Shown: piece after piece, positions 1 through 38,030 of the stretch
Position numbering within the stretch: the stretch's first letter is position 1
Layout of the letters: every line of letters begins with the position of its first letter
Virus record (IMG/VR): IMGVR_UViG_3300020045_002115
Location: 1 to 38,030 of that record
Reading direction: 5' to 3' (one strand)
Length of the DNA: 38,030 bases
Source: a virus
Lineage: Duplodnaviria > Caudoviricetes
The notes under the pieces: generated by a model
What the model was told of the DNA's origin: nothing
The model's input: the letters and a program-made list of their open reading frames with translations, nothing else
Database searches by the model: none
Made by a program: the position numbers and the translations under genes

Positions 1-121
1 GGTTGGAAGAATGTTTGCAGTCTTTGAATAAAGGATAGTCTGCGATGTTATCAATCAAAAACTTTACCATCTCATCACGATAAAAATCTGCTTTATTTAG
101 CATCACATCCCTCATGTAGGA
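1..121. repeat. Terminal direct repeat (copy 1); assembly overlap indicating a circular or circularly permuted complete genome
   Basis: 1-121 is identical to 37910-38030, and an ORF reads seamlessly across the join. Confidence 0.95.
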
Positions 122-478
122 TACATTGCTTTTCGTTGACTGCCTTGAATAATCGGTAAAGTTCTCCATGACTCCCTGAGAACCTATTGCAAGGTAAATG
201 GTCGGCAAGGATTCATAAAGGACATACTTCGCTAACGCTCTTAGAATATGGTTATCGAGCAGGGTTTGGTTTGCCGTTGAAAGTCCGGGTGTGCCTGAAT
301 CTGAATCGTTACCCCCCTCAAACTGTTCTACTATCTCATCATATAGTTTAACCCCTAAAGCATCTTTGATATAACGCTCCTCTGCGAGTTGAATATCATC
401 CGCGCTGATTAGAACAGGGTCGATGTTCTTTTGAATGGTATTGAGGTCAATGACCTGCTGGGCTGTTATCAGGCTCAT
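1..478 (-). CDS. Head-tail adaptor/connector-like protein (168 aa) spanning the circular junction; continues 37909 to stop at 37881
   Basis: Not in ORF track. ATG at 478 overlaps the portal stop (ATGA). Translation MSLITAQQVIDLNTIQKNIDPVLISADDIQLAEERYIKDALGVKLYDEI...KKTTFIIH*. Position after portal and resemblance to Bacteroidota phage adaptors from memory. Confidence 0.7.
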   Translation of the reverse strand, partial: MSLITAQQVIDLNTIQKNIDPVLISADDIQLAEERYIKDALGVKLYDEIVEQFEGGNDSDSGTPGLSTANQTLLDNHILRALAKYVLYESLPTIYLAIGSQGVMENFTDYSRQSTKSNVSYMRDVMLNKADFYRDEMVKFLIDNIADYPLFKDCKHSSN

Positions 479-1743
479 GGCGTTGGTTGAATGTTTATTG
501 AAGGTTTTGCAGCCGGAAGTGTATCGCCTCCATCAATATCTTTGAATCCCAAAATGCGCCTTTGTTCATTTACGGTTAATAGTTCTGAAGCTGTTAAATC
601 CGTCATAAACGAAATAGGGATAGGAGTAGAAATCTTTAACTGTTCGCCAAAGTTAAGCTCTGATAAAATAGTATCGAAGGCGGAAAGGATTTTATTCTGA
701 ACAGGTTTAATGACCGTGTTGTAGAAAATCTCAAACTCATTTCTTATTTGTTGGTTGCTTCCGATTTGCCCCGCTGTTTTAATTCCGCAAAGCGAAGCTG
801 TGGTACGGTGGGCGGTGATGATATTCTGAACGGCTAAGTTTTGAAGCTGCATAAAGTTTCCTTCATTGCCGTCAACCATTTTAGTAAGAGTAGTCTTTGA
901 GTTTCCATCTTCAAAGATATTCACCCATAGCTTAGAATTATTTTCCCCGTCATCTTCCTGATTGGTGAAGTGCCTTTTGATGTCCTCCACTTTGTCAGCC
1001 GCTTCAGACTCATTCATTCCCGTAGCGTACATATCAAGTATGGCACTTACAGTAAAATCATTCTTGAACTTTCCGATGTTGTACTTTGGAATCCTGTATT
1101 CAATGTCAATCCAAGGCAGGGCTGCGAGATAATCAGGCAACCCATAAAAAAACATATTAGGTGAATACTCTTTTATGTGAACAATAGAAACTTTATCCGT
1201 TCCACCGGAAACAAACTCAGGAATGAATTTACCTTTTGCCTGTGAACCTTTCTCCCATATCTTCGAAACTCTGAATCCTTTGGGTTCGTTCTCTTTTGTC
1301 TTAGCTACTCTTACAGTCGTATAGTCAAGGTGAGATAGAGCTAACGCTCCTTTGTTTCTGACTACCTGAATATACCCGTTACCCGATAAAAAGAAATCCT
1401 GCGCTACCCGTTTAACCACCTCAATTAATGGCTCCTTGTCGGGATTGGCAACCTTTACATATTTAGCAAGTGGAGTTTCGGAATCAAATAGCCATCCGTC
1501 CCCTACAAAGTAGTTGACCTTTGACTTAATGATAGAATGATGTGTAGAACTTCTGCGGAATTTAATCGCAAGTTCCTGCGGAAAAAGGTTAGACCCATTC
1601 TGACCGAAAGGGACAAACTCAGTATTGATACGCTCGGTGTCGCGAGGTTCTAACTGTTGCTCTGAAGGTTTTAAATTGAATATGCCATGTGCAAGGAGTC
1701 CCTTATGAGTTCCGCTTGCGCTTGGTGACTTGCGGCTTCTCAT
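475..1743 (-). CDS. Portal protein
   Basis: 422 aa; PFGxNxxNLFP, SSTHxSII, YGLPDY, IITAH and LTVNEQR motifs typical of Bacteroidota phage portals. Confidence 0.85.
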   Translation of the reverse strand: MRSRKSPSASGTHKGLLAHGIFNLKPSEQQLEPRDTERINTEFVPFGQNGSNLFPQELAIKFRRSSTHHSIIKSKVNYFVGDGWLFDSETPLAKYVKVANPDKEPLIEVVKRVAQDFFLSGNGYIQVVRNKGALALSHLDYTTVRVAKTKENEPKGFRVSKIWEKGSQAKGKFIPEFVSGGTDKVSIVHIKEYSPNMFFYGLPDYLAALPWIDIEYRIPKYNIGKFKNDFTVSAILDMYATGMNESEAADKVEDIKRHFTNQEDDGENNSKLWVNIFEDGNSKTTLTKMVDGNEGNFMQLQNLAVQNIITAHRTTASLCGIKTAGQIGSNQQIRNEFEIFYNTVIKPVQNKILSAFDTILSELNFGEQLKISTPIPISFMTDLTASELLTVNEQRRILGFKDIDGGDTLPAAKPSINIQPTP

Positions 1744-1894
1744 TTGCTATGGCTTTAGGAGTTTCTTTAAATTCGATTGCAGGATGTTTTTTTTTGAACA
1801 AGTCCTGAAGTTCGCTTTGAGTTGCCGAGCTGAGGAAAGTTTTCTTCTTTCCCCAGACTACGGCATTTTTATATTTTCGATTGACGAAATACAT
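1703..1894 (-). CDS. Small basic hypothetical virion-module protein
   Basis: 63 aa, coupled to the preceding gene, lies between putative tail tube and portal. Confidence 0.55.
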   Translation of the reverse strand: MYFVNRKYKNAVVWGKKKTFLSSATQSELQDLFKKKHPAIEFKETPKAIANEKPQVTKRKRNS

Positions 1895-2508
1895 TAAGCT
1901 GATTCACTCTCGTCAAGTGTGCCGGCAAAGATTTTTCTGCGGCAAGGTATTTCTGCTGATATAGTAACCGTGTTTCCGTTTACATCAGTCAATGCTTTAC
2001 CGGAAGAATATTCATCAGCGGAAAGGCGAAGACCAAACTTAGTGAAGTCAGTATCCTCTCCATCCCATAAACCAGCGACATACATATTGCCTGGATTGCC
2101 GTTCGTTCCTACGTAATCTTCCCATACAGCAATCAATCCGTCTGAATCGGTTAGCTCCTGAAGGAATCTCAATACCTCTGCTGTGGGGTCAATAAACGAA
2201 CCGAGCGAACCTGTCAATTCCTGTGCCTGTGCATGAATGAAGAACTCTAAACTTTGAGTTACAGAACTGATACCGTTTGTAATCTTTACGGATTCTTTGT
2301 ACTCTGCGCTGAACAGTTTAGGGTTGACTTTATGGAAGAAATTCCCAACAACCGAAAGGGTGATGCTTTCAACAACCTCCACCCCGAACAGATCGTAAAC
2401 AACTGCCGCCACCTGCGAAGCATTTGCAAGCCATAGATTTCTAATCCCTGACTTCTTTACTTTGTCAGCGCAAACCGGAGCCGGAGAATTTGTTATTACG
2501 CAACCCAT
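1894..2508 (-). CDS. Putative major tail (tube) protein
   Basis: 204 aa, beta-rich, MGC...C...GIR N-terminus, directly after capsid gene; function inferred from synteny. Confidence 0.6.
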   Translation of the reverse strand: MGCVITNSPAPVCADKVKKSGIRNLWLANASQVAAVVYDLFGVEVVESITLSVVGNFFHKVNPKLFSAEYKESVKITNGISSVTQSLEFFIHAQAQELTGSLGSFIDPTAEVLRFLQELTDSDGLIAVWEDYVGTNGNPGNMYVAGLWDGEDTDFTKFGLRLSADEYSSGKALTDVNGNTVTISAEIPCRRKIFAGTLDESESA

Positions 2509-2530
2509 CGTTTAAATTTTTAAAGGTTAA

Positions 2531-3544
2531 TTAGGAAGGATTCACTCCGTAAGCAACTACTACAAGGTCACTATGTACATAGTTCACTCCGAGTTTGAAG
2601 ATGCCGTCAATCATCATCTTGCGGTCTTTCTTTTCATACCAAATATTGAAGTCCTGACCGGGACGAGTGGTGTCGGTTCCGATGATGATGTTGTCTCTCA
2701 CGGTCAATGCTGCGCAATGGTCGCTTAACTCTGCGCTCATTGGATTGTCTGCATCTGCAAGGTTTTCAGTCCATGCCGTTTCTTCGATGACCTCAATTCC
2801 GTCATACATATAAGTCGGGATGCCGTTCATTAACAGCAATTGAGCTTCGCCAAATGCGCCGCTTTGTAATGAGGCGCGGAAGTTATCAATCAGGGAAGGA
2901 GTAACACGGAGTTTTTTATCTTTCTTTGGAAGCGAACGGAGAACGGCTGGTTGAGCAGTTATCATATCGTTGAAGATTGCGATGGCTGCATCTGCGTCAA
3001 GTACCCCTGCGGTGACATATTGATTCGTGTCAATCGTTGCAATGGTTGCAGCGTTGTCAACAAAGCGTCTCCATAAACCGTCAATCATATCATAGTCCCC
3101 CGAACCAGAAGCGGTGTCAGCAAACCATACAACCCTGCTGATGTCGTTAATAAGCCCAATTGCAAGCTGCGCCATGATAGCGTTCAATACATCGGTGTTC
3201 GACATATCGTAACTGTTGGAACCTTTCTTCAAAGACTCTTCGAGGAATGTATTTGCCAAATCCTGACGGCAAAATTCAGGAGTCAGGTCGATTTCAACGA
3301 CCTCGATAACCCTGTCCGTAAATTCGATTTCTCCCTTTACGGTGCGGGTGCAACCTTCGGAAAGTTTGATGAGTTTCGCCATCTTTCCGGCAATCGTGAG
3401 ATTGCGTTTCGATGTGATTCCATCCATCACACGGAACTCACCCATGATGTCGGGTGCTGCGAATACGGGCTTCAGGAGGATTTCATTAAATTCCTGTCCT
3501 GCGTAGGTGTGTGTAAAGTTGATGCTGATGTCGCCTGCTGCCAT
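2531..3544 (-). CDS. Major capsid protein (HK97-like)
   Basis: 337 aa following the protease/scaffold gene; acidic; C-terminal NIIIGTD...FKLGVNY pattern. Confidence 0.8.
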   Translation of the reverse strand: MAAGDISINFTHTYAGQEFNEILLKPVFAAPDIMGEFRVMDGITSKRNLTIAGKMAKLIKLSEGCTRTVKGEIEFTDRVIEVVEIDLTPEFCRQDLANTFLEESLKKGSNSYDMSNTDVLNAIMAQLAIGLINDISRVVWFADTASGSGDYDMIDGLWRRFVDNAATIATIDTNQYVTAGVLDADAAIAIFNDMITAQPAVLRSLPKKDKKLRVTPSLIDNFRASLQSGAFGEAQLLLMNGIPTYMYDGIEVIEETAWTENLADADNPMSAELSDHCAALTVRDNIIIGTDTTRPGQDFNIWYEKKDRKMMIDGIFKLGVNYVHSDLVVVAYGVNPS

Positions 3545-3578
3545 GATTGTTTATATTAGGTAGTTAGTTTTTTATTGA

Positions 3579-4682
3579 TTAACGCTTTTTGCTTTTGATT
3601 GCATCCTTTACTGCGTTCGTTGTGGATGCATTTATTTCTGTGCGAGTCGCCTTCATGCGCTCATTCTTTTCTTCTTCGGGGTCAGGTGTCTTGTAACCAG
3701 GTGCGCTCATCTTGCCGATTTCAAGTTCCTGCTCTTTTATTTTTGCCGCCTGAGTTTTGTTTACTGCAATGACATTTTTGAAGATGTCAAGCAAAGAGGC
3801 ATCTGCTGCGGCCTCACCTTCTTTTGGTGCTGGCTTTGGAGCGTCTGCCGCTGCGCCTTCGAGGTCGGAAAGGATTTTTACGGCTTCGTCAATCTTTGCC
3901 TTTTCTTCGGGAGTCAGGTTGAAGATTTTCGGAGCTTCGTTCTTGTTTTCTTTTTTGAACTGCTCGGTAAAGTCATTCCACTTTTTTTCAAGGGATGCTG
4001 CAAGGGCTTTGAATGTTGCCATGATGTCTGATTCGTTATTTTCGATTAAAAGATTTTTGATTGAAAGGTCGTTGTATTGTTCGAGCGTTTTTGTAAACCC
4101 GTTTTTATTCAGGTATTCATTTGTAATAGCAGTTTCATTCTTTGCGCCCGTCTTTGATTTCCGAGCAAGCCCCAATGAAATACTTTCCTGTGCCGATAAC
4201 AAAGAACCCTCTGCCATAACCTTGCGGATTGTCGCTTTGGTCTTTCCTGTTCGTACAGAGTAAATCTGAGCGATAGCATCATTGATTTTTTCAAGGTCGG
4301 AGGCGGCCTGTAGCATATCGCTTGCCCGTCCCTCTAAACCCGTTGTGGCCTCATGGATTAACATTGCGCTGCCCTCACTGATTTCAGGAAGGTCGTTGCC
4401 TGCTAAAGCAATCACAGAAGATATTGAAGCTGCTATGCCATTAATTTTTACATTAACGTCATAGTTGTCTTTTAGTCCGTGATAAATAGAAATGCCCTTG
4501 AATACATCTCCGCCCGGAGAATTAATGACAAGGTTAATTTTTTTTGAGTTGAGGTTCTTTACCTCATTCAGGAAAATAGAATCGGAAATGCCAAATCCCC
4601 CTATCTGTTCGAAGAGGGATATTTCAGGGACTGCGCCCGAAGTGTCAATGTTATACCATTTGCTCACGGTGCAAAAATGCAC
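3579..4682 (-). CDS. ClpP-like prohead protease with C-terminal scaffold region
   Basis: INSPGGDV, GIAASISSVI (catalytic Ser), MLIH motifs; charged coiled-coil C-terminus; true start may be GTG (VSKWY). Confidence 0.9.
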   Translation of the reverse strand: MHFCTVSKWYNIDTSGAVPEISLFEQIGGFGISDSIFLNEVKNLNSKKINLVINSPGGDVFKGISIYHGLKDNYDVNVKINGIAASISSVIALAGNDLPEISEGSAMLIHEATTGLEGRASDMLQAASDLEKINDAIAQIYSVRTGKTKATIRKVMAEGSLLSAQESISLGLARKSKTGAKNETAITNEYLNKNGFTKTLEQYNDLSIKNLLIENNESDIMATFKALAASLEKKWNDFTEQFKKENKNEAPKIFNLTPEEKAKIDEAVKILSDLEGAAADAPKPAPKEGEAAADASLLDIFKNVIAVNKTQAAKIKEQELEIGKMSAPGYKTPDPEEEKNERMKATRTEINASTTNAVKDAIKSKKR

Positions 4683-4715
4683 ATAGAGAATTGTCGTAAA
4701 GTTTTTTTTTGGAAA

Positions 4716-4967
4716 CTATTTGTAAACGATGTTCTTTATCGCGCTCTCCGAGAGGTTATATTCATGTGCAAGTTCATAGATTGCGGCAAAGGCATATTTC
4801 CCTTTTTGCTTCAGGTACATGAAGTATTTTTTTTTAATGATAACATTACGAACTGCAATTTCATCCACCACCCCTTCGTCAATCAATTTTCTCAGTAGCT
4901 CATTAATCTGAGGATACTTTGAAAAGTCAGAGGTGTCAATAAAGTCTTGTATCAGGGCTTCGCTCAT
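4716..4967 (-). CDS. Hypothetical protein with C-terminal HTH-like motif
   Basis: LAHEYNLSESAIKNIVY; start MSEALIQ at 4967 overlaps upstream stop (ORF track start 5021). Confidence 0.55.
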   Translation of the reverse strand: MSEALIQDFIDTSDFSKYPQINELLRKLIDEGVVDEIAVRNVIIKKKYFMYLKQKGKYAFAAIYELAHEYNLSESAIKNIVYK

Positions 4968-5245
4968 GTATCCAAAAGATATTGAAATTGCATTTTGACA
5001 AATCCCTGAGCCGTGCTGCAATTTAACGGCTGTTTTTTATTTTCGTAATTGAGATAATCATTGTAGAAAGTTACGGCCTCATTAACCTCGCCCCATGTCG
5101 CTTTCATCTTACAGATGTTCGGGAGTAGCTTATGCCTTATTAAATCCTTTTGCTTGTCAGTTAGCGCAAGGTACTTTTGAACCAGTCGCGCATTATGCCT
5201 AACAGTCTTTTTCTTAATCCGTTTTACATCTTCTGCCGTTATCAT
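4964..5245 (-). CDS. Hypothetical protein
   Basis: 93 aa, ATGA-coupled to tape measure gene. Confidence 0.6.
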   Translation of the reverse strand: MITAEDVKRIKKKTVRHNARLVQKYLALTDKQKDLIRHKLLPNICKMKATWGEVNEAVTFYNDYLNYENKKQPLNCSTAQGFVKMQFQYLLDT

Positions 5246-7377
5246 GCCGTTGCCATTGCTTCGATATTCTTAACCCTGTTTTGTGAGTTGGTGGATTCCG
5301 CCTCTACATTCAATACTTTAATCCGGTCTATCCTATTATTCATGGCCTTTACAGATTCATTCATGACATCAAAAAGTCCGTTGTTATTTCCTGATAAATC
5401 AGAAGGTGAAAAAGACGGCGTTAACCCTGAGTTTGCGAATCCCGGAACTCCCATTGAACGGAAAGTCCCCGCCCCGCCTAACATTCTTTGGTGACGTTCA
5501 TTTAAAATTACTTCGCCACTTCTAACGGTTGCGAGTAAGTTATCCCCGTTGCTTCGTTTGATTCTCAGCCCGTCATTAGCTCCGATGAGTTGACCTGTTA
5601 ACCCTGAATCTGCAAATCCTTTAACATCGGTTGCTACTATTCCCTGAATTTGTTTCAATCCAAACGCAGCCGTTGCACCGCCTGCCAATAAATTTAACGG
5701 GAATGGGTAGGTTGTTATTGCTTTCGATACGGCTAAATAAGTATTGATGCCAGCCTGTGCTAATGCAAACGCCTTCCCGGCTGCGGTATCTTTCCCCGCT
5801 ACTGCCGAAAGCTGACCTAATGCGCCCTGCACTATGCCTAATTTAACCTCTTCGGACTGACGCTTTAAATCTTCCTGAATAGCGTTATGCTTGCGAACGA
5901 TGTCATCAATAGCCTGCCCGTTATTATCTGCGGCTTCTATTTCCTGCGTCCTCTGTGCGTCATCAAATTTTAACCTGGCTTGTAATTGCTCATCAAGATT
6001 TCCCGTGATATTAATGGTATCTAAAAGATTCTGCCGGTGCGTTAGTTCACGTTGTATCTCTTCCTGGCGTACTACATCTTTATCTCGTTCCGCCTTCGCT
6101 GCGGCATCACGGAGTTGCTTTTGATAGTCTCTCTCCTGTTCAATCAGAGAGTCAATAAATTCCTTGTTGACCTGCTTGAGTTTCTCATTTAACGCTCCGA
6201 TTTCGGCAAGCCGTGTAATCCCCTCCTCTCTTATTATTTTTGCCTTTTCTTTTTCTGCATCAGCCGTTGTTTTTATAGAATCGTTCGCCTGTTTATCAAG
6301 TAAAATATTTATTCGGGTTTGGCGCTGGGCGTTCACTTCTTTCTGAGAAGCCACCGCATCATCAAGGTCGGACTGAAGTTCGATGAGTTTCTTTTCCTCT
6401 TCAGCGTTTAACTGTTTCCCTTTGAGTCTTAAATTTTCCTGGTCGAGTGCCGCCTTCGCTTTTTCTTCGAGTTTCTTTGAATTAGAAATCTCCAGGTCTG
6501 CAATCTCATTGGCAATCCTAATCCTCTCTTCTTCGGATTTCGTTTTGTCTTTTAATGATTTCGTGAGGGCATCAATGTTTCGCTGATTTGCTCTTATAGC
6601 TGAGTCAAGTTTGGCAGAGGAAACAGTCATTTCGTCCAGCGCTTTCGCTGCATTGAATCCTTCTTTTGCCGCATCTGCCGCACCGGAAAAGAAATTTCTT
6701 ATCGAGTCTATCGGGTGCTTAATCGCTTCGGTGAATTTATCGAAGTTTGTTATCAGCCCCACTACCGAATCAATGACAAACTGAAACGCCTTATTTAAAG
6801 CTCCCATGATTCGGGTAACAAAATCGGCCACCTTCGCATTCTCGCTTAACTTCGCTATGAACTGAATTAACAACCCGACAATTAAAAGAATAGGGTTTGC
6901 CTTTAGTGCGGTATTAAATCCCTGCGCACCGGAGATAGCGCCTCCCATCGGGCCGCCCAAGCCCTTGAGCGCATCAGCATAGTTGCCTACGTTGCGCCTG
7001 TTGTCGCCTGTGGCCGCTTCCAGCTTCTTCAGCTTGTCCGTAAGCGCTGCGGAGTTTGCCTCTAAATCTTTGAAGACCTTAGAACCTATCTCGGCATTCT
7101 TCCATTCTTTGTTGAGGGCGGAAAGTTTGTCACGTAACCCTTGAACGGTATTCGGGAACTCCTTTGTCCCCGCCTGCGCTTTGGTAAATTCATTGACCTG
7201 TTTATTGACGGCTTTTAATTCGCTCTCTGCGTTCTTTACAGCCCTTGCCCATGCGTCAACCTGTGCCGGGTCGGTAGCGGTTTTTAGTTGGGACTTGAAA
7301 CTTTTGACGGTGTCTTCTAAATCCTTTATGGATTCCGCACCAAAAAGATTTATCCTGAATAATATTTCTTCTGCCAT
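5242..7377 (-). CDS. Tape measure protein
   Basis: 711 aa, Ala/Lys/Glu-rich coiled coil; RNVGNY, ANPILLIV hydrophobic stretch, GEVILN C-terminal motif. Confidence 0.85.
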   Translation of the reverse strand: MAEEILFRINLFGAESIKDLEDTVKSFKSQLKTATDPAQVDAWARAVKNAESELKAVNKQVNEFTKAQAGTKEFPNTVQGLRDKLSALNKEWKNAEIGSKVFKDLEANSAALTDKLKKLEAATGDNRRNVGNYADALKGLGGPMGGAISGAQGFNTALKANPILLIVGLLIQFIAKLSENAKVADFVTRIMGALNKAFQFVIDSVVGLITNFDKFTEAIKHPIDSIRNFFSGAADAAKEGFNAAKALDEMTVSSAKLDSAIRANQRNIDALTKSLKDKTKSEEERIRIANEIADLEISNSKKLEEKAKAALDQENLRLKGKQLNAEEEKKLIELQSDLDDAVASQKEVNAQRQTRINILLDKQANDSIKTTADAEKEKAKIIREEGITRLAEIGALNEKLKQVNKEFIDSLIEQERDYQKQLRDAAAKAERDKDVVRQEEIQRELTHRQNLLDTINITGNLDEQLQARLKFDDAQRTQEIEAADNNGQAIDDIVRKHNAIQEDLKRQSEEVKLGIVQGALGQLSAVAGKDTAAGKAFALAQAGINTYLAVSKAITTYPFPLNLLAGGATAAFGLKQIQGIVATDVKGFADSGLTGQLIGANDGLRIKRSNGDNLLATVRSGEVILNERHQRMLGGAGTFRSMGVPGFANSGLTPSFSPSDLSGNNNGLFDVMNESVKAMNNRIDRIKVLNVEAESTNSQNRVKNIEAMATA

Positions 7378-7378
7378 G

Positions 7379-9790
7379 TTATCCTATTTTTACGAGTTCC
7401 ACTTTTGTACTCTCATCCTTCAGAGGTTTGTAATCCGAAATTTTATTAATGATGTAGTAAGTCCCATCCAAATAAATCGGTTTCTGTAAATCTAAATTAC
7501 GGATATGATTGTTATTTAGTTTCAGGTAGCACGTTACAAATACCCCGTCTTTTATCAGCTCGAAATAGTTTTTCCAGTATTTGGTAAAGAGTCCTTCTGA
7601 ACTATTCTCATCTTCGAAACTCAAACTCTCATCACCCGGCACATCCCAATTAATATCAAATGCTTTCGGGTATTCGTTTAGTACATTGCCAACGGAAATC
7701 CATCTCCATTGCGGGGCGTTGCCGTCTGCGTTGTTCTCATTCGTGTTGCCTTTGTAGTATAGGATTCTTGGTGCAAATTCTACTAACGGGTCGGGTGGTG
7801 TGGAATCGTCTGCGTAATCTTTCCAAAGTCTTGGCATCAATAACCCTCCCGTTGTCGGTGAAATGTCTTCATCATAAATATACCATGAAGGCGAAAGTTT
7901 CTTTGTGCTGATTTCCTCGCGTCCTTTTTTGAATCGCGCCGTGAGTGTTTCAAGATGAGAGAGGATTGGAAGGGGTAATGCTTTCTCAATCTCTTTTACA
8001 TAGCCGTCTTTTGAATCTTCTTTGTAACGAAGCAACTGTTCAATAGCCATATCCTTTAAGAACTCAATCTTAAATTCTTTAGTCTCATCAATAGGTGCGC
8101 CATCGGGATTTCGTGAACCATCTTCTAAATACTCTGACCAATTGACAGCGTTGGAAGTTGACTTGTAAAAGTCATCTCTCGGCTCGATGGTTACTTTCTT
8201 ATTCAGTATGTCCGTCTTGACAAAAAGATTGAAAAGAATAACTACATCTTTAAATAAGTCTATAATAGTTAGGTCTTGAAACTCGAAGGGGAGAAGGATT
8301 TCGGAGATGAAGGCGTTTTGAAAAATATTGCCAAACGAAATTATCTTGCTCATCTCGATACCGCACGAAAACAATCCGCCCCCTGCGCTGACATCTCTTA
8401 TGATTACGTTATACACATCCCCAATGACAACAGTCCCCAGCGGAATTACAGAGGATACATTATCATCAAATTCAGTAGTGGGATTCATGGCTCCCAGCTT
8501 GTCCTTTAAGAAAGCGTCAACCGTCCCTTCGTCTGCTGCGTTCTTTTGAATGACAAACTCAACGGAAGAAGCTGTATTGCCTCTGCATCCCAGCGTATCT
8601 ATCTCGGCCTGTATTAATTCTGCATGAGCATACGAGACTGTATAACTCGGATTGGCATAGACATTTGATGGGTCTGAAATTTCAGACGGGAACTCAATAG
8701 TGTGGTCTGTGGTACGTATTACCGCTGCCGTTCTCGTTACTGTGCCTCCTAAATTCGTATGCCCGTGGTCTGGTATCGCTCCAGGGTCAATGAGAAACGT
8801 ATGAGACAAATAGCTGCCAGGTGTATCTTCTTTGATTTTCTGAATTACAAACGTGCCATTGTAATCAGGCTCCGCGTTTCCGGTAATTGTTATCTGCTCA
8901 CCAGCAATAAATCCGTGACCATTGGTATCGGAATTGTCTGCTATTAACACAGACAAGCACGGGTATAGTGTCACGCCCTCCAATTCGGTTGTCCTATCTA
9001 TATTCACAATCGTATAACTATCATCAGGATGATTTGTAAAAATAAATTTAGAGGACGCATTCCCAATCGCCTCAAAACTAATATCGGGAACATCCGTCTT
9101 TGTCTTATTCGCCAGTAGTATCAGTTTCTTAAAAAAGGCAGACTCGAAAAATAAACTTTCAATCGTATAGCCAAAGTAGGCAAAGGCTTTCTGAAATACA
9201 TTCCTGATATAGAGAGCGGGGTACATATCAGAAGCCGTGACGTAGTTATGTAACCATGCTCCATAGTTGACCAACGGAAAAATATAGTCAATATCATCTG
9301 CGGTCAAGTCCCATGAATCTTCCATCGCTGCCGCTTCGAAAGGGATTGAATCAATAGGTAAATCGGATAACTTCAGATTTCCTAATTCGTCAATCCATGA
9401 AAAGTTATCGGAGAAAAAGATGAGGTCGAACTTATTTACTTCGCCTCTTAAATGAGTAACCGAATCCACCTGAATGAATCCATCTAATAAAGTTCCTGTT
9501 GAATCCTGTAACCTTGCTTCGAGTTTATTCTTTAGAGCCTCTACTTCAGTGTCCAAGATATTGACATTCCAAATGTGATTAAGCGCGGTGCAGTTCTTCT
9601 TTGTCGCTGGTATCTCGAAGGTTTTGGAGAACGAACTTTTCCTGTCATCAATCCTTTTGTCATTGGCGATGTTGGCTTTTATCTCCGCAACCTGGAACGT
9701 CAACGCTAACGGAAAGTCATCCGTATCGCCAAGGTCAAGAGAAACCTCCTCCGCGTCAATCAATACTATAATCTCTAAATCGTCAGTCAC
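7379..9790 (-). CDS. Tail tip/baseplate hub-like structural protein
   Basis: 803 aa acidic; SFSKTFEIPAT N-terminus and YIINKISDY...TKVELVK C-terminus typical of Bacteroidota siphovirus tail proteins. Confidence 0.7.
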   Translation of the reverse strand: MTDDLEIIVLIDAEEVSLDLGDTDDFPLALTFQVAEIKANIANDKRIDDRKSSFSKTFEIPATKKNCTALNHIWNVNILDTEVEALKNKLEARLQDSTGTLLDGFIQVDSVTHLRGEVNKFDLIFFSDNFSWIDELGNLKLSDLPIDSIPFEAAAMEDSWDLTADDIDYIFPLVNYGAWLHNYVTASDMYPALYIRNVFQKAFAYFGYTIESLFFESAFFKKLILLANKTKTDVPDISFEAIGNASSKFIFTNHPDDSYTIVNIDRTTELEGVTLYPCLSVLIADNSDTNGHGFIAGEQITITGNAEPDYNGTFVIQKIKEDTPGSYLSHTFLIDPGAIPDHGHTNLGGTVTRTAAVIRTTDHTIEFPSEISDPSNVYANPSYTVSYAHAELIQAEIDTLGCRGNTASSVEFVIQKNAADEGTVDAFLKDKLGAMNPTTEFDDNVSSVIPLGTVVIGDVYNVIIRDVSAGGGLFSCGIEMSKIISFGNIFQNAFISEILLPFEFQDLTIIDLFKDVVILFNLFVKTDILNKKVTIEPRDDFYKSTSNAVNWSEYLEDGSRNPDGAPIDETKEFKIEFLKDMAIEQLLRYKEDSKDGYVKEIEKALPLPILSHLETLTARFKKGREEISTKKLSPSWYIYDEDISPTTGGLLMPRLWKDYADDSTPPDPLVEFAPRILYYKGNTNENNADGNAPQWRWISVGNVLNEYPKAFDINWDVPGDESLSFEDENSSEGLFTKYWKNYFELIKDGVFVTCYLKLNNNHIRNLDLQKPIYLDGTYYIINKISDYKPLKDESTKVELVKIG

Positions 9791-10968
9791 CTTCTTTGTG
9801 CTTTGGTCTTATGGGCAAAATGAAAATCAATCTCGTATTTTATCATGCCGTTCAAGCTGTCCGCTACTTTCAGTTTCTTTGTTTCGATAATCACAGGCAT
9901 ATACTTCGTATCAATTTCCATATACACTTCAGGGCTTGACAACATTTCGCGAAGTACGAGAGCCTCGTTATCACTCAGGTAATCTGAAAACATTTTGTAT
10001 CCGTCATCCTGAGTTATCGCAAACTTGCTCTCTATAAAGTTACTTTGAAACTCCTTTGAGTTGGTGTCGTAGTTTCGGATATTCTGTCCTGTGAAAAGAA
10101 ACGAATCAAAACCACCGAGCCTATTTAAAAAGTGCAGCCGGATAGACTTTGGCTTACAGTCTTCGATGACAAACACGGTATAAATACGGGAGATTACAGA
10201 CGGGCTTGTATCTTTGAATTTTTCTATGACATACGATACAACGTCCTCATCAATGAAAGTAGTGTTGAGTGCCGCATTGATGTCGGCAGGGGCTATTCCT
10301 ATGTGAATGGTATAGGAGTAATTGGCAACCCCATCAGAATCTATTGCGAATGGAAACGCAAATGTGGCAGCCGCTTGCGAACCGTCTTTATTTATTTTTC
10401 TAACAGTATATTCAAGAATGCTATTATACGCCCCGTCAACATCAAATAATACCATTGCATAAAAAGAATCCGTTAGCCTCGCCCTGTGAAATCCGATGAT
10501 ATTCGTAAGCCACTTTGATTTATTGTCTTCCAAAAGCCTATCCGTCATCCGTGTTGTATCAAGCGGCTCAAAGATTGCCGCAATAGCCACCCTTAAATCA
10601 TCTTCAGTCACAGCATCTCCGTAATCCGAATCGCTATCTGAGTCGTTTATTATTTCCGTGAATGTGCATTGAAAAGCAAAATGAGAATCTGGAGCATCAA
10701 TATATCCGATGTCCGTTCCGAGGTCGGCTGCGTTGACATACATATTCGTTCCTATCAGGTCGTCAATGATTCCGTGAATATCAAACCGGAAAAGATTCGT
10801 TTCTCCGAATAAAGGTTTATGAGTTATTGAAGCAACGATATTACCGTCAATGTCTTTTATCTCACATAGAACTTCGTCCGGTGCATCGTCCGTTTCTATC
10901 TCGTAAAGAATCGGGTCTTTGCTGGTGACGAACTTTTCTAAGTCGGCTTGGTTGGTTATCGTTATCAT
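9787..10968 (-). CDS. Distal tail-like structural protein
   Basis: 393 aa; FLNRLGGFDSFLF and EMLSSPEVY motifs; adjacent to hub-like gene. Confidence 0.65.
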   Translation of the reverse strand: MITITNQADLEKFVTSKDPILYEIETDDAPDEVLCEIKDIDGNIVASITHKPLFGETNLFRFDIHGIIDDLIGTNMYVNAADLGTDIGYIDAPDSHFAFQCTFTEIINDSDSDSDYGDAVTEDDLRVAIAAIFEPLDTTRMTDRLLEDNKSKWLTNIIGFHRARLTDSFYAMVLFDVDGAYNSILEYTVRKINKDGSQAAATFAFPFAIDSDGVANYSYTIHIGIAPADINAALNTTFIDEDVVSYVIEKFKDTSPSVISRIYTVFVIEDCKPKSIRLHFLNRLGGFDSFLFTGQNIRNYDTNSKEFQSNFIESKFAITQDDGYKMFSDYLSDNEALVLREMLSSPEVYMEIDTKYMPVIIETKKLKVADSLNGMIKYEIDFHFAHKTKAQRR

Positions 10969-11189
10969 GTGGCTTCAAATATTTTAAGCGAAAGTTCGCA
11001 TACAACAACATTATCTTCGTAATACGGCTTTATGCTAATTCCCCTATAAGTTTCAATGCTTTGCATATTTAATTCATCTTGGAAATGCCTCATTACATTT
11101 TTGCCAATAAGAAAAGCGGATATAGTAAACTTATTATCACGTTCAACATCGGCAATCTGCTCGTCTATACTTTGTCTTACATAACTCAT
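10965..11189 (-). CDS. Hypothetical protein
   Basis: 74 aa, coupled at both ends. Confidence 0.6.
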   Translation of the reverse strand: MSYVRQSIDEQIADVERDNKFTISAFLIGKNVMRHFQDELNMQSIETYRGISIKPYYEDNVVVCELSLKIFEAT

Positions 11190-11875
11190 TGTTCGTATTT
11201 ACTTTTATCGGGGTACAATCCACTCATTAACATTTCCATTCCGTGACCTAATGCTTTATCGGAGATACTGAAAAACTTCGCCTCTTTTAAAAGGTCAAGA
11301 TATTCGTAACGAAATTTCTTCTCGAATAGTTTGTAATCTTTTGAGGCTTCGAACGGAACAGAGTTCATATTCCCGTACATGGATTTGAGGAGCGTCTTTC
11401 CAAAGGGTACGTTATACTTAGATTTCTCAATCGTAAAAGGGGCGTGAATGTTGTAGCTCATCAATGGTAATCCTAATGCCTTTAATTGCTTTTGCGTTTC
11501 AAGCAAAAGAGATTGATATTGTCTGTTCCCTTTCATTCTTACAATATGTTCCGATAAAGTTCCCGTTGAGAAATAAGGAAACTCGTCAGCATCAAAATCT
11601 GATAAAAGAAAGTGGTCATCGTACACACAAAGGAACTTGTCACTTATAGCGGTGTGGCTAACTGCGAACTGCGTCTTCTTAATCACGTTCAGAACTTTGT
11701 CATTCACTTCTTTGTATTCGATGTGATGAACATTCTGAAGGAACGAAGGGCAATGACCGATGATAAAAACCTTGCCGATGTTCTTTAAGTACTTCTGCAT
11801 TGAACGCAAAGAATACCTCAGCTCGTTATCTTTCCATCCCGAACGGATGCCTACTATGTAAACGAGGTCGGTCAT
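11186..11875 (-). CDS. Stealth-like sugar-phosphotransferase/glycosyltransferase
   Basis: DLVY, ELRYSLRS (Stealth CR2-like) and YDD motifs; start MTDLVY overlaps upstream stop (ORF track start 11902). Confidence 0.7.
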   Translation of the reverse strand: MTDLVYIVGIRSGWKDNELRYSLRSMQKYLKNIGKVFIIGHCPSFLQNVHHIEYKEVNDKVLNVIKKTQFAVSHTAISDKFLCVYDDHFLLSDFDADEFPYFSTGTLSEHIVRMKGNRQYQSLLLETQKQLKALGLPLMSYNIHAPFTIEKSKYNVPFGKTLLKSMYGNMNSVPFEASKDYKLFEKKFRYEYLDLLKEAKFFSISDKALGHGMEMLMSGLYPDKSKYEQ

Positions 11876-12567
11876 ATCTCCCTGCTTTTCTTTGTTGACC
11901 AATGGCGAATCATCGCGCTGCCTGCGTCAATGACTACCTTATTAAATTTCCTTGCCGCTTCGACAATCAGGTATTTACCGGAAGCCCCTACCGAGCAAAG
12001 TATCAGGTTTGCTTTCATGCCTCCGATAAACTTTAAAGCTGCTCCGTAATCTTCCCACGAATCGTAATCTGCGTACTCCATTCTGACGATTGAGTATTTA
12101 TCACATAGTCCGTTCGCTACCTTTTGAGAATCCCTACAAACTACCCCTACTCCTCCGGTGTGCTGAAGCAATTTAGGAACCCGTCCCATATACAGCCATT
12201 CGTGACAGATGATACCTGAGCCATAAAAAGCCCTTGCATTTACGTGAGGTATTATCTCGTAACGGTCAAGCATCAGCCCTGAGATGTTGGGGCAAAATAT
12301 ATCCGCTTCATTCGCTGCTTTGATAACGCTTGTCTGAACCTTTTTAAAGTCGGCTCCGACAAGACCGTATTCTTTCAGCCATACTTTATCCGTCAGATAT
12401 CTTTTATTCACTCCGAGAATTATCGAACGCTCCCCGTCCCCCATCCTGACAAGCGACAAAGGTTTGCGCATCAGCAAAGCATTTGATACGAGGATGAATA
12501 TAGCATCCCCCGACATATACTTTTTTGCCGTAGCAACTTTTTCAGCTTCGTATATCTGAAGGTTCAT
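11872..12567 (-). CDS. GT-D fold glycosyltransferase-like protein
   Basis: SLVRMGDGE and VIDAGS motifs of GT-D/DUF1792-like proteins; likely start MNLQIY (ORF track start 12654). Confidence 0.7.
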   Translation of the reverse strand: MNLQIYEAEKVATAKKYMSGDAIFILVSNALLMRKPLSLVRMGDGERSIILGVNKRYLTDKVWLKEYGLVGADFKKVQTSVIKAANEADIFCPNISGLMLDRYEIIPHVNARAFYGSGIICHEWLYMGRVPKLLQHTGGVGVVCRDSQKVANGLCDKYSIVRMEYADYDSWEDYGAALKFIGGMKANLILCSVGASGKYLIVEAARKFNKVVIDAGSAMIRHWSTKKSREI

Positions 12568-13144
12568 TTTGAAGTGCGTTATATTCGTCCATATCAACTT
12601 CTCCGTGTCCGTACTGCCAGCGTTTCTTATTCTCTGCCTGATTCCAATTCTCATAAACCAACGGAACTTTTCTTTTCTTTATCAGCGTGATATTTGAATC
12701 CAGATGATTGAAGGATATTGCCTCTACTTCGAGAAAACAATGCTGTAAAAGCCCACAGAGAAAAACTATATTCTTCGCCCTGCGTGTGTCATGAAAAGCA
12801 AACAACCCGCCTGGTTTCAAATACTTCCAATGTTCAATAGCGAACGTCCCCCGTAGATTCATAAGCCCGTCATCAAAGATAAAATCATATTCTCCTTCGG
12901 GTTTAAAATCTTCCAGCGAAGAAAACCTTACATCTTTCTTTATCTCCAAAAACTCAAGGTTCTTTTGTGTCCTGCGAATCCATTCTTTCTCGGTATCGAT
13001 GCTGGTTAGTTCGCCTTCGGTGTAAGCCGCCAATACCTGTGTGCTTGCTCCGCTTCCGAACTCCAATATCCGTTCGTGCTGCTCTGCCATTTCTTTAAGG
13101 ACTACTGCATCCTGTTTTGATATATCGCCTATGTAAACTATCAT
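12542..13144 (-). CDS. Class I SAM-dependent methyltransferase (small-molecule/sugar type)
   Basis: ILEFGSGAST, YDFIFDDG, LKPGGLFAFHD motifs. Confidence 0.85.
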   Translation of the reverse strand: MIVYIGDISKQDAVVLKEMAEQHERILEFGSGASTQVLAAYTEGELTSIDTEKEWIRRTQKNLEFLEIKKDVRFSSLEDFKPEGEYDFIFDDGLMNLRGTFAIEHWKYLKPGGLFAFHDTRRAKNIVFLCGLLQHCFLEVEAISFNHLDSNITLIKKRKVPLVYENWNQAENKKRWQYGHGEVDMDEYNALQNEPSDIRS

Positions 13145-13845
13145 TGAAGGTATGCTAACTTATTTTTGTTTCCTGTTCGCTTCGATACCCTCCAAAGAGA
13201 GGCGTTATCCTGAGTACCTGGAAAGATTTTTATCTCGTTTGCCTTGTGGGCAAGGACTACCATTTTAATTCTATTGTCGCGGCAAAACTTTCCGAAGCTG
13301 CCGTCTAAAGTATTCACCGAGCCGTTGAGTGAATTAAAATAAAATCCTTTCTCTCTGAGTGTGCCTACATAAAATCCGGCAAGTGCCGTTCCTATCGTAT
13401 GGGTAGCTTCATCCTTTAGCACATCGGTGAAGTATTGAAACATTACTTTCTGCTCTTTGTAATCGGTGACAGGGAAAGAAGTAAACCGTATGCCGTGAAA
13501 CCCTACTGCCGCCTGACGTTTGTATCTTTCAATCCCGTTAATGATTCTCTCCGAATAATTAGATGGGTAAATAATATCATCATCGAAGGTCAGGAAATAG
13601 GCATCTTCTTTTGTTTCATCGAAAGCAAACATTTTCTTTTCGGCTGTGAACCGTCCGTAGATAATATTACTTGACTTAAAATATTTCTCTACATATTTCT
13701 CAATGATTAAGTCCCGACCAATGTAACTCATGGCGACATTAATTTTATCACATGGTATTTTCTGAAATGCCAACGCCTTGAGAACTCCCATAAAAGACTT
13801 TCTCCTGCGTTGAACGGTGGCGATATTGAATATTAACTCAGGCAA
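13141..13845 (-). CDS. GT-A fold (GT2-like) glycosyltransferase
   Basis: FLTFDDDIIYP DxD motif, GFHG, IGT. Confidence 0.8.
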   Translation of the reverse strand: MPELIFNIATVQRRRKSFMGVLKALAFQKIPCDKINVAMSYIGRDLIIEKYVEKYFKSSNIIYGRFTAEKKMFAFDETKEDAYFLTFDDDIIYPSNYSERIINGIERYKRQAAVGFHGIRFTSFPVTDYKEQKVMFQYFTDVLKDEATHTIGTALAGFYVGTLREKGFYFNSLNGSVNTLDGSFGKFCRDNRIKMVVLAHKANEIKIFPGTQDNASLWRVSKRTGNKNKLAYLQ

Positions 13846-14218
13846 CTTTCATTTCCTGCTTTGGCGGTGCAGGCGGGTTTTGCATTTTAGGAACTCCTTT
13901 ATGTATTAATTTCTTACCTGAGAATATCTTTTGCAGCCATGTCTTTTTATCTGACTTTAATCCTAAAACAGATTCGATGTCTGACATGGCTTCTTTGTTC
14001 TTCAGCATATTCTCAAATGCCAACGGGTTAAGGATTCGCTGTGACTTATTCTTATTAAAACATTCGTCTTTCCATTTCTTATTCTGAATGTCAAACATTT
14101 TCTTTTTGTCCTCCTTGCTTCGCTCGAAGGAATGATAGACGTAAGCAATAACCAGCGAACGCAAAAGTTCCGATGACTTCTTTTGAATCCTTTCCCTTTC
14201 TCTCTTTGTTAAACTCAT
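13838..14218 (-). CDS. Hypothetical basic protein
   Basis: 126 aa, overlapping neighbours. Confidence 0.6.
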   Translation of the reverse strand: MSLTKRERERIQKKSSELLRSLVIAYVYHSFERSKEDKKKMFDIQNKKWKDECFNKNKSQRILNPLAFENMLKNKEAMSDIESVLGLKSDKKTWLQKIFSGKKLIHKGVPKMQNPPAPPKQEMKVA

Positions 14219-14703
14219 AGCGTGACGTTTTGAAGTTGTGAACTCACAAAGTCTTCAACCAACTCCGTAAAGTTCTTTTCGATAAATTCTTTAATGTCCG
14301 GCTCGTTCCGTTTCAGCACATTGCCGATGAAGTTAGAATATCGTTTCGGTTCTCTGAATATCCTATTCCCTTCATCGAATGTTTTTTTCTGAATAGCAAA
14401 AGCAATGGAACGGATTTTCTTTTCGTCCTTCTCAAAGCCCTTGACTTTAATCCATTCTATGAGTGCGTCAATAGGAACTTTCCTTGCTCCAGGTGGGCGG
14501 CCTCTGTCAACATACTGACCATAAAACTCCCCGTATCCTACTATCGCCAACCCTTCAGCGAAAGCCTCTACTTCGACATGAATAGAGTTGATTAAGGTTT
14601 CGGTGGCTCGGTGGTTCTGATTCCAAAGTTCGGCTTGTACCTGCTCCTTTAAAGAGGTGGTAAGCGGCTCTAACTTTTCCTGAAGCGGGGAGATGTCGAA
14701 CAT
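14215..14703 (-). CDS. Neck/tail-completion protein (HK97 gp10-like)
   Basis: LINSI, YGQYVDRGRPPG, IEWIKVKG, AFAIQKK motifs. Confidence 0.7.
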   Translation of the reverse strand: MFDISPLQEKLEPLTTSLKEQVQAELWNQNHRATETLINSIHVEVEAFAEGLAIVGYGEFYGQYVDRGRPPGARKVPIDALIEWIKVKGFEKDEKKIRSIAFAIQKKTFDEGNRIFREPKRYSNFIGNVLKRNEPDIKEFIEKNFTELVEDFVSSQLQNVTL

Positions 14704-15365
14704 TATTCTTTGATGTAGTCAACGATTAAAGTATCCCCTACCTGTGGAGGGTTGGTGAATGTGATAGTGTTTCCTGAAACGGTATAGTCCACGTTTAACT
14801 TCTGCCGGCCCGGCTGATAGACTGTTGTCGTTCCCGTTCGTGGTGTAAATGCCAAAGTGAAAACAGTATTCACCCCGTCAATAACTCCCGATGGAACTTC
14901 GTTGAATACGTGTTCGGGCAAATCAAGCAAGGCAATCTCGACAAGTGATATATCACATTCGGATGGCATCCGAACCGTGAACGAAAGTTTCACCCCTGCA
15001 AGTTGGTCGTTATGTTCGGAGATTCCATATTCAATGACAACGGGGCTGCTGATAGGTAAAGCAATCCTGATAGACTCAACGAACTTCATCCCGATTAATT
15101 CAAGTTCGCTCCATTTCTTTGACTTCCTCTTGACTACATTTTCTGCTGACTGATAAAGGTCGTAGAAATACAAAACTACGGGAATGCTTTCGAAGGGTTG
15201 GTAGGCATCGGGGTACGAAGGTCGGGGCGGAATGAAAAGGCAAAGCGGATAGCTCCTGTTTCTATCCTGATTGATTTCATACAGGTATCCGAAATGGTAA
15301 CTTTTTATTTCGGGGATTAATGCTGCTGCTGCATCAAAGAAAATGTCAAGGTCATTTAAGGTCAT
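14703..15365 (-). CDS. Tail terminator-like protein with extra C-terminal beta domain
   Basis: YP motif N-domain ending AGVKLSFTV; then NEVPSGVIDGVNTVFTL...DYTVSGNTITF domain. Confidence 0.55.
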   Translation of the reverse strand: MTLNDLDIFFDAAAALIPEIKSYHFGYLYEINQDRNRSYPLCLFIPPRPSYPDAYQPFESIPVVLYFYDLYQSAENVVKRKSKKWSELELIGMKFVESIRIALPISSPVVIEYGISEHNDQLAGVKLSFTVRMPSECDISLVEIALLDLPEHVFNEVPSGVIDGVNTVFTLAFTPRTGTTTVYQPGRQKLNVDYTVSGNTITFTNPPQVGDTLIVDYIKE

Positions 15366-16184
15366 GGAGTCGCTCTAAATAATTCTGTTCGTCAATGCTA
15401 AGTGAAAGGTAGGTGAGTACGGTGTAAAGTTCTGTATCGCAAACCGAATCAATGCTGTTCTTATTTGGCAGGTCAAATATTTTTTTCTCTGCTAATTTAC
15501 TTATCGAACTATACCATCCCCATCGTTCATTCAGTTCAGTAATGCCAGCCGCTTTCTGTTTTGGGGTAGATGGCTTTCCATCAAAGAGATTGTTGAACGC
15601 TGTATAGATATGATTTTTAGCTGCAAAAAAAAACTGACGAAAGCGAAAACTTTATCTAAGGTTACGGTGAGAAATAACTTCTCCCGCTCCTTTATCAGTT
15701 CCCCTACATACGCTTCGCCTTTCTTCCTGCAATAGATTGCCATGAGTCCGGGAACGGCTTTGTAGTTTCCGTCATTGAGTTGACCCGATAACTTTTCTAC
15801 TAAAGTCGCATCGGCAAATTCCCCGAAAGTAGAACCTTGTAATAGTTCTTTAGGAAACAAATACTCCTCGCCTTTAATCTCAAAGCGGTCAATCAAAGGA
15901 ATGTCCTGAGCGAATACGGCAAGGATTGAATTGAGCATCCCGTACACATCTGCGGCTTCGGTTTTGGTCAGGATGTCAATGGGAACCTTCGTCCAGAAGT
16001 GTACCTGCTTTAAAGCGTACTCCGCACGTTCCAAAAGTTCATCCGTAGTGAGGTCTTCGGATTTCTTTTCTTCGACAACGGATTTCGGAATCGGGATAGT
16101 AAGATAATCAATGTACTCCTTCAGGGTGATTTCTGAAAGGAGATGCTTGTAAGAGTAGGTTTTTTTATTGAGGGTGAACTTCAC
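15352..16184 (-). CDS. Tail assembly chaperone long form (gpGT-like) via programmed -1 frameshift at 15625-15633
   Basis: -1 frame after AGT TTT TTT is open for ~91 codons (FAAKNHIY...NERWGWYSSISKLA...YLERLHDLK*) and fills the 15366-15530 gap. Confidence 0.75.
15531..16184 (-). CDS. Tail assembly chaperone (short, gpG-like form)
   Basis: 217 aa; EITLKEY, TFGEF, MAIYCR; T9 slippery run near the 3' end. Confidence 0.75.
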   Translation of the reverse strand: MKFTLNKKTYSYKHLLSEITLKEYIDYLTIPIPKSVVEEKKSEDLTTDELLERAEYALKQVHFWTKVPIDILTKTEAADVYGMLNSILAVFAQDIPLIDRFEIKGEEYLFPKELLQGSTFGEFADATLVEKLSGQLNDGNYKAVPGLMAIYCRKKGEAYVGELIKEREKLFLTVTLDKVFAFVSFFLQLKIISIQRSTISLMESHLPQNRKRLALLN

Positions 16185-16387
16185 TTTCCGTAAGTGATTT
16201 TACCACGCCTTGCAAATGCCGGCGCTTTTACTTTCGGCTTGACGGGTGCGGCTTTCGCCTTCGGCTGTTCGACCTTTACGGGTTGCTTTGCTTTCGCTGG
16301 CTTGCTTTCAACCTTTACAACTTTAGCGGGTGCTTTAGCTTTCGGCTTACTAACTTCTTTTTTAGACTCTGCTTTTTTCTTTGCCAT
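16181..16387 (-). CDS. Lys/Ala/Pro-rich small basic (histone H1-like composition) protein
   Basis: 68 aa with PKAKA/PAKAK repeats. Confidence 0.7.
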   Translation of the reverse strand: MAKKKAESKKEVSKPKAKAPAKVVKVESKPAKAKQPVKVEQPKAKAAPVKPKVKAPAFARRGKITYGK

Positions 16388-16398
16388 GATATTTAAGA

Positions 16399-16767
16399 TT
16401 AGATATTTAAACTTTGTGAAGCTTGTTGAAATAACTGAATTGCCCTGCGTACCCTTGCCATGTACATAATCTGGCGTTTGGATTTCATCTGCTCAACGGT
16501 AGCTTTCCCCGTTTCGATTGCCAAAGCGATGGCGGCTTGCATCGGCTCGATGGTCACATACTTAGCTGTTGGCTTTTTGATTTCCTCTTTGAGGTGGGTT
16601 AATACTCCATCGAGTGAAGAGGGCGCTTTACCCTTTGCCGGGTTGGCAGCCTTTAGTGCCTTGCTTAGTTCTTCGACCTGCTTATTAAGCTGGTCAATGA
16701 GAATCAAATCCTCTTCTTTGGATTCGTTCCTTACCGTGTGAGACTTGTTTTTATTTTTGTTGCTCAT
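16399..16767 (-). CDS. Hypothetical protein
   Basis: 122 aa with short coiled coil. Confidence 0.65.
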   Translation of the reverse strand: MSNKNKNKSHTVRNESKEEDLILIDQLNKQVEELSKALKAANPAKGKAPSSLDGVLTHLKEEIKKPTAKYVTIEPMQAAIALAIETGKATVEQMKSKRQIMYMARVRRAIQLFQQASQSLNI

Positions 16768-17111
16768 CAGAATTTATACGCTAAAGTTAATCCTTCATTC
16801 GTGGTTTTTAAAGACAGGTTTCGGTGTCCCGCTTTCTTTACGTTTGACCATGCAGAAAGTTCGTACACGAAGCCCGTAAACATCAGCATCCCTCCGATAA
16901 CTGCCATCGGTGTTTTTATTCCCGAATCCATATCAGATGAAAGAGTAGGGGCGATGATTACGAGCGTCCCTATGGCGTAGAGTGTGTAACCTGTTCGCCC
17001 CTGTACTCCGGCCTTGTAAAGGAATCCTGTTCGTGCCTGTGGAAAGTTGGATGTCTGTGCAAATGTTTCAAAGGAAACAAAAAGCAAAAAGAAGAGAATA
17101 AATTTTTTCAT
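16767..17111 (-). CDS. Signal-peptide membrane protein (moron-like)
   Basis: MKKFILFFLLFVSFETFA|Q signal, two hydrophobic segments, C-terminal GLTLAYKF. Confidence 0.7.
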   Translation of the reverse strand: MKKFILFFLLFVSFETFAQTSNFPQARTGFLYKAGVQGRTGYTLYAIGTLVIIAPTLSSDMDSGIKTPMAVIGGMLMFTGFVYELSAWSNVKKAGHRNLSLKTTNEGLTLAYKF

Positions 17112-17125
17112 TTTTTAGGTTTTGC

Positions 17126-17156
17126 CAAATGTAAATTATTTCACCTTACAAACAAA
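17126..17156 (-). promoter_or_regulatory. Bacteroidota sigma-A-type promoter
   Basis: Minus strand TTTG-N19-TACATTTG matches the -33/-7 consensus TTTG/TAnnTTTG, just upstream of 17111. Confidence 0.7.
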
Positions 17157-17161
17157 CTGTC

Positions 17162-18316
17162 TTAGCCTGAAAATATTAACCGCTGCTTTGGTGAAACTTT
17201 CTTATACGTTACGACATACCTCAGCGGGTCGAGCAGGTGGTTGTAAAAGTCTATCGGCTCGTTCGTTGTTTCGCCTGACTTCTCAACCTTCCATTTATAG
17301 TTCCTTAATTCCTTAATCAGGTTTACGCTTCGCTTAGTGACCATGATGGGATATTGCTTTACCAAGTCTATGCCTATGCGAATTGAATCTTTTCCTTTCT
17401 CTGCGCCCTTGATATTAAACCCTGACAACTGAATCTCACGTATGGATTTCGGTTCTGCGCTGTCGGCAATGATTTCTGTCTTTCCGATGGTTAATGATTT
17501 AAGAAACTCAATGATATTTCTATTGGTCATGTCGGTTCGGTAAAGCAATTCGTCTAACCAAAGTTTGCCATCCTGAAATCGAACATCAATCAATGTAGTC
17601 GGATCGTTGGTGAATCCGAAGTCCATGCCTAACGTACGCTCTACTTCAGGGATGGAGTCAACCAGGGTGAAGGACGGGAATATCGTACCCTCCGAAATCC
17701 CAAACTCCAAATCAATATGAACCCGCCTGAAGTTCAAATCCCTTTTGGCTTTCATCTCAATCTCATGCCGGATAGTATCACTCAGGTATTTATTATCACG
17801 GTAGTTTGACTTAATGATTATCCGTTCATTGTCAGGCAAGGAGAATACCTTGTCGGTAATCCAAAACTGATGGTCGGGATTGTAGTCATAAAAGATTGTC
17901 CCGTCAGTTCGCATCTCTGCCTGTTCAACCAATTGGTAGTTCATGTTAATGGCTTCATTCACATAAAGGATATTTCTTCTCGGGCCGGTTACTTTACCAG
18001 GGGAATCAGCCGAAAAGAACTCAATGATAGATTTCCCAAAGAAGTATTGATGTTCGCTTTTGTTGATATTGCGCTCATCGTAAATGTCATCCCCCTTCAG
18101 TATGTTTTCGAAGTCCCTGATGGCTCCCATCCGCAGGTGAGGCATCGTTTCGCTCATCACGGAGATTAATATGCCTTGCTTTTTTTGGGCAATCAAAAGT
18201 AAAAGCTGAAGGATTGAAAAGTTCTTTGAGCTGGAAGTGCCTCCGTGATTTACTATTCTGCGAAATCCTGCGTTAAATGCCTTTATGTTATTCGTGAAAA
18301 CTTTTGTGCATCGCAT
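17162..18316 (-). CDS. terL: Terminase large subunit (PBSX/Terminase_3-like)
   Basis: GGTSSSK Walker A-like, LYVNEA Walker B, DYNP, GMDFGFTNDPT, ADSAEP, NHLLDPLRY nuclease motifs. Confidence 0.95.
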   Translation of the reverse strand: MRCTKVFTNNIKAFNAGFRRIVNHGGTSSSKNFSILQLLLLIAQKKQGILISVMSETMPHLRMGAIRDFENILKGDDIYDERNINKSEHQYFFGKSIIEFFSADSPGKVTGPRRNILYVNEAINMNYQLVEQAEMRTDGTIFYDYNPDHQFWITDKVFSLPDNERIIIKSNYRDNKYLSDTIRHEIEMKAKRDLNFRRVHIDLEFGISEGTIFPSFTLVDSIPEVERTLGMDFGFTNDPTTLIDVRFQDGKLWLDELLYRTDMTNRNIIEFLKSLTIGKTEIIADSAEPKSIREIQLSGFNIKGAEKGKDSIRIGIDLVKQYPIMVTKRSVNLIKELRNYKWKVEKSGETTNEPIDFYNHLLDPLRYVVTYKKVSPKQRLIFSG

Positions 18317-18359
18317 TCAAAAAGTGCATTTCTGTTCTAATTTCCCGATGGAAGCCAAT

Positions 18360-18842
18360 TTATAGTTTCTCAATTTCACCCTTTGCATCCGGCTCAATCG
18401 AAACCCGTATCGCCTTTCCGTCTGAGGTGACATCGGTGGAATCTTTTAATCCTAATTTTCGGGCTATTATGTTCGCATTCAAGAATCCTGATGCGGCTCC
18501 TGAAAACTGCTGATTTGCGATAGTTTCCTCGATTGCGGTGATGACTGTGCTAAAATCTTCTTTATTTGCCCTTTCCTGAGATTTGAAACTTCGAAAGTAG
18601 GCGGTGTTGGCTCCGAGGTAAAGACAAAGCCCCTCAAGGGTAAAAGGTCTGATTACGGGAATCTCCTCAATTTTCGATTCGCCCTGATAGGTGGTCAATT
18701 CTGCTTTTTGGAAAGGGTTTTCGATGCACCATTTGAAGTATTCACAAGCGGCTTCCCACATTAGCTCAGGGGTTGCAAAGAGCTTGTCCCGTCCATGTTT
18801 TGAGCGAATCTCCCAGAAGTTATTTCCCTTTGGTGCTGCCAT
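18360..18842 (-). CDS. terS: Terminase small subunit (P22 gp3-like)
   Basis: MAAPKGNNFW...HGR...WEAACEYF and NANIIARKLGL match P22 gp3-type proteins; directly upstream of terL. Confidence 0.9.
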   Translation of the reverse strand: MAAPKGNNFWEIRSKHGRDKLFATPELMWEAACEYFKWCIENPFQKAELTTYQGESKIEEIPVIRPFTLEGLCLYLGANTAYFRSFKSQERANKEDFSTVITAIEETIANQQFSGAASGFLNANIIARKLGLKDSTDVTSDGKAIRVSIEPDAKGEIEKL

Positions 18843-18946
18843 GCCTTAATTCTGCCAACCTATACCCTTTTCCTTCGCGTGGCTTAACGCTCTCTTTCCT
18901 TTCGGGGGTTTGGGTGTTTTCACTTTAGGGGGTGTTAAATCGAAGA

Positions 18947-19210
18947 TTAATGAGTTGCATCAATTCCGCCCTTTTCATATTTTACAGGGGCTTTGGGCAT
19001 CCTCGCTTTATAAATCTGCATAGCTATATTGAGAACCCTGTTTTGCATTATAAAAAATAATCTTGCCGCCTTTCCCCTCTTTGTTTCGGGCAAAAGTTCA
19101 TTCTGCCAAATCTCTCTTAATTTGTGAGTTCTTTGGTAAAAAATATCACCCGCTTCTTCAATTTGGGAAATCGTGTACTTTTTCATTTTCTTTTTCGCAA
19201 GCTCACTCAA
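18947..19210 (-). CDS. Hypothetical protein
   Basis: 87 aa, same strand as operon. Confidence 0.55.
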   Translation of the reverse strand: MSELAKKKMKKYTISQIEEAGDIFYQRTHKLREIWQNELLPETKRGKAARLFFIMQNRVLNIAMQIYKARMPKAPVKYEKGGIDATH

Positions 19211-19267
19211 GGACAGACATTCTTAATGAAAGCAGAACATGGGCAATGCTTGCAAGGGGCAAAGGTA

Positions 19268-20251
19268 TTAAATTTCTAATTGTAGTTGGCTGTTTGTCTT
19301 AAATCGGGTTTTGGCGGTTTCGAGATTTAAGATTGCCTGTTTGTAATAGCTGTCTTTTAATTCAATGCCGATTGCTTTTCGTCCCATTGAAACCGGGCTG
19401 TAAACTTCTGAACCAACGCCCATGAATGGAGTAAATACTAATTCATTCGGATTGCTGTAAAGTTCAACCAACCTGTCAATCACATCAAGCTGCAAAGGAT
19501 GTACGTGCTTTTCGTCATCTTCATCACGGCTTTCTTTGAAGGGTAAAACATTGTCAATTCGGATATCATCCCAAACGCTTGAGGCGTAACGCTGCCAAAT
19601 CAAATGGCTCATCTTATTCTCTTTTGGGTCGCCTTCAAAATTCTGCCATTTCTTTTTGAAGTCTGCATAGTTGCCGTAGGTTTCTATGTGGGCCGGAAGA
19701 AAAGGCGTTTCGCCAAAGTAATCATTCAGTCCAAAAGGATGGGTTACCGGTATTTCGTTTTCACCTGAACGGGTAAAGATTAAAACATAATCGGGCATGG
19801 CCGTAAAGCATCGGGTTGTATCTTCAACAATGAATTTGTGCATTAAACTTTGCACCATTGTTCTCATGCGAACTTTCAGCGGCTCTTTCCAAATCGTTAT
19901 ACGGTTACGATAATGAAAACCGTTTGCCTCATGGAGTTTAATTATCTCATGCGGAAAGTCCCAAAGAAAACTTTTGTTATCGTGAATGTCTGTACAATGA
20001 ACTGCATTAATCCTTCCAGGCTTAGTTACCCTTGCCATTTCGCCAATCAGGAAACCATACTGCTGCAAAAATTGCTCTTTGCTTTCACAGTTTGAAAAAT
20101 CATTTTCGCTTGAACTGTAATTGTACAACCCCGCAAATGGAGGGCTGTAAATTGATAGGTGAACACTTTTGTCCGGTAATGTCGGAAGCACATACATACA
20201 ATCTGAATTGTATAGCGCGAAATCTTCGGTAATGAGTTGCTCTTTTATCAT
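19268..20251 (-). CDS. DNA amino-methyltransferase (N4-C/N6-A, beta class)
   Basis: SPPF catalytic motif precedes PFMGVGS SAM-binding motif; GIELK. Confidence 0.9.
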   Translation of the reverse strand: MIKEQLITEDFALYNSDCMYVLPTLPDKSVHLSIYSPPFAGLYNYSSSENDFSNCESKEQFLQQYGFLIGEMARVTKPGRINAVHCTDIHDNKSFLWDFPHEIIKLHEANGFHYRNRITIWKEPLKVRMRTMVQSLMHKFIVEDTTRCFTAMPDYVLIFTRSGENEIPVTHPFGLNDYFGETPFLPAHIETYGNYADFKKKWQNFEGDPKENKMSHLIWQRYASSVWDDIRIDNVLPFKESRDEDDEKHVHPLQLDVIDRLVELYSNPNELVFTPFMGVGSEVYSPVSMGRKAIGIELKDSYYKQAILNLETAKTRFKTNSQLQLEI

Positions 20252-21621
20252 ACGAATTTAGGTAGTTTGACTTTTTTGTTGAACTCTTTTTTTACTATTT
20301 TGAAATCTGAATTTGTTTGTGCGCTGAGATTTTCAAACATCTCAATTGCTTTCTCTTTTTTTATCATAAGACTTTCCATGATTCGGGTTTGCCCATCGGA
20401 TAAAATCAAATCTACAATCACTTCTCTTTTCTGCCCGAACCTCCAAAACCTTCTTATTGCCTGATAGTATTGCTCGTAAGAATACGTAGGGAAATAGGTA
20501 GTATGATTGCAATGCTGCCAATTCAAACCAAAGGCGGTTATTGAAGTTTTGGTTATTAGTTTTTTTATTTCGCCTTTTGAAAATGAAAGTAAAATTTCTT
20601 CTTTCTCGTCAATATCCATTTTACCTTTTACCTCAACTGCGGTTTTGTCAAGCTGTGATATCAAAGCGGCCTCATCGTTCAGGTTCACCCAATACACAGA
20701 AATATCATGTTCGTTTGCCTTGCCTACGGCGGCTTCGCACCGTTCATGTATAGTCGCCCTTACTTCAGCTTTTATTTCAAAGAAGTTAGTTGCAGGAAAA
20801 TTGAACATTGAATATTGCCCGTTCAATGTTAGGGGGCTTTTATTGTTTACTATGGTTTCATATTCTTTCAGCTCGGGCAAAATGAATTTAGTATCATCAA
20901 AGCCCAAATCACTTGGCTTTCTCATTGATATGCTCCATGAAGAAATCCATTGCCAAAAAGATTTTTCAGCATGGCCTTTCAAATACCATTCTTCCCCTGC
21001 CCGGTGTTGGCCGCTTGCTTTTATTGTATTGTTATTATTTTTAAAAAACTTCGTAAGCATATCCGTATATCCCAAATATCCCAATGCCTCCGATGAAGTT
21101 CCTAATTCTACATAATCATTGGGGGATGGGGTTGCGGTAAAGAGATATCGATATTTTACTTTCCGCAAGAAATTAGTTATGGCTTGTTTCGTTGCGCCCT
21201 CAAAGTTTTTTAAGATAGAACTTTCATCTAATAAAACACAATCGAAATCATGTGAGTTAAAATGTTCCAATCGTTCGTAGTTGCAAATTACAATCTTTGT
21301 TTTATATTTCCCGTCTTTGGAATAGGAAACATCATCTATGTTAAATTTCTCGGCCTCTTTGATAAATTGAAAGGCAACCGCCAAAGGGCAAATAATTAAT
21401 ACAGGTTTGTTGGTATGCCGTATGTAGTTGGTGGCAGTAACTAATTCAATTAACGTCTTGCCTAATCCGGTGTCTAAGAAATCAGCGCACCGCCCTTTTC
21501 GGATTGTTTTTTCTGCTACGTATTTTTGAAAATCAAAAAGCGAATTGGGAATAAATGTCGGCTCTATTCCGTAATCGGATTGAGAGTGCCTTTTACTTTC
21601 TAAGAAACTTTGATAATCCAT
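20248..21621 (-). CDS. SNF2-like SF2 helicase
   Basis: DTGLGKT, LDESS, TATP, FGLNWQ, QAIRRFWRFGQ. Confidence 0.9.
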   Translation of the reverse strand: MDYQSFLESKRHSQSDYGIEPTFIPNSLFDFQKYVAEKTIRKGRCADFLDTGLGKTLIELVTATNYIRHTNKPVLIICPLAVAFQFIKEAEKFNIDDVSYSKDGKYKTKIVICNYERLEHFNSHDFDCVLLDESSILKNFEGATKQAITNFLRKVKYRYLFTATPSPNDYVELGTSSEALGYLGYTDMLTKFFKNNNNTIKASGQHRAGEEWYLKGHAEKSFWQWISSWSISMRKPSDLGFDDTKFILPELKEYETIVNNKSPLTLNGQYSMFNFPATNFFEIKAEVRATIHERCEAAVGKANEHDISVYWVNLNDEAALISQLDKTAVEVKGKMDIDEKEEILLSFSKGEIKKLITKTSITAFGLNWQHCNHTTYFPTYSYEQYYQAIRRFWRFGQKREVIVDLILSDGQTRIMESLMIKKEKAIEMFENLSAQTNSDFKIVKKEFNKKVKLPKFV

Positions 21622-21627
21622 AATAAC

Positions 21628-21737
21628 AAACCCTTACCAGCACAAAGGTTCGTCCGTCCTGCGCGAAGGCAGATTGGGCAATGTACCGATAAGGGGTTTC
21701 TTTTGGGTTTTCATAACGGACGAACGGGACAAAGATA
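21628..21737 (-). promoter_or_regulatory. Promoter (TATCTTTG) plus structured leader upstream of helicase
   Basis: -7 box at 21730-21737; complementary 21648-21657/21716-21725; stem 21628-21644/21682-21699. Confidence 0.6.
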
Positions 21738-21829
21738 ATATTTATTTCAATAACCTAATTTTATTTTTAATTCCCTTTCAGTAAATCGCTTCTTTGCTCC
21801 GTTGGGCTTGAAAGGTCGTAGTTCGGGGG

Positions 21830-22162
21830 TCATTTGGTTAATGAATTAAATTTGTTTTCAAAATCTTCATACGAATCTCTCACTTCAAAGGCAATGCCCC
21901 CTGCCGTATTCACATCCTCCAGGAACATAGTCTGAAAGATTGAAAGTTTATCCCTGCCCGTTTTCACTTCGATTGCAAGGAACTTCCCATCTGACTTTCT
22001 GAATCCGATAATATCGGGAATGCCGAGTTTGTGAGTTGGATTTTTCATAAAGGCATCCCGCTTCTTTGAATACACGGCTCCGTTGTTTTGCCTCCATGCC
22101 TTGAATCCGTTGTAGTTCAGAAACCGGATAATGCTTTGCGTTAATTGATTCGTTGCGCTCAT
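21830..22162 (-). CDS. VRR-NUC domain nuclease
   Basis: GIPDI...AIEVK...LS..Q..F PD-(D/E)xK pattern. Confidence 0.85.
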   Translation of the reverse strand: MSATNQLTQSIIRFLNYNGFKAWRQNNGAVYSKKRDAFMKNPTHKLGIPDIIGFRKSDGKFLAIEVKTGRDKLSIFQTMFLEDVNTAGGIAFEVRDSYEDFENKFNSLTK

Positions 22163-22272
22163 TTCCTTTTCTTCCTACTTGGTGCCAAACTTTTCATCTT
22201 CTGCCTTTGCCGCTCTTTTACCTCCTCACAAAATATTTTTAAGGCTATCTCCTTTTTATTGGGGCGGGTCAT
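22159..22272 (-). CDS. Small basic hypothetical protein (37 aa)
   Basis: MTRPNKKEIALK...; ATGA-coupled at both ends; below ORF-track cutoff. Confidence 0.45.
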   Translation of the reverse strand: MTRPNKKEIALKIFCEEVKERQRQKMKSLAPSRKKRK

Positions 22273-23105
22273 TGAAATAAATGTTGGTTCTCTGTAAAAC
22301 TTCTTTCGCACCCTACGCACATCGGTTGAAATAAATCAAGTTCTAATTGTTTCGGGTTCTTTTTCTTTGGCATTTTTTCTCCCCAGCCGAAACCAAATTT
22401 TTGTTTCACTATTTTTTCAAGTCCGTCAATCCATGCGCCCCATTTCGGAAATAAAACACTTGCCTCTATTCGCTCGACCTTGCTTTGCATTGTTCCGCAC
22501 AGACATTCTCCGCTTCTACATATTGCAAGTGATACGGGATTGCGCTTTACTCCGTTGCCATCAAGATACGAAATACATTCGGGCTTATCCCATTCGTTGA
22601 TAACATTTACCCAAATATTATTTCCGTTTTTCTCTACCTTAATCGGATTGACAAATTCCTTCATTCTGTTTTCAGATTCAAGCCGCCTGCCTCCGTTGAC
22701 GAATAGTATTTTTCTGCCCCGTTTATTTTGGCGAATGTTTTTAGAAGTGCATTTCCTAAAATGTTCCGCTTTCAAAACATGATAGGAGAAATTGTGAGCA
22801 TCCCTACCTACTCCAAAGAATCCCTTCCGCATAATGTACCGTTCGTAAGCGTCCCCTGCGTCGGCTTCAATGTAAATAGGCTTTTCATTTGCAGTTGTTG
22901 CCCGAACAAAGTCAAGGGTTTCCTGTATTCCCGTTCCCGTTATGCCGTGCATGATGTGGGTTAAGGGAACGCCCAACTCTTTGCAAACCGCCAACGCTGT
23001 CATTGAATCATCGCCACCCGAAAGCATCAGGACAACAGCATAGGGATTGTATTCAGCTATTGCCCTATCAATAATCTCCTTGCTCGATAATAATTTCTCG
23101 TTCAC
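22269..23105 (-). CDS. PAPS reductase-family (PP-loop) protein
   Basis: LSGGDDS PP-loop, GxRxxESxxR, RSGECLCG. Confidence 0.85.
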   Translation of the reverse strand: MNEKLLSSKEIIDRAIAEYNPYAVVLMLSGGDDSMTALAVCKELGVPLTHIMHGITGTGIQETLDFVRATTANEKPIYIEADAGDAYERYIMRKGFFGVGRDAHNFSYHVLKAEHFRKCTSKNIRQNKRGRKILFVNGGRRLESENRMKEFVNPIKVEKNGNNIWVNVINEWDKPECISYLDGNGVKRNPVSLAICRSGECLCGTMQSKVERIEASVLFPKWGAWIDGLEKIVKQKFGFGWGEKMPKKKNPKQLELDLFQPMCVGCERSFTENQHLFQ

Positions 23106-23248
23106 TTTACCCAGTACCTAAATGCACCCATAAATTCTTTAACTAACTCTAATCCACATTTGCCGCACCTCATCCATTGCGAACTTCCATTGTAAGCATA
23201 TTCACTCCAATGTTTCCTATGAAAAATGCGACAATAAAACTTTTTCAT
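23102..23248 (-). CDS. Small Cys/His protein (48 aa)
   Basis: MKKFYCRIFHRKHW...CGKCG; stop overlaps next start; below ORF-track cutoff. Confidence 0.5.
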   Translation of the reverse strand: MKKFYCRIFHRKHWSEYAYNGSSQWMRCGKCGLELVKEFMGAFRYWVK

Positions 23249-23291
23249 CTTCCAATTATTTTCAAAGGCACTTCGGATGGGGTGAGGCGTT

Positions 23292-23564
23292 TCATTTTAG
23301 TTCCGATTTTAAAATATCAAACATTTCAGGCAGGTATTTATTAATGTCGCTCCCCCTCCCCTGTACTGAAATCGTATATTCATTTTCATCCACATAAATT
23401 CTCATTCGATAATGTTGCGGCTCGAATGCACAGGAAACAACTCTTTCCCGCGACTGCATTATTTCCAGCGTACCCTTCAACCGCTTGGTTATTTCATTTT
23501 CTAAATCATTCATGCTTGCCAATTCATTCATGAAAACTTGAATCGGATTATTGTTCTGTGGCAT
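23292..23564 (-). CDS. Hypothetical protein
   Basis: 90 aa in operon. Confidence 0.6.
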   Translation of the reverse strand: MPQNNNPIQVFMNELASMNDLENEITKRLKGTLEIMQSRERVVSCAFEPQHYRMRIYVDENEYTISVQGRGSDINKYLPEMFDILKSELK

Positions 23565-23574
23565 CTTTCAATTA

Positions 23575-23907
23575 TTAAACTGTTTTATTCTGCTCGTGAT
23601 ACTTTTGGAGGAGGTGGGCGGAATCCAAATATAGATATTTTTTCCCATCCCAATACACCCAATGATTATCGTCCTCGCTTGTTCTTACGGCATTTTCCCA
23701 AATCCATTCCAATAGCCCCACGCTCTGCTCGTCCGCCAGCTTTTGGGCGTAGGGAGAGGTTGCGCCTGCGATGTAACCATCTTGGCGGGCTTCGAGAATG
23801 TCAATTCTGTCATACGCTTTAAGCAATCCGCTTCTCGCTATTGTTCTTGCGGGGTATCTATTCTCCGCTTCGTCAATCAATTCTTTAGGGGTTGGTGTAT
23901 CGCTCAT
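23575..23907 (-). CDS. Hypothetical protein
   Basis: 110 aa in operon. Confidence 0.6.
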   Translation of the reverse strand: MSDTPTPKELIDEAENRYPARTIARSGLLKAYDRIDILEARQDGYIAGATSPYAQKLADEQSVGLLEWIWENAVRTSEDDNHWVYWDGKKYLYLDSAHLLQKYHEQNKTV

Positions 23908-23913
23908 GGCGCT

Positions 23914-24141
23914 TTATTGGTTTTTATTATTAATAGCCATATTCCATAAAAACGCAACCCCCGCCACTCCTCCTGTAAAGAAAAATAGTAGCATGAATGT
24001 AGGTAAGAACATCGCATCATGTGAAAGGCTGTACTTCGCCTGAAACGCATTCCAAAATACAGGCGTGTAAAAACTAAGTGTCAATAGTGTTAAGGTTGCT
24101 ATTAATGCAACGATTATTGAAGTTGTCTTTCTCATAGTCAT
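23914..24141 (-). CDS. Two-TM membrane protein
   Basis: Two hydrophobic segments. Confidence 0.6.
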   Translation of the reverse strand: MTMRKTTSIIVALIATLTLLTLSFYTPVFWNAFQAKYSLSHDAMFLPTFMLLFFFTGGVAGVAFLWNMAINNKNQ

Positions 24142-24169
24142 TTTCCTTTAGTTGGTTTATTGATTGAAA

Positions 24170-24610
24170 TTATTTAACGTCCTCTTTTGCCTTTGGAGAA
24201 GATTGCAGGCGGTCACGAAGCCACTGAATCCCATCTGCAAATGAATTTCCGCAACACATGGCTGCAAATTCTACCAAATGAGTGTGTCCATATTGCTTTT
24301 GCATATTTCCCAAGTGATATTTTTCCTTTTCTTCGGCAGCATTATGTACCTCCTGTTCGCTCGGCATCGCTGCGGAAGGGGTGGGATTCACAATTAGATT
24401 ATTACAGTCGGGGCTTTCAACATTAATCAATACCGCCCCCTCCTCCAATCGGGGCTGCTCTTGCGCCCTTGAGTATTTTAATTCTTCGTACATACAAATC
24501 TCCCCTGCCATGTAGATTGCCTTGAGTTCGTCAGGAGTTTCGGGTTTTAGCATTTCAGATTTAACCTGATTGGCGGTTTTGATTTCTTCTTCTGTAAAAT
24601 TATTTTTCAT
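24170..24610 (-). CDS. Hypothetical protein
   Basis: 146 aa in operon. Confidence 0.6.
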   Translation of the reverse strand: MKNNFTEEEIKTANQVKSEMLKPETPDELKAIYMAGEICMYEELKYSRAQEQPRLEEGAVLINVESPDCNNLIVNPTPSAAMPSEQEVHNAAEEKEKYHLGNMQKQYGHTHLVEFAAMCCGNSFADGIQWLRDRLQSSPKAKEDVK

Positions 24611-24639
24611 TCTTTTTTAGATTTATTTTTCAGGGGTGG

Positions 24640-25326
24640 TTAAAATTCTATCGTTTGCAAATATTCACGGACGTAAATGTTTTTCATTTCGTCCCGGACT
24701 TCGGTGTCATAATTTTTTCTTAGTTCCGCTGATTCTTGCGCCCTTCCTTTGCGGACAAGTTCGTCACGCATTTCTGAAAAATTAACTTCAGCCTGTTTTC
24801 TGACTTGCTTCTTTTTTTCATCGGACAAATCCAATTTACCATTTCTCCATAACGAAGCGAAGCATTCTTTCACCATTAATATTTCAGGAATCTTTTTTAA
24901 TTCTTTAATGGTTTCAATCGTTATGCGAAGGGCTGCATCTTGTTTTTCTTCTTTCGTGCGCTTGTCTTCAATCTGCAATGGTTCTGGTTTCTTTGGGGCC
25001 GGAATAGATTTCTTATATTCCAGGTAGGGGTTTATTATGCGCCCGAAATATTCAGCCGAAAATACTTTGCCGTAAAGACCCATATCATTCGCGGGATTCA
25101 ATGGGTTAATCAAAAATTTATTTGTAATGGCCGCCTCGAATGATTCGCTAATATCAGAAAGTAAAATATTAGGATAGTGCTTTTGAATAAACTCTACCAT
25201 TGCCCGTTGCCCGTCCTCGTAAGGAACTTCGTTGGCCGCAAGTCCCAACAATCGAAATACCATTCCGATGGCAGACCTTATTTGTGATTCCCTGCACGTT
25301 GATATTTTTTGTTTATCCATTTTCAA
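24640..25326 (-). CDS. Replication-associated protein (possible helicase loader)
   Basis: Overlaps the initiator-like gene as in lambdoid O/P pairs; function inferred from position. Confidence 0.45.
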   Translation of the reverse strand: MKMDKQKISTCRESQIRSAIGMVFRLLGLAANEVPYEDGQRAMVEFIQKHYPNILLSDISESFEAAITNKFLINPLNPANDMGLYGKVFSAEYFGRIINPYLEYKKSIPAPKKPEPLQIEDKRTKEEKQDAALRITIETIKELKKIPEILMVKECFASLWRNGKLDLSDEKKKQVRKQAEVNFSEMRDELVRKGRAQESAELRKNYDTEVRDEMKNIYVREYLQTIEF

Positions 25327-26068
25327 AATCTTTATATGCCTGTTCTGCGCTCTGCGCTTTGTTCGGCTTGTGGTTTGATTTTATTGCTACTCCATTTTGC
25401 ATTACCGCCTTGCCGTCCCTCATATCCCTCAACATGAAGTTTCGGGCGGTAGCAATCCAGTCTTTTCTCGTGTTTCCGTTGGCGCTCCAGTTTTTAACCG
25501 CCTCGTAATAATACTTTGTATTGAAGGTGGCATATTTTTCATCTGAGCTAAAAGCAAGGTCGAATTTAACGAATTCAAAGTATTCTGATTTTTCAAAAAG
25601 ATGAGCGCCTTTTACCTTTACCTTTTCCATTACCATTACCTCTTCCTTTACCTTTACCATTACATGGGCGGCATCAATGCCGCTTCTAAGCCCCTTCAAT
25701 GTGGCTTCATTAATGTTTAAATTCTCGTCAATAAGGGAATATTTATGTAATTCTTTGATGAAATTATTGTGAGCCCTGTTGTTGTTATTGAGTCCGCTTG
25801 GATATTGGTGATGAATGAAATCAGGAAAGAAAAATTTGCCATTTTTCAGGTCGTATGCTTTTCCGGTTTTAATAAAGTTTGCCTCAAAATCCTTTAAGGA
25901 AATTTTCTGCTTTGTGTAAATTGAAGCCGCCTCTAAATCCATTACCCAAATTCCGGAGCCTTCACAGTCACAGATTATGAAAACATAAAGCAGCTTCATT
26001 GCGGCATCTAAGCCCCTTACAAATGGGGACTTAAAAAATCCGGTGCTGATAAACCTATTAGCGGCCAT
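25313..26068 (-). CDS. Replication initiator/replisome organiser-like protein
   Basis: N-terminal KLLYVFIICDC..GIW, low-complexity VKVKE linker, C-terminal KDWIATARN; likely start MAANRF (ORF track start 26098). Confidence 0.7.
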   Translation of the reverse strand: MAANRFISTGFFKSPFVRGLDAAMKLLYVFIICDCEGSGIWVMDLEAASIYTKQKISLKDFEANFIKTGKAYDLKNGKFFFPDFIHHQYPSGLNNNNRAHNNFIKELHKYSLIDENLNINEATLKGLRSGIDAAHVMVKVKEEVMVMEKVKVKGAHLFEKSEYFEFVKFDLAFSSDEKYATFNTKYYYEAVKNWSANGNTRKDWIATARNFMLRDMRDGKAVMQNGVAIKSNHKPNKAQSAEQAYKDFENG

Positions 26069-26074
26069 ATAGCA

Positions 26075-26206
26075 AAGTCGCCCTGACGGGTACGGCATAT
26101 CAGTCCGGCTAAGGAGGGAGGGATGCCGCCCCTTTCAGGACTTATCTTAAATTAGTAAATTTTGTTTTGAACATTAGCCGAACTGATTTATTAAAGCCCA
26201 AACGTA
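26075..26206 (-). promoter_or_regulatory. Promoter (TACGTTTG) plus structured leader upstream of initiator
   Basis: -7 box at 26199-26206; complementary 26099-26112/26174-26187; stem 26075-26098/26123-26142. Confidence 0.6.
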
Positions 26207-26236
26207 CCGCTTTATCCGATACCAAAAACATTGTGT

Positions 26237-26557
26237 TCATAAGTTTTGAGCATTTTTTTCAACAATCCCCCTGTTCGCCTTTTGCTGGTCGGGGGTCATA
26301 AACCAAATTTTATGGTCGCGGTTCCATTCGTCCGATATAAGCACCCCTGCCTGCTTTAAATCCAACAAGCGCCTGGGCAATGAGTTTATGCCATGCTCCA
26401 CTATTGCATCGCGTACCGTTAATCTATTGCCCCCCATAAGCAGATTAAATACCTTCAGACATTGTTTGTTGAACTTGTGGCGGTTCTCATTTAAGTTTGT
26501 AAGGCTTTCTCTATTATTTTCAGCTTCGTGAACGGTAAAGAGGTCGGGTTGGCTCAT
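26237..26557 (-). CDS. Winged HTH DNA-binding protein
   Basis: LTVRDAIVEHGINSLPRRLLDLK pattern. Confidence 0.65.
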   Translation of the reverse strand: MSQPDLFTVHEAENNRESLTNLNENRHKFNKQCLKVFNLLMGGNRLTVRDAIVEHGINSLPRRLLDLKQAGVLISDEWNRDHKIWFMTPDQQKANRGIVEKNAQNL

Positions 26558-27384
26558 CTTAATGGAGATTTAACGCCCCGTAAATAGGTCGGGGAGTGGA
26601 TTAAATAATGCTTCTCAATCGTTCGGGTTGAGGCATGGCCAACCTTTGTAGCGACTACTGAAATCGGCACTTCGTTTTCAACTGACCATGTAATAGTGAA
26701 TCTTCGGATAGCATGAACGCCCAAATATTTTACTCCGACAATTCCGCAATATCTTTTAATGGTTTCGCGGATGCTTTCAGATGTATATGGGTGGCCGGCT
26801 TTCCATCCTTCAAAAAGGTAGCGGGTTGGTTTTTCTTTCTGTGAGTTCCAATACAAAGAGATTAACTTCCAAACTCCTTCCGATGGATAAATTACCCTAT
26901 CTTGATTTCCTTTAGCAGAGCGCAAAATAATACTCGCCTCTTTAGAGTTGCAATCAGAAAGGAGGATTGAACACGGCTCCGATATTCTTAATCCGCAGTC
27001 AATGATCAGCGCAAGTATAGCTTTCTGTTTTGCATTTTTAATAGCATTGAGAACTTTTAAAATATCCTGTTCTAAATAAACCGATTGAACTTTCTTGGTG
27101 CGCTTCGGATATGGAAGCTGCCGCCAATCAATGTTCCGGTCGTAAACCGTTGAAAATAGCCAGCGAATAATTATACAAATGTTTCGCCTGGTATTGTCAT
27201 TCTTAAACTCCGCTGCGAAATCCTGTAATTCTAAAATTGTCGCATCCTTTGGTTCGGGAAATCTTTTAAGGATTAAATTAAGGTTTGCCCTGTAAACCGG
27301 ATAAGTATTTTCTAAGCTATATCCCTTTAAGCGGATGTAATTGAAAAGCATTTTGTCACAATACTCGGCAGTAGTCAATTTCAT
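26554..27384 (-). CDS. Tyrosine recombinase, candidate cassette integrase
   Basis: GLRISE (R), AKG (K), HAIR (HxxR), VGH (H), KHY (Y); SAM-like N-domain; C-terminal KSPL; no IntI-type insertion visible. Confidence 0.9.
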   Translation of the reverse strand: MKLTTAEYCDKMLFNYIRLKGYSLENTYPVYRANLNLILKRFPEPKDATILELQDFAAEFKNDNTRRNICIIIRWLFSTVYDRNIDWRQLPYPKRTKKVQSVYLEQDILKVLNAIKNAKQKAILALIIDCGLRISEPCSILLSDCNSKEASIILRSAKGNQDRVIYPSEGVWKLISLYWNSQKEKPTRYLFEGWKAGHPYTSESIRETIKRYCGIVGVKYLGVHAIRRFTITWSVENEVPISVVATKVGHASTRTIEKHYLIHSPTYLRGVKSPLR

Positions 27385-27394
27385 AATCGTTTGA

Positions 27395-27429
27395 TTTTTA
27401 GAATAGGTTCATTAGTACCACCGTTATAA
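27395..27429 (+). other. attI-like primary recombination site (core GTTATAA at 27423-27429)
   Basis: GTT core 39 bp upstream of integrase start; GTTATAAAA is complementary to TTTTATAAC at 27524-27532; not preceded by an attC arm; left limit uncertain. Confidence 0.6.
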
Positions 27430-27725
27430 AACAGCTTGCTCATAACGGATTACATCTATTGCAGTTTCTACCCATGTGTGGTGCTTCTATAACATCATCG
27501 CTCCCACAAACATCGCAAACCGATTTTATAACATCAGGTTGGACAAAATTTTTATTTGCTTCCCTTAGTGCTTTAATTTCAGCGTTCATCTTCGTAATTT
27601 GTCTCTGTAAAGGCTTTATTGCATTTTCAACATACATTTCTACACTCTGGTCTTGTAACATATTTTATCTATTTTAAGTTATCGTTTTCAAATCCGCAAA
27701 TAAAAACTTCGCCAACCTGCGGACG
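27424..27725 (+). mobile_element. Gene cassette 1 (302 bp)
   Basis: Bounded by G|TT cores at 27423 and 27725; ends in attC-like site 1. Confidence 0.7.
27440..27661 (-). CDS. Small coiled-coil plus CxxC...CxxC protein (cassette 1)
   Basis: 73 aa; starts in the attC1 loop and reads through its arm (NKNFVQPDVIK). Confidence 0.7.
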   Translation of the reverse strand: MLQDQSVEMYVENAIKPLQRQITKMNAEIKALREANKNFVQPDVIKSVCDVCGSDDVIEAPHMGRNCNRCNPL

Positions 27726-27731
27726 TTATAT
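27526..27731 (+). repeat. attC-like site 1 (206 bp)
   Basis: TTATAAC-AT-CAGGTTGG...TTTTTATTTGC / GCAAATAAAAA...CCAACCTG-CGGAC-GTTATAT. Confidence 0.75.
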
Positions 27732-28647
27732 GAAATGCGCCTTGTTTCATAGTGAGCTTTCTGCTTCATTCTCTTTTTTAATAAAATTATTTTTTTCTTC
27801 CTCCCCTAAAAAAGAAAACAAATTTGGTTGCGTAGATTTTTCTACTCTGATTATTCCTCTTGCCATATCCAATATCAACAAACCAAGTTCAGGAAATACG
27901 CAGTTCCGCAACACTTGTCTTTTGTTCGGTATTTTTATTTCGCTCAAATCAAATCCGTGTAACGACATCAGTTCCGGTATTTGAGCTTCACGGATAATTC
28001 TCTTTCGTGTTCCGTGCATCAGCGTTCCTATCTGCACTCCATAATCTTTTTTCGGTATAGTAAAATTTGACCAGAAGTAATGCCTTCCGCTTTCTTGTGG
28101 CTTTATCAATGGTTCGTAATAACTAATCACATTCTCCACTACATATTTTCCTTTAAACCATTCTTGCAGCAAAATTATTTCCTGATATAATTTCATATCG
28201 GGATATTTTACCGCCCATCTTCCGCCATTTGAGTAATTGATTTTGCTATGTGTCGGGCAAGGCGGTGAACTCCAAATGAAATCAAACTCCTGATAATGTT
28301 CTAACAGGTATTGGTGAGCATCGCCAACAATAACTTTATCATCAGGAAAAAATTTCTGATACACTCCTGCAATATCGGGATTGAACTCAACGGCTGTTAC
28401 TTCAACATCAGTCCACAGTTTTCTGTTGCCTCCAATTCCGCAGTATAGATTTAAAACTTTCATTTGTTCCAAATGATAAAAGGTTTGCCCACGCTCAAAA
28501 AAATAATTTTATTAAAAAAGGTTTCTCGTTTCATAGTTAGTTTTGTGGAAGCGCACTTCATATAACACCGGCTTTAATGCAATTTTGTTTTTGAGTTTTC
28601 TATTTTTTGAATTTGGTAAAAACAAAACTGACATAAAGCCGTAACCG
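27726..28647 (+). mobile_element. Gene cassette 2 (922 bp), C5-MTase
   Basis: GTTATATGAAATGCGC (27725-27740) is complementary at 15/16 positions to GCGCACTTCATATAAC (28551-28566). Confidence 0.8.
27747..28463 (-). CDS. DNA cytosine-5 methyltransferase-like (short phage type)
   Basis: LNLYCGIGG, SSPPC, VVENV motifs; likely start MKVLNLY (ORF track start 28472). Confidence 0.85.
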   Translation of the reverse strand: MKVLNLYCGIGGNRKLWTDVEVTAVEFNPDIAGVYQKFFPDDKVIVGDAHQYLLEHYQEFDFIWSSPPCPTHSKINYSNGGRWAVKYPDMKLYQEIILLQEWFKGKYVVENVISYYEPLIKPQESGRHYFWSNFTIPKKDYGVQIGTLMHGTRKRIIREAQIPELMSLHGFDLSEIKIPNKRQVLRNCVFPELGLLILDMARGIIRVEKSTQPNLFSFLGEEEKNNFIKKENEAESSL

Positions 28648-28653
28648 TTACAA
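28560..28653 (+). repeat. attC-like site 2 (94 bp)
   Basis: ATATAAC-AC-CGGCTTTA...TTTTGTTTT / AAAACAAAA...TAAAGCCG-TAACC-GTTACAA. Confidence 0.8.
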
Positions 28654-29499
28654 GCAATGCTACATTCGTTTTCATATTGAGCTTTTCGTTTCAACTTTTA
28701 ATAATTTTTTTCCCTCCTTTAAAAAAGAAAGTAATTGTTCACCTACAAATTTCGTGTAAGCCGGTGGAATACTTTGCGCAAGTTCATATTGCCCCAACCA
28801 ATTCAATCCGGTCATTTCGCCAACCTCTTTCACACCGGAGAAATGCCCAACATATTGTATAAATTCTTCCGGCTTTGCTCTCCTACCCATCTTTGCATTT
28901 TTGGCTATATGCTTTGGATGCTCCGGCACTTGTATTTCAAAATTGCTTTCAAACAATCTGTGCCTGTAAGTCCGTAAGCCAAACATTGCACCGCACAATT
29001 CAACCGGATTTATTAACGGGCTTCCCGGCACATTCTCAATTACAAACGGCTTTCTTGTTTTAAGCAATTCAACTCTTGTTGCCTCAATCAAGTCCGGGTA
29101 AATTTTGCCGTTAATCCTAAATTGCATTGATGCCATTGAATATCCTTGACAGGGCGGTGATGCGTGTATTGCATCGTATAAGTGCCAATTCTCTTTCAGG
29201 TATTCAATAGCATCTGCCTGTATAAATTTACCCCTGTATTTTGGTTGTGGCTCAATGTCAATTCCGGTTACATCAAATCCGGCTTGCTCATATCCAAAAC
29301 TTGCACCACCGGCACAGCAGTATAAATCAAGTAACTTAAAATGCCCTCGCTCAAAAAAATTATTAAAAGTTGTTTCGTTTTCCATATCAATATTTCTACT
29401 TAATTAACCGCACTGCTTGTAACACGGGCTTTAATTCAATTTGCTTTTTTCTTGTTTATTTTTTAGGGGCAAAAAGCAAACTAAATAAAGCCCCAACCG
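28648..29499 (+). mobile_element. Gene cassette 3 (852 bp), C5-MTase
   Basis: GTTACAAGCAATGC (28647-28660) is complementary at 13/14 positions to GCACTGCTTGTAAC (29410-29423). Confidence 0.8.
28672..29385 (-). CDS. DNA cytosine-5 methyltransferase-like (short phage type)
   Basis: LDLYCCAGG, ASPPCQ, VIENV, RHRLFE, SIPPAY. Confidence 0.85.
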   Translation of the reverse strand: MENETTFNNFFERGHFKLLDLYCCAGGASFGYEQAGFDVTGIDIEPQPKYRGKFIQADAIEYLKENWHLYDAIHASPPCQGYSMASMQFRINGKIYPDLIEATRVELLKTRKPFVIENVPGSPLINPVELCGAMFGLRTYRHRLFESNFEIQVPEHPKHIAKNAKMGRRAKPEEFIQYVGHFSGVKEVGEMTGLNWLGQYELAQSIPPAYTKFVGEQLLSFLKEGKKLLKVETKSSI

Positions 29500-29505
29500 T
29501 TAGGA
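29417..29505 (+). repeat. attC-like site 3 (89 bp)
   Basis: TTGTAAC-AC-GGGCTTTA...TTTGCTTTTT / AAAAAGCAAA...TAAAGCCC-CAACC-GTTAGGA. Confidence 0.8.
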
Positions 29506-29523
29506 CAAAATTTCCTCCGCTCA

Positions 29524-29625
29524 TTATAGTGGAGAGTAACCCAACATGAACGAAACAATACTCACCATGACAAGAGTGAATAATATCCCCCATAAGAAAC
29601 CGCTTATCCAATCTTTGTCTTTCAT
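29524..29625 (-). CDS. Small single-TM peptide (33 aa)
   Basis: MKDKDWISGFLWGILFTLVMVSIVSFMLGYSPL; ATGA-coupled to exonuclease. Confidence 0.5.
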   Translation of the reverse strand: MKDKDWISGFLWGILFTLVMVSIVSFMLGYSPL

Positions 29626-30368
29626 TTTATTTCAATCAACAACTTGCCGGCTTCGATGATACGCGAAGTTAAAAAATCTTTGTCTTTTTCGGGAATCTCA
29701 AAACGGTAAATATTCAGATTCTTATAATGCTTATTCCCATCTGGCAAGTACGCGAGTTTTGATTTGTGGGATTCGTAAATGAATCTATATTCATGTGGGT
29801 TGTCGCCATCATAATTGTATGCCTCATTTGAAATATCCTCAAGTTCGCTTTCGTATGGCATATAAAGGATGGCCTCCATTAAATTAAAGCCCCATATACA
29901 GGCGTTAGAAACAAGCTGCCAATATTCTTTAGCGTAAGATTTTTTCCATTCCGAAAGGTCGCCAGTTTCTTTTGCCTTTATTAGAACGTCATTATATTCT
30001 GCAAAGTTTTGTGGCTCATAACATTTCGTATCAGCGACAACCCCGTCCTGTTTACAAACATTGTCCTGGCTCCCCGCCCAAATGTCGCCATGAACCGGAT
30101 GAAGCATTGTGACATTGCTCAATAGTTCGTATGAAGTAGGGAGTAGATCGTGAACCCGTTGCTCTAAGAACTGTCCCCACTTAGTTGACCTGTTGCCAGC
30201 ATCAAGCGATAGCGACCTCCCCAACTTGCGCTCAAGATTCTTTTCGTGAACGTAGGAATAAAAGGGTGCGCCATACGTTCCTGCGACCTTTCCGTTTGTG
30301 GTTAGCCTGAAATTCTCCGATGAAGTGAAGCGCCCATTTCTTTCGGTATTATTTAAAATACCGTTCAT
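29622..30368 (-). CDS. YqaJ/lambda-exonuclease-like recombination nuclease
   Basis: R.GRFTSSE, WGQFLE, AGSQD, DTKC, YWQ motifs; follows SSAP gene. Confidence 0.75.
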   Translation of the reverse strand: MNGILNNTERNGRFTSSENFRLTTNGKVAGTYGAPFYSYVHEKNLERKLGRSLSLDAGNRSTKWGQFLEQRVHDLLPTSYELLSNVTMLHPVHGDIWAGSQDNVCKQDGVVADTKCYEPQNFAEYNDVLIKAKETGDLSEWKKSYAKEYWQLVSNACIWGFNLMEAILYMPYESELEDISNEAYNYDGDNPHEYRFIYESHKSKLAYLPDGNKHYKNLNIYRFEIPEKDKDFLTSRIIEAGKLLIEIK

Positions 30369-31027
30369 TTTGCCATTAGGGATTTATGAAGTTTTCGGAA
30401 AGACTTGGTTTCATTGCCGTTCAGGATGCGTTCAGCGTCCGTTATTTCGGCAGGGGTGAGAGATTCCTTCTTTAGTTCAAAGAGCGTTTGTAGCTCATCT
30501 TTGTCAATCGTAGCCCCATTCAGGTCAACATTAATCTCCCTGAAATCCTCTTTATTGTAAATGTCGGCAGCTATGCCTATTTCGGAGGCGCATTTTTTCA
30601 GACAATCGGTTGCTGCGGCCTTCAGGTCGTTGCCGATTGACAAAGGTACTTTCGGGGCGTTCGCGGCCTTTTCGGCATCGGTTTGTTTCCGGTAAATAAT
30701 ATCCTTATTCCCGAATTGCATTTTAATAATTTCCTTCCCTCCACTTCGACAAGTCAGGCGACCTTTTACTATGGCCTCATCATGCAGGATAATCTGCTCC
30801 ACAATTTCAAATGACCAGTCCCATCCGAACATAAGGTTAAGGCACTTCTTTACGTAGCCCCCGGTAACGTAGTCCCATTTGCCGCCTCCCTTTGCCGGGC
30901 GTTGTTTAACATATTGTTCAGGAGTTTTCTTTAAAAGGCGCTCAAGCTGAAATTTATTGAGAGCGTTGTTTTCAACCAGGGAAAGTTCTTCGGGTTGAAT
31001 TAATGCGAGTTCATTCTTAGTTTCCAT
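30365..31027 (-). CDS. Rad52/22-family single-strand annealing protein (Sak-like)
   Basis: LNLMFGWDWSFEI, LKAAATDCLKKCASEIGIAADIY. Confidence 0.85.
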   Translation of the reverse strand: METKNELALIQPEELSLVENNALNKFQLERLLKKTPEQYVKQRPAKGGGKWDYVTGGYVKKCLNLMFGWDWSFEIVEQIILHDEAIVKGRLTCRSGGKEIIKMQFGNKDIIYRKQTDAEKAANAPKVPLSIGNDLKAAATDCLKKCASEIGIAADIYNKEDFREINVDLNGATIDKDELQTLFELKKESLTPAEITDAERILNGNETKSFRKLHKSLMAK

Positions 31028-31110
31028 AATTTTTTATTGAGAGTTTACTGTTTGCGTTTTCGCCCCGTCATACCCTCCGAAGAGGGCTGACTGTCCGAGC
31101 GAATCAAAAA

Positions 31111-31278
31111 TCAATCTTGATTCAGTTTTTGAAGTGAGGCGATTGCTTCATTGAGAACTTTTAACTCCTCATCCTTTTTAATCACCTCCGCCTTGTCGTT
31201 GATGATTTCATTCTTTAATTCTTCAGCTTGCTTTTGTAGCTTGGCGATTTGATGACCACTTACTTTAATCTTTCCCAT
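31111..31278 (-). CDS. Small coiled-coil protein (55 aa)
   Basis: MGKIKVSGHQIAKLQKQAEELK...; below ORF-track cutoff. Confidence 0.55.
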   Translation of the reverse strand: MGKIKVSGHQIAKLQKQAEELKNEIINDKAEVIKKDEELKVLNEAIASLQKLNQD

Positions 31279-31290
31279 AGGTTTGTTTAT

Positions 31291-31599
31291 TTAAATTGTT
31301 TGTAATTGAAAATTCTTTATTAACTCAATTCCTCTTTCAAGGTGTGATTGAAACTCACTTTCGGTTGATGCTCTGTAATTGGAGTTTGTGAAAAACGAAC
31401 CTACGTTGGTGTCAATAGTAGATACACTTACTCCGCCCGTTTCGTTTATCCAGCACTTACAGACGGTGTTTTCGTCAATAATTTTAACGACCTCTTTGAA
31501 GTAGCCCTCATCGTTGCCCGTTACTCTGTAAGCTGGCAATGTGATTTCCCTTTCAACTACTTCAGGGGATACGGGTACTGTGATTGTAATGGTTTTCAT
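31291..31599 (-). CDS. Hypothetical protein
   Basis: 102 aa, A-rich leader. Confidence 0.65.
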   Translation of the reverse strand: MKTITITVPVSPEVVEREITLPAYRVTGNDEGYFKEVVKIIDENTVCKCWINETGGVSVSTIDTNVGSFFTNSNYRASTESEFQSHLERGIELIKNFQLQTI

Positions 31600-31621
31600 T
31601 TTATTTTAGATTAAACTGTGA

Positions 31622-31741
31622 ATAAAAAACCTCAGTCCCAACGAGTGCATTACGTTCGCGATTCCGGTGAAGGCGGGGACTGAGGCAAGAAGTTTAATTT
31701 GATTCACCGGAACTTTATTTTGTAATGCGAAGGCAAAGATA
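31622..31741 (-). promoter_or_regulatory. Promoter (TATCTTTG) plus structured attenuator-like leader
   Basis: -7 box at 31734-31741; stem 31630-31639/31676-31685 followed by U-tract; loop complementary to 31703-31712 and 31722-31728. Confidence 0.65.
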
Positions 31742-31938
31742 ACTAACTTAATTGAATAACAAACTAATTGTAAATAATCATTGAGAGGGCGGTTACAGAA
31801 ATCTGATATGAGCAATTGCCCCGCCTTGCGTACTTCAGCCGGAACCATGACTTAGTACAAAATGCGCCTCCGAAATAACCCTGGTTGTCGAACTTGCGGC
31901 AAAGTAGCTGGCTCTTAATGGATGGGGAGAGTTTCATT

Positions 31939-32208
31939 TTATATATTTGATTCAAATAAGTGCCATACTAAAGCCCCGCCCATCTGCTGGAAAGTACCTA
32001 TGTATTTATAGTCTATCAGTTCAAATGGGTTGCCAGTTCCCTGTATGCAGAAGGTTCGTATTTCCTTTGGCGCTTCTGGGTTTACGATTGCCCATATAGT
32101 ACCTACCGCGCTTTGATTTTGCACCGTAAGTATTTCTGCGCCTTTAGGCATTTCAATATGAAACACATCGTCAATAGCAAATGTAAATTTCCAAATTGTT
32201 TTTTTCAT
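31939..32208 (-). CDS. Conserved small phage protein
   Basis: MKKTIWKF...MPKGAEILTVQ...GTG...YIGTFQ...VWHLFE pattern recalled from many phages. Confidence 0.75.
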   Translation of the reverse strand: MKKTIWKFTFAIDDVFHIEMPKGAEILTVQNQSAVGTIWAIVNPEAPKEIRTFCIQGTGNPFELIDYKYIGTFQQMGGALVWHLFESNI

Positions 32209-32305
32209 TTCACTCGCACATTAGTAAATATATATATTGTTTCCGCTATCAATGCTAAAAGGCAAAAGCCGAATAATAGTAAAAGCGTTATGAAGTTTTT
32301 GCGGG

Positions 32306-32521
32306 TCATTTTTCTGCAAGTCTAATGTATTCCTCGTCATCTGTTTCCTGTTTGCCAACGTAATCCATTACGTCCGCCTCCGCTAACGAGCCGAGCCAGC
32401 TGGCAATGTCTGACTTTTTTATCTTGCCTTTCGTTCCGTCAAAGTTTCTCATAGCTTGCTTTAGTTCGGCTAAAGAATAATCTACTGTAATAGTTAGTTT
32501 TGTCATTTCGCTTTCCTCCAT
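32306..32521 (-). CDS. Hypothetical protein
   Basis: 71 aa early-region ORF. Confidence 0.55.
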   Translation of the reverse strand: MEESEMTKLTITVDYSLAELKQAMRNFDGTKGKIKKSDIASWLGSLAEADVMDYVGKQETDDEEYIRLAEK

Positions 32522-32715
32522 TCAAAATATGTAACCTTAATCCTTTCAAGTATAAACCCCGCCTGCCCGTTGCCGCTTTCGATTGTAGGGCGGCTGAACA
32601 GATGGAAGTGTAACCGTATGCCGGACTTCGCAAGCTGTGAGACCAACCAGGTTTTAGTTTCGGGATTCATATCTCTTTTGGTGAATTGCGAAACCTTCAA
32701 GATTCTCGGTTTCAA
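32503..32715 (-). CDS. Hypothetical protein
   Basis: 70 aa early-region ORF; start uncertain. Confidence 0.45.
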   Translation of the reverse strand: MKPRILKVSQFTKRDMNPETKTWLVSQLAKSGIRLHFHLFSRPTIESGNGQAGFILERIKVTYFEWRKAK

Positions 32716-32854
32716 ATAAAATGCGTTCGTCTAAATTCCTCATGCGTGCATTGAGTATTTTCTTTTGGTCATCGGATAATCGGTCAAGCCATTCAAGATA
32801 ATAATCGAATAGCTCACCGTACTCACGAATTAAAGAATAGATTAGGACTGTCAT
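32654..32854 (-). CDS. Hypothetical protein
   Basis: 66 aa, ATGA-coupled. Confidence 0.55.
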   Translation of the reverse strand: MTVLIYSLIREYGELFDYYLEWLDRLSDDQKKILNARMRNLDERILFETENLEGFAIHQKRYESRN

Positions 32855-33051
32855 TTCTGTAAATGTGTTTCGATGTCAATACATTTGTCGCATTGCTCGC
32901 GGCACTTAACGGCTGTTCCGATAGTTTCTTCACCGTAGCAATAAAAGGCGTTCTCTCTTTGCTGGTCGAACTTTTCAGCGGAGGCATCTTCTTTTAAAGA
33001 GCGTCTTTCTTCGCGCTCGTAAATTGGTTCGGGTTCGTTATCGTAGCTCAT
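32851..33051 (-). CDS. Hypothetical Cys-containing protein
   Basis: 66 aa, coupled. Confidence 0.55.
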   Translation of the reverse strand: MSYDNEPEPIYEREERRSLKEDASAEKFDQQRENAFYCYGEETIGTAVKCREQCDKCIDIETHLQK

Positions 33052-33251
33052 GTTAATTGCTCCCCTAATTTTTGTCCTGTTCCATTACACGTTTCGCATA
33101 CCGCTAAATCAGAATGTTCTTTACAGTCTGAGCAAATTAGAATATCAGTATCAATAGGCGCGCCACAACATTCGCTAATAACGGGAAAGTCGCCAAGGCA
33201 ATCAGGGCAAACCGTGGGGGTTATTTTTAAATTAAGGTTACTCATTTTCAT
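33048..33251 (-). CDS. Zinc-finger-like protein
   Basis: CPDC, SECCGA, CSDC, CETCNGTG. Confidence 0.65.
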   Translation of the reverse strand: MKMSNLNLKITPTVCPDCLGDFPVISECCGAPIDTDILICSDCKEHSDLAVCETCNGTGQKLGEQLT

Positions 33252-33305
33252 TACTGATTAAAATAATTATCAATACTACTGCTATTTTTAAAAGGGAGAA
33301 TATCA

Positions 33306-33515
33306 TCATTTCTCTGCAAGGAGTTTAGCAAGTTTCTTTTCGCGCTTGTCGTAAAAGTCGCGTATCATTATGAACACATCCATCGTGCATCCCGAACCAT
33401 TCATCGCACCGGAAATAGTTTGCCGTGATATATCATTTGCTTCAGCAATGGCATTGACATCGCCATGCTCTTTTAGCTTCTGCCACTTTTGTTTTATTGG
33501 ATTAGGTATTTTCAT
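33306..33515 (-). CDS. Cro-like HTH regulator, first early gene
   Basis: IAEANDISRQTISGAM HTH; directly downstream of promoter. Confidence 0.7.
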   Translation of the reverse strand: MKIPNPIKQKWQKLKEHGDVNAIAEANDISRQTISGAMNGSGCTMDVFIMIRDFYDKREKKLAKLLAEK

Positions 33516-33532
33516 TTTGTAGTTTTGTACGG

Positions 33533-33540
33533 CAAATGTA
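33533..33540 (-). promoter_or_regulatory. Early promoter -7 element
   Basis: TACATTTG 18 nt upstream of the HTH gene, in the largest intergenic region. Confidence 0.65.
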
Positions 33541-33629
33541 AAGTAAAAGTTTTATATGTGTCAAGTATTATTTTTGTTTTTACCTTAACTGTTTGAATAT
33601 TAGCACATAAATTTTACTTTGGATTGCAT

Positions 33630-33657
33630 AAAAAAGCCCCTCACATGGAAGGGCTTT
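33630..33657 (-). terminator. Intrinsic terminator
   Basis: AAAGCCC/GGGCTTT hairpin followed by T-run on minus strand. Confidence 0.65.
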
Positions 33658-33711
33658 GCGTCAGGTCTCTCACCTCTGACGTATTATGAAAATTAAGCGG
33701 TGAAGATATAC

Positions 33712-33740
33712 AAAAAAGTCCCGCCTATCAAAACGGGACT
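33712..33740 (-). terminator. Intrinsic terminator ending late/lysis operon
   Basis: AGTCCCG/CGGGACT hairpin followed by T-run on minus strand. Confidence 0.7.
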
Positions 33741-33785
33741 ATTACATAAATCACGGGTCATAACTCCGCATTCACGAAACTATTC

Positions 33786-33992
33786 TTAACTCAATCCTTC
33801 GAGCCATGCAATCACTTTGTCAATGAGTGCATCGGCTTTGTCGTTGGTGAAGAATTGGATAATGCGAAGGGCTGCAATTAAAATAGGCTTCAACCCGATA
33901 AGCGTTTCCGTTGGAATGGCATCGGTTGAAAAGTCCGCTTCGTGATTTTCTGCAAGCTCATTGAAGTCCTGGATTTGTTTGATGATTTTCAT
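33786..33992 (-). CDS. Hypothetical protein after endolysin
   Basis: 68 aa, amphipathic. Confidence 0.6.
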   Translation of the reverse strand: MKIIKQIQDFNELAENHEADFSTDAIPTETLIGLKPILIAALRIIQFFTNDKADALIDKVIAWLEGLS

Positions 33993-33997
33993 TTTGG

Positions 33998-34432
33998 TTA
34001 AGGGTTTACGATTAAAATATTATTTGATAAAGGTATGTTTCTTATGTCAACGTGCGTCCATGTTTTCGTAAATTCTATATTCTCCATTGCACTCAATCCC
34101 GCCAGCCGGAATAAAGATTCGTTGTTGAGAATCTCTAAATAGACTTCATGCGCGGCTAATCCCTCCACGTTGAAATCTATGGCTCTGCCGAAACGATGCT
34201 GAGAATACCTTGCGCCCGTTGTGCTTTCAGGTACACGGAACCCGCGCTCAAAAAACTGTCCGCCCGTATGCCAATTATTTATGGTCATCGGCTTCCCGAA
34301 ATGTTCACGAATTACTTCAGCAAGTTTGATTAGGTTCGGGTCAATAAACCATGTAGATTTATCTCCAAAGGAATCGTAAATGCCTTTCGGTACAAATTCC
34401 TGAATGACGAAATGCTTGCTGAGTGGCATCAC
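33998..34432 (-). CDS. Endolysin, peptidase M15-like Zn endopeptidase
   Basis: SQHRFGRAID (H-x6-D) and WTHVD. Confidence 0.85.
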   Translation of the reverse strand: MMPLSKHFVIQEFVPKGIYDSFGDKSTWFIDPNLIKLAEVIREHFGKPMTINNWHTGGQFFERGFRVPESTTGARYSQHRFGRAIDFNVEGLAAHEVYLEILNNESLFRLAGLSAMENIEFTKTWTHVDIRNIPLSNNILIVNP

Positions 34433-34539
34433 ATATTCAAATAAAGAATTACAGCAGCCTCAATAATGAGGATAACGATAAATGACCATGCCAGATATCG
34501 CATCCCTTTTTGATATGGGTCGTTATTGTAAACCTTCAT
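34429..34539 (-). CDS. Small single-TM peptide (36 aa), lysis module
   Basis: MKVYNNDPYQKGMRYLAWSFIVILIIEAAVILYLNM; coupled at both ends. Confidence 0.5.
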   Translation of the reverse strand: MKVYNNDPYQKGMRYLAWSFIVILIIEAAVILYLNM

Positions 34540-34772
34540 TCTTTTTTCAGGAACTTATCATCAGAGTTTGTGAAGAAATTCTTCAGCAGGTAGGCAATAC
34601 CTGCCGCTAATCCTGCGTAGCCCAAGGTAGCCCACTCCGCACCTGTTGGGAAATGAGGTGGCGTTGCTGTGATTGCTCCGTAAAGCCCTGTAATGACAAC
34701 TACAAGAACGGCAAGGATGAAACCCTTTGCCAAATCCTTTAATGACAGCGATAAGAATTTACTTTTTTTCAT
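34536..34772 (-). CDS. Putative holin
   Basis: 78 aa, two TM segments, charged ends, near endolysin. Confidence 0.7.
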   Translation of the reverse strand: MKKSKFLSLSLKDLAKGFILAVLVVVITGLYGAITATPPHFPTGAEWATLGYAGLAAGIAYLLKNFFTNSDDKFLKKE

Positions 34773-34783
34773 TTTGTTTTTAT

Positions 34784-35062
34784 TTAAGGTTTGATTTTTA
34801 ACTTATCCATTATTTTTTTCTGATTGAATAATATGGTATCCATCTTGGCGACATTAATCTTATTAATCGAATCCCTTTTTGCCTGCCATGTAGTTGCCTG
34901 TGCCTGCTTCTCGGAAGTTGCATCAACCGTCTCCTTTACGTTTACCCCGAAATAGGCACCCATGACTGTAATGGCGGTCATTAAGATATTCGTCACATTA
35001 ATTTTCTCAATGATTTTCGCAAGGGCAACCTGTAAGATGGTGGGCTGTTTTTCTTCAGTCAT
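34784..35062 (-). CDS. Single-TM membrane protein (lysis module)
   Basis: Hydrophobic segment then polar helix. Confidence 0.55.
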   Translation of the reverse strand: MTEEKQPTILQVALAKIIEKINVTNILMTAITVMGAYFGVNVKETVDATSEKQAQATTWQAKRDSINKINVAKMDTILFNQKKIMDKLKIKP

Positions 35063-35388
35063 TGCATCCCCAGCTTTCCTTTTATCATTGATATTTCAGA
35101 CTTCATTACGATGTCCCCGTTATCTAACCTTGCAAAGTGTGACTCGTATCTTTGATGGTCGAAGGCTTCAATAGCGTGTTTCGTGGAGTCTATCATTTGA
35201 GCCGTTCGAATATCCGATAAAGTCTGACCTACCCTATCCCGAAAGGCGTTCGCCTCCCATTGCCAATATCCGATAACCCAAAGAGCAATCAAAACGAAAG
35301 CCCTGTAAGAAATAGTCAGCCCTTTCCCGACCTTCTGTTTTTTTGCTTCAGTCATTTCAGATGAAAGGATATCTATAATGGGGTGCAT
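35059..35388 (-). CDS. Single-TM membrane protein (lysis module)
   Basis: AFVLIALWVIGYW segment followed by coiled coil. Confidence 0.55.
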   Translation of the reverse strand: MHPIIDILSSEMTEAKKQKVGKGLTISYRAFVLIALWVIGYWQWEANAFRDRVGQTLSDIRTAQMIDSTKHAIEAFDHQRYESHFARLDNGDIVMKSEISMIKGKLGMQ

Positions 35389-35717
35389 TACTTTTTCTGC
35401 AATGCTTTCACCCCGTACTCAACATAATCCCTTTTACCGTTGACGTGCAGCCAATAAATATCTCCGTTCGTTATGTCTTTTACTAAAACTTTCGAACCCC
35501 CGTACATCTTCATTTTAGCCCGTAGGTTTTTAATGATTCCCTGCCTGCGCATATACGTTTCAGCGGGTGAACCAATCACCTGTTTTAGTTTCACCTCGCG
35601 GCAGAAAAACTCTTTGCTCCTCTTTCCTTTCGCCCGATGTATTTCTACGTGGCCTTCTTTTGGATTTGTCATCAGTTTACAATTATTTTCTTTATCCCGC
35701 TTCCGAAGGTAGCCCAC
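35388..35717 (-). CDS. Basic hypothetical protein
   Basis: 109 aa; true start may be MTNPKE overlapping upstream stop. Confidence 0.5.
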   Translation of the reverse strand: MGYLRKRDKENNCKLMTNPKEGHVEIHRAKGKRSKEFFCREVKLKQVIGSPAETYMRRQGIIKNLRAKMKMYGGSKVLVKDITNGDIYWLHVNGKRDYVEYGVKALQKK

Positions 35718-36205
35718 GAGGCAGGGAGTTTATCGAAGATTAATGTCCCGCTTGACTGGAGCGTGAGAACCGTTGCGCCTGTGCTTCTGTTGGTGAGCCA
35801 TATCGGGTAATTCGTGTCATTGTAAGGGCTGCGGTTGACTTTATGGGTTGCGTTGTCGAACTGAATGAGAATGTTACCTATCAGCACATTGAACTTTGTG
35901 GTGTTCACAAGCGATGTGTGAGGAGTAATTTTAAAGATTCCTGTCGTTCCTTGCTGAACAATATCTCCGGGTACTATTGTATCATAAAACACAATCACTT
36001 TCCCATCCATGCAGTCAATCAACTTTTCCCCTGTGCTTCTGTTTTTGATGACGTAGTTGTTGTTGCTTTCGCCCCTCTCAAATGACTGAAATATTTTGGT
36101 CGTGGTGTCAATCATTATCGCATAAGGCGAAACCAACCAAAATTTCTGTTGCGCAAACGAATCCGTAAAAGTTAGCAGAAAAATTAAAACAAAAAATATC
36201 CTCAT
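35672..36205 (-). CDS. Secreted beta-rich protein
   Basis: MRIFFVLIFLLTFTDSFA|Q signal; internal repeat NRSTGE/NRSTGA. Confidence 0.65.
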   Translation of the reverse strand: MRIFFVLIFLLTFTDSFAQQKFWLVSPYAIMIDTTTKIFQSFERGESNNNYVIKNRSTGEKLIDCMDGKVIVFYDTIVPGDIVQQGTTGIFKITPHTSLVNTTKFNVLIGNILIQFDNATHKVNRSPYNDTNYPIWLTNRSTGATVLTLQSSGTLIFDKLPASWATFGSGIKKIIVN

Positions 36206-37884
36206 GGCATCGTTCCGTATTTAGCAAGTATGTATGCACGTAAATCTGTAAGGTCGGTTCCGGTCACTACATGGTCATAAATGATAATCTCCGCAATATC
36301 TCCATTCCAAAATCGTGTACCGAATGACCTGTCCCACCCTATTTGTCCGGTGAACGTCCAGCCTGTACTGTATGCGCTTTCGATAAATCCGAAGGCATTC
36401 ATAGGGGCCTGCATATTACTTGTCGCATAGTTTACACTATTCAGATAATAACTTGTGACATCTGTGGGGTCGGCAAAAATAGTTCCGCCACTCAGTCCAT
36501 TTAACGGATGAGCAGGGCCAACCGTGTTCGGCCCCCATAACCCACAGTAATCTGTAAAAGTTGCACCGTTCCATTTGGCCACAATAAATGCGTGTTTGTA
36601 AGTATCCGATGAGGTTTGATTCATGTAATTATCCACTCCGTCAAAACGAATTATCGGCTTACCATTTAAAATATTATCATACCATTTCGGTTGATTTGTA
36701 CCCGTTGCCTGAAGGGCGTGATTGGCCTGTCCGCTTTGGTCATCCCATGCACTCACCAGGTCGGCTCCGTCTGTGGTTACTCCGGCATCGGCAGAAACCC
36801 AAAATCGAAGTCCTGTTATGGCAGATGGAAGGAATGAAGCAGTCGTAACGTGCCAGTCTACCACCAATCCGTTACAGCGAAGGAAACAGGTGAGCATTGT
36901 TGAATAAGCCGATGAGCTTGTCAGTCTTACATGAAGCGTATCCCCAACTCTTGCGATGCCTTCCGTTGTCCATGAATTACTATTCACTTGCATTTGCGAT
37001 GCGTTTCCACGTACCGCAAAAGCCCATACCACGGTTGAATCTCCCGCGAGAATTATACCGTTTGAAGTAATGAGGGTGCTTATGTTTACATTGCTTTGGT
37101 CTGTAAAGTCAAAAGTGGTTGGAGATCCTGAGCCTGTAATCGCCAAATCTCCGCTGCCTAAAATAGTACTTCCGTTTATGGTTTTAATGTTTGTGCCTGA
37201 AACCAGTTTCGCCTGATATCGTCCCTCATAATAATTGTAGGAATGAAGGATTGATGTGTCAACAGCAATAGTCCCCGTTCCGGTTATCGTGCCTCCTGTG
37301 ATAGGCGATGTGGTGGCGATGGATGTAACCGTTCCTACTGACCATGTCCTATCAGCCGATAAGTCTTGCCCAGTCCCATTAATGGTTAGCGTCCGCGAGG
37401 TCAATACAGCCCCCGTGAGAGAGGTTAAATATCCAAAGGGGTTTGTATTGTAAAAGTTGTATGTGTGAAATCCGCTTATCGTGGTGCTGTCCAGCGTGCC
37501 AACAGACGTGAGGTATCCGGCAGGGTTTGAGGAAAGCGGATAGTAATATGTAGCGGCATCTATTGAACGTAGATAAGGCAACAACATTGCGAGGGTATCA
37601 ATCTTTCGGAGATAATAGGAAAGCATCGAAGCGGTGTCGGCAATGTCCAGCTTCAAATCAATTCTATCGGATAGACTTGTCGTATCCGTACCGCCACCGA
37701 CAACCTGAGTTAAATCGTATTGGGTTGCGATGTCATTAACCGTGTCGCAGTCCAGCGCATTGTTGACATTTTGAATTAACGTCCCGCCTTTCTTAATTTG
37801 GCTTGCAGGGGTTTGAGTTTGCCCCATGACAATAGGGACGAACACAAAGAATCTGAAAAGTAAAAGGATGGCAACCTTTTTCAA
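36202..37884 (-). CDS. Tail fibre/receptor-binding-like protein with C-terminal LamG/ConA-like domain and predicted signal peptide
   Basis: LVSGTNIKTING fibre motif, Thr/Gly-rich shaft, VSAWDDQSG...IRFDG...GDIAEIIIY domain; TTG start overlaps upstream stop. Confidence 0.7.
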   Translation of the reverse strand: MKKVAILLLFRFFVFVPIVMGQTQTPASQIKKGGTLIQNVNNALDCDTVNDIATQYDLTQVVGGGTDTTSLSDRIDLKLDIADTASMLSYYLRKIDTLAMLLPYLRSIDAATYYYPLSSNPAGYLTSVGTLDSTTISGFHTYNFYNTNPFGYLTSLTGAVLTSRTLTINGTGQDLSADRTWSVGTVTSIATTSPITGGTITGTGTIAVDTSILHSYNYYEGRYQAKLVSGTNIKTINGSTILGSGDLAITGSGSPTTFDFTDQSNVNISTLITSNGIILAGDSTVVWAFAVRGNASQMQVNSNSWTTEGIARVGDTLHVRLTSSSAYSTMLTCFLRCNGLVVDWHVTTASFLPSAITGLRFWVSADAGVTTDGADLVSAWDDQSGQANHALQATGTNQPKWYDNILNGKPIIRFDGVDNYMNQTSSDTYKHAFIVAKWNGATFTDYCGLWGPNTVGPAHPLNGLSGGTIFADPTDVTSYYLNSVNYATSNMQAPMNAFGFIESAYSTGWTFTGQIGWDRSFGTRFWNGDIAEIIIYDHVVTGTDLTDLRAYILAKYGTMP

Positions 37885-37909
37885 TGGATTATGAATGTAG
37901 TCTTTTTGT

Positions 37910-38030
37910 GGTTGGAAGAATGTTTGCAGTCTTTGAATAAAGGATAGTCTGCGATGTTATCAATCAAAAACTTTACCATCTCATCACGATAAAAATCTGC
38001 TTTATTTAGCATCACATCCCTCATGTAGGA
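37910..38030. repeat. Terminal direct repeat (copy 2)
   Basis: Identical to 1-121. Confidence 0.95.

What the first reader, a model, noticed from the sequence alone, without database searches (positions are those of the whole stretch)
27526..29505. Non-canonical attC geometry conserved by covariation: AAC-N2-[8 bp]...[8 bp]-N5-GTT
Seen: all three sites have exactly 2 nt between AAC and a perfect 8-bp arm on the left and exactly 5 nt between the partner arm and GTT on the right. The arms differ in sequence (CAGGTTGG, CGGCTTTA, GGGCTTTA) yet remain paired. An unpaired A follows each left arm (27543, 28577, 29434), and inner mismatches are A-C on the top strand, i.e. G-T wobbles on the bottom strand. 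Established: classical attC sites recombine as folded bottom strands with extrahelical bases and roughly symmetric ~5-nt spacers. Inference: a distinct class of single-stranded recombination site with an asymmetric 2/5 internal loop.
Basis: partly seen in the sequence, partly recalled or inferred. Interest (0 to 1): 0.85.

Follow-up and report, generated by a model that had tools for sequence, protein, structure and literature searches.

The report
Lopsided integron-like hairpins in a phage
This phage keeps three small gene cassettes between lopsided DNA hairpins next to a recombinase that lacks the part integron enzymes use to read folded DNA, and relatives swap such cassettes exactly at these sites, so it is likely a second, simpler way of shuffling genes through folded single-stranded DNA.

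Summary
In detail: three sites with AAC-N2-[8 bp]…[8 bp]-N5-GTT, where 0 of 200 shuffles gave more than one. They bound three cassettes (two C5 methyltransferases, one small ORF) that end at an attI-like half-site beside an intact 276-aa tyrosine recombinase lacking the IntI insertion.

In 190 related sites the asymmetry is the rule, but it is 2/5 (54) or 2/6 (136). Counted from the invariant T-A pair, the short arm has the classical 7 nt, and the strand that is probably cut has 3-4 extra. The bulged base is not a family feature (8 of 184). G·T wobbles favour the window's minus strand whichever way the genes face.

In cultured Flavobacterium phages 57 of 69 junctions fall at TAAC. One published family site was the only one of six that IntI1 failed to recombine.

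The closest known systems are integrons and Bacteroidales rAID-1, whose repeats show similar asymmetry. I found no paper describing the geometry. This scan found the same system many times on other DNA. Recombination as folded single strands is inferred, not shown. Verdict: new variant of a known kind.

The parts
26554..27384 (-). Tyrosine recombinase, 276 aa, catalytic R133 K158 H224 R227 H250 Y260, no IntI insertion; transcribed away from the array
   Evidence: PF00589 E 5.8e-19; TIGR02249 38 bits vs cut-off 265; about 40 residues missing against IntI chain 2a3v; residues; model pLDDT 94.4
27385..27425 (.). attI-like half-site; core G|TT at 27423-27425 on + (AA|C on minus), no partner arm
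   Evidence: Same half-site upstream of 8 of 9 close homologues that have upstream DNA
27424..27725 (.). Cassette 1: short body with self-complementary ends plus site 1
   Evidence: End pairing; body laid with foreign flanks in run X3, 27422-27535
27440..27661 (-). 73-aa ORF that starts inside the loop of site 1 and runs through its short arm; two CxxC pairs near the C-terminus; no Pfam match
27530..27727 (-). Hairpin site 1, 198 nt; arms 27535-27542 and 27712-27719; 5/2 on the folding (minus) strand
   Evidence: too long for the covariance model, which missed it
27726..28647 (.). Cassette 2: C5 methyltransferase cassette plus site 2; 13-bp outer end stem with one wobble
27747..28472 (-). C5 cytosine DNA methyltransferase ORF, 241 aa
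   Evidence: PF00145 E 3.5e-08
27773..27796 (.). Inner 24-bp perfect inverted repeat, partner at 28497-28520
   Evidence: I2
28497..28520 (.). Partner arm of the 24-bp inner inverted repeat
   Evidence: I2
28564..28649 (-). Hairpin site 2, 86 nt; arms 28569-28576 and 28634-28641
   Evidence: 39.9 bits with a model built without window sites
28648..29499 (.). Cassette 3: C5 methyltransferase cassette plus site 3; 11-bp outer end stem with one wobble
   Evidence: separate contigs of run X1 cover 28646-29504 with loose ends at both boundaries
28672..29385 (-). C5 cytosine DNA methyltransferase ORF, 237 aa
   Evidence: PF00145 E 5.6e-07
28692..28711 (.). Inner 20-bp perfect inverted repeat, partner at 29353-29372
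   Evidence: I7
29353..29372 (.). Partner arm of the 20-bp inner inverted repeat
   Evidence: I7
29421..29501 (-). Hairpin site 3, 81 nt; arms 29426-29433 and 29486-29493; far boundary of the array
   Evidence: 43.5 bits; its outer flank has no partner on the gene strand of the window

Best explanation
The three hairpins bound three gene cassettes that end at a half-site beside a short tyrosine recombinase lacking the IntI insertion, and they are likely recombination sites that this enzyme uses as folded single strands of the window's minus strand, cutting within TAAC (probably AA|C). Shown: the anatomy, structure conservation by compensatory change in relatives, cassette exchange at TAAC in related phages, and the missing IntI insertion. 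Inferred: the minus strand extrudes as a hairpin during replication or transcription. Folding brings a conserved T-A box to 7 nt from the core on the short arm, as in classical attC, and loops out 3-4 extra nt on the cut strand just after AACG. One strand exchange with the double-stranded half-site or another hairpin inserts or excises a cassette, and replication resolves the junction. The one-sided loop and fixed G·T wobbles, not flipped-out bases, would tell the enzyme which strand to use; this is the weakest step, about 0.45. Genes lie on the folding strand and would be read from the phage's upstream operon. The methyltransferases likely shield phage DNA from host restriction.
For: Geometry: 216 of 251 hairpin calls in 69 sequences have a 3- or 4-nt offset, against 10 of 46 in two shuffled sets. 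15 of 16 arm pairs show changes on both sides; covariation 0.569 vs 0.153 shuffled and at most 0.143 slid (50 of the sites; the structure was derived from these sites). Strand: G·T next to the core in 179 of 184; G·T at arm position 12 in 127 of 184; that strand folds better in 164 of 184. G after AAC marks the recombining R' box of classical attC (PMC2727003, passages). The folding strand is the coding strand in phage arrays (78 of 81) but the non-coding strand in bacterial loci L220-L222, so it follows recombination polarity, not mRNA. Cassettes: ends pair at 5 or more of 6 positions in 102 of 136, against 76 of 2000 random pairings. Crossover: 57 of 69 distinct junctions among 11 cultured Flavobacterium phages lie at TAAC and 1 near GTT; those 57 bracket the cut inside TAAC. 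L005/L006 and L010/L011 share the sequence from TAAC into the recombinase gene but differ upstream of it. Enzyme: half-site beside 8 of 9 close homologues; catalytic residues intact. IntI1 did not recombine P12002L_attC1, which is a 5/2 site (PMC9892861 section 3.4 and Table S3).
Against: No biochemical or genetic test of this enzyme was found. The AAC/GTT core is weakly paired in predicted folds of sites 2 and 3. One arm position runs the other way: C·A on the folding strand in 82 of 184 sites. Of five array-bearing phage records tested, four have no PF00589 gene, so the enzyme is often supplied in trans and its identity there is unknown. L002 has the recombinase with no adjacent half-site. 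Hairpin 3 occurs in runs X3 and X4 with foreign sequence on both sides, so hairpin and body do not always travel together. 12 of 69 junctions lie away from TAAC, most inside hairpin loops. The IntI1 failure is one site in one assay.
Confidence: 0.72

Rival explanations
1. Cassettes are exchanged at the TAAC core as ordinary double-stranded Xer-type sites, and the hairpins are kept for an RNA role (processing, termination or translation control).
For: In phages the folding strand is the coding strand (78 of 81), G·T wobbles read equally well as G·U, ORFs can start inside the loop, and the enzyme's best structural and sequence matches are archaeal XerA.
Against: In bacterial loci L220-L222 the same fold lies on the non-coding strand. 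Spacer sequences differ between partner sites, which duplex tyrosine recombination does not tolerate (PMC2727003 passage). No Rfam family matches the sites at its cut-off. Terminator-like hits are at chance level (4 vs 3.2).
Confidence: 0.12
2. The sites are folded recombination substrates, but the strand is chosen by some feature other than the one-sided loop, or both strands or a cruciform are used. For example, the window's extra T could act like the second extrahelical base of attC.
For: All three window sites can place a T outside the helix on the 3' arm, where classical attC has a second flipped base. A 5'-arm T bulge occurs in 50 of 184 relatives and a C·A mismatch in 82.
Against: 126 of 184 relatives have no bulge at all, and the enzyme lacks the helix that docks such bases.
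Confidence: 0.1
3. These are degenerate classical attC sites served by a host IntI, and the neighbouring gene is an unrelated phage integrase.
For: The AAC/GTT cores and the G after AAC are shared with attC; HattCI called one family site an attC (PMC9892861).
Against: That site was the one of six IntI1 did not recombine. Classical Vibrio sites are symmetric under the same kind of caller (4 of 5 calls) and the family model finds nothing in two classical integron phage loci. The half-site is conserved at the recombinase's 5' end.
Confidence: 0.05

Closest known systems
Integrons: IntI, attI and attC cassette arrays (class 1; Vibrio VCR; VchIntIA structure 2a3v)
   Same: Recombinase next to an attI-like core with cassettes extending away from its 5' end; AAC/GTT cores; G after AAC on the folding strand; self-complementary cassette ends; exchange at the core; 7 nt between the conserved box and TTA on the 3' arm; the newest cassette varies most (6 different ends before the half-site in 11 phages).
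   Different: No I2 insertion; no extrahelical G; 3-4 extra nt on the cut strand; fixed G·T wobbles; phage ORFs inverted relative to classical cassettes; long inner inverted repeats in 18 of 70 cassettes.
rAID-1 arrays of Bacteroidales (Ross et al., bioRxiv 10.1101/471110; PMC12247911)
   Same: XerD-like recombinase with a gene array and intergenic repeats called reminiscent of integrons. In a locus of that layout (L223, label inferred from gene content) 8 of 8 repeats have a 2-3 nt offset in the same direction and self-complementary cassette ends.
   Different: rAID-like sites are 42-46 nt with an ATT/AAT core, lie downstream of a co-oriented 368-aa recombinase (25% identical over 163 aa), and carry immunity genes on the classical strand. 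The window's model does not hit them. The passages read report only motif enrichment, with no fold or recombination test.
Phage CALINs of Qi et al. 2023 (PMC9892861), Polaribacter phage P12002L
   Same: P12002L carries six family sites by my caller and methyltransferase cassettes; its attC1 is a 5/2 site.
   Different: Treated there as ordinary attC. attC1 failed with IntI1, and the paper's attC2 is the array's terminal half-site read backwards.
Archaeal XerA / NF040815 recombinases
   Same: Best sequence and fold matches (4a8e, 5hxy); no insertion in the catalytic domain.
   Different: Only 109.6 bits against the 220 cut-off. XerA acts on duplex dif sites (recalled), not on cassette arrays.

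Membership tests
Integron (IntI/attI/attC) | Tyrosine recombinase with intact catalytic residues next to the array | tested here: met
   R133 K158 H224 R227 H250 Y260
Integron (IntI/attI/attC) | IntI-specific insertion with the I2 helix | tested here: not met
   Profile 172-201 spans 2a3v 176-245; TIGR02249 38 of 265 bits, against 494 for a true IntI
Integron (IntI/attI/attC) | attI core beside the recombinase's 5' end | tested here: met
   Half-site at 27423-27425; 8 of 9 homologues
Integron (IntI/attI/attC) | Cassettes bounded by AAC/GTT cores with exchange at the core | tested here: met
   102 of 136 paired ends; 57 of 69 junctions
Integron (IntI/attI/attC) | Roughly symmetric unpaired central spacer | tested here: not met
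   Offset 3 or 4 in 216 of 251 calls; symmetric in 4 of 5 calls on a Vibrio control
Integron (IntI/attI/attC) | Extrahelical G in L'' and a second extrahelical T | tested here: not met
   No G bulge; any 3'-arm bulge in 8 of 184. The window's sites do allow a T bulge.
Integron (IntI/attI/attC) | Cassette ORFs on the top strand, read from a Pc promoter near attI | tested here: not met
   Window ORFs and 78 of 81 phage cassette ORFs lie on the folding strand; promoter scan at chance level, 12 vs 10.8
Integron (IntI/attI/attC) | Recombination of the folded bottom strand, resolved by replication | not testable with these tools
   Only indirect: wobble bias and covariation
rAID-1 | Recombinase above 44% identity to BF9343_RS08045 | tested here: inconclusive
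   The reference protein was not fetched; 25% over 163 aa to the rAID-like L223 protein makes membership unlikely
rAID-1 | Recombinase 5' of co-oriented genes | tested here: not met
   The array lies upstream of the recombinase
rAID-1 | Orphan immunity cargo | tested here: not met
   Two methyltransferases and one unknown ORF
rAID-1 | Conserved intergenic repeats | tested here: met
   Same direction of asymmetry and paired cassette ends, though a different sequence family

The most novel reading that the evidence does not exclude
A second route to single-strand site-specific recombination: a Xer-like enzyme without the I2 helix recombines folded DNA by reading a one-sided 3-4 nt loop and G·T wobbles, and one site grammar lets Bacteroidota, their plasmids and their phages trade cassettes, including methyltransferases, rAID immunity genes and an erm(F) gene. 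Whether it is a relic of the stage before IntI gained I2 or an independent invention is open.
Probability: 0.45. Interest if true: 0.85.

Novelty: new variant of a known kind. Interest (0 to 1): 0.62.

Why it matters
The I2 helix is described as the innovation that let integron integrases recombine folded single strands (PMC7790495), and recombinases lacking it near attC sites were judged not to be IntI (PMC4889954). A working enzyme without it would separate hairpin recombination from flipped-base recognition, and this window supplies a small complete test set: enzyme, docking site and three sites. It would also explain the variable methyltransferase content of cultured Flavobacterium phages, which their describers tied to plating efficiency without noting cassettes in the passages read (PMC7077304). 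It would give rAID-1 a testable acquisition mechanism, and it points to a gene pool that standard integron finders largely miss.

Tried and rejected
Single-protein scan of viral contigs: no relative. Two DNA patterns (63 loci) gave no arrays and no recombinase and were dropped. 68 loci with distant recombinases of at most about 30% identity or short matches (L014-L081) were not scanned for sites. Duplicates and loci without upstream DNA (L001, L004, L009, L012, L145) were left out.

Rfam: no family at its cut-off over the sites. Promoter and terminator scans: chance level. The covariance model missed site 1 (too long), the short P12002L sites and the rAID-like repeats, so it is not a complete detector. 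On Shewanella classical sites my caller slipped to a 3/7 register in 2 of 4 calls, so that control is only partly clean.

The tree (33 rows, one IntI) places the recombinase with other phage-array enzymes (93/94), but its separation from IntI and XerC/D is weak (88/67) and is not used as evidence of origin. The half-site's spacer can be read as 6 or 8 bp and is unresolved. No RNA holder was listed. No bacterial chromosomes were surveyed; bacterial evidence is six plasmid loci, of which the Clostridium one (L224) had no sites. No complex prediction was run.

Rejected: a fixed 2/5 rule, the bulged base as a class marker, and the reading that the short arm is a shortened spacer.

Full report
CONTEXT. 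The window is a whole virus record with direct terminal repeats. It has portal, Clp protease, terminase, helicase and Rad52-like genes, and nearly all long ORFs lie on the minus strand. The host is not shown; Bacteroidota is inferred from relatives that infect Flavobacterium and Polaribacter.

OBSERVATION. The three sites are as described and exceed chance: none of 200 shuffles gave more than one. The minus strand folds better at each. In predicted folds of sites 2 and 3 the AAC/GTT core is unpaired or only partly paired.

ANATOMY. Reading the + strand away from the recombinase (26554-27384, minus): a half-site with G|TT at 27423, a 110-nt body, site 1, an 842-nt methyltransferase body, site 2, a 777-nt methyltransferase body, site 3. 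Each body begins with the complement of its own end. Both methyltransferase cassettes also carry perfect 24- and 20-bp inner inverted repeats. Repeats of 12 nt or more occur in 18 of 70 related cassettes and 0 of 400 cross-cassette controls, so an excised single-stranded cassette could fold as a rod. A 73-aa ORF starts in the loop of site 1.

RECOMBINASE. It matches PF00589, has all six catalytic residues and gives a confident model (pLDDT 94.4). It scores 38 bits on the IntI model (cut-off 265) and lacks about 40 residues where IntI chain 2a3v has its insertion. None of the rows shown from the 49-sequence alignment has one (49 of 87 hits were aligned). Eleven distinct loci encode homologues of 51% identity or more. 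Nine have upstream DNA and 8 of those have the same half-site; L002 does not. L005/L006 and L010/L011 match from TAAC onward and differ upstream of it.

FAMILY GEOMETRY. I scanned 69 sequences, 58 of them seeded by a pattern that presupposes a 6-nt spacer. 216 of 251 calls have a 3- or 4-nt offset, against 10 of 46 in shuffles. Of 190 unique sites in 52 loci, 54 are 5/2 and 136 are 6/2; the set includes the window's three and a few visibly false calls. In 184 sites kept after length and edge filters:
- the pair next to the core is G·T in 179;
- arm position 4 is T-A in 178;
- position 12 is G·T in 127;
- position 3 is C·A in 82;
- 126 have no bulge, 50 a 5'-arm bulge and 8 a 3'-arm bulge.
Over positions 0-16 there are 264 G·T against 109 A·C, 82 of the latter at position 3. 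On 50 aligned sites, 15 of 16 arm pairs change on both sides (the structure came from these sites, so the controls are lenient). A model built without the window's sites finds sites 2 and 3 on the minus strand and nothing in two classical integron phage loci.

REINTERPRETATION (inference from these counts). The G after AAC identifies the minus strand as the classical bottom strand. Measured from the invariant T-A pair, the short arm has 7 nt to TTA, as in the Vibrio control sites printed, and the long arm has 10-11. The novelty is therefore 3-4 extra nt on the strand that is probably cut, not a shortened spacer.

CROSSOVER. Among 11 cultured Flavobacterium phage arrays, 57 of 69 distinct junctions fall at TAAC, 1 near GTT and 11 elsewhere, most inside hairpin loops. 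In the 57, shared blocks start no later than the T and end no earlier than the C. Six different cassette ends precede one fixed half-site. For the window itself, separate contigs of run X1 cover 28646-29504 with loose ends at both cassette boundaries, and X3 also breaks at 28646; no contig spans the whole. Against a strict unit, hairpin 3 appears alone with foreign flanks in X3 and X4. Four of five array-bearing phage records tested lack any PF00589 gene.

STRAND AND RNA. Phage ORFs lie on the folding strand in 78 of 81 cassettes. In plasmid loci L220-L222 the fold is on the non-coding strand, which argues for a DNA role.

LITERATURE.
- Qi et al. 2023 (PMC9892861; passages, sections 2.2 and 3.4, supplement part 1 of 2; figures not seen) tested both strands of six phage sites with IntI1. 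The only failure, P12002L_attC1, is a 5/2 family site.
- Ross et al. (10.1101/471110; passages; Fig. S4 motifs not visible and could bear on novelty) and PMC12247911 (passages) describe rAID-1. A locus of that layout shows the same asymmetry in 8 of 8 repeats.
- PMC2727003, PMC7790495, PMC4889954, PMC8138268, PMC8618304 and PMC7077304 were read as passages only; Table S13 of the last was not seen.
- Searches listed no paper on this geometry or this recombinase clade. The library lacks most subscription papers.
- This scan's notes hold 187 findings on the same kind of array and several on the geometry. They are unchecked leads, not support.

VERDICT. The sites are real and work like integron attC sites, but the system fails three defining integron tests (I2 insertion, symmetric spacer, extrahelical G) and is not rAID-1 proper. 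My estimates: cassette exchange points about 0.95; this enzyme acts on them about 0.85; folded single-strand substrate about 0.8; loop as strand signal about 0.45. New variant of a known kind; interest 0.62.

Noticed in passing
L219:4607-5899 (Flagellimonas plasmid NZ_CP092416.1): erm(F) lies in a family cassette: a 6/2 hairpin before it, self-complementary ends, then a half-site and an NF040815 recombinase.
   Followed up: partly
L223:6858-12369 (Parabacteroides plasmid): rAID-like immunity array with eight 42-46 nt asymmetric repeats that use an ATT/AAT core and have chain-complementary cassette ends.
   Followed up: partly
window 27773-27796/28497-28520 and 28692-28711/29353-29372: Long perfect inner inverted repeats flank both methyltransferase ORFs; similar repeats in 18 of 70 related cassettes. 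They may record how genes are loaded into cassettes.
   Followed up: partly
window 28474-28535: A short reading frame upstream of the 241-aa methyltransferase resembles the N-terminus of the 237-aa one (direct repeats D6 and D16), so the two cassettes share an end scaffold.
   Followed up: no
L216:29175-29240 (Polaribacter phage P12002L): The published attC2 is the array's terminal half-site read on the other strand, which explains the 'divergent' sites noted in that paper.
   Followed up: yes
L220:6959-7098, 9054-9193, 11435-11574: Three copies of a 140-nt near-perfect palindromic element with AAC/GTT ends sit inside a Chryseobacterium plasmid array.
   Followed up: no
L146 and L206-L215 (Lillamyvirus, Muminvirus and Hattifnattvirus phages): Arrays of 9-15 sites with a fixed half-site; the one genome tested (L146) has no tyrosine recombinase. 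These are cultured systems ready for tests.
   Followed up: partly
P0034: A 390-aa homologue of the recombinase also carries PF01541 (name recalled as GIY-YIG nuclease).
   Followed up: no
window 30564-30596 and 31859-31891: 33-nt inverted repeat, 82% complementary, 1262 nt apart; unexplained.
   Followed up: no
window 19268-20251 and 22269-23105: An N6/N4 methyltransferase and a PAPS-reductase-domain gene lie outside the array; no family site was called near them.
   Followed up: no

What the first reader, a model, noticed from the sequence alone, without database searches (positions are those of the whole stretch)
27741..29390. Nested scaffold inside cassettes 2 and 3: perfect inner inverted repeats and shared motifs enclosing the payload
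Seen: cassette 2 has a perfect 23-bp IR (27774-27796 / 28497-28519) and cassette 3 a perfect 20-bp IR (28692-28711 / 29353-29372). The two IRs differ but are each self-complementary. Just inside them both cassettes share CCTCCYYTAAAAAAGAAA on the left and TGCCCWCGCTC on the right. Outside they share GTTT(T)CATAKTGAGCTTT, which supplies the same stop (ESSL* / KSSI*). The MTase cores between are clearly divergent. Inference: a standard blank cassette into which different genes were loaded, possibly the footprint of a second capture mechanism. How integron cassettes are created is an open question.
Basis: partly seen in the sequence, partly recalled or inferred. Interest (0 to 1): 0.85.

Follow-up and report, generated by a model that had tools for sequence, protein, structure and literature searches.

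The report
Reusable frames inside phage gene cassettes
Each of the two methyltransferase genes in this phage sits in a mobile, integron-like cassette whose ends carry a matched inverted repeat and a short G-rich word; the same kind of frame surrounds unrelated genes in many Bacteroidota phages, so cassettes are likely reloaded with new genes at that word, a lead on the open question of how cassettes are made.

Summary
In detail: perfect inverted repeats of 24 and 20 bp (100 shuffles reached at most 15), each bordered inside by a G-rich 9-mer (consensus RAGCGWKGG) in direct orientation. This is not paralogous duplication. I found 40 distinct framed cassettes, one in the cultured Polaribacter phage P12002L. 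Near-identical frames hold unrelated cargo (Mom, N6- and C5-methyltransferases, Tet/JBP, radical SAM, promoter-bearing multi-gene blocks). Identity between such pairs ends within 14 nt of the 3' motif end in 22 of 24 comparisons, and at the 5' motif or start codon. Independent assemblies carry cassette 3's arms with other cargo. Cassette 3 moves at GTT sites. Its genes are antisense to the classical integron direction, and the adjacent recombinase is XerA-like without the IntI insertion. Best reading: a selected closing stem that extends attC, plus reloading of existing cassettes at the G-rich word (0.5). A dedicated capture enzyme is not excluded (0.25). Not found in eight literature searches.

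The parts
26554..27384 (-). Tyrosine recombinase, XerA-like, no IntI insertion; reads away from the array, the position intI has in integrons
   Evidence: PF00589; NF040815 110 bits vs cut-off 220, TIGR02249 38 vs 265; collinear with XerA 4A8E
27423..27429 (+). First GTT crossover site (attI-like), about 40 nt from the recombinase start
   Evidence: sequence; one contig of run X3 stops matching at 27422
27424..27725 (+). Cassette 1: 73-aa ORF (27440-27661, minus strand) and a degenerate attC (27653-27731); no frame
27725..27743 (+). Cassette 2 R' box and outer stem arm (pairs with 28549-28566)
27744..27772 (.). Cassette 2 unpaired linker, holds the stop codon of the methyltransferase
27773..27796 (.). 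Cassette 2 inner arm, 24 bp, perfect complement of 28497-28520
27797..27817 (-). G-rich word and preceding T-run at the 3' end of the cargo, translated as part of the methyltransferase tail
27747..28463 (-). Short C5 cytosine methyltransferase 2; native end (QPNLF) extended by a frame-encoded tail
28486..28496 (-). G-rich word at the 5' end of the cargo of cassette 2
28497..28520 (.). Cassette 2 inner arm (partner)
28521..28566 (.). Cassette 2 linker, outer stem arm and R'' box
28560..28653 (+). attC-like site of cassette 2
   Evidence: fold -16.2 kcal/mol, z -1.9, 8 of 200 shuffles as good; related sites 5' of the homologous gene in L109/L112
28647..28691 (.). Cassette 3 R' box, outer stem arm and linker with the stop codon
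   Evidence: homology of independent contigs ends at 28646-28647
28692..28711 (.). Cassette 3 inner arm, 20 bp, perfect complement of 29353-29372
28712..28730 (-). G-rich word and T-run at the 3' end of the cargo of cassette 3
   Evidence: contigs with this arm diverge at 28711 and 28717
28672..29385 (-). Short C5 cytosine methyltransferase 3; start codon and first residues come from the frame
29342..29352 (-). G-rich word at the 5' end of the cargo of cassette 3
   Evidence: a contig with this arm diverges at 29353
29353..29372 (.). Cassette 3 inner arm (partner)
29373..29423 (.). Cassette 3 linker, outer stem arm and R'' box
29417..29505 (+). attC-like site of cassette 3; travels with the cassette
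   Evidence: homology of independent contigs ends at 29502-29504
30365..31027 (-). Rad52-like annealase (Sak) close to the array; candidate helper for reloading (inference only)
   Evidence: PF04098

Best explanation
The repeats and G-rich words form a frame that recurs around unrelated genes in integron-like cassettes of Bacteroidota phages; the inner repeat is likely a selected second stem that closes the cassette's two ends in single-stranded DNA, and existing cassettes are likely reloaded with new genes by relaxed recombination at or next to the G-rich word. SHOWN: cassette 3 is found with other flanks that begin at its GTT sites; the attC 5' of the gene travels with it, so the genes are antisense to the classical direction; each frame has R box, outer stem, a 30-40 nt linker, a perfect arm and the G-rich word on both sides; near-identical frames hold unrelated cargo; breakpoints cluster at the word or the start codon. 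PREDICTED: in the excised circle the recombining strand folds into a rod of about 230 nt, more stable than the same attC in the array. INFERRED: this favours excision or re-integration, so the stem is kept by cassette-level selection; donor DNA (phage genes or small promoter-gene blocks) enters where it has a match to the G-rich word plus an A-run, by annealing or template switching at the base of the stem, possibly helped by a phage annealase. No blank frame is needed.
For: Frame reuse: 40 distinct framed cassettes; 21 of 38 cargo proteins scanned hit Pfam, in ten families; frame identity with unrelated cargo 100/100% (L373, L380), 99/93% (L332, L381; L088, L217), 97/97% (L047, L064). Breakpoints: 22 of 24 right-hand comparisons within 14 nt of the motif end; 16 of 29 left-hand ones within 17 nt of the motif start and 11 at 32-36 nt, the start codon of one frame family (pairs share members and are not independent). 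Cassette 3's own arms with other cargo in runs X5, X6, X7. The right motif lies in different reading frames and homology to frameless homologues runs up to or into it. Stem selection: 26 of 79 attC-bounded cassettes have a perfect inner repeat of 12 bp or more, against 4 of 600 cross pairs; four methyltransferase cassettes without the frame have 13-14 bp perfect stems inside conserved coding ends, 38-54 nt from the R box; arms occur T-rich or A-rich first yet stay self-matched. Fold: -54 kcal/mol for the circle junctions against -36 and -34 in the array. Mobility and polarity.
Against: About half of the cassettes have no inner stem (40 of 79 at 8 bp or less), and a chimeric cassette with unmatched ends persists in P12002S, so the stem is not required. 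The core GnGnnG(G) is kept on both sides, more than generic annealing predicts. No donor locus at high DNA identity was found, so a capture event is not seen directly. In the window's two cassettes and L035 the right motif comes with a shared T-run, so there it belongs to the frame, not the donor. The fold comparison is a prediction and favours any longer stem. The locus sample was collected by motif scans and is biased.
Confidence: 0.5

Rival explanations
1. A dedicated capture system: an unidentified nickase or second recombinase cuts at the G-rich word on folded single strands and swaps the cargo loop between a frame (possibly blank) and donor DNA with a degenerate match.
For: The word is kept at both borders in 23 of 27 cassettes found by their outer ends alone, with a near-invariant core. 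L109 and L111/L112 carry the window's methyltransferase 2 (90% and 63% identity) with the same R box but the two G-rich words swapped and the perfect 32-bp repeat on the cargo side, as if the word were a two-fold symmetric joint. The same word flanks hairpins next to dif-like sites in metagenomic loci.
Against: No blank frame in three IMG/VR scans (93, 44 and 82 hits) or in 564 stored sequences. Breakpoints are spread, and 11 of 29 left ones are at the start codon, about 25 nt past the word. No candidate enzyme was identified; a complete 93-kb phage with framed cassettes has no PF00589 match.
Confidence: 0.25
2. The mobile unit is an attC-carrying miniature element (arm-linker-attC-linker-arm) that inserts at G-rich targets; two insertions around a gene, followed by recombination between the attC sites, make a cassette.
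For: Would explain private perfect repeats, similar but unequal words at the two ends, truncated cargo, and the lack of blanks. It parallels the group IIC-attC intron model (PMC7923331, passages).
Against: No single insertion with matched arms across an attC was found among the stored loci; shared sequence often runs past the word to the start codon; coding-embedded stems are not explained.
Confidence: 0.08
3. Cassettes are made through an RNA copy of the gene, and the frame is the primer or acceptor.
For: Cargo often starts at the start codon and ends near the stop.
Against: Several cargoes include upstream non-coding DNA of 80-140 nt and two to four genes; the genes are antisense to the classical direction; no reverse transcriptase among the 30 window proteins scanned.
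Confidence: 0.05
4. The two cassettes descend from one duplicated methyltransferase cassette, and the repeats are incidental.
For: Both cargoes are short C5 methyltransferases.
Against: Frames hold many unrelated families. Among 95 homologue loci only L109 and L111/L112 showed a framed copy of the gene, in permuted form. The arms of the two cassettes differ, yet each is perfect.
Confidence: 0.02

Closest known systems
Integron gene cassettes and attC sites, including phage CALINs (Qi et al. 2023, PMC9892861; read: section 3.4, passages, supplement rows)
   Same: RYYYAAC...GTTRRRY hairpin sites between cassettes, crossover at GTT, methyltransferase cargo. That paper lists a CALIN with two methyltransferases in Polaribacter phage P12002L, where I found one full frame at 31310-32227.
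   Different: The passages I saw do not mention an inner stem or G-rich word ('inverted repeat' occurs twice in the text; the passage shown concerns attC boxes). Here the genes are antisense, the recombinase lacks the IntI insertion, and the cassette ends pair 50-75 nt inward.
Integron integrase IntI versus simple Xer-like tyrosine recombinases (PMC8138268, passages)
   Same: Two-domain tyrosine recombinase beside the first crossover site, reading away from the array.
   Different: No catalytic-domain insertion, which that paper calls essential for integron function; aligns collinearly with archaeal XerA.
Group IIC-attC intron model of cassette formation (described in PMC7923331, passages)
   Same: A proposed route that joins an attC to an arbitrary gene.
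   Different: No intron or reverse transcriptase seen here; the footprint is a DNA stem and a G-rich word.
MITEs and composite transposons (recalled)
   Same: Perfect terminal inverted repeats of 14-24 bp reused around different cargo, with a short direct repeat beside them.
   Different: The direct repeat lies inside the arms, the unit moves at GTT sites, and no free element or transposase was found.
Chi and KOPS polar octamers (recalled)
   Same: G-rich, same-strand word at recombination borders.
   Different: Only 1.4-2.4-fold over a reversed control in five genomes and no replichore polarity in one complete chromosome.

Membership tests
Integron gene cassette | attC with R''/R' boxes in a foldable imperfect palindrome | tested here: met
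   28560-28653 and 29417-29505; the fold z-score is modest (-1.9)
Integron gene cassette | Unit moves with crossover at G|TT and carries its attC | tested here: met
   homology ends at 28646-28647 and 29502-29504 in runs X1, X3, X8; 5 of 6 informative pairs share the attC 5' of the gene
Integron gene cassette | Gene reads towards its own attC (usual, not universal) | tested here: not met
   genes are on the minus strand and read away from their attC
Integron gene cassette | Recombination on the folded bottom strand | not testable with these tools
   needs a strand-specific assay; shown for one other P12002L site in PMC9892861
Integron (IntI platform) | IntI-specific insertion in the catalytic domain | tested here: not met
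   no insertion against XerA; TIGR02249 38 bits vs 265
Integron (IntI platform) | Recombinase gene beside attI, divergent from the array's top strand | tested here: met
   26554-27384 (-) next to the GTT at 27423; related recombinases also lie next to framed cassettes in L356, L392, L403
Integron (IntI platform) | Pc promoter driving the cassette genes | not tested
   genes are antisense, so a Pc in the usual place would not drive them (inference)
MITE / composite transposon | Free single elements with target duplication outside the terminal repeats | tested here: not met
   none among stored loci
Chi / KOPS motif | Strong over-representation and replichore polarity in the host chromosome | tested here: not met
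   the true host is unknown, and polarity was tested in one Pedobacter chromosome only
Known structured RNA (Rfam) | Match at gathering score | tested here: not met
   3 weak matches, all far below cut-off

The most novel reading that the evidence does not exclude
The G-rich word is the recognition site of an undescribed gene-capture reaction that cuts ordinary phage genes at degenerate matches and ties them into a pre-folded cassette frame: a DNA-based route of integron cassette genesis, readable from its scars and testable in cultured Polaribacter and Flavobacterium phages.
Probability: 0.3. Interest if true: 0.92.

Novelty: new variant of a known kind. Interest (0 to 1): 0.7.

Why it matters
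How genes come to be packaged with an attC site is listed as an open question in the integron field (PMC8618304, conclusion passage). These frames give defined junctions, many natural examples and a cultured phage-host pair, so loading can be tested directly. They also point to an integron-like system in Bacteroidota phages that uses a Xer-like recombinase and antisense cassettes to trade DNA-modification genes (methyltransferases, Mom, Tet/JBP), which likely shapes escape from host restriction. If the inner stem raises recombination, it adds a level of att-site structure beyond the attC hairpin.

Tried and rejected
Blank frames: hairpin with one word (93 hits; best stem 9 bp); outer layer with a 28-58 nt gap (44 hits, all chance; a blank with both linkers would be longer than this gap, and only the local scan of 564 sequences, covered that); two words with a short tip (82 hits, none framed). 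Free attC-in-hairpin elements: none. Chi/KOPS idea: not supported. Strict frame pattern in 401 Bacteroidota genomes: 0; not found in those searched, not shown absent. The genome-contig scan gave mostly chance hits. Recombinase relatives in IMG/VR by pattern: none confirmed, although 82 close proteins exist. Donor search for an HTH-bearing cargo in GenBank phages and for cassette 3 in plasmids: no match. Rfam: nothing. No RNA holder listed. Low-complexity loose ends in runs X2, X3 and X8 near the A/T arms were disregarded. Rows dropped before the count of 40 (from 51 rows): strand mirrors, duplicates, the two permuted cassettes, and cassettes whose stem has no G-rich word. Supplements of bioRxiv preprints were not seen; papers outside the open library were not searched.

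Full report
Setting. The window is a 38-kb phage record with portal, terminase, Clp protease, helicase and Rad52-like genes. A tyrosine recombinase (26554-27384, minus) is followed by three cassettes bounded by AAC...GTT hairpins. The host is inferred to be Bacteroidota, because the same sites and frames occur in Polaribacter and Flavobacterium phages.

Observation. The repeats are real: 24 bp (27773-27796 / 28497-28520) and 20 bp (28692-28711 / 29353-29372). The longest in each of 100 local shuffles was 12-15 bp. The shared motifs and the frame-supplied stops are as described. The two C5 methyltransferases are 32% identical.

Anatomy and polarity. On the coding strand each cassette reads: R box, outer stem, linker of 30-40 nt, perfect arm, G-rich word, cargo, G-rich word, arm, linker, outer stem, R box. 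The attC 5' of the gene was the better conserved flank in 5 of 6 informative pairs. Contigs from independent runs match cassette 3 at about 95-97% and stop matching at 28646-28647 and 29502-29504, the two GTT sites. So the plus strand is the classical top strand, the genes are antisense, and the recombinase stands where intI stands. It is not an IntI: it aligns with XerA without the insertion and scores 38 bits against a cut-off of 265. Related recombinases lie next to framed cassettes in three other loci. Three of five records searched, one a complete 93-kb phage, have none.

Reuse of the frame. The window's left motif found 15 IMG/VR loci; 11 had a self-matched arm of 12-19 bp. Further scans gave 51 catalogue rows and, after removing mirrors, duplicates, permuted and word-less cases, 40 distinct framed cassettes including the window's two. 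In the scan that used only the outer end, 27 distinct cassettes had both outer ends, 23 had both words, and 16 of these 23 had perfect arms of 15 bp or more; the own partner was best or tied in 15 of 23, the rest being decayed arms or families that share arms. Arms can be T-rich or A-rich first. Of 38 cargo proteins scanned, 21 hit Pfam: N6/N4 and C5 methyltransferases, Mom, Tet/JBP, FkbM, PAPS reductase, radical SAM, YopX, NUMOD4 and SpoU. Several cargoes are blocks of two to four genes with 80-140 nt of upstream non-coding DNA. One full frame is in cultured Polaribacter phage P12002L at 31310-32227. Among 95 loci with homologues of the window's methyltransferases (43 read by eye, all passed through the scans), only L109 and L111/L112 had a framed copy. 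Most of the 120 best protein homologues of methyltransferase 2 end without a frame-like tail.

Junctions. The word has the consensus RAGCGWKGG on both sides, on the same strand, with a core GnGnnG(G); the mean match is 8.5 of 9 on the left and 7.6 on the right, while 9 of 2318 cargo windows reach 8 (the left figure is inflated by the search). For pairs with similar frames and dissimilar cargo DNA, identity ends within 14 nt of the right word's end in 22 of 24 comparisons. On the left it ends within 17 nt of the word's start in 16 of 29 and at 32-36 nt, the start codon of one family, in 11 (pairs are not independent, and some are distant methyltransferase paralogues). The last ORF often runs through the right word into the arm, in different frames (KRVEE, KRWE, KALEE, CALGK, LSVGK, ERGE), and homology with frameless relatives reaches the word. 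So the right word looks partly donor-made in those cases. In the window's two cassettes it comes with a shared T-run and looks frame-made. In runs X5, X6 and X7, contigs carry cassette 3's arms and then turn, at 28711, 29353 and 28717, into a variant word and other sequence. L109 holds methyltransferase 2 (90% identity) with the same R box but swapped words and a 32-bp arm on the cargo side.

What weakens the blank-cassette reading. No blank was found in three collection scans or in local scans, and no free attC-carrying hairpin. Among 79 attC-bounded cassettes in my loci, 26 have an inner perfect repeat of 12 bp or more (cross pairs: 4 of 600), while 40 have 8 bp or less. Four N6/N4 methyltransferase cassettes without the frame have perfect 13-14 bp stems inside conserved coding ends, 38-54 nt from the R box, and a fifth cassette (L380) has a 16-bp one overlapping its ORF. 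A capture scar does not explain these; selection for end-pairing at a set distance does. In the modelled excised circles the coding strand folds into one long rod (-54 kcal/mol, against -36 and -34 in the array, a prediction). A chimeric cassette with unmatched ends exists in P12002S, so the stem helps but is not required.

Mechanism. I commit to a selected closing stem plus reloading of existing cassettes by relaxed, word-biased recombination at the base of the stem (0.5). Frame reuse, breakpoints, mobility and polarity are shown; the effect of the stem on recombination and the loading chemistry are inferred. A Rad52-like annealase lies about 860 bp from the array, which is only a neighbourhood argument. 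A dedicated enzyme acting at the word remains open (0.25); the swapped-word cassettes and the conserved core speak for it. An attC-delivering miniature element (0.08), an RNA route (0.05) and simple duplication (0.02) fit worse. The idea that the word is a host Chi or KOPS site found no support.

Literature. Eight searches returned no title or abstract opening that describes such a frame. Qi et al. 2023 (PMC9892861; section 3.4, passages and supplement rows) report CALINs with methyltransferases in P12002L and IntI1 activity of one attC there; I saw no mention of inner stems. PMC8618304 (passages) names cassette formation as an outstanding question. PMC8138268 (passages) gives the IntI insertion as essential. 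PMC7923331 (passages) summarises the group IIC-attC intron model. PMC8352920 (one passage) mentions cassette genesis without a mechanism. Subscription papers and preprint supplements were not visible. Earlier notes of this scan report the same frame in other genomes; they are unchecked AI notes, seen late, and are not counted as support.

Verdict. Real, widespread in Bacteroidota phages, apparently undescribed in the literature searched. It works like an integron cassette but the platform fails the IntI test. New variant of a known kind; interest 0.7. The boldest reading, a new DNA-based route of cassette genesis, has probability about 0.3.

Noticed in passing
L109:2937-3692 (also L111, L112, L223, L266): Same methyltransferase as window cassette 2 with the same R box, but the two G-rich words are swapped and a perfect 32-bp repeat lies between words and gene. 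L109 and L112 share the frame although their proteins are 63% identical.
   Followed up: partly
L060, L077, L088, L216, L217; L109:1980-2590: Frame and cargo sit inside the loop of an attC-like site instead of between two sites.
   Followed up: partly
L208, L212, L213, L218, L227, L246, L251, L269, L274 (about 2250-2530): A widespread element with an inverted pair of dif-like sites and neighbouring hairpins, each flanked by the same G-rich word; no cargo in the loops. Possibly a Xer-related mobile region of Flavobacteria.
   Followed up: partly
L362, L369, L006 (673-bp cassette), L702 (Flavobacterium phage mumin6-1): Perfect 13-14 bp inverted repeats inside conserved N- and C-terminal coding sequence of N6/N4 methyltransferases, at the depth of the frame arms.
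   Followed up: yes
L699 and L700 (P12002L gp36, P12002S gp38): Related methyltransferase with the same 3' cassette end but a different 5' end: a chimeric cassette with unmatched arms.
   Followed up: partly
window 30578-30596 and 31859-31877: A third perfect inverted repeat (19 bp, 33 bp at 82%), one arm inside the Rad52-like gene; above the shuffle maximum of 15; unexplained.
   Followed up: no
L003:1821-3664: One frame carries a three-gene DNA-modification block: small protein, Tet/JBP oxygenase, FkbM methyltransferase.
   Followed up: partly
L001:2007-3665: A framed C5 methyltransferase ORF with a long internal insertion that overlaps a second ORF resembling a GIY-YIG endonuclease (by eye, not scanned).
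   Followed up: no
window 11186-13144 and 19268-23105: Stealth CR2, GT-D and methyltransferase-domain genes among the late genes; an N6/N4 methyltransferase, SNF2-type helicase and PAPS-reductase gene outside the array.
   Followed up: no
L119-L121, L123, L192-L194: Homologues of both window methyltransferases sit in GC-rich attC-bounded cassettes of other hosts, without the frame.
   Followed up: no
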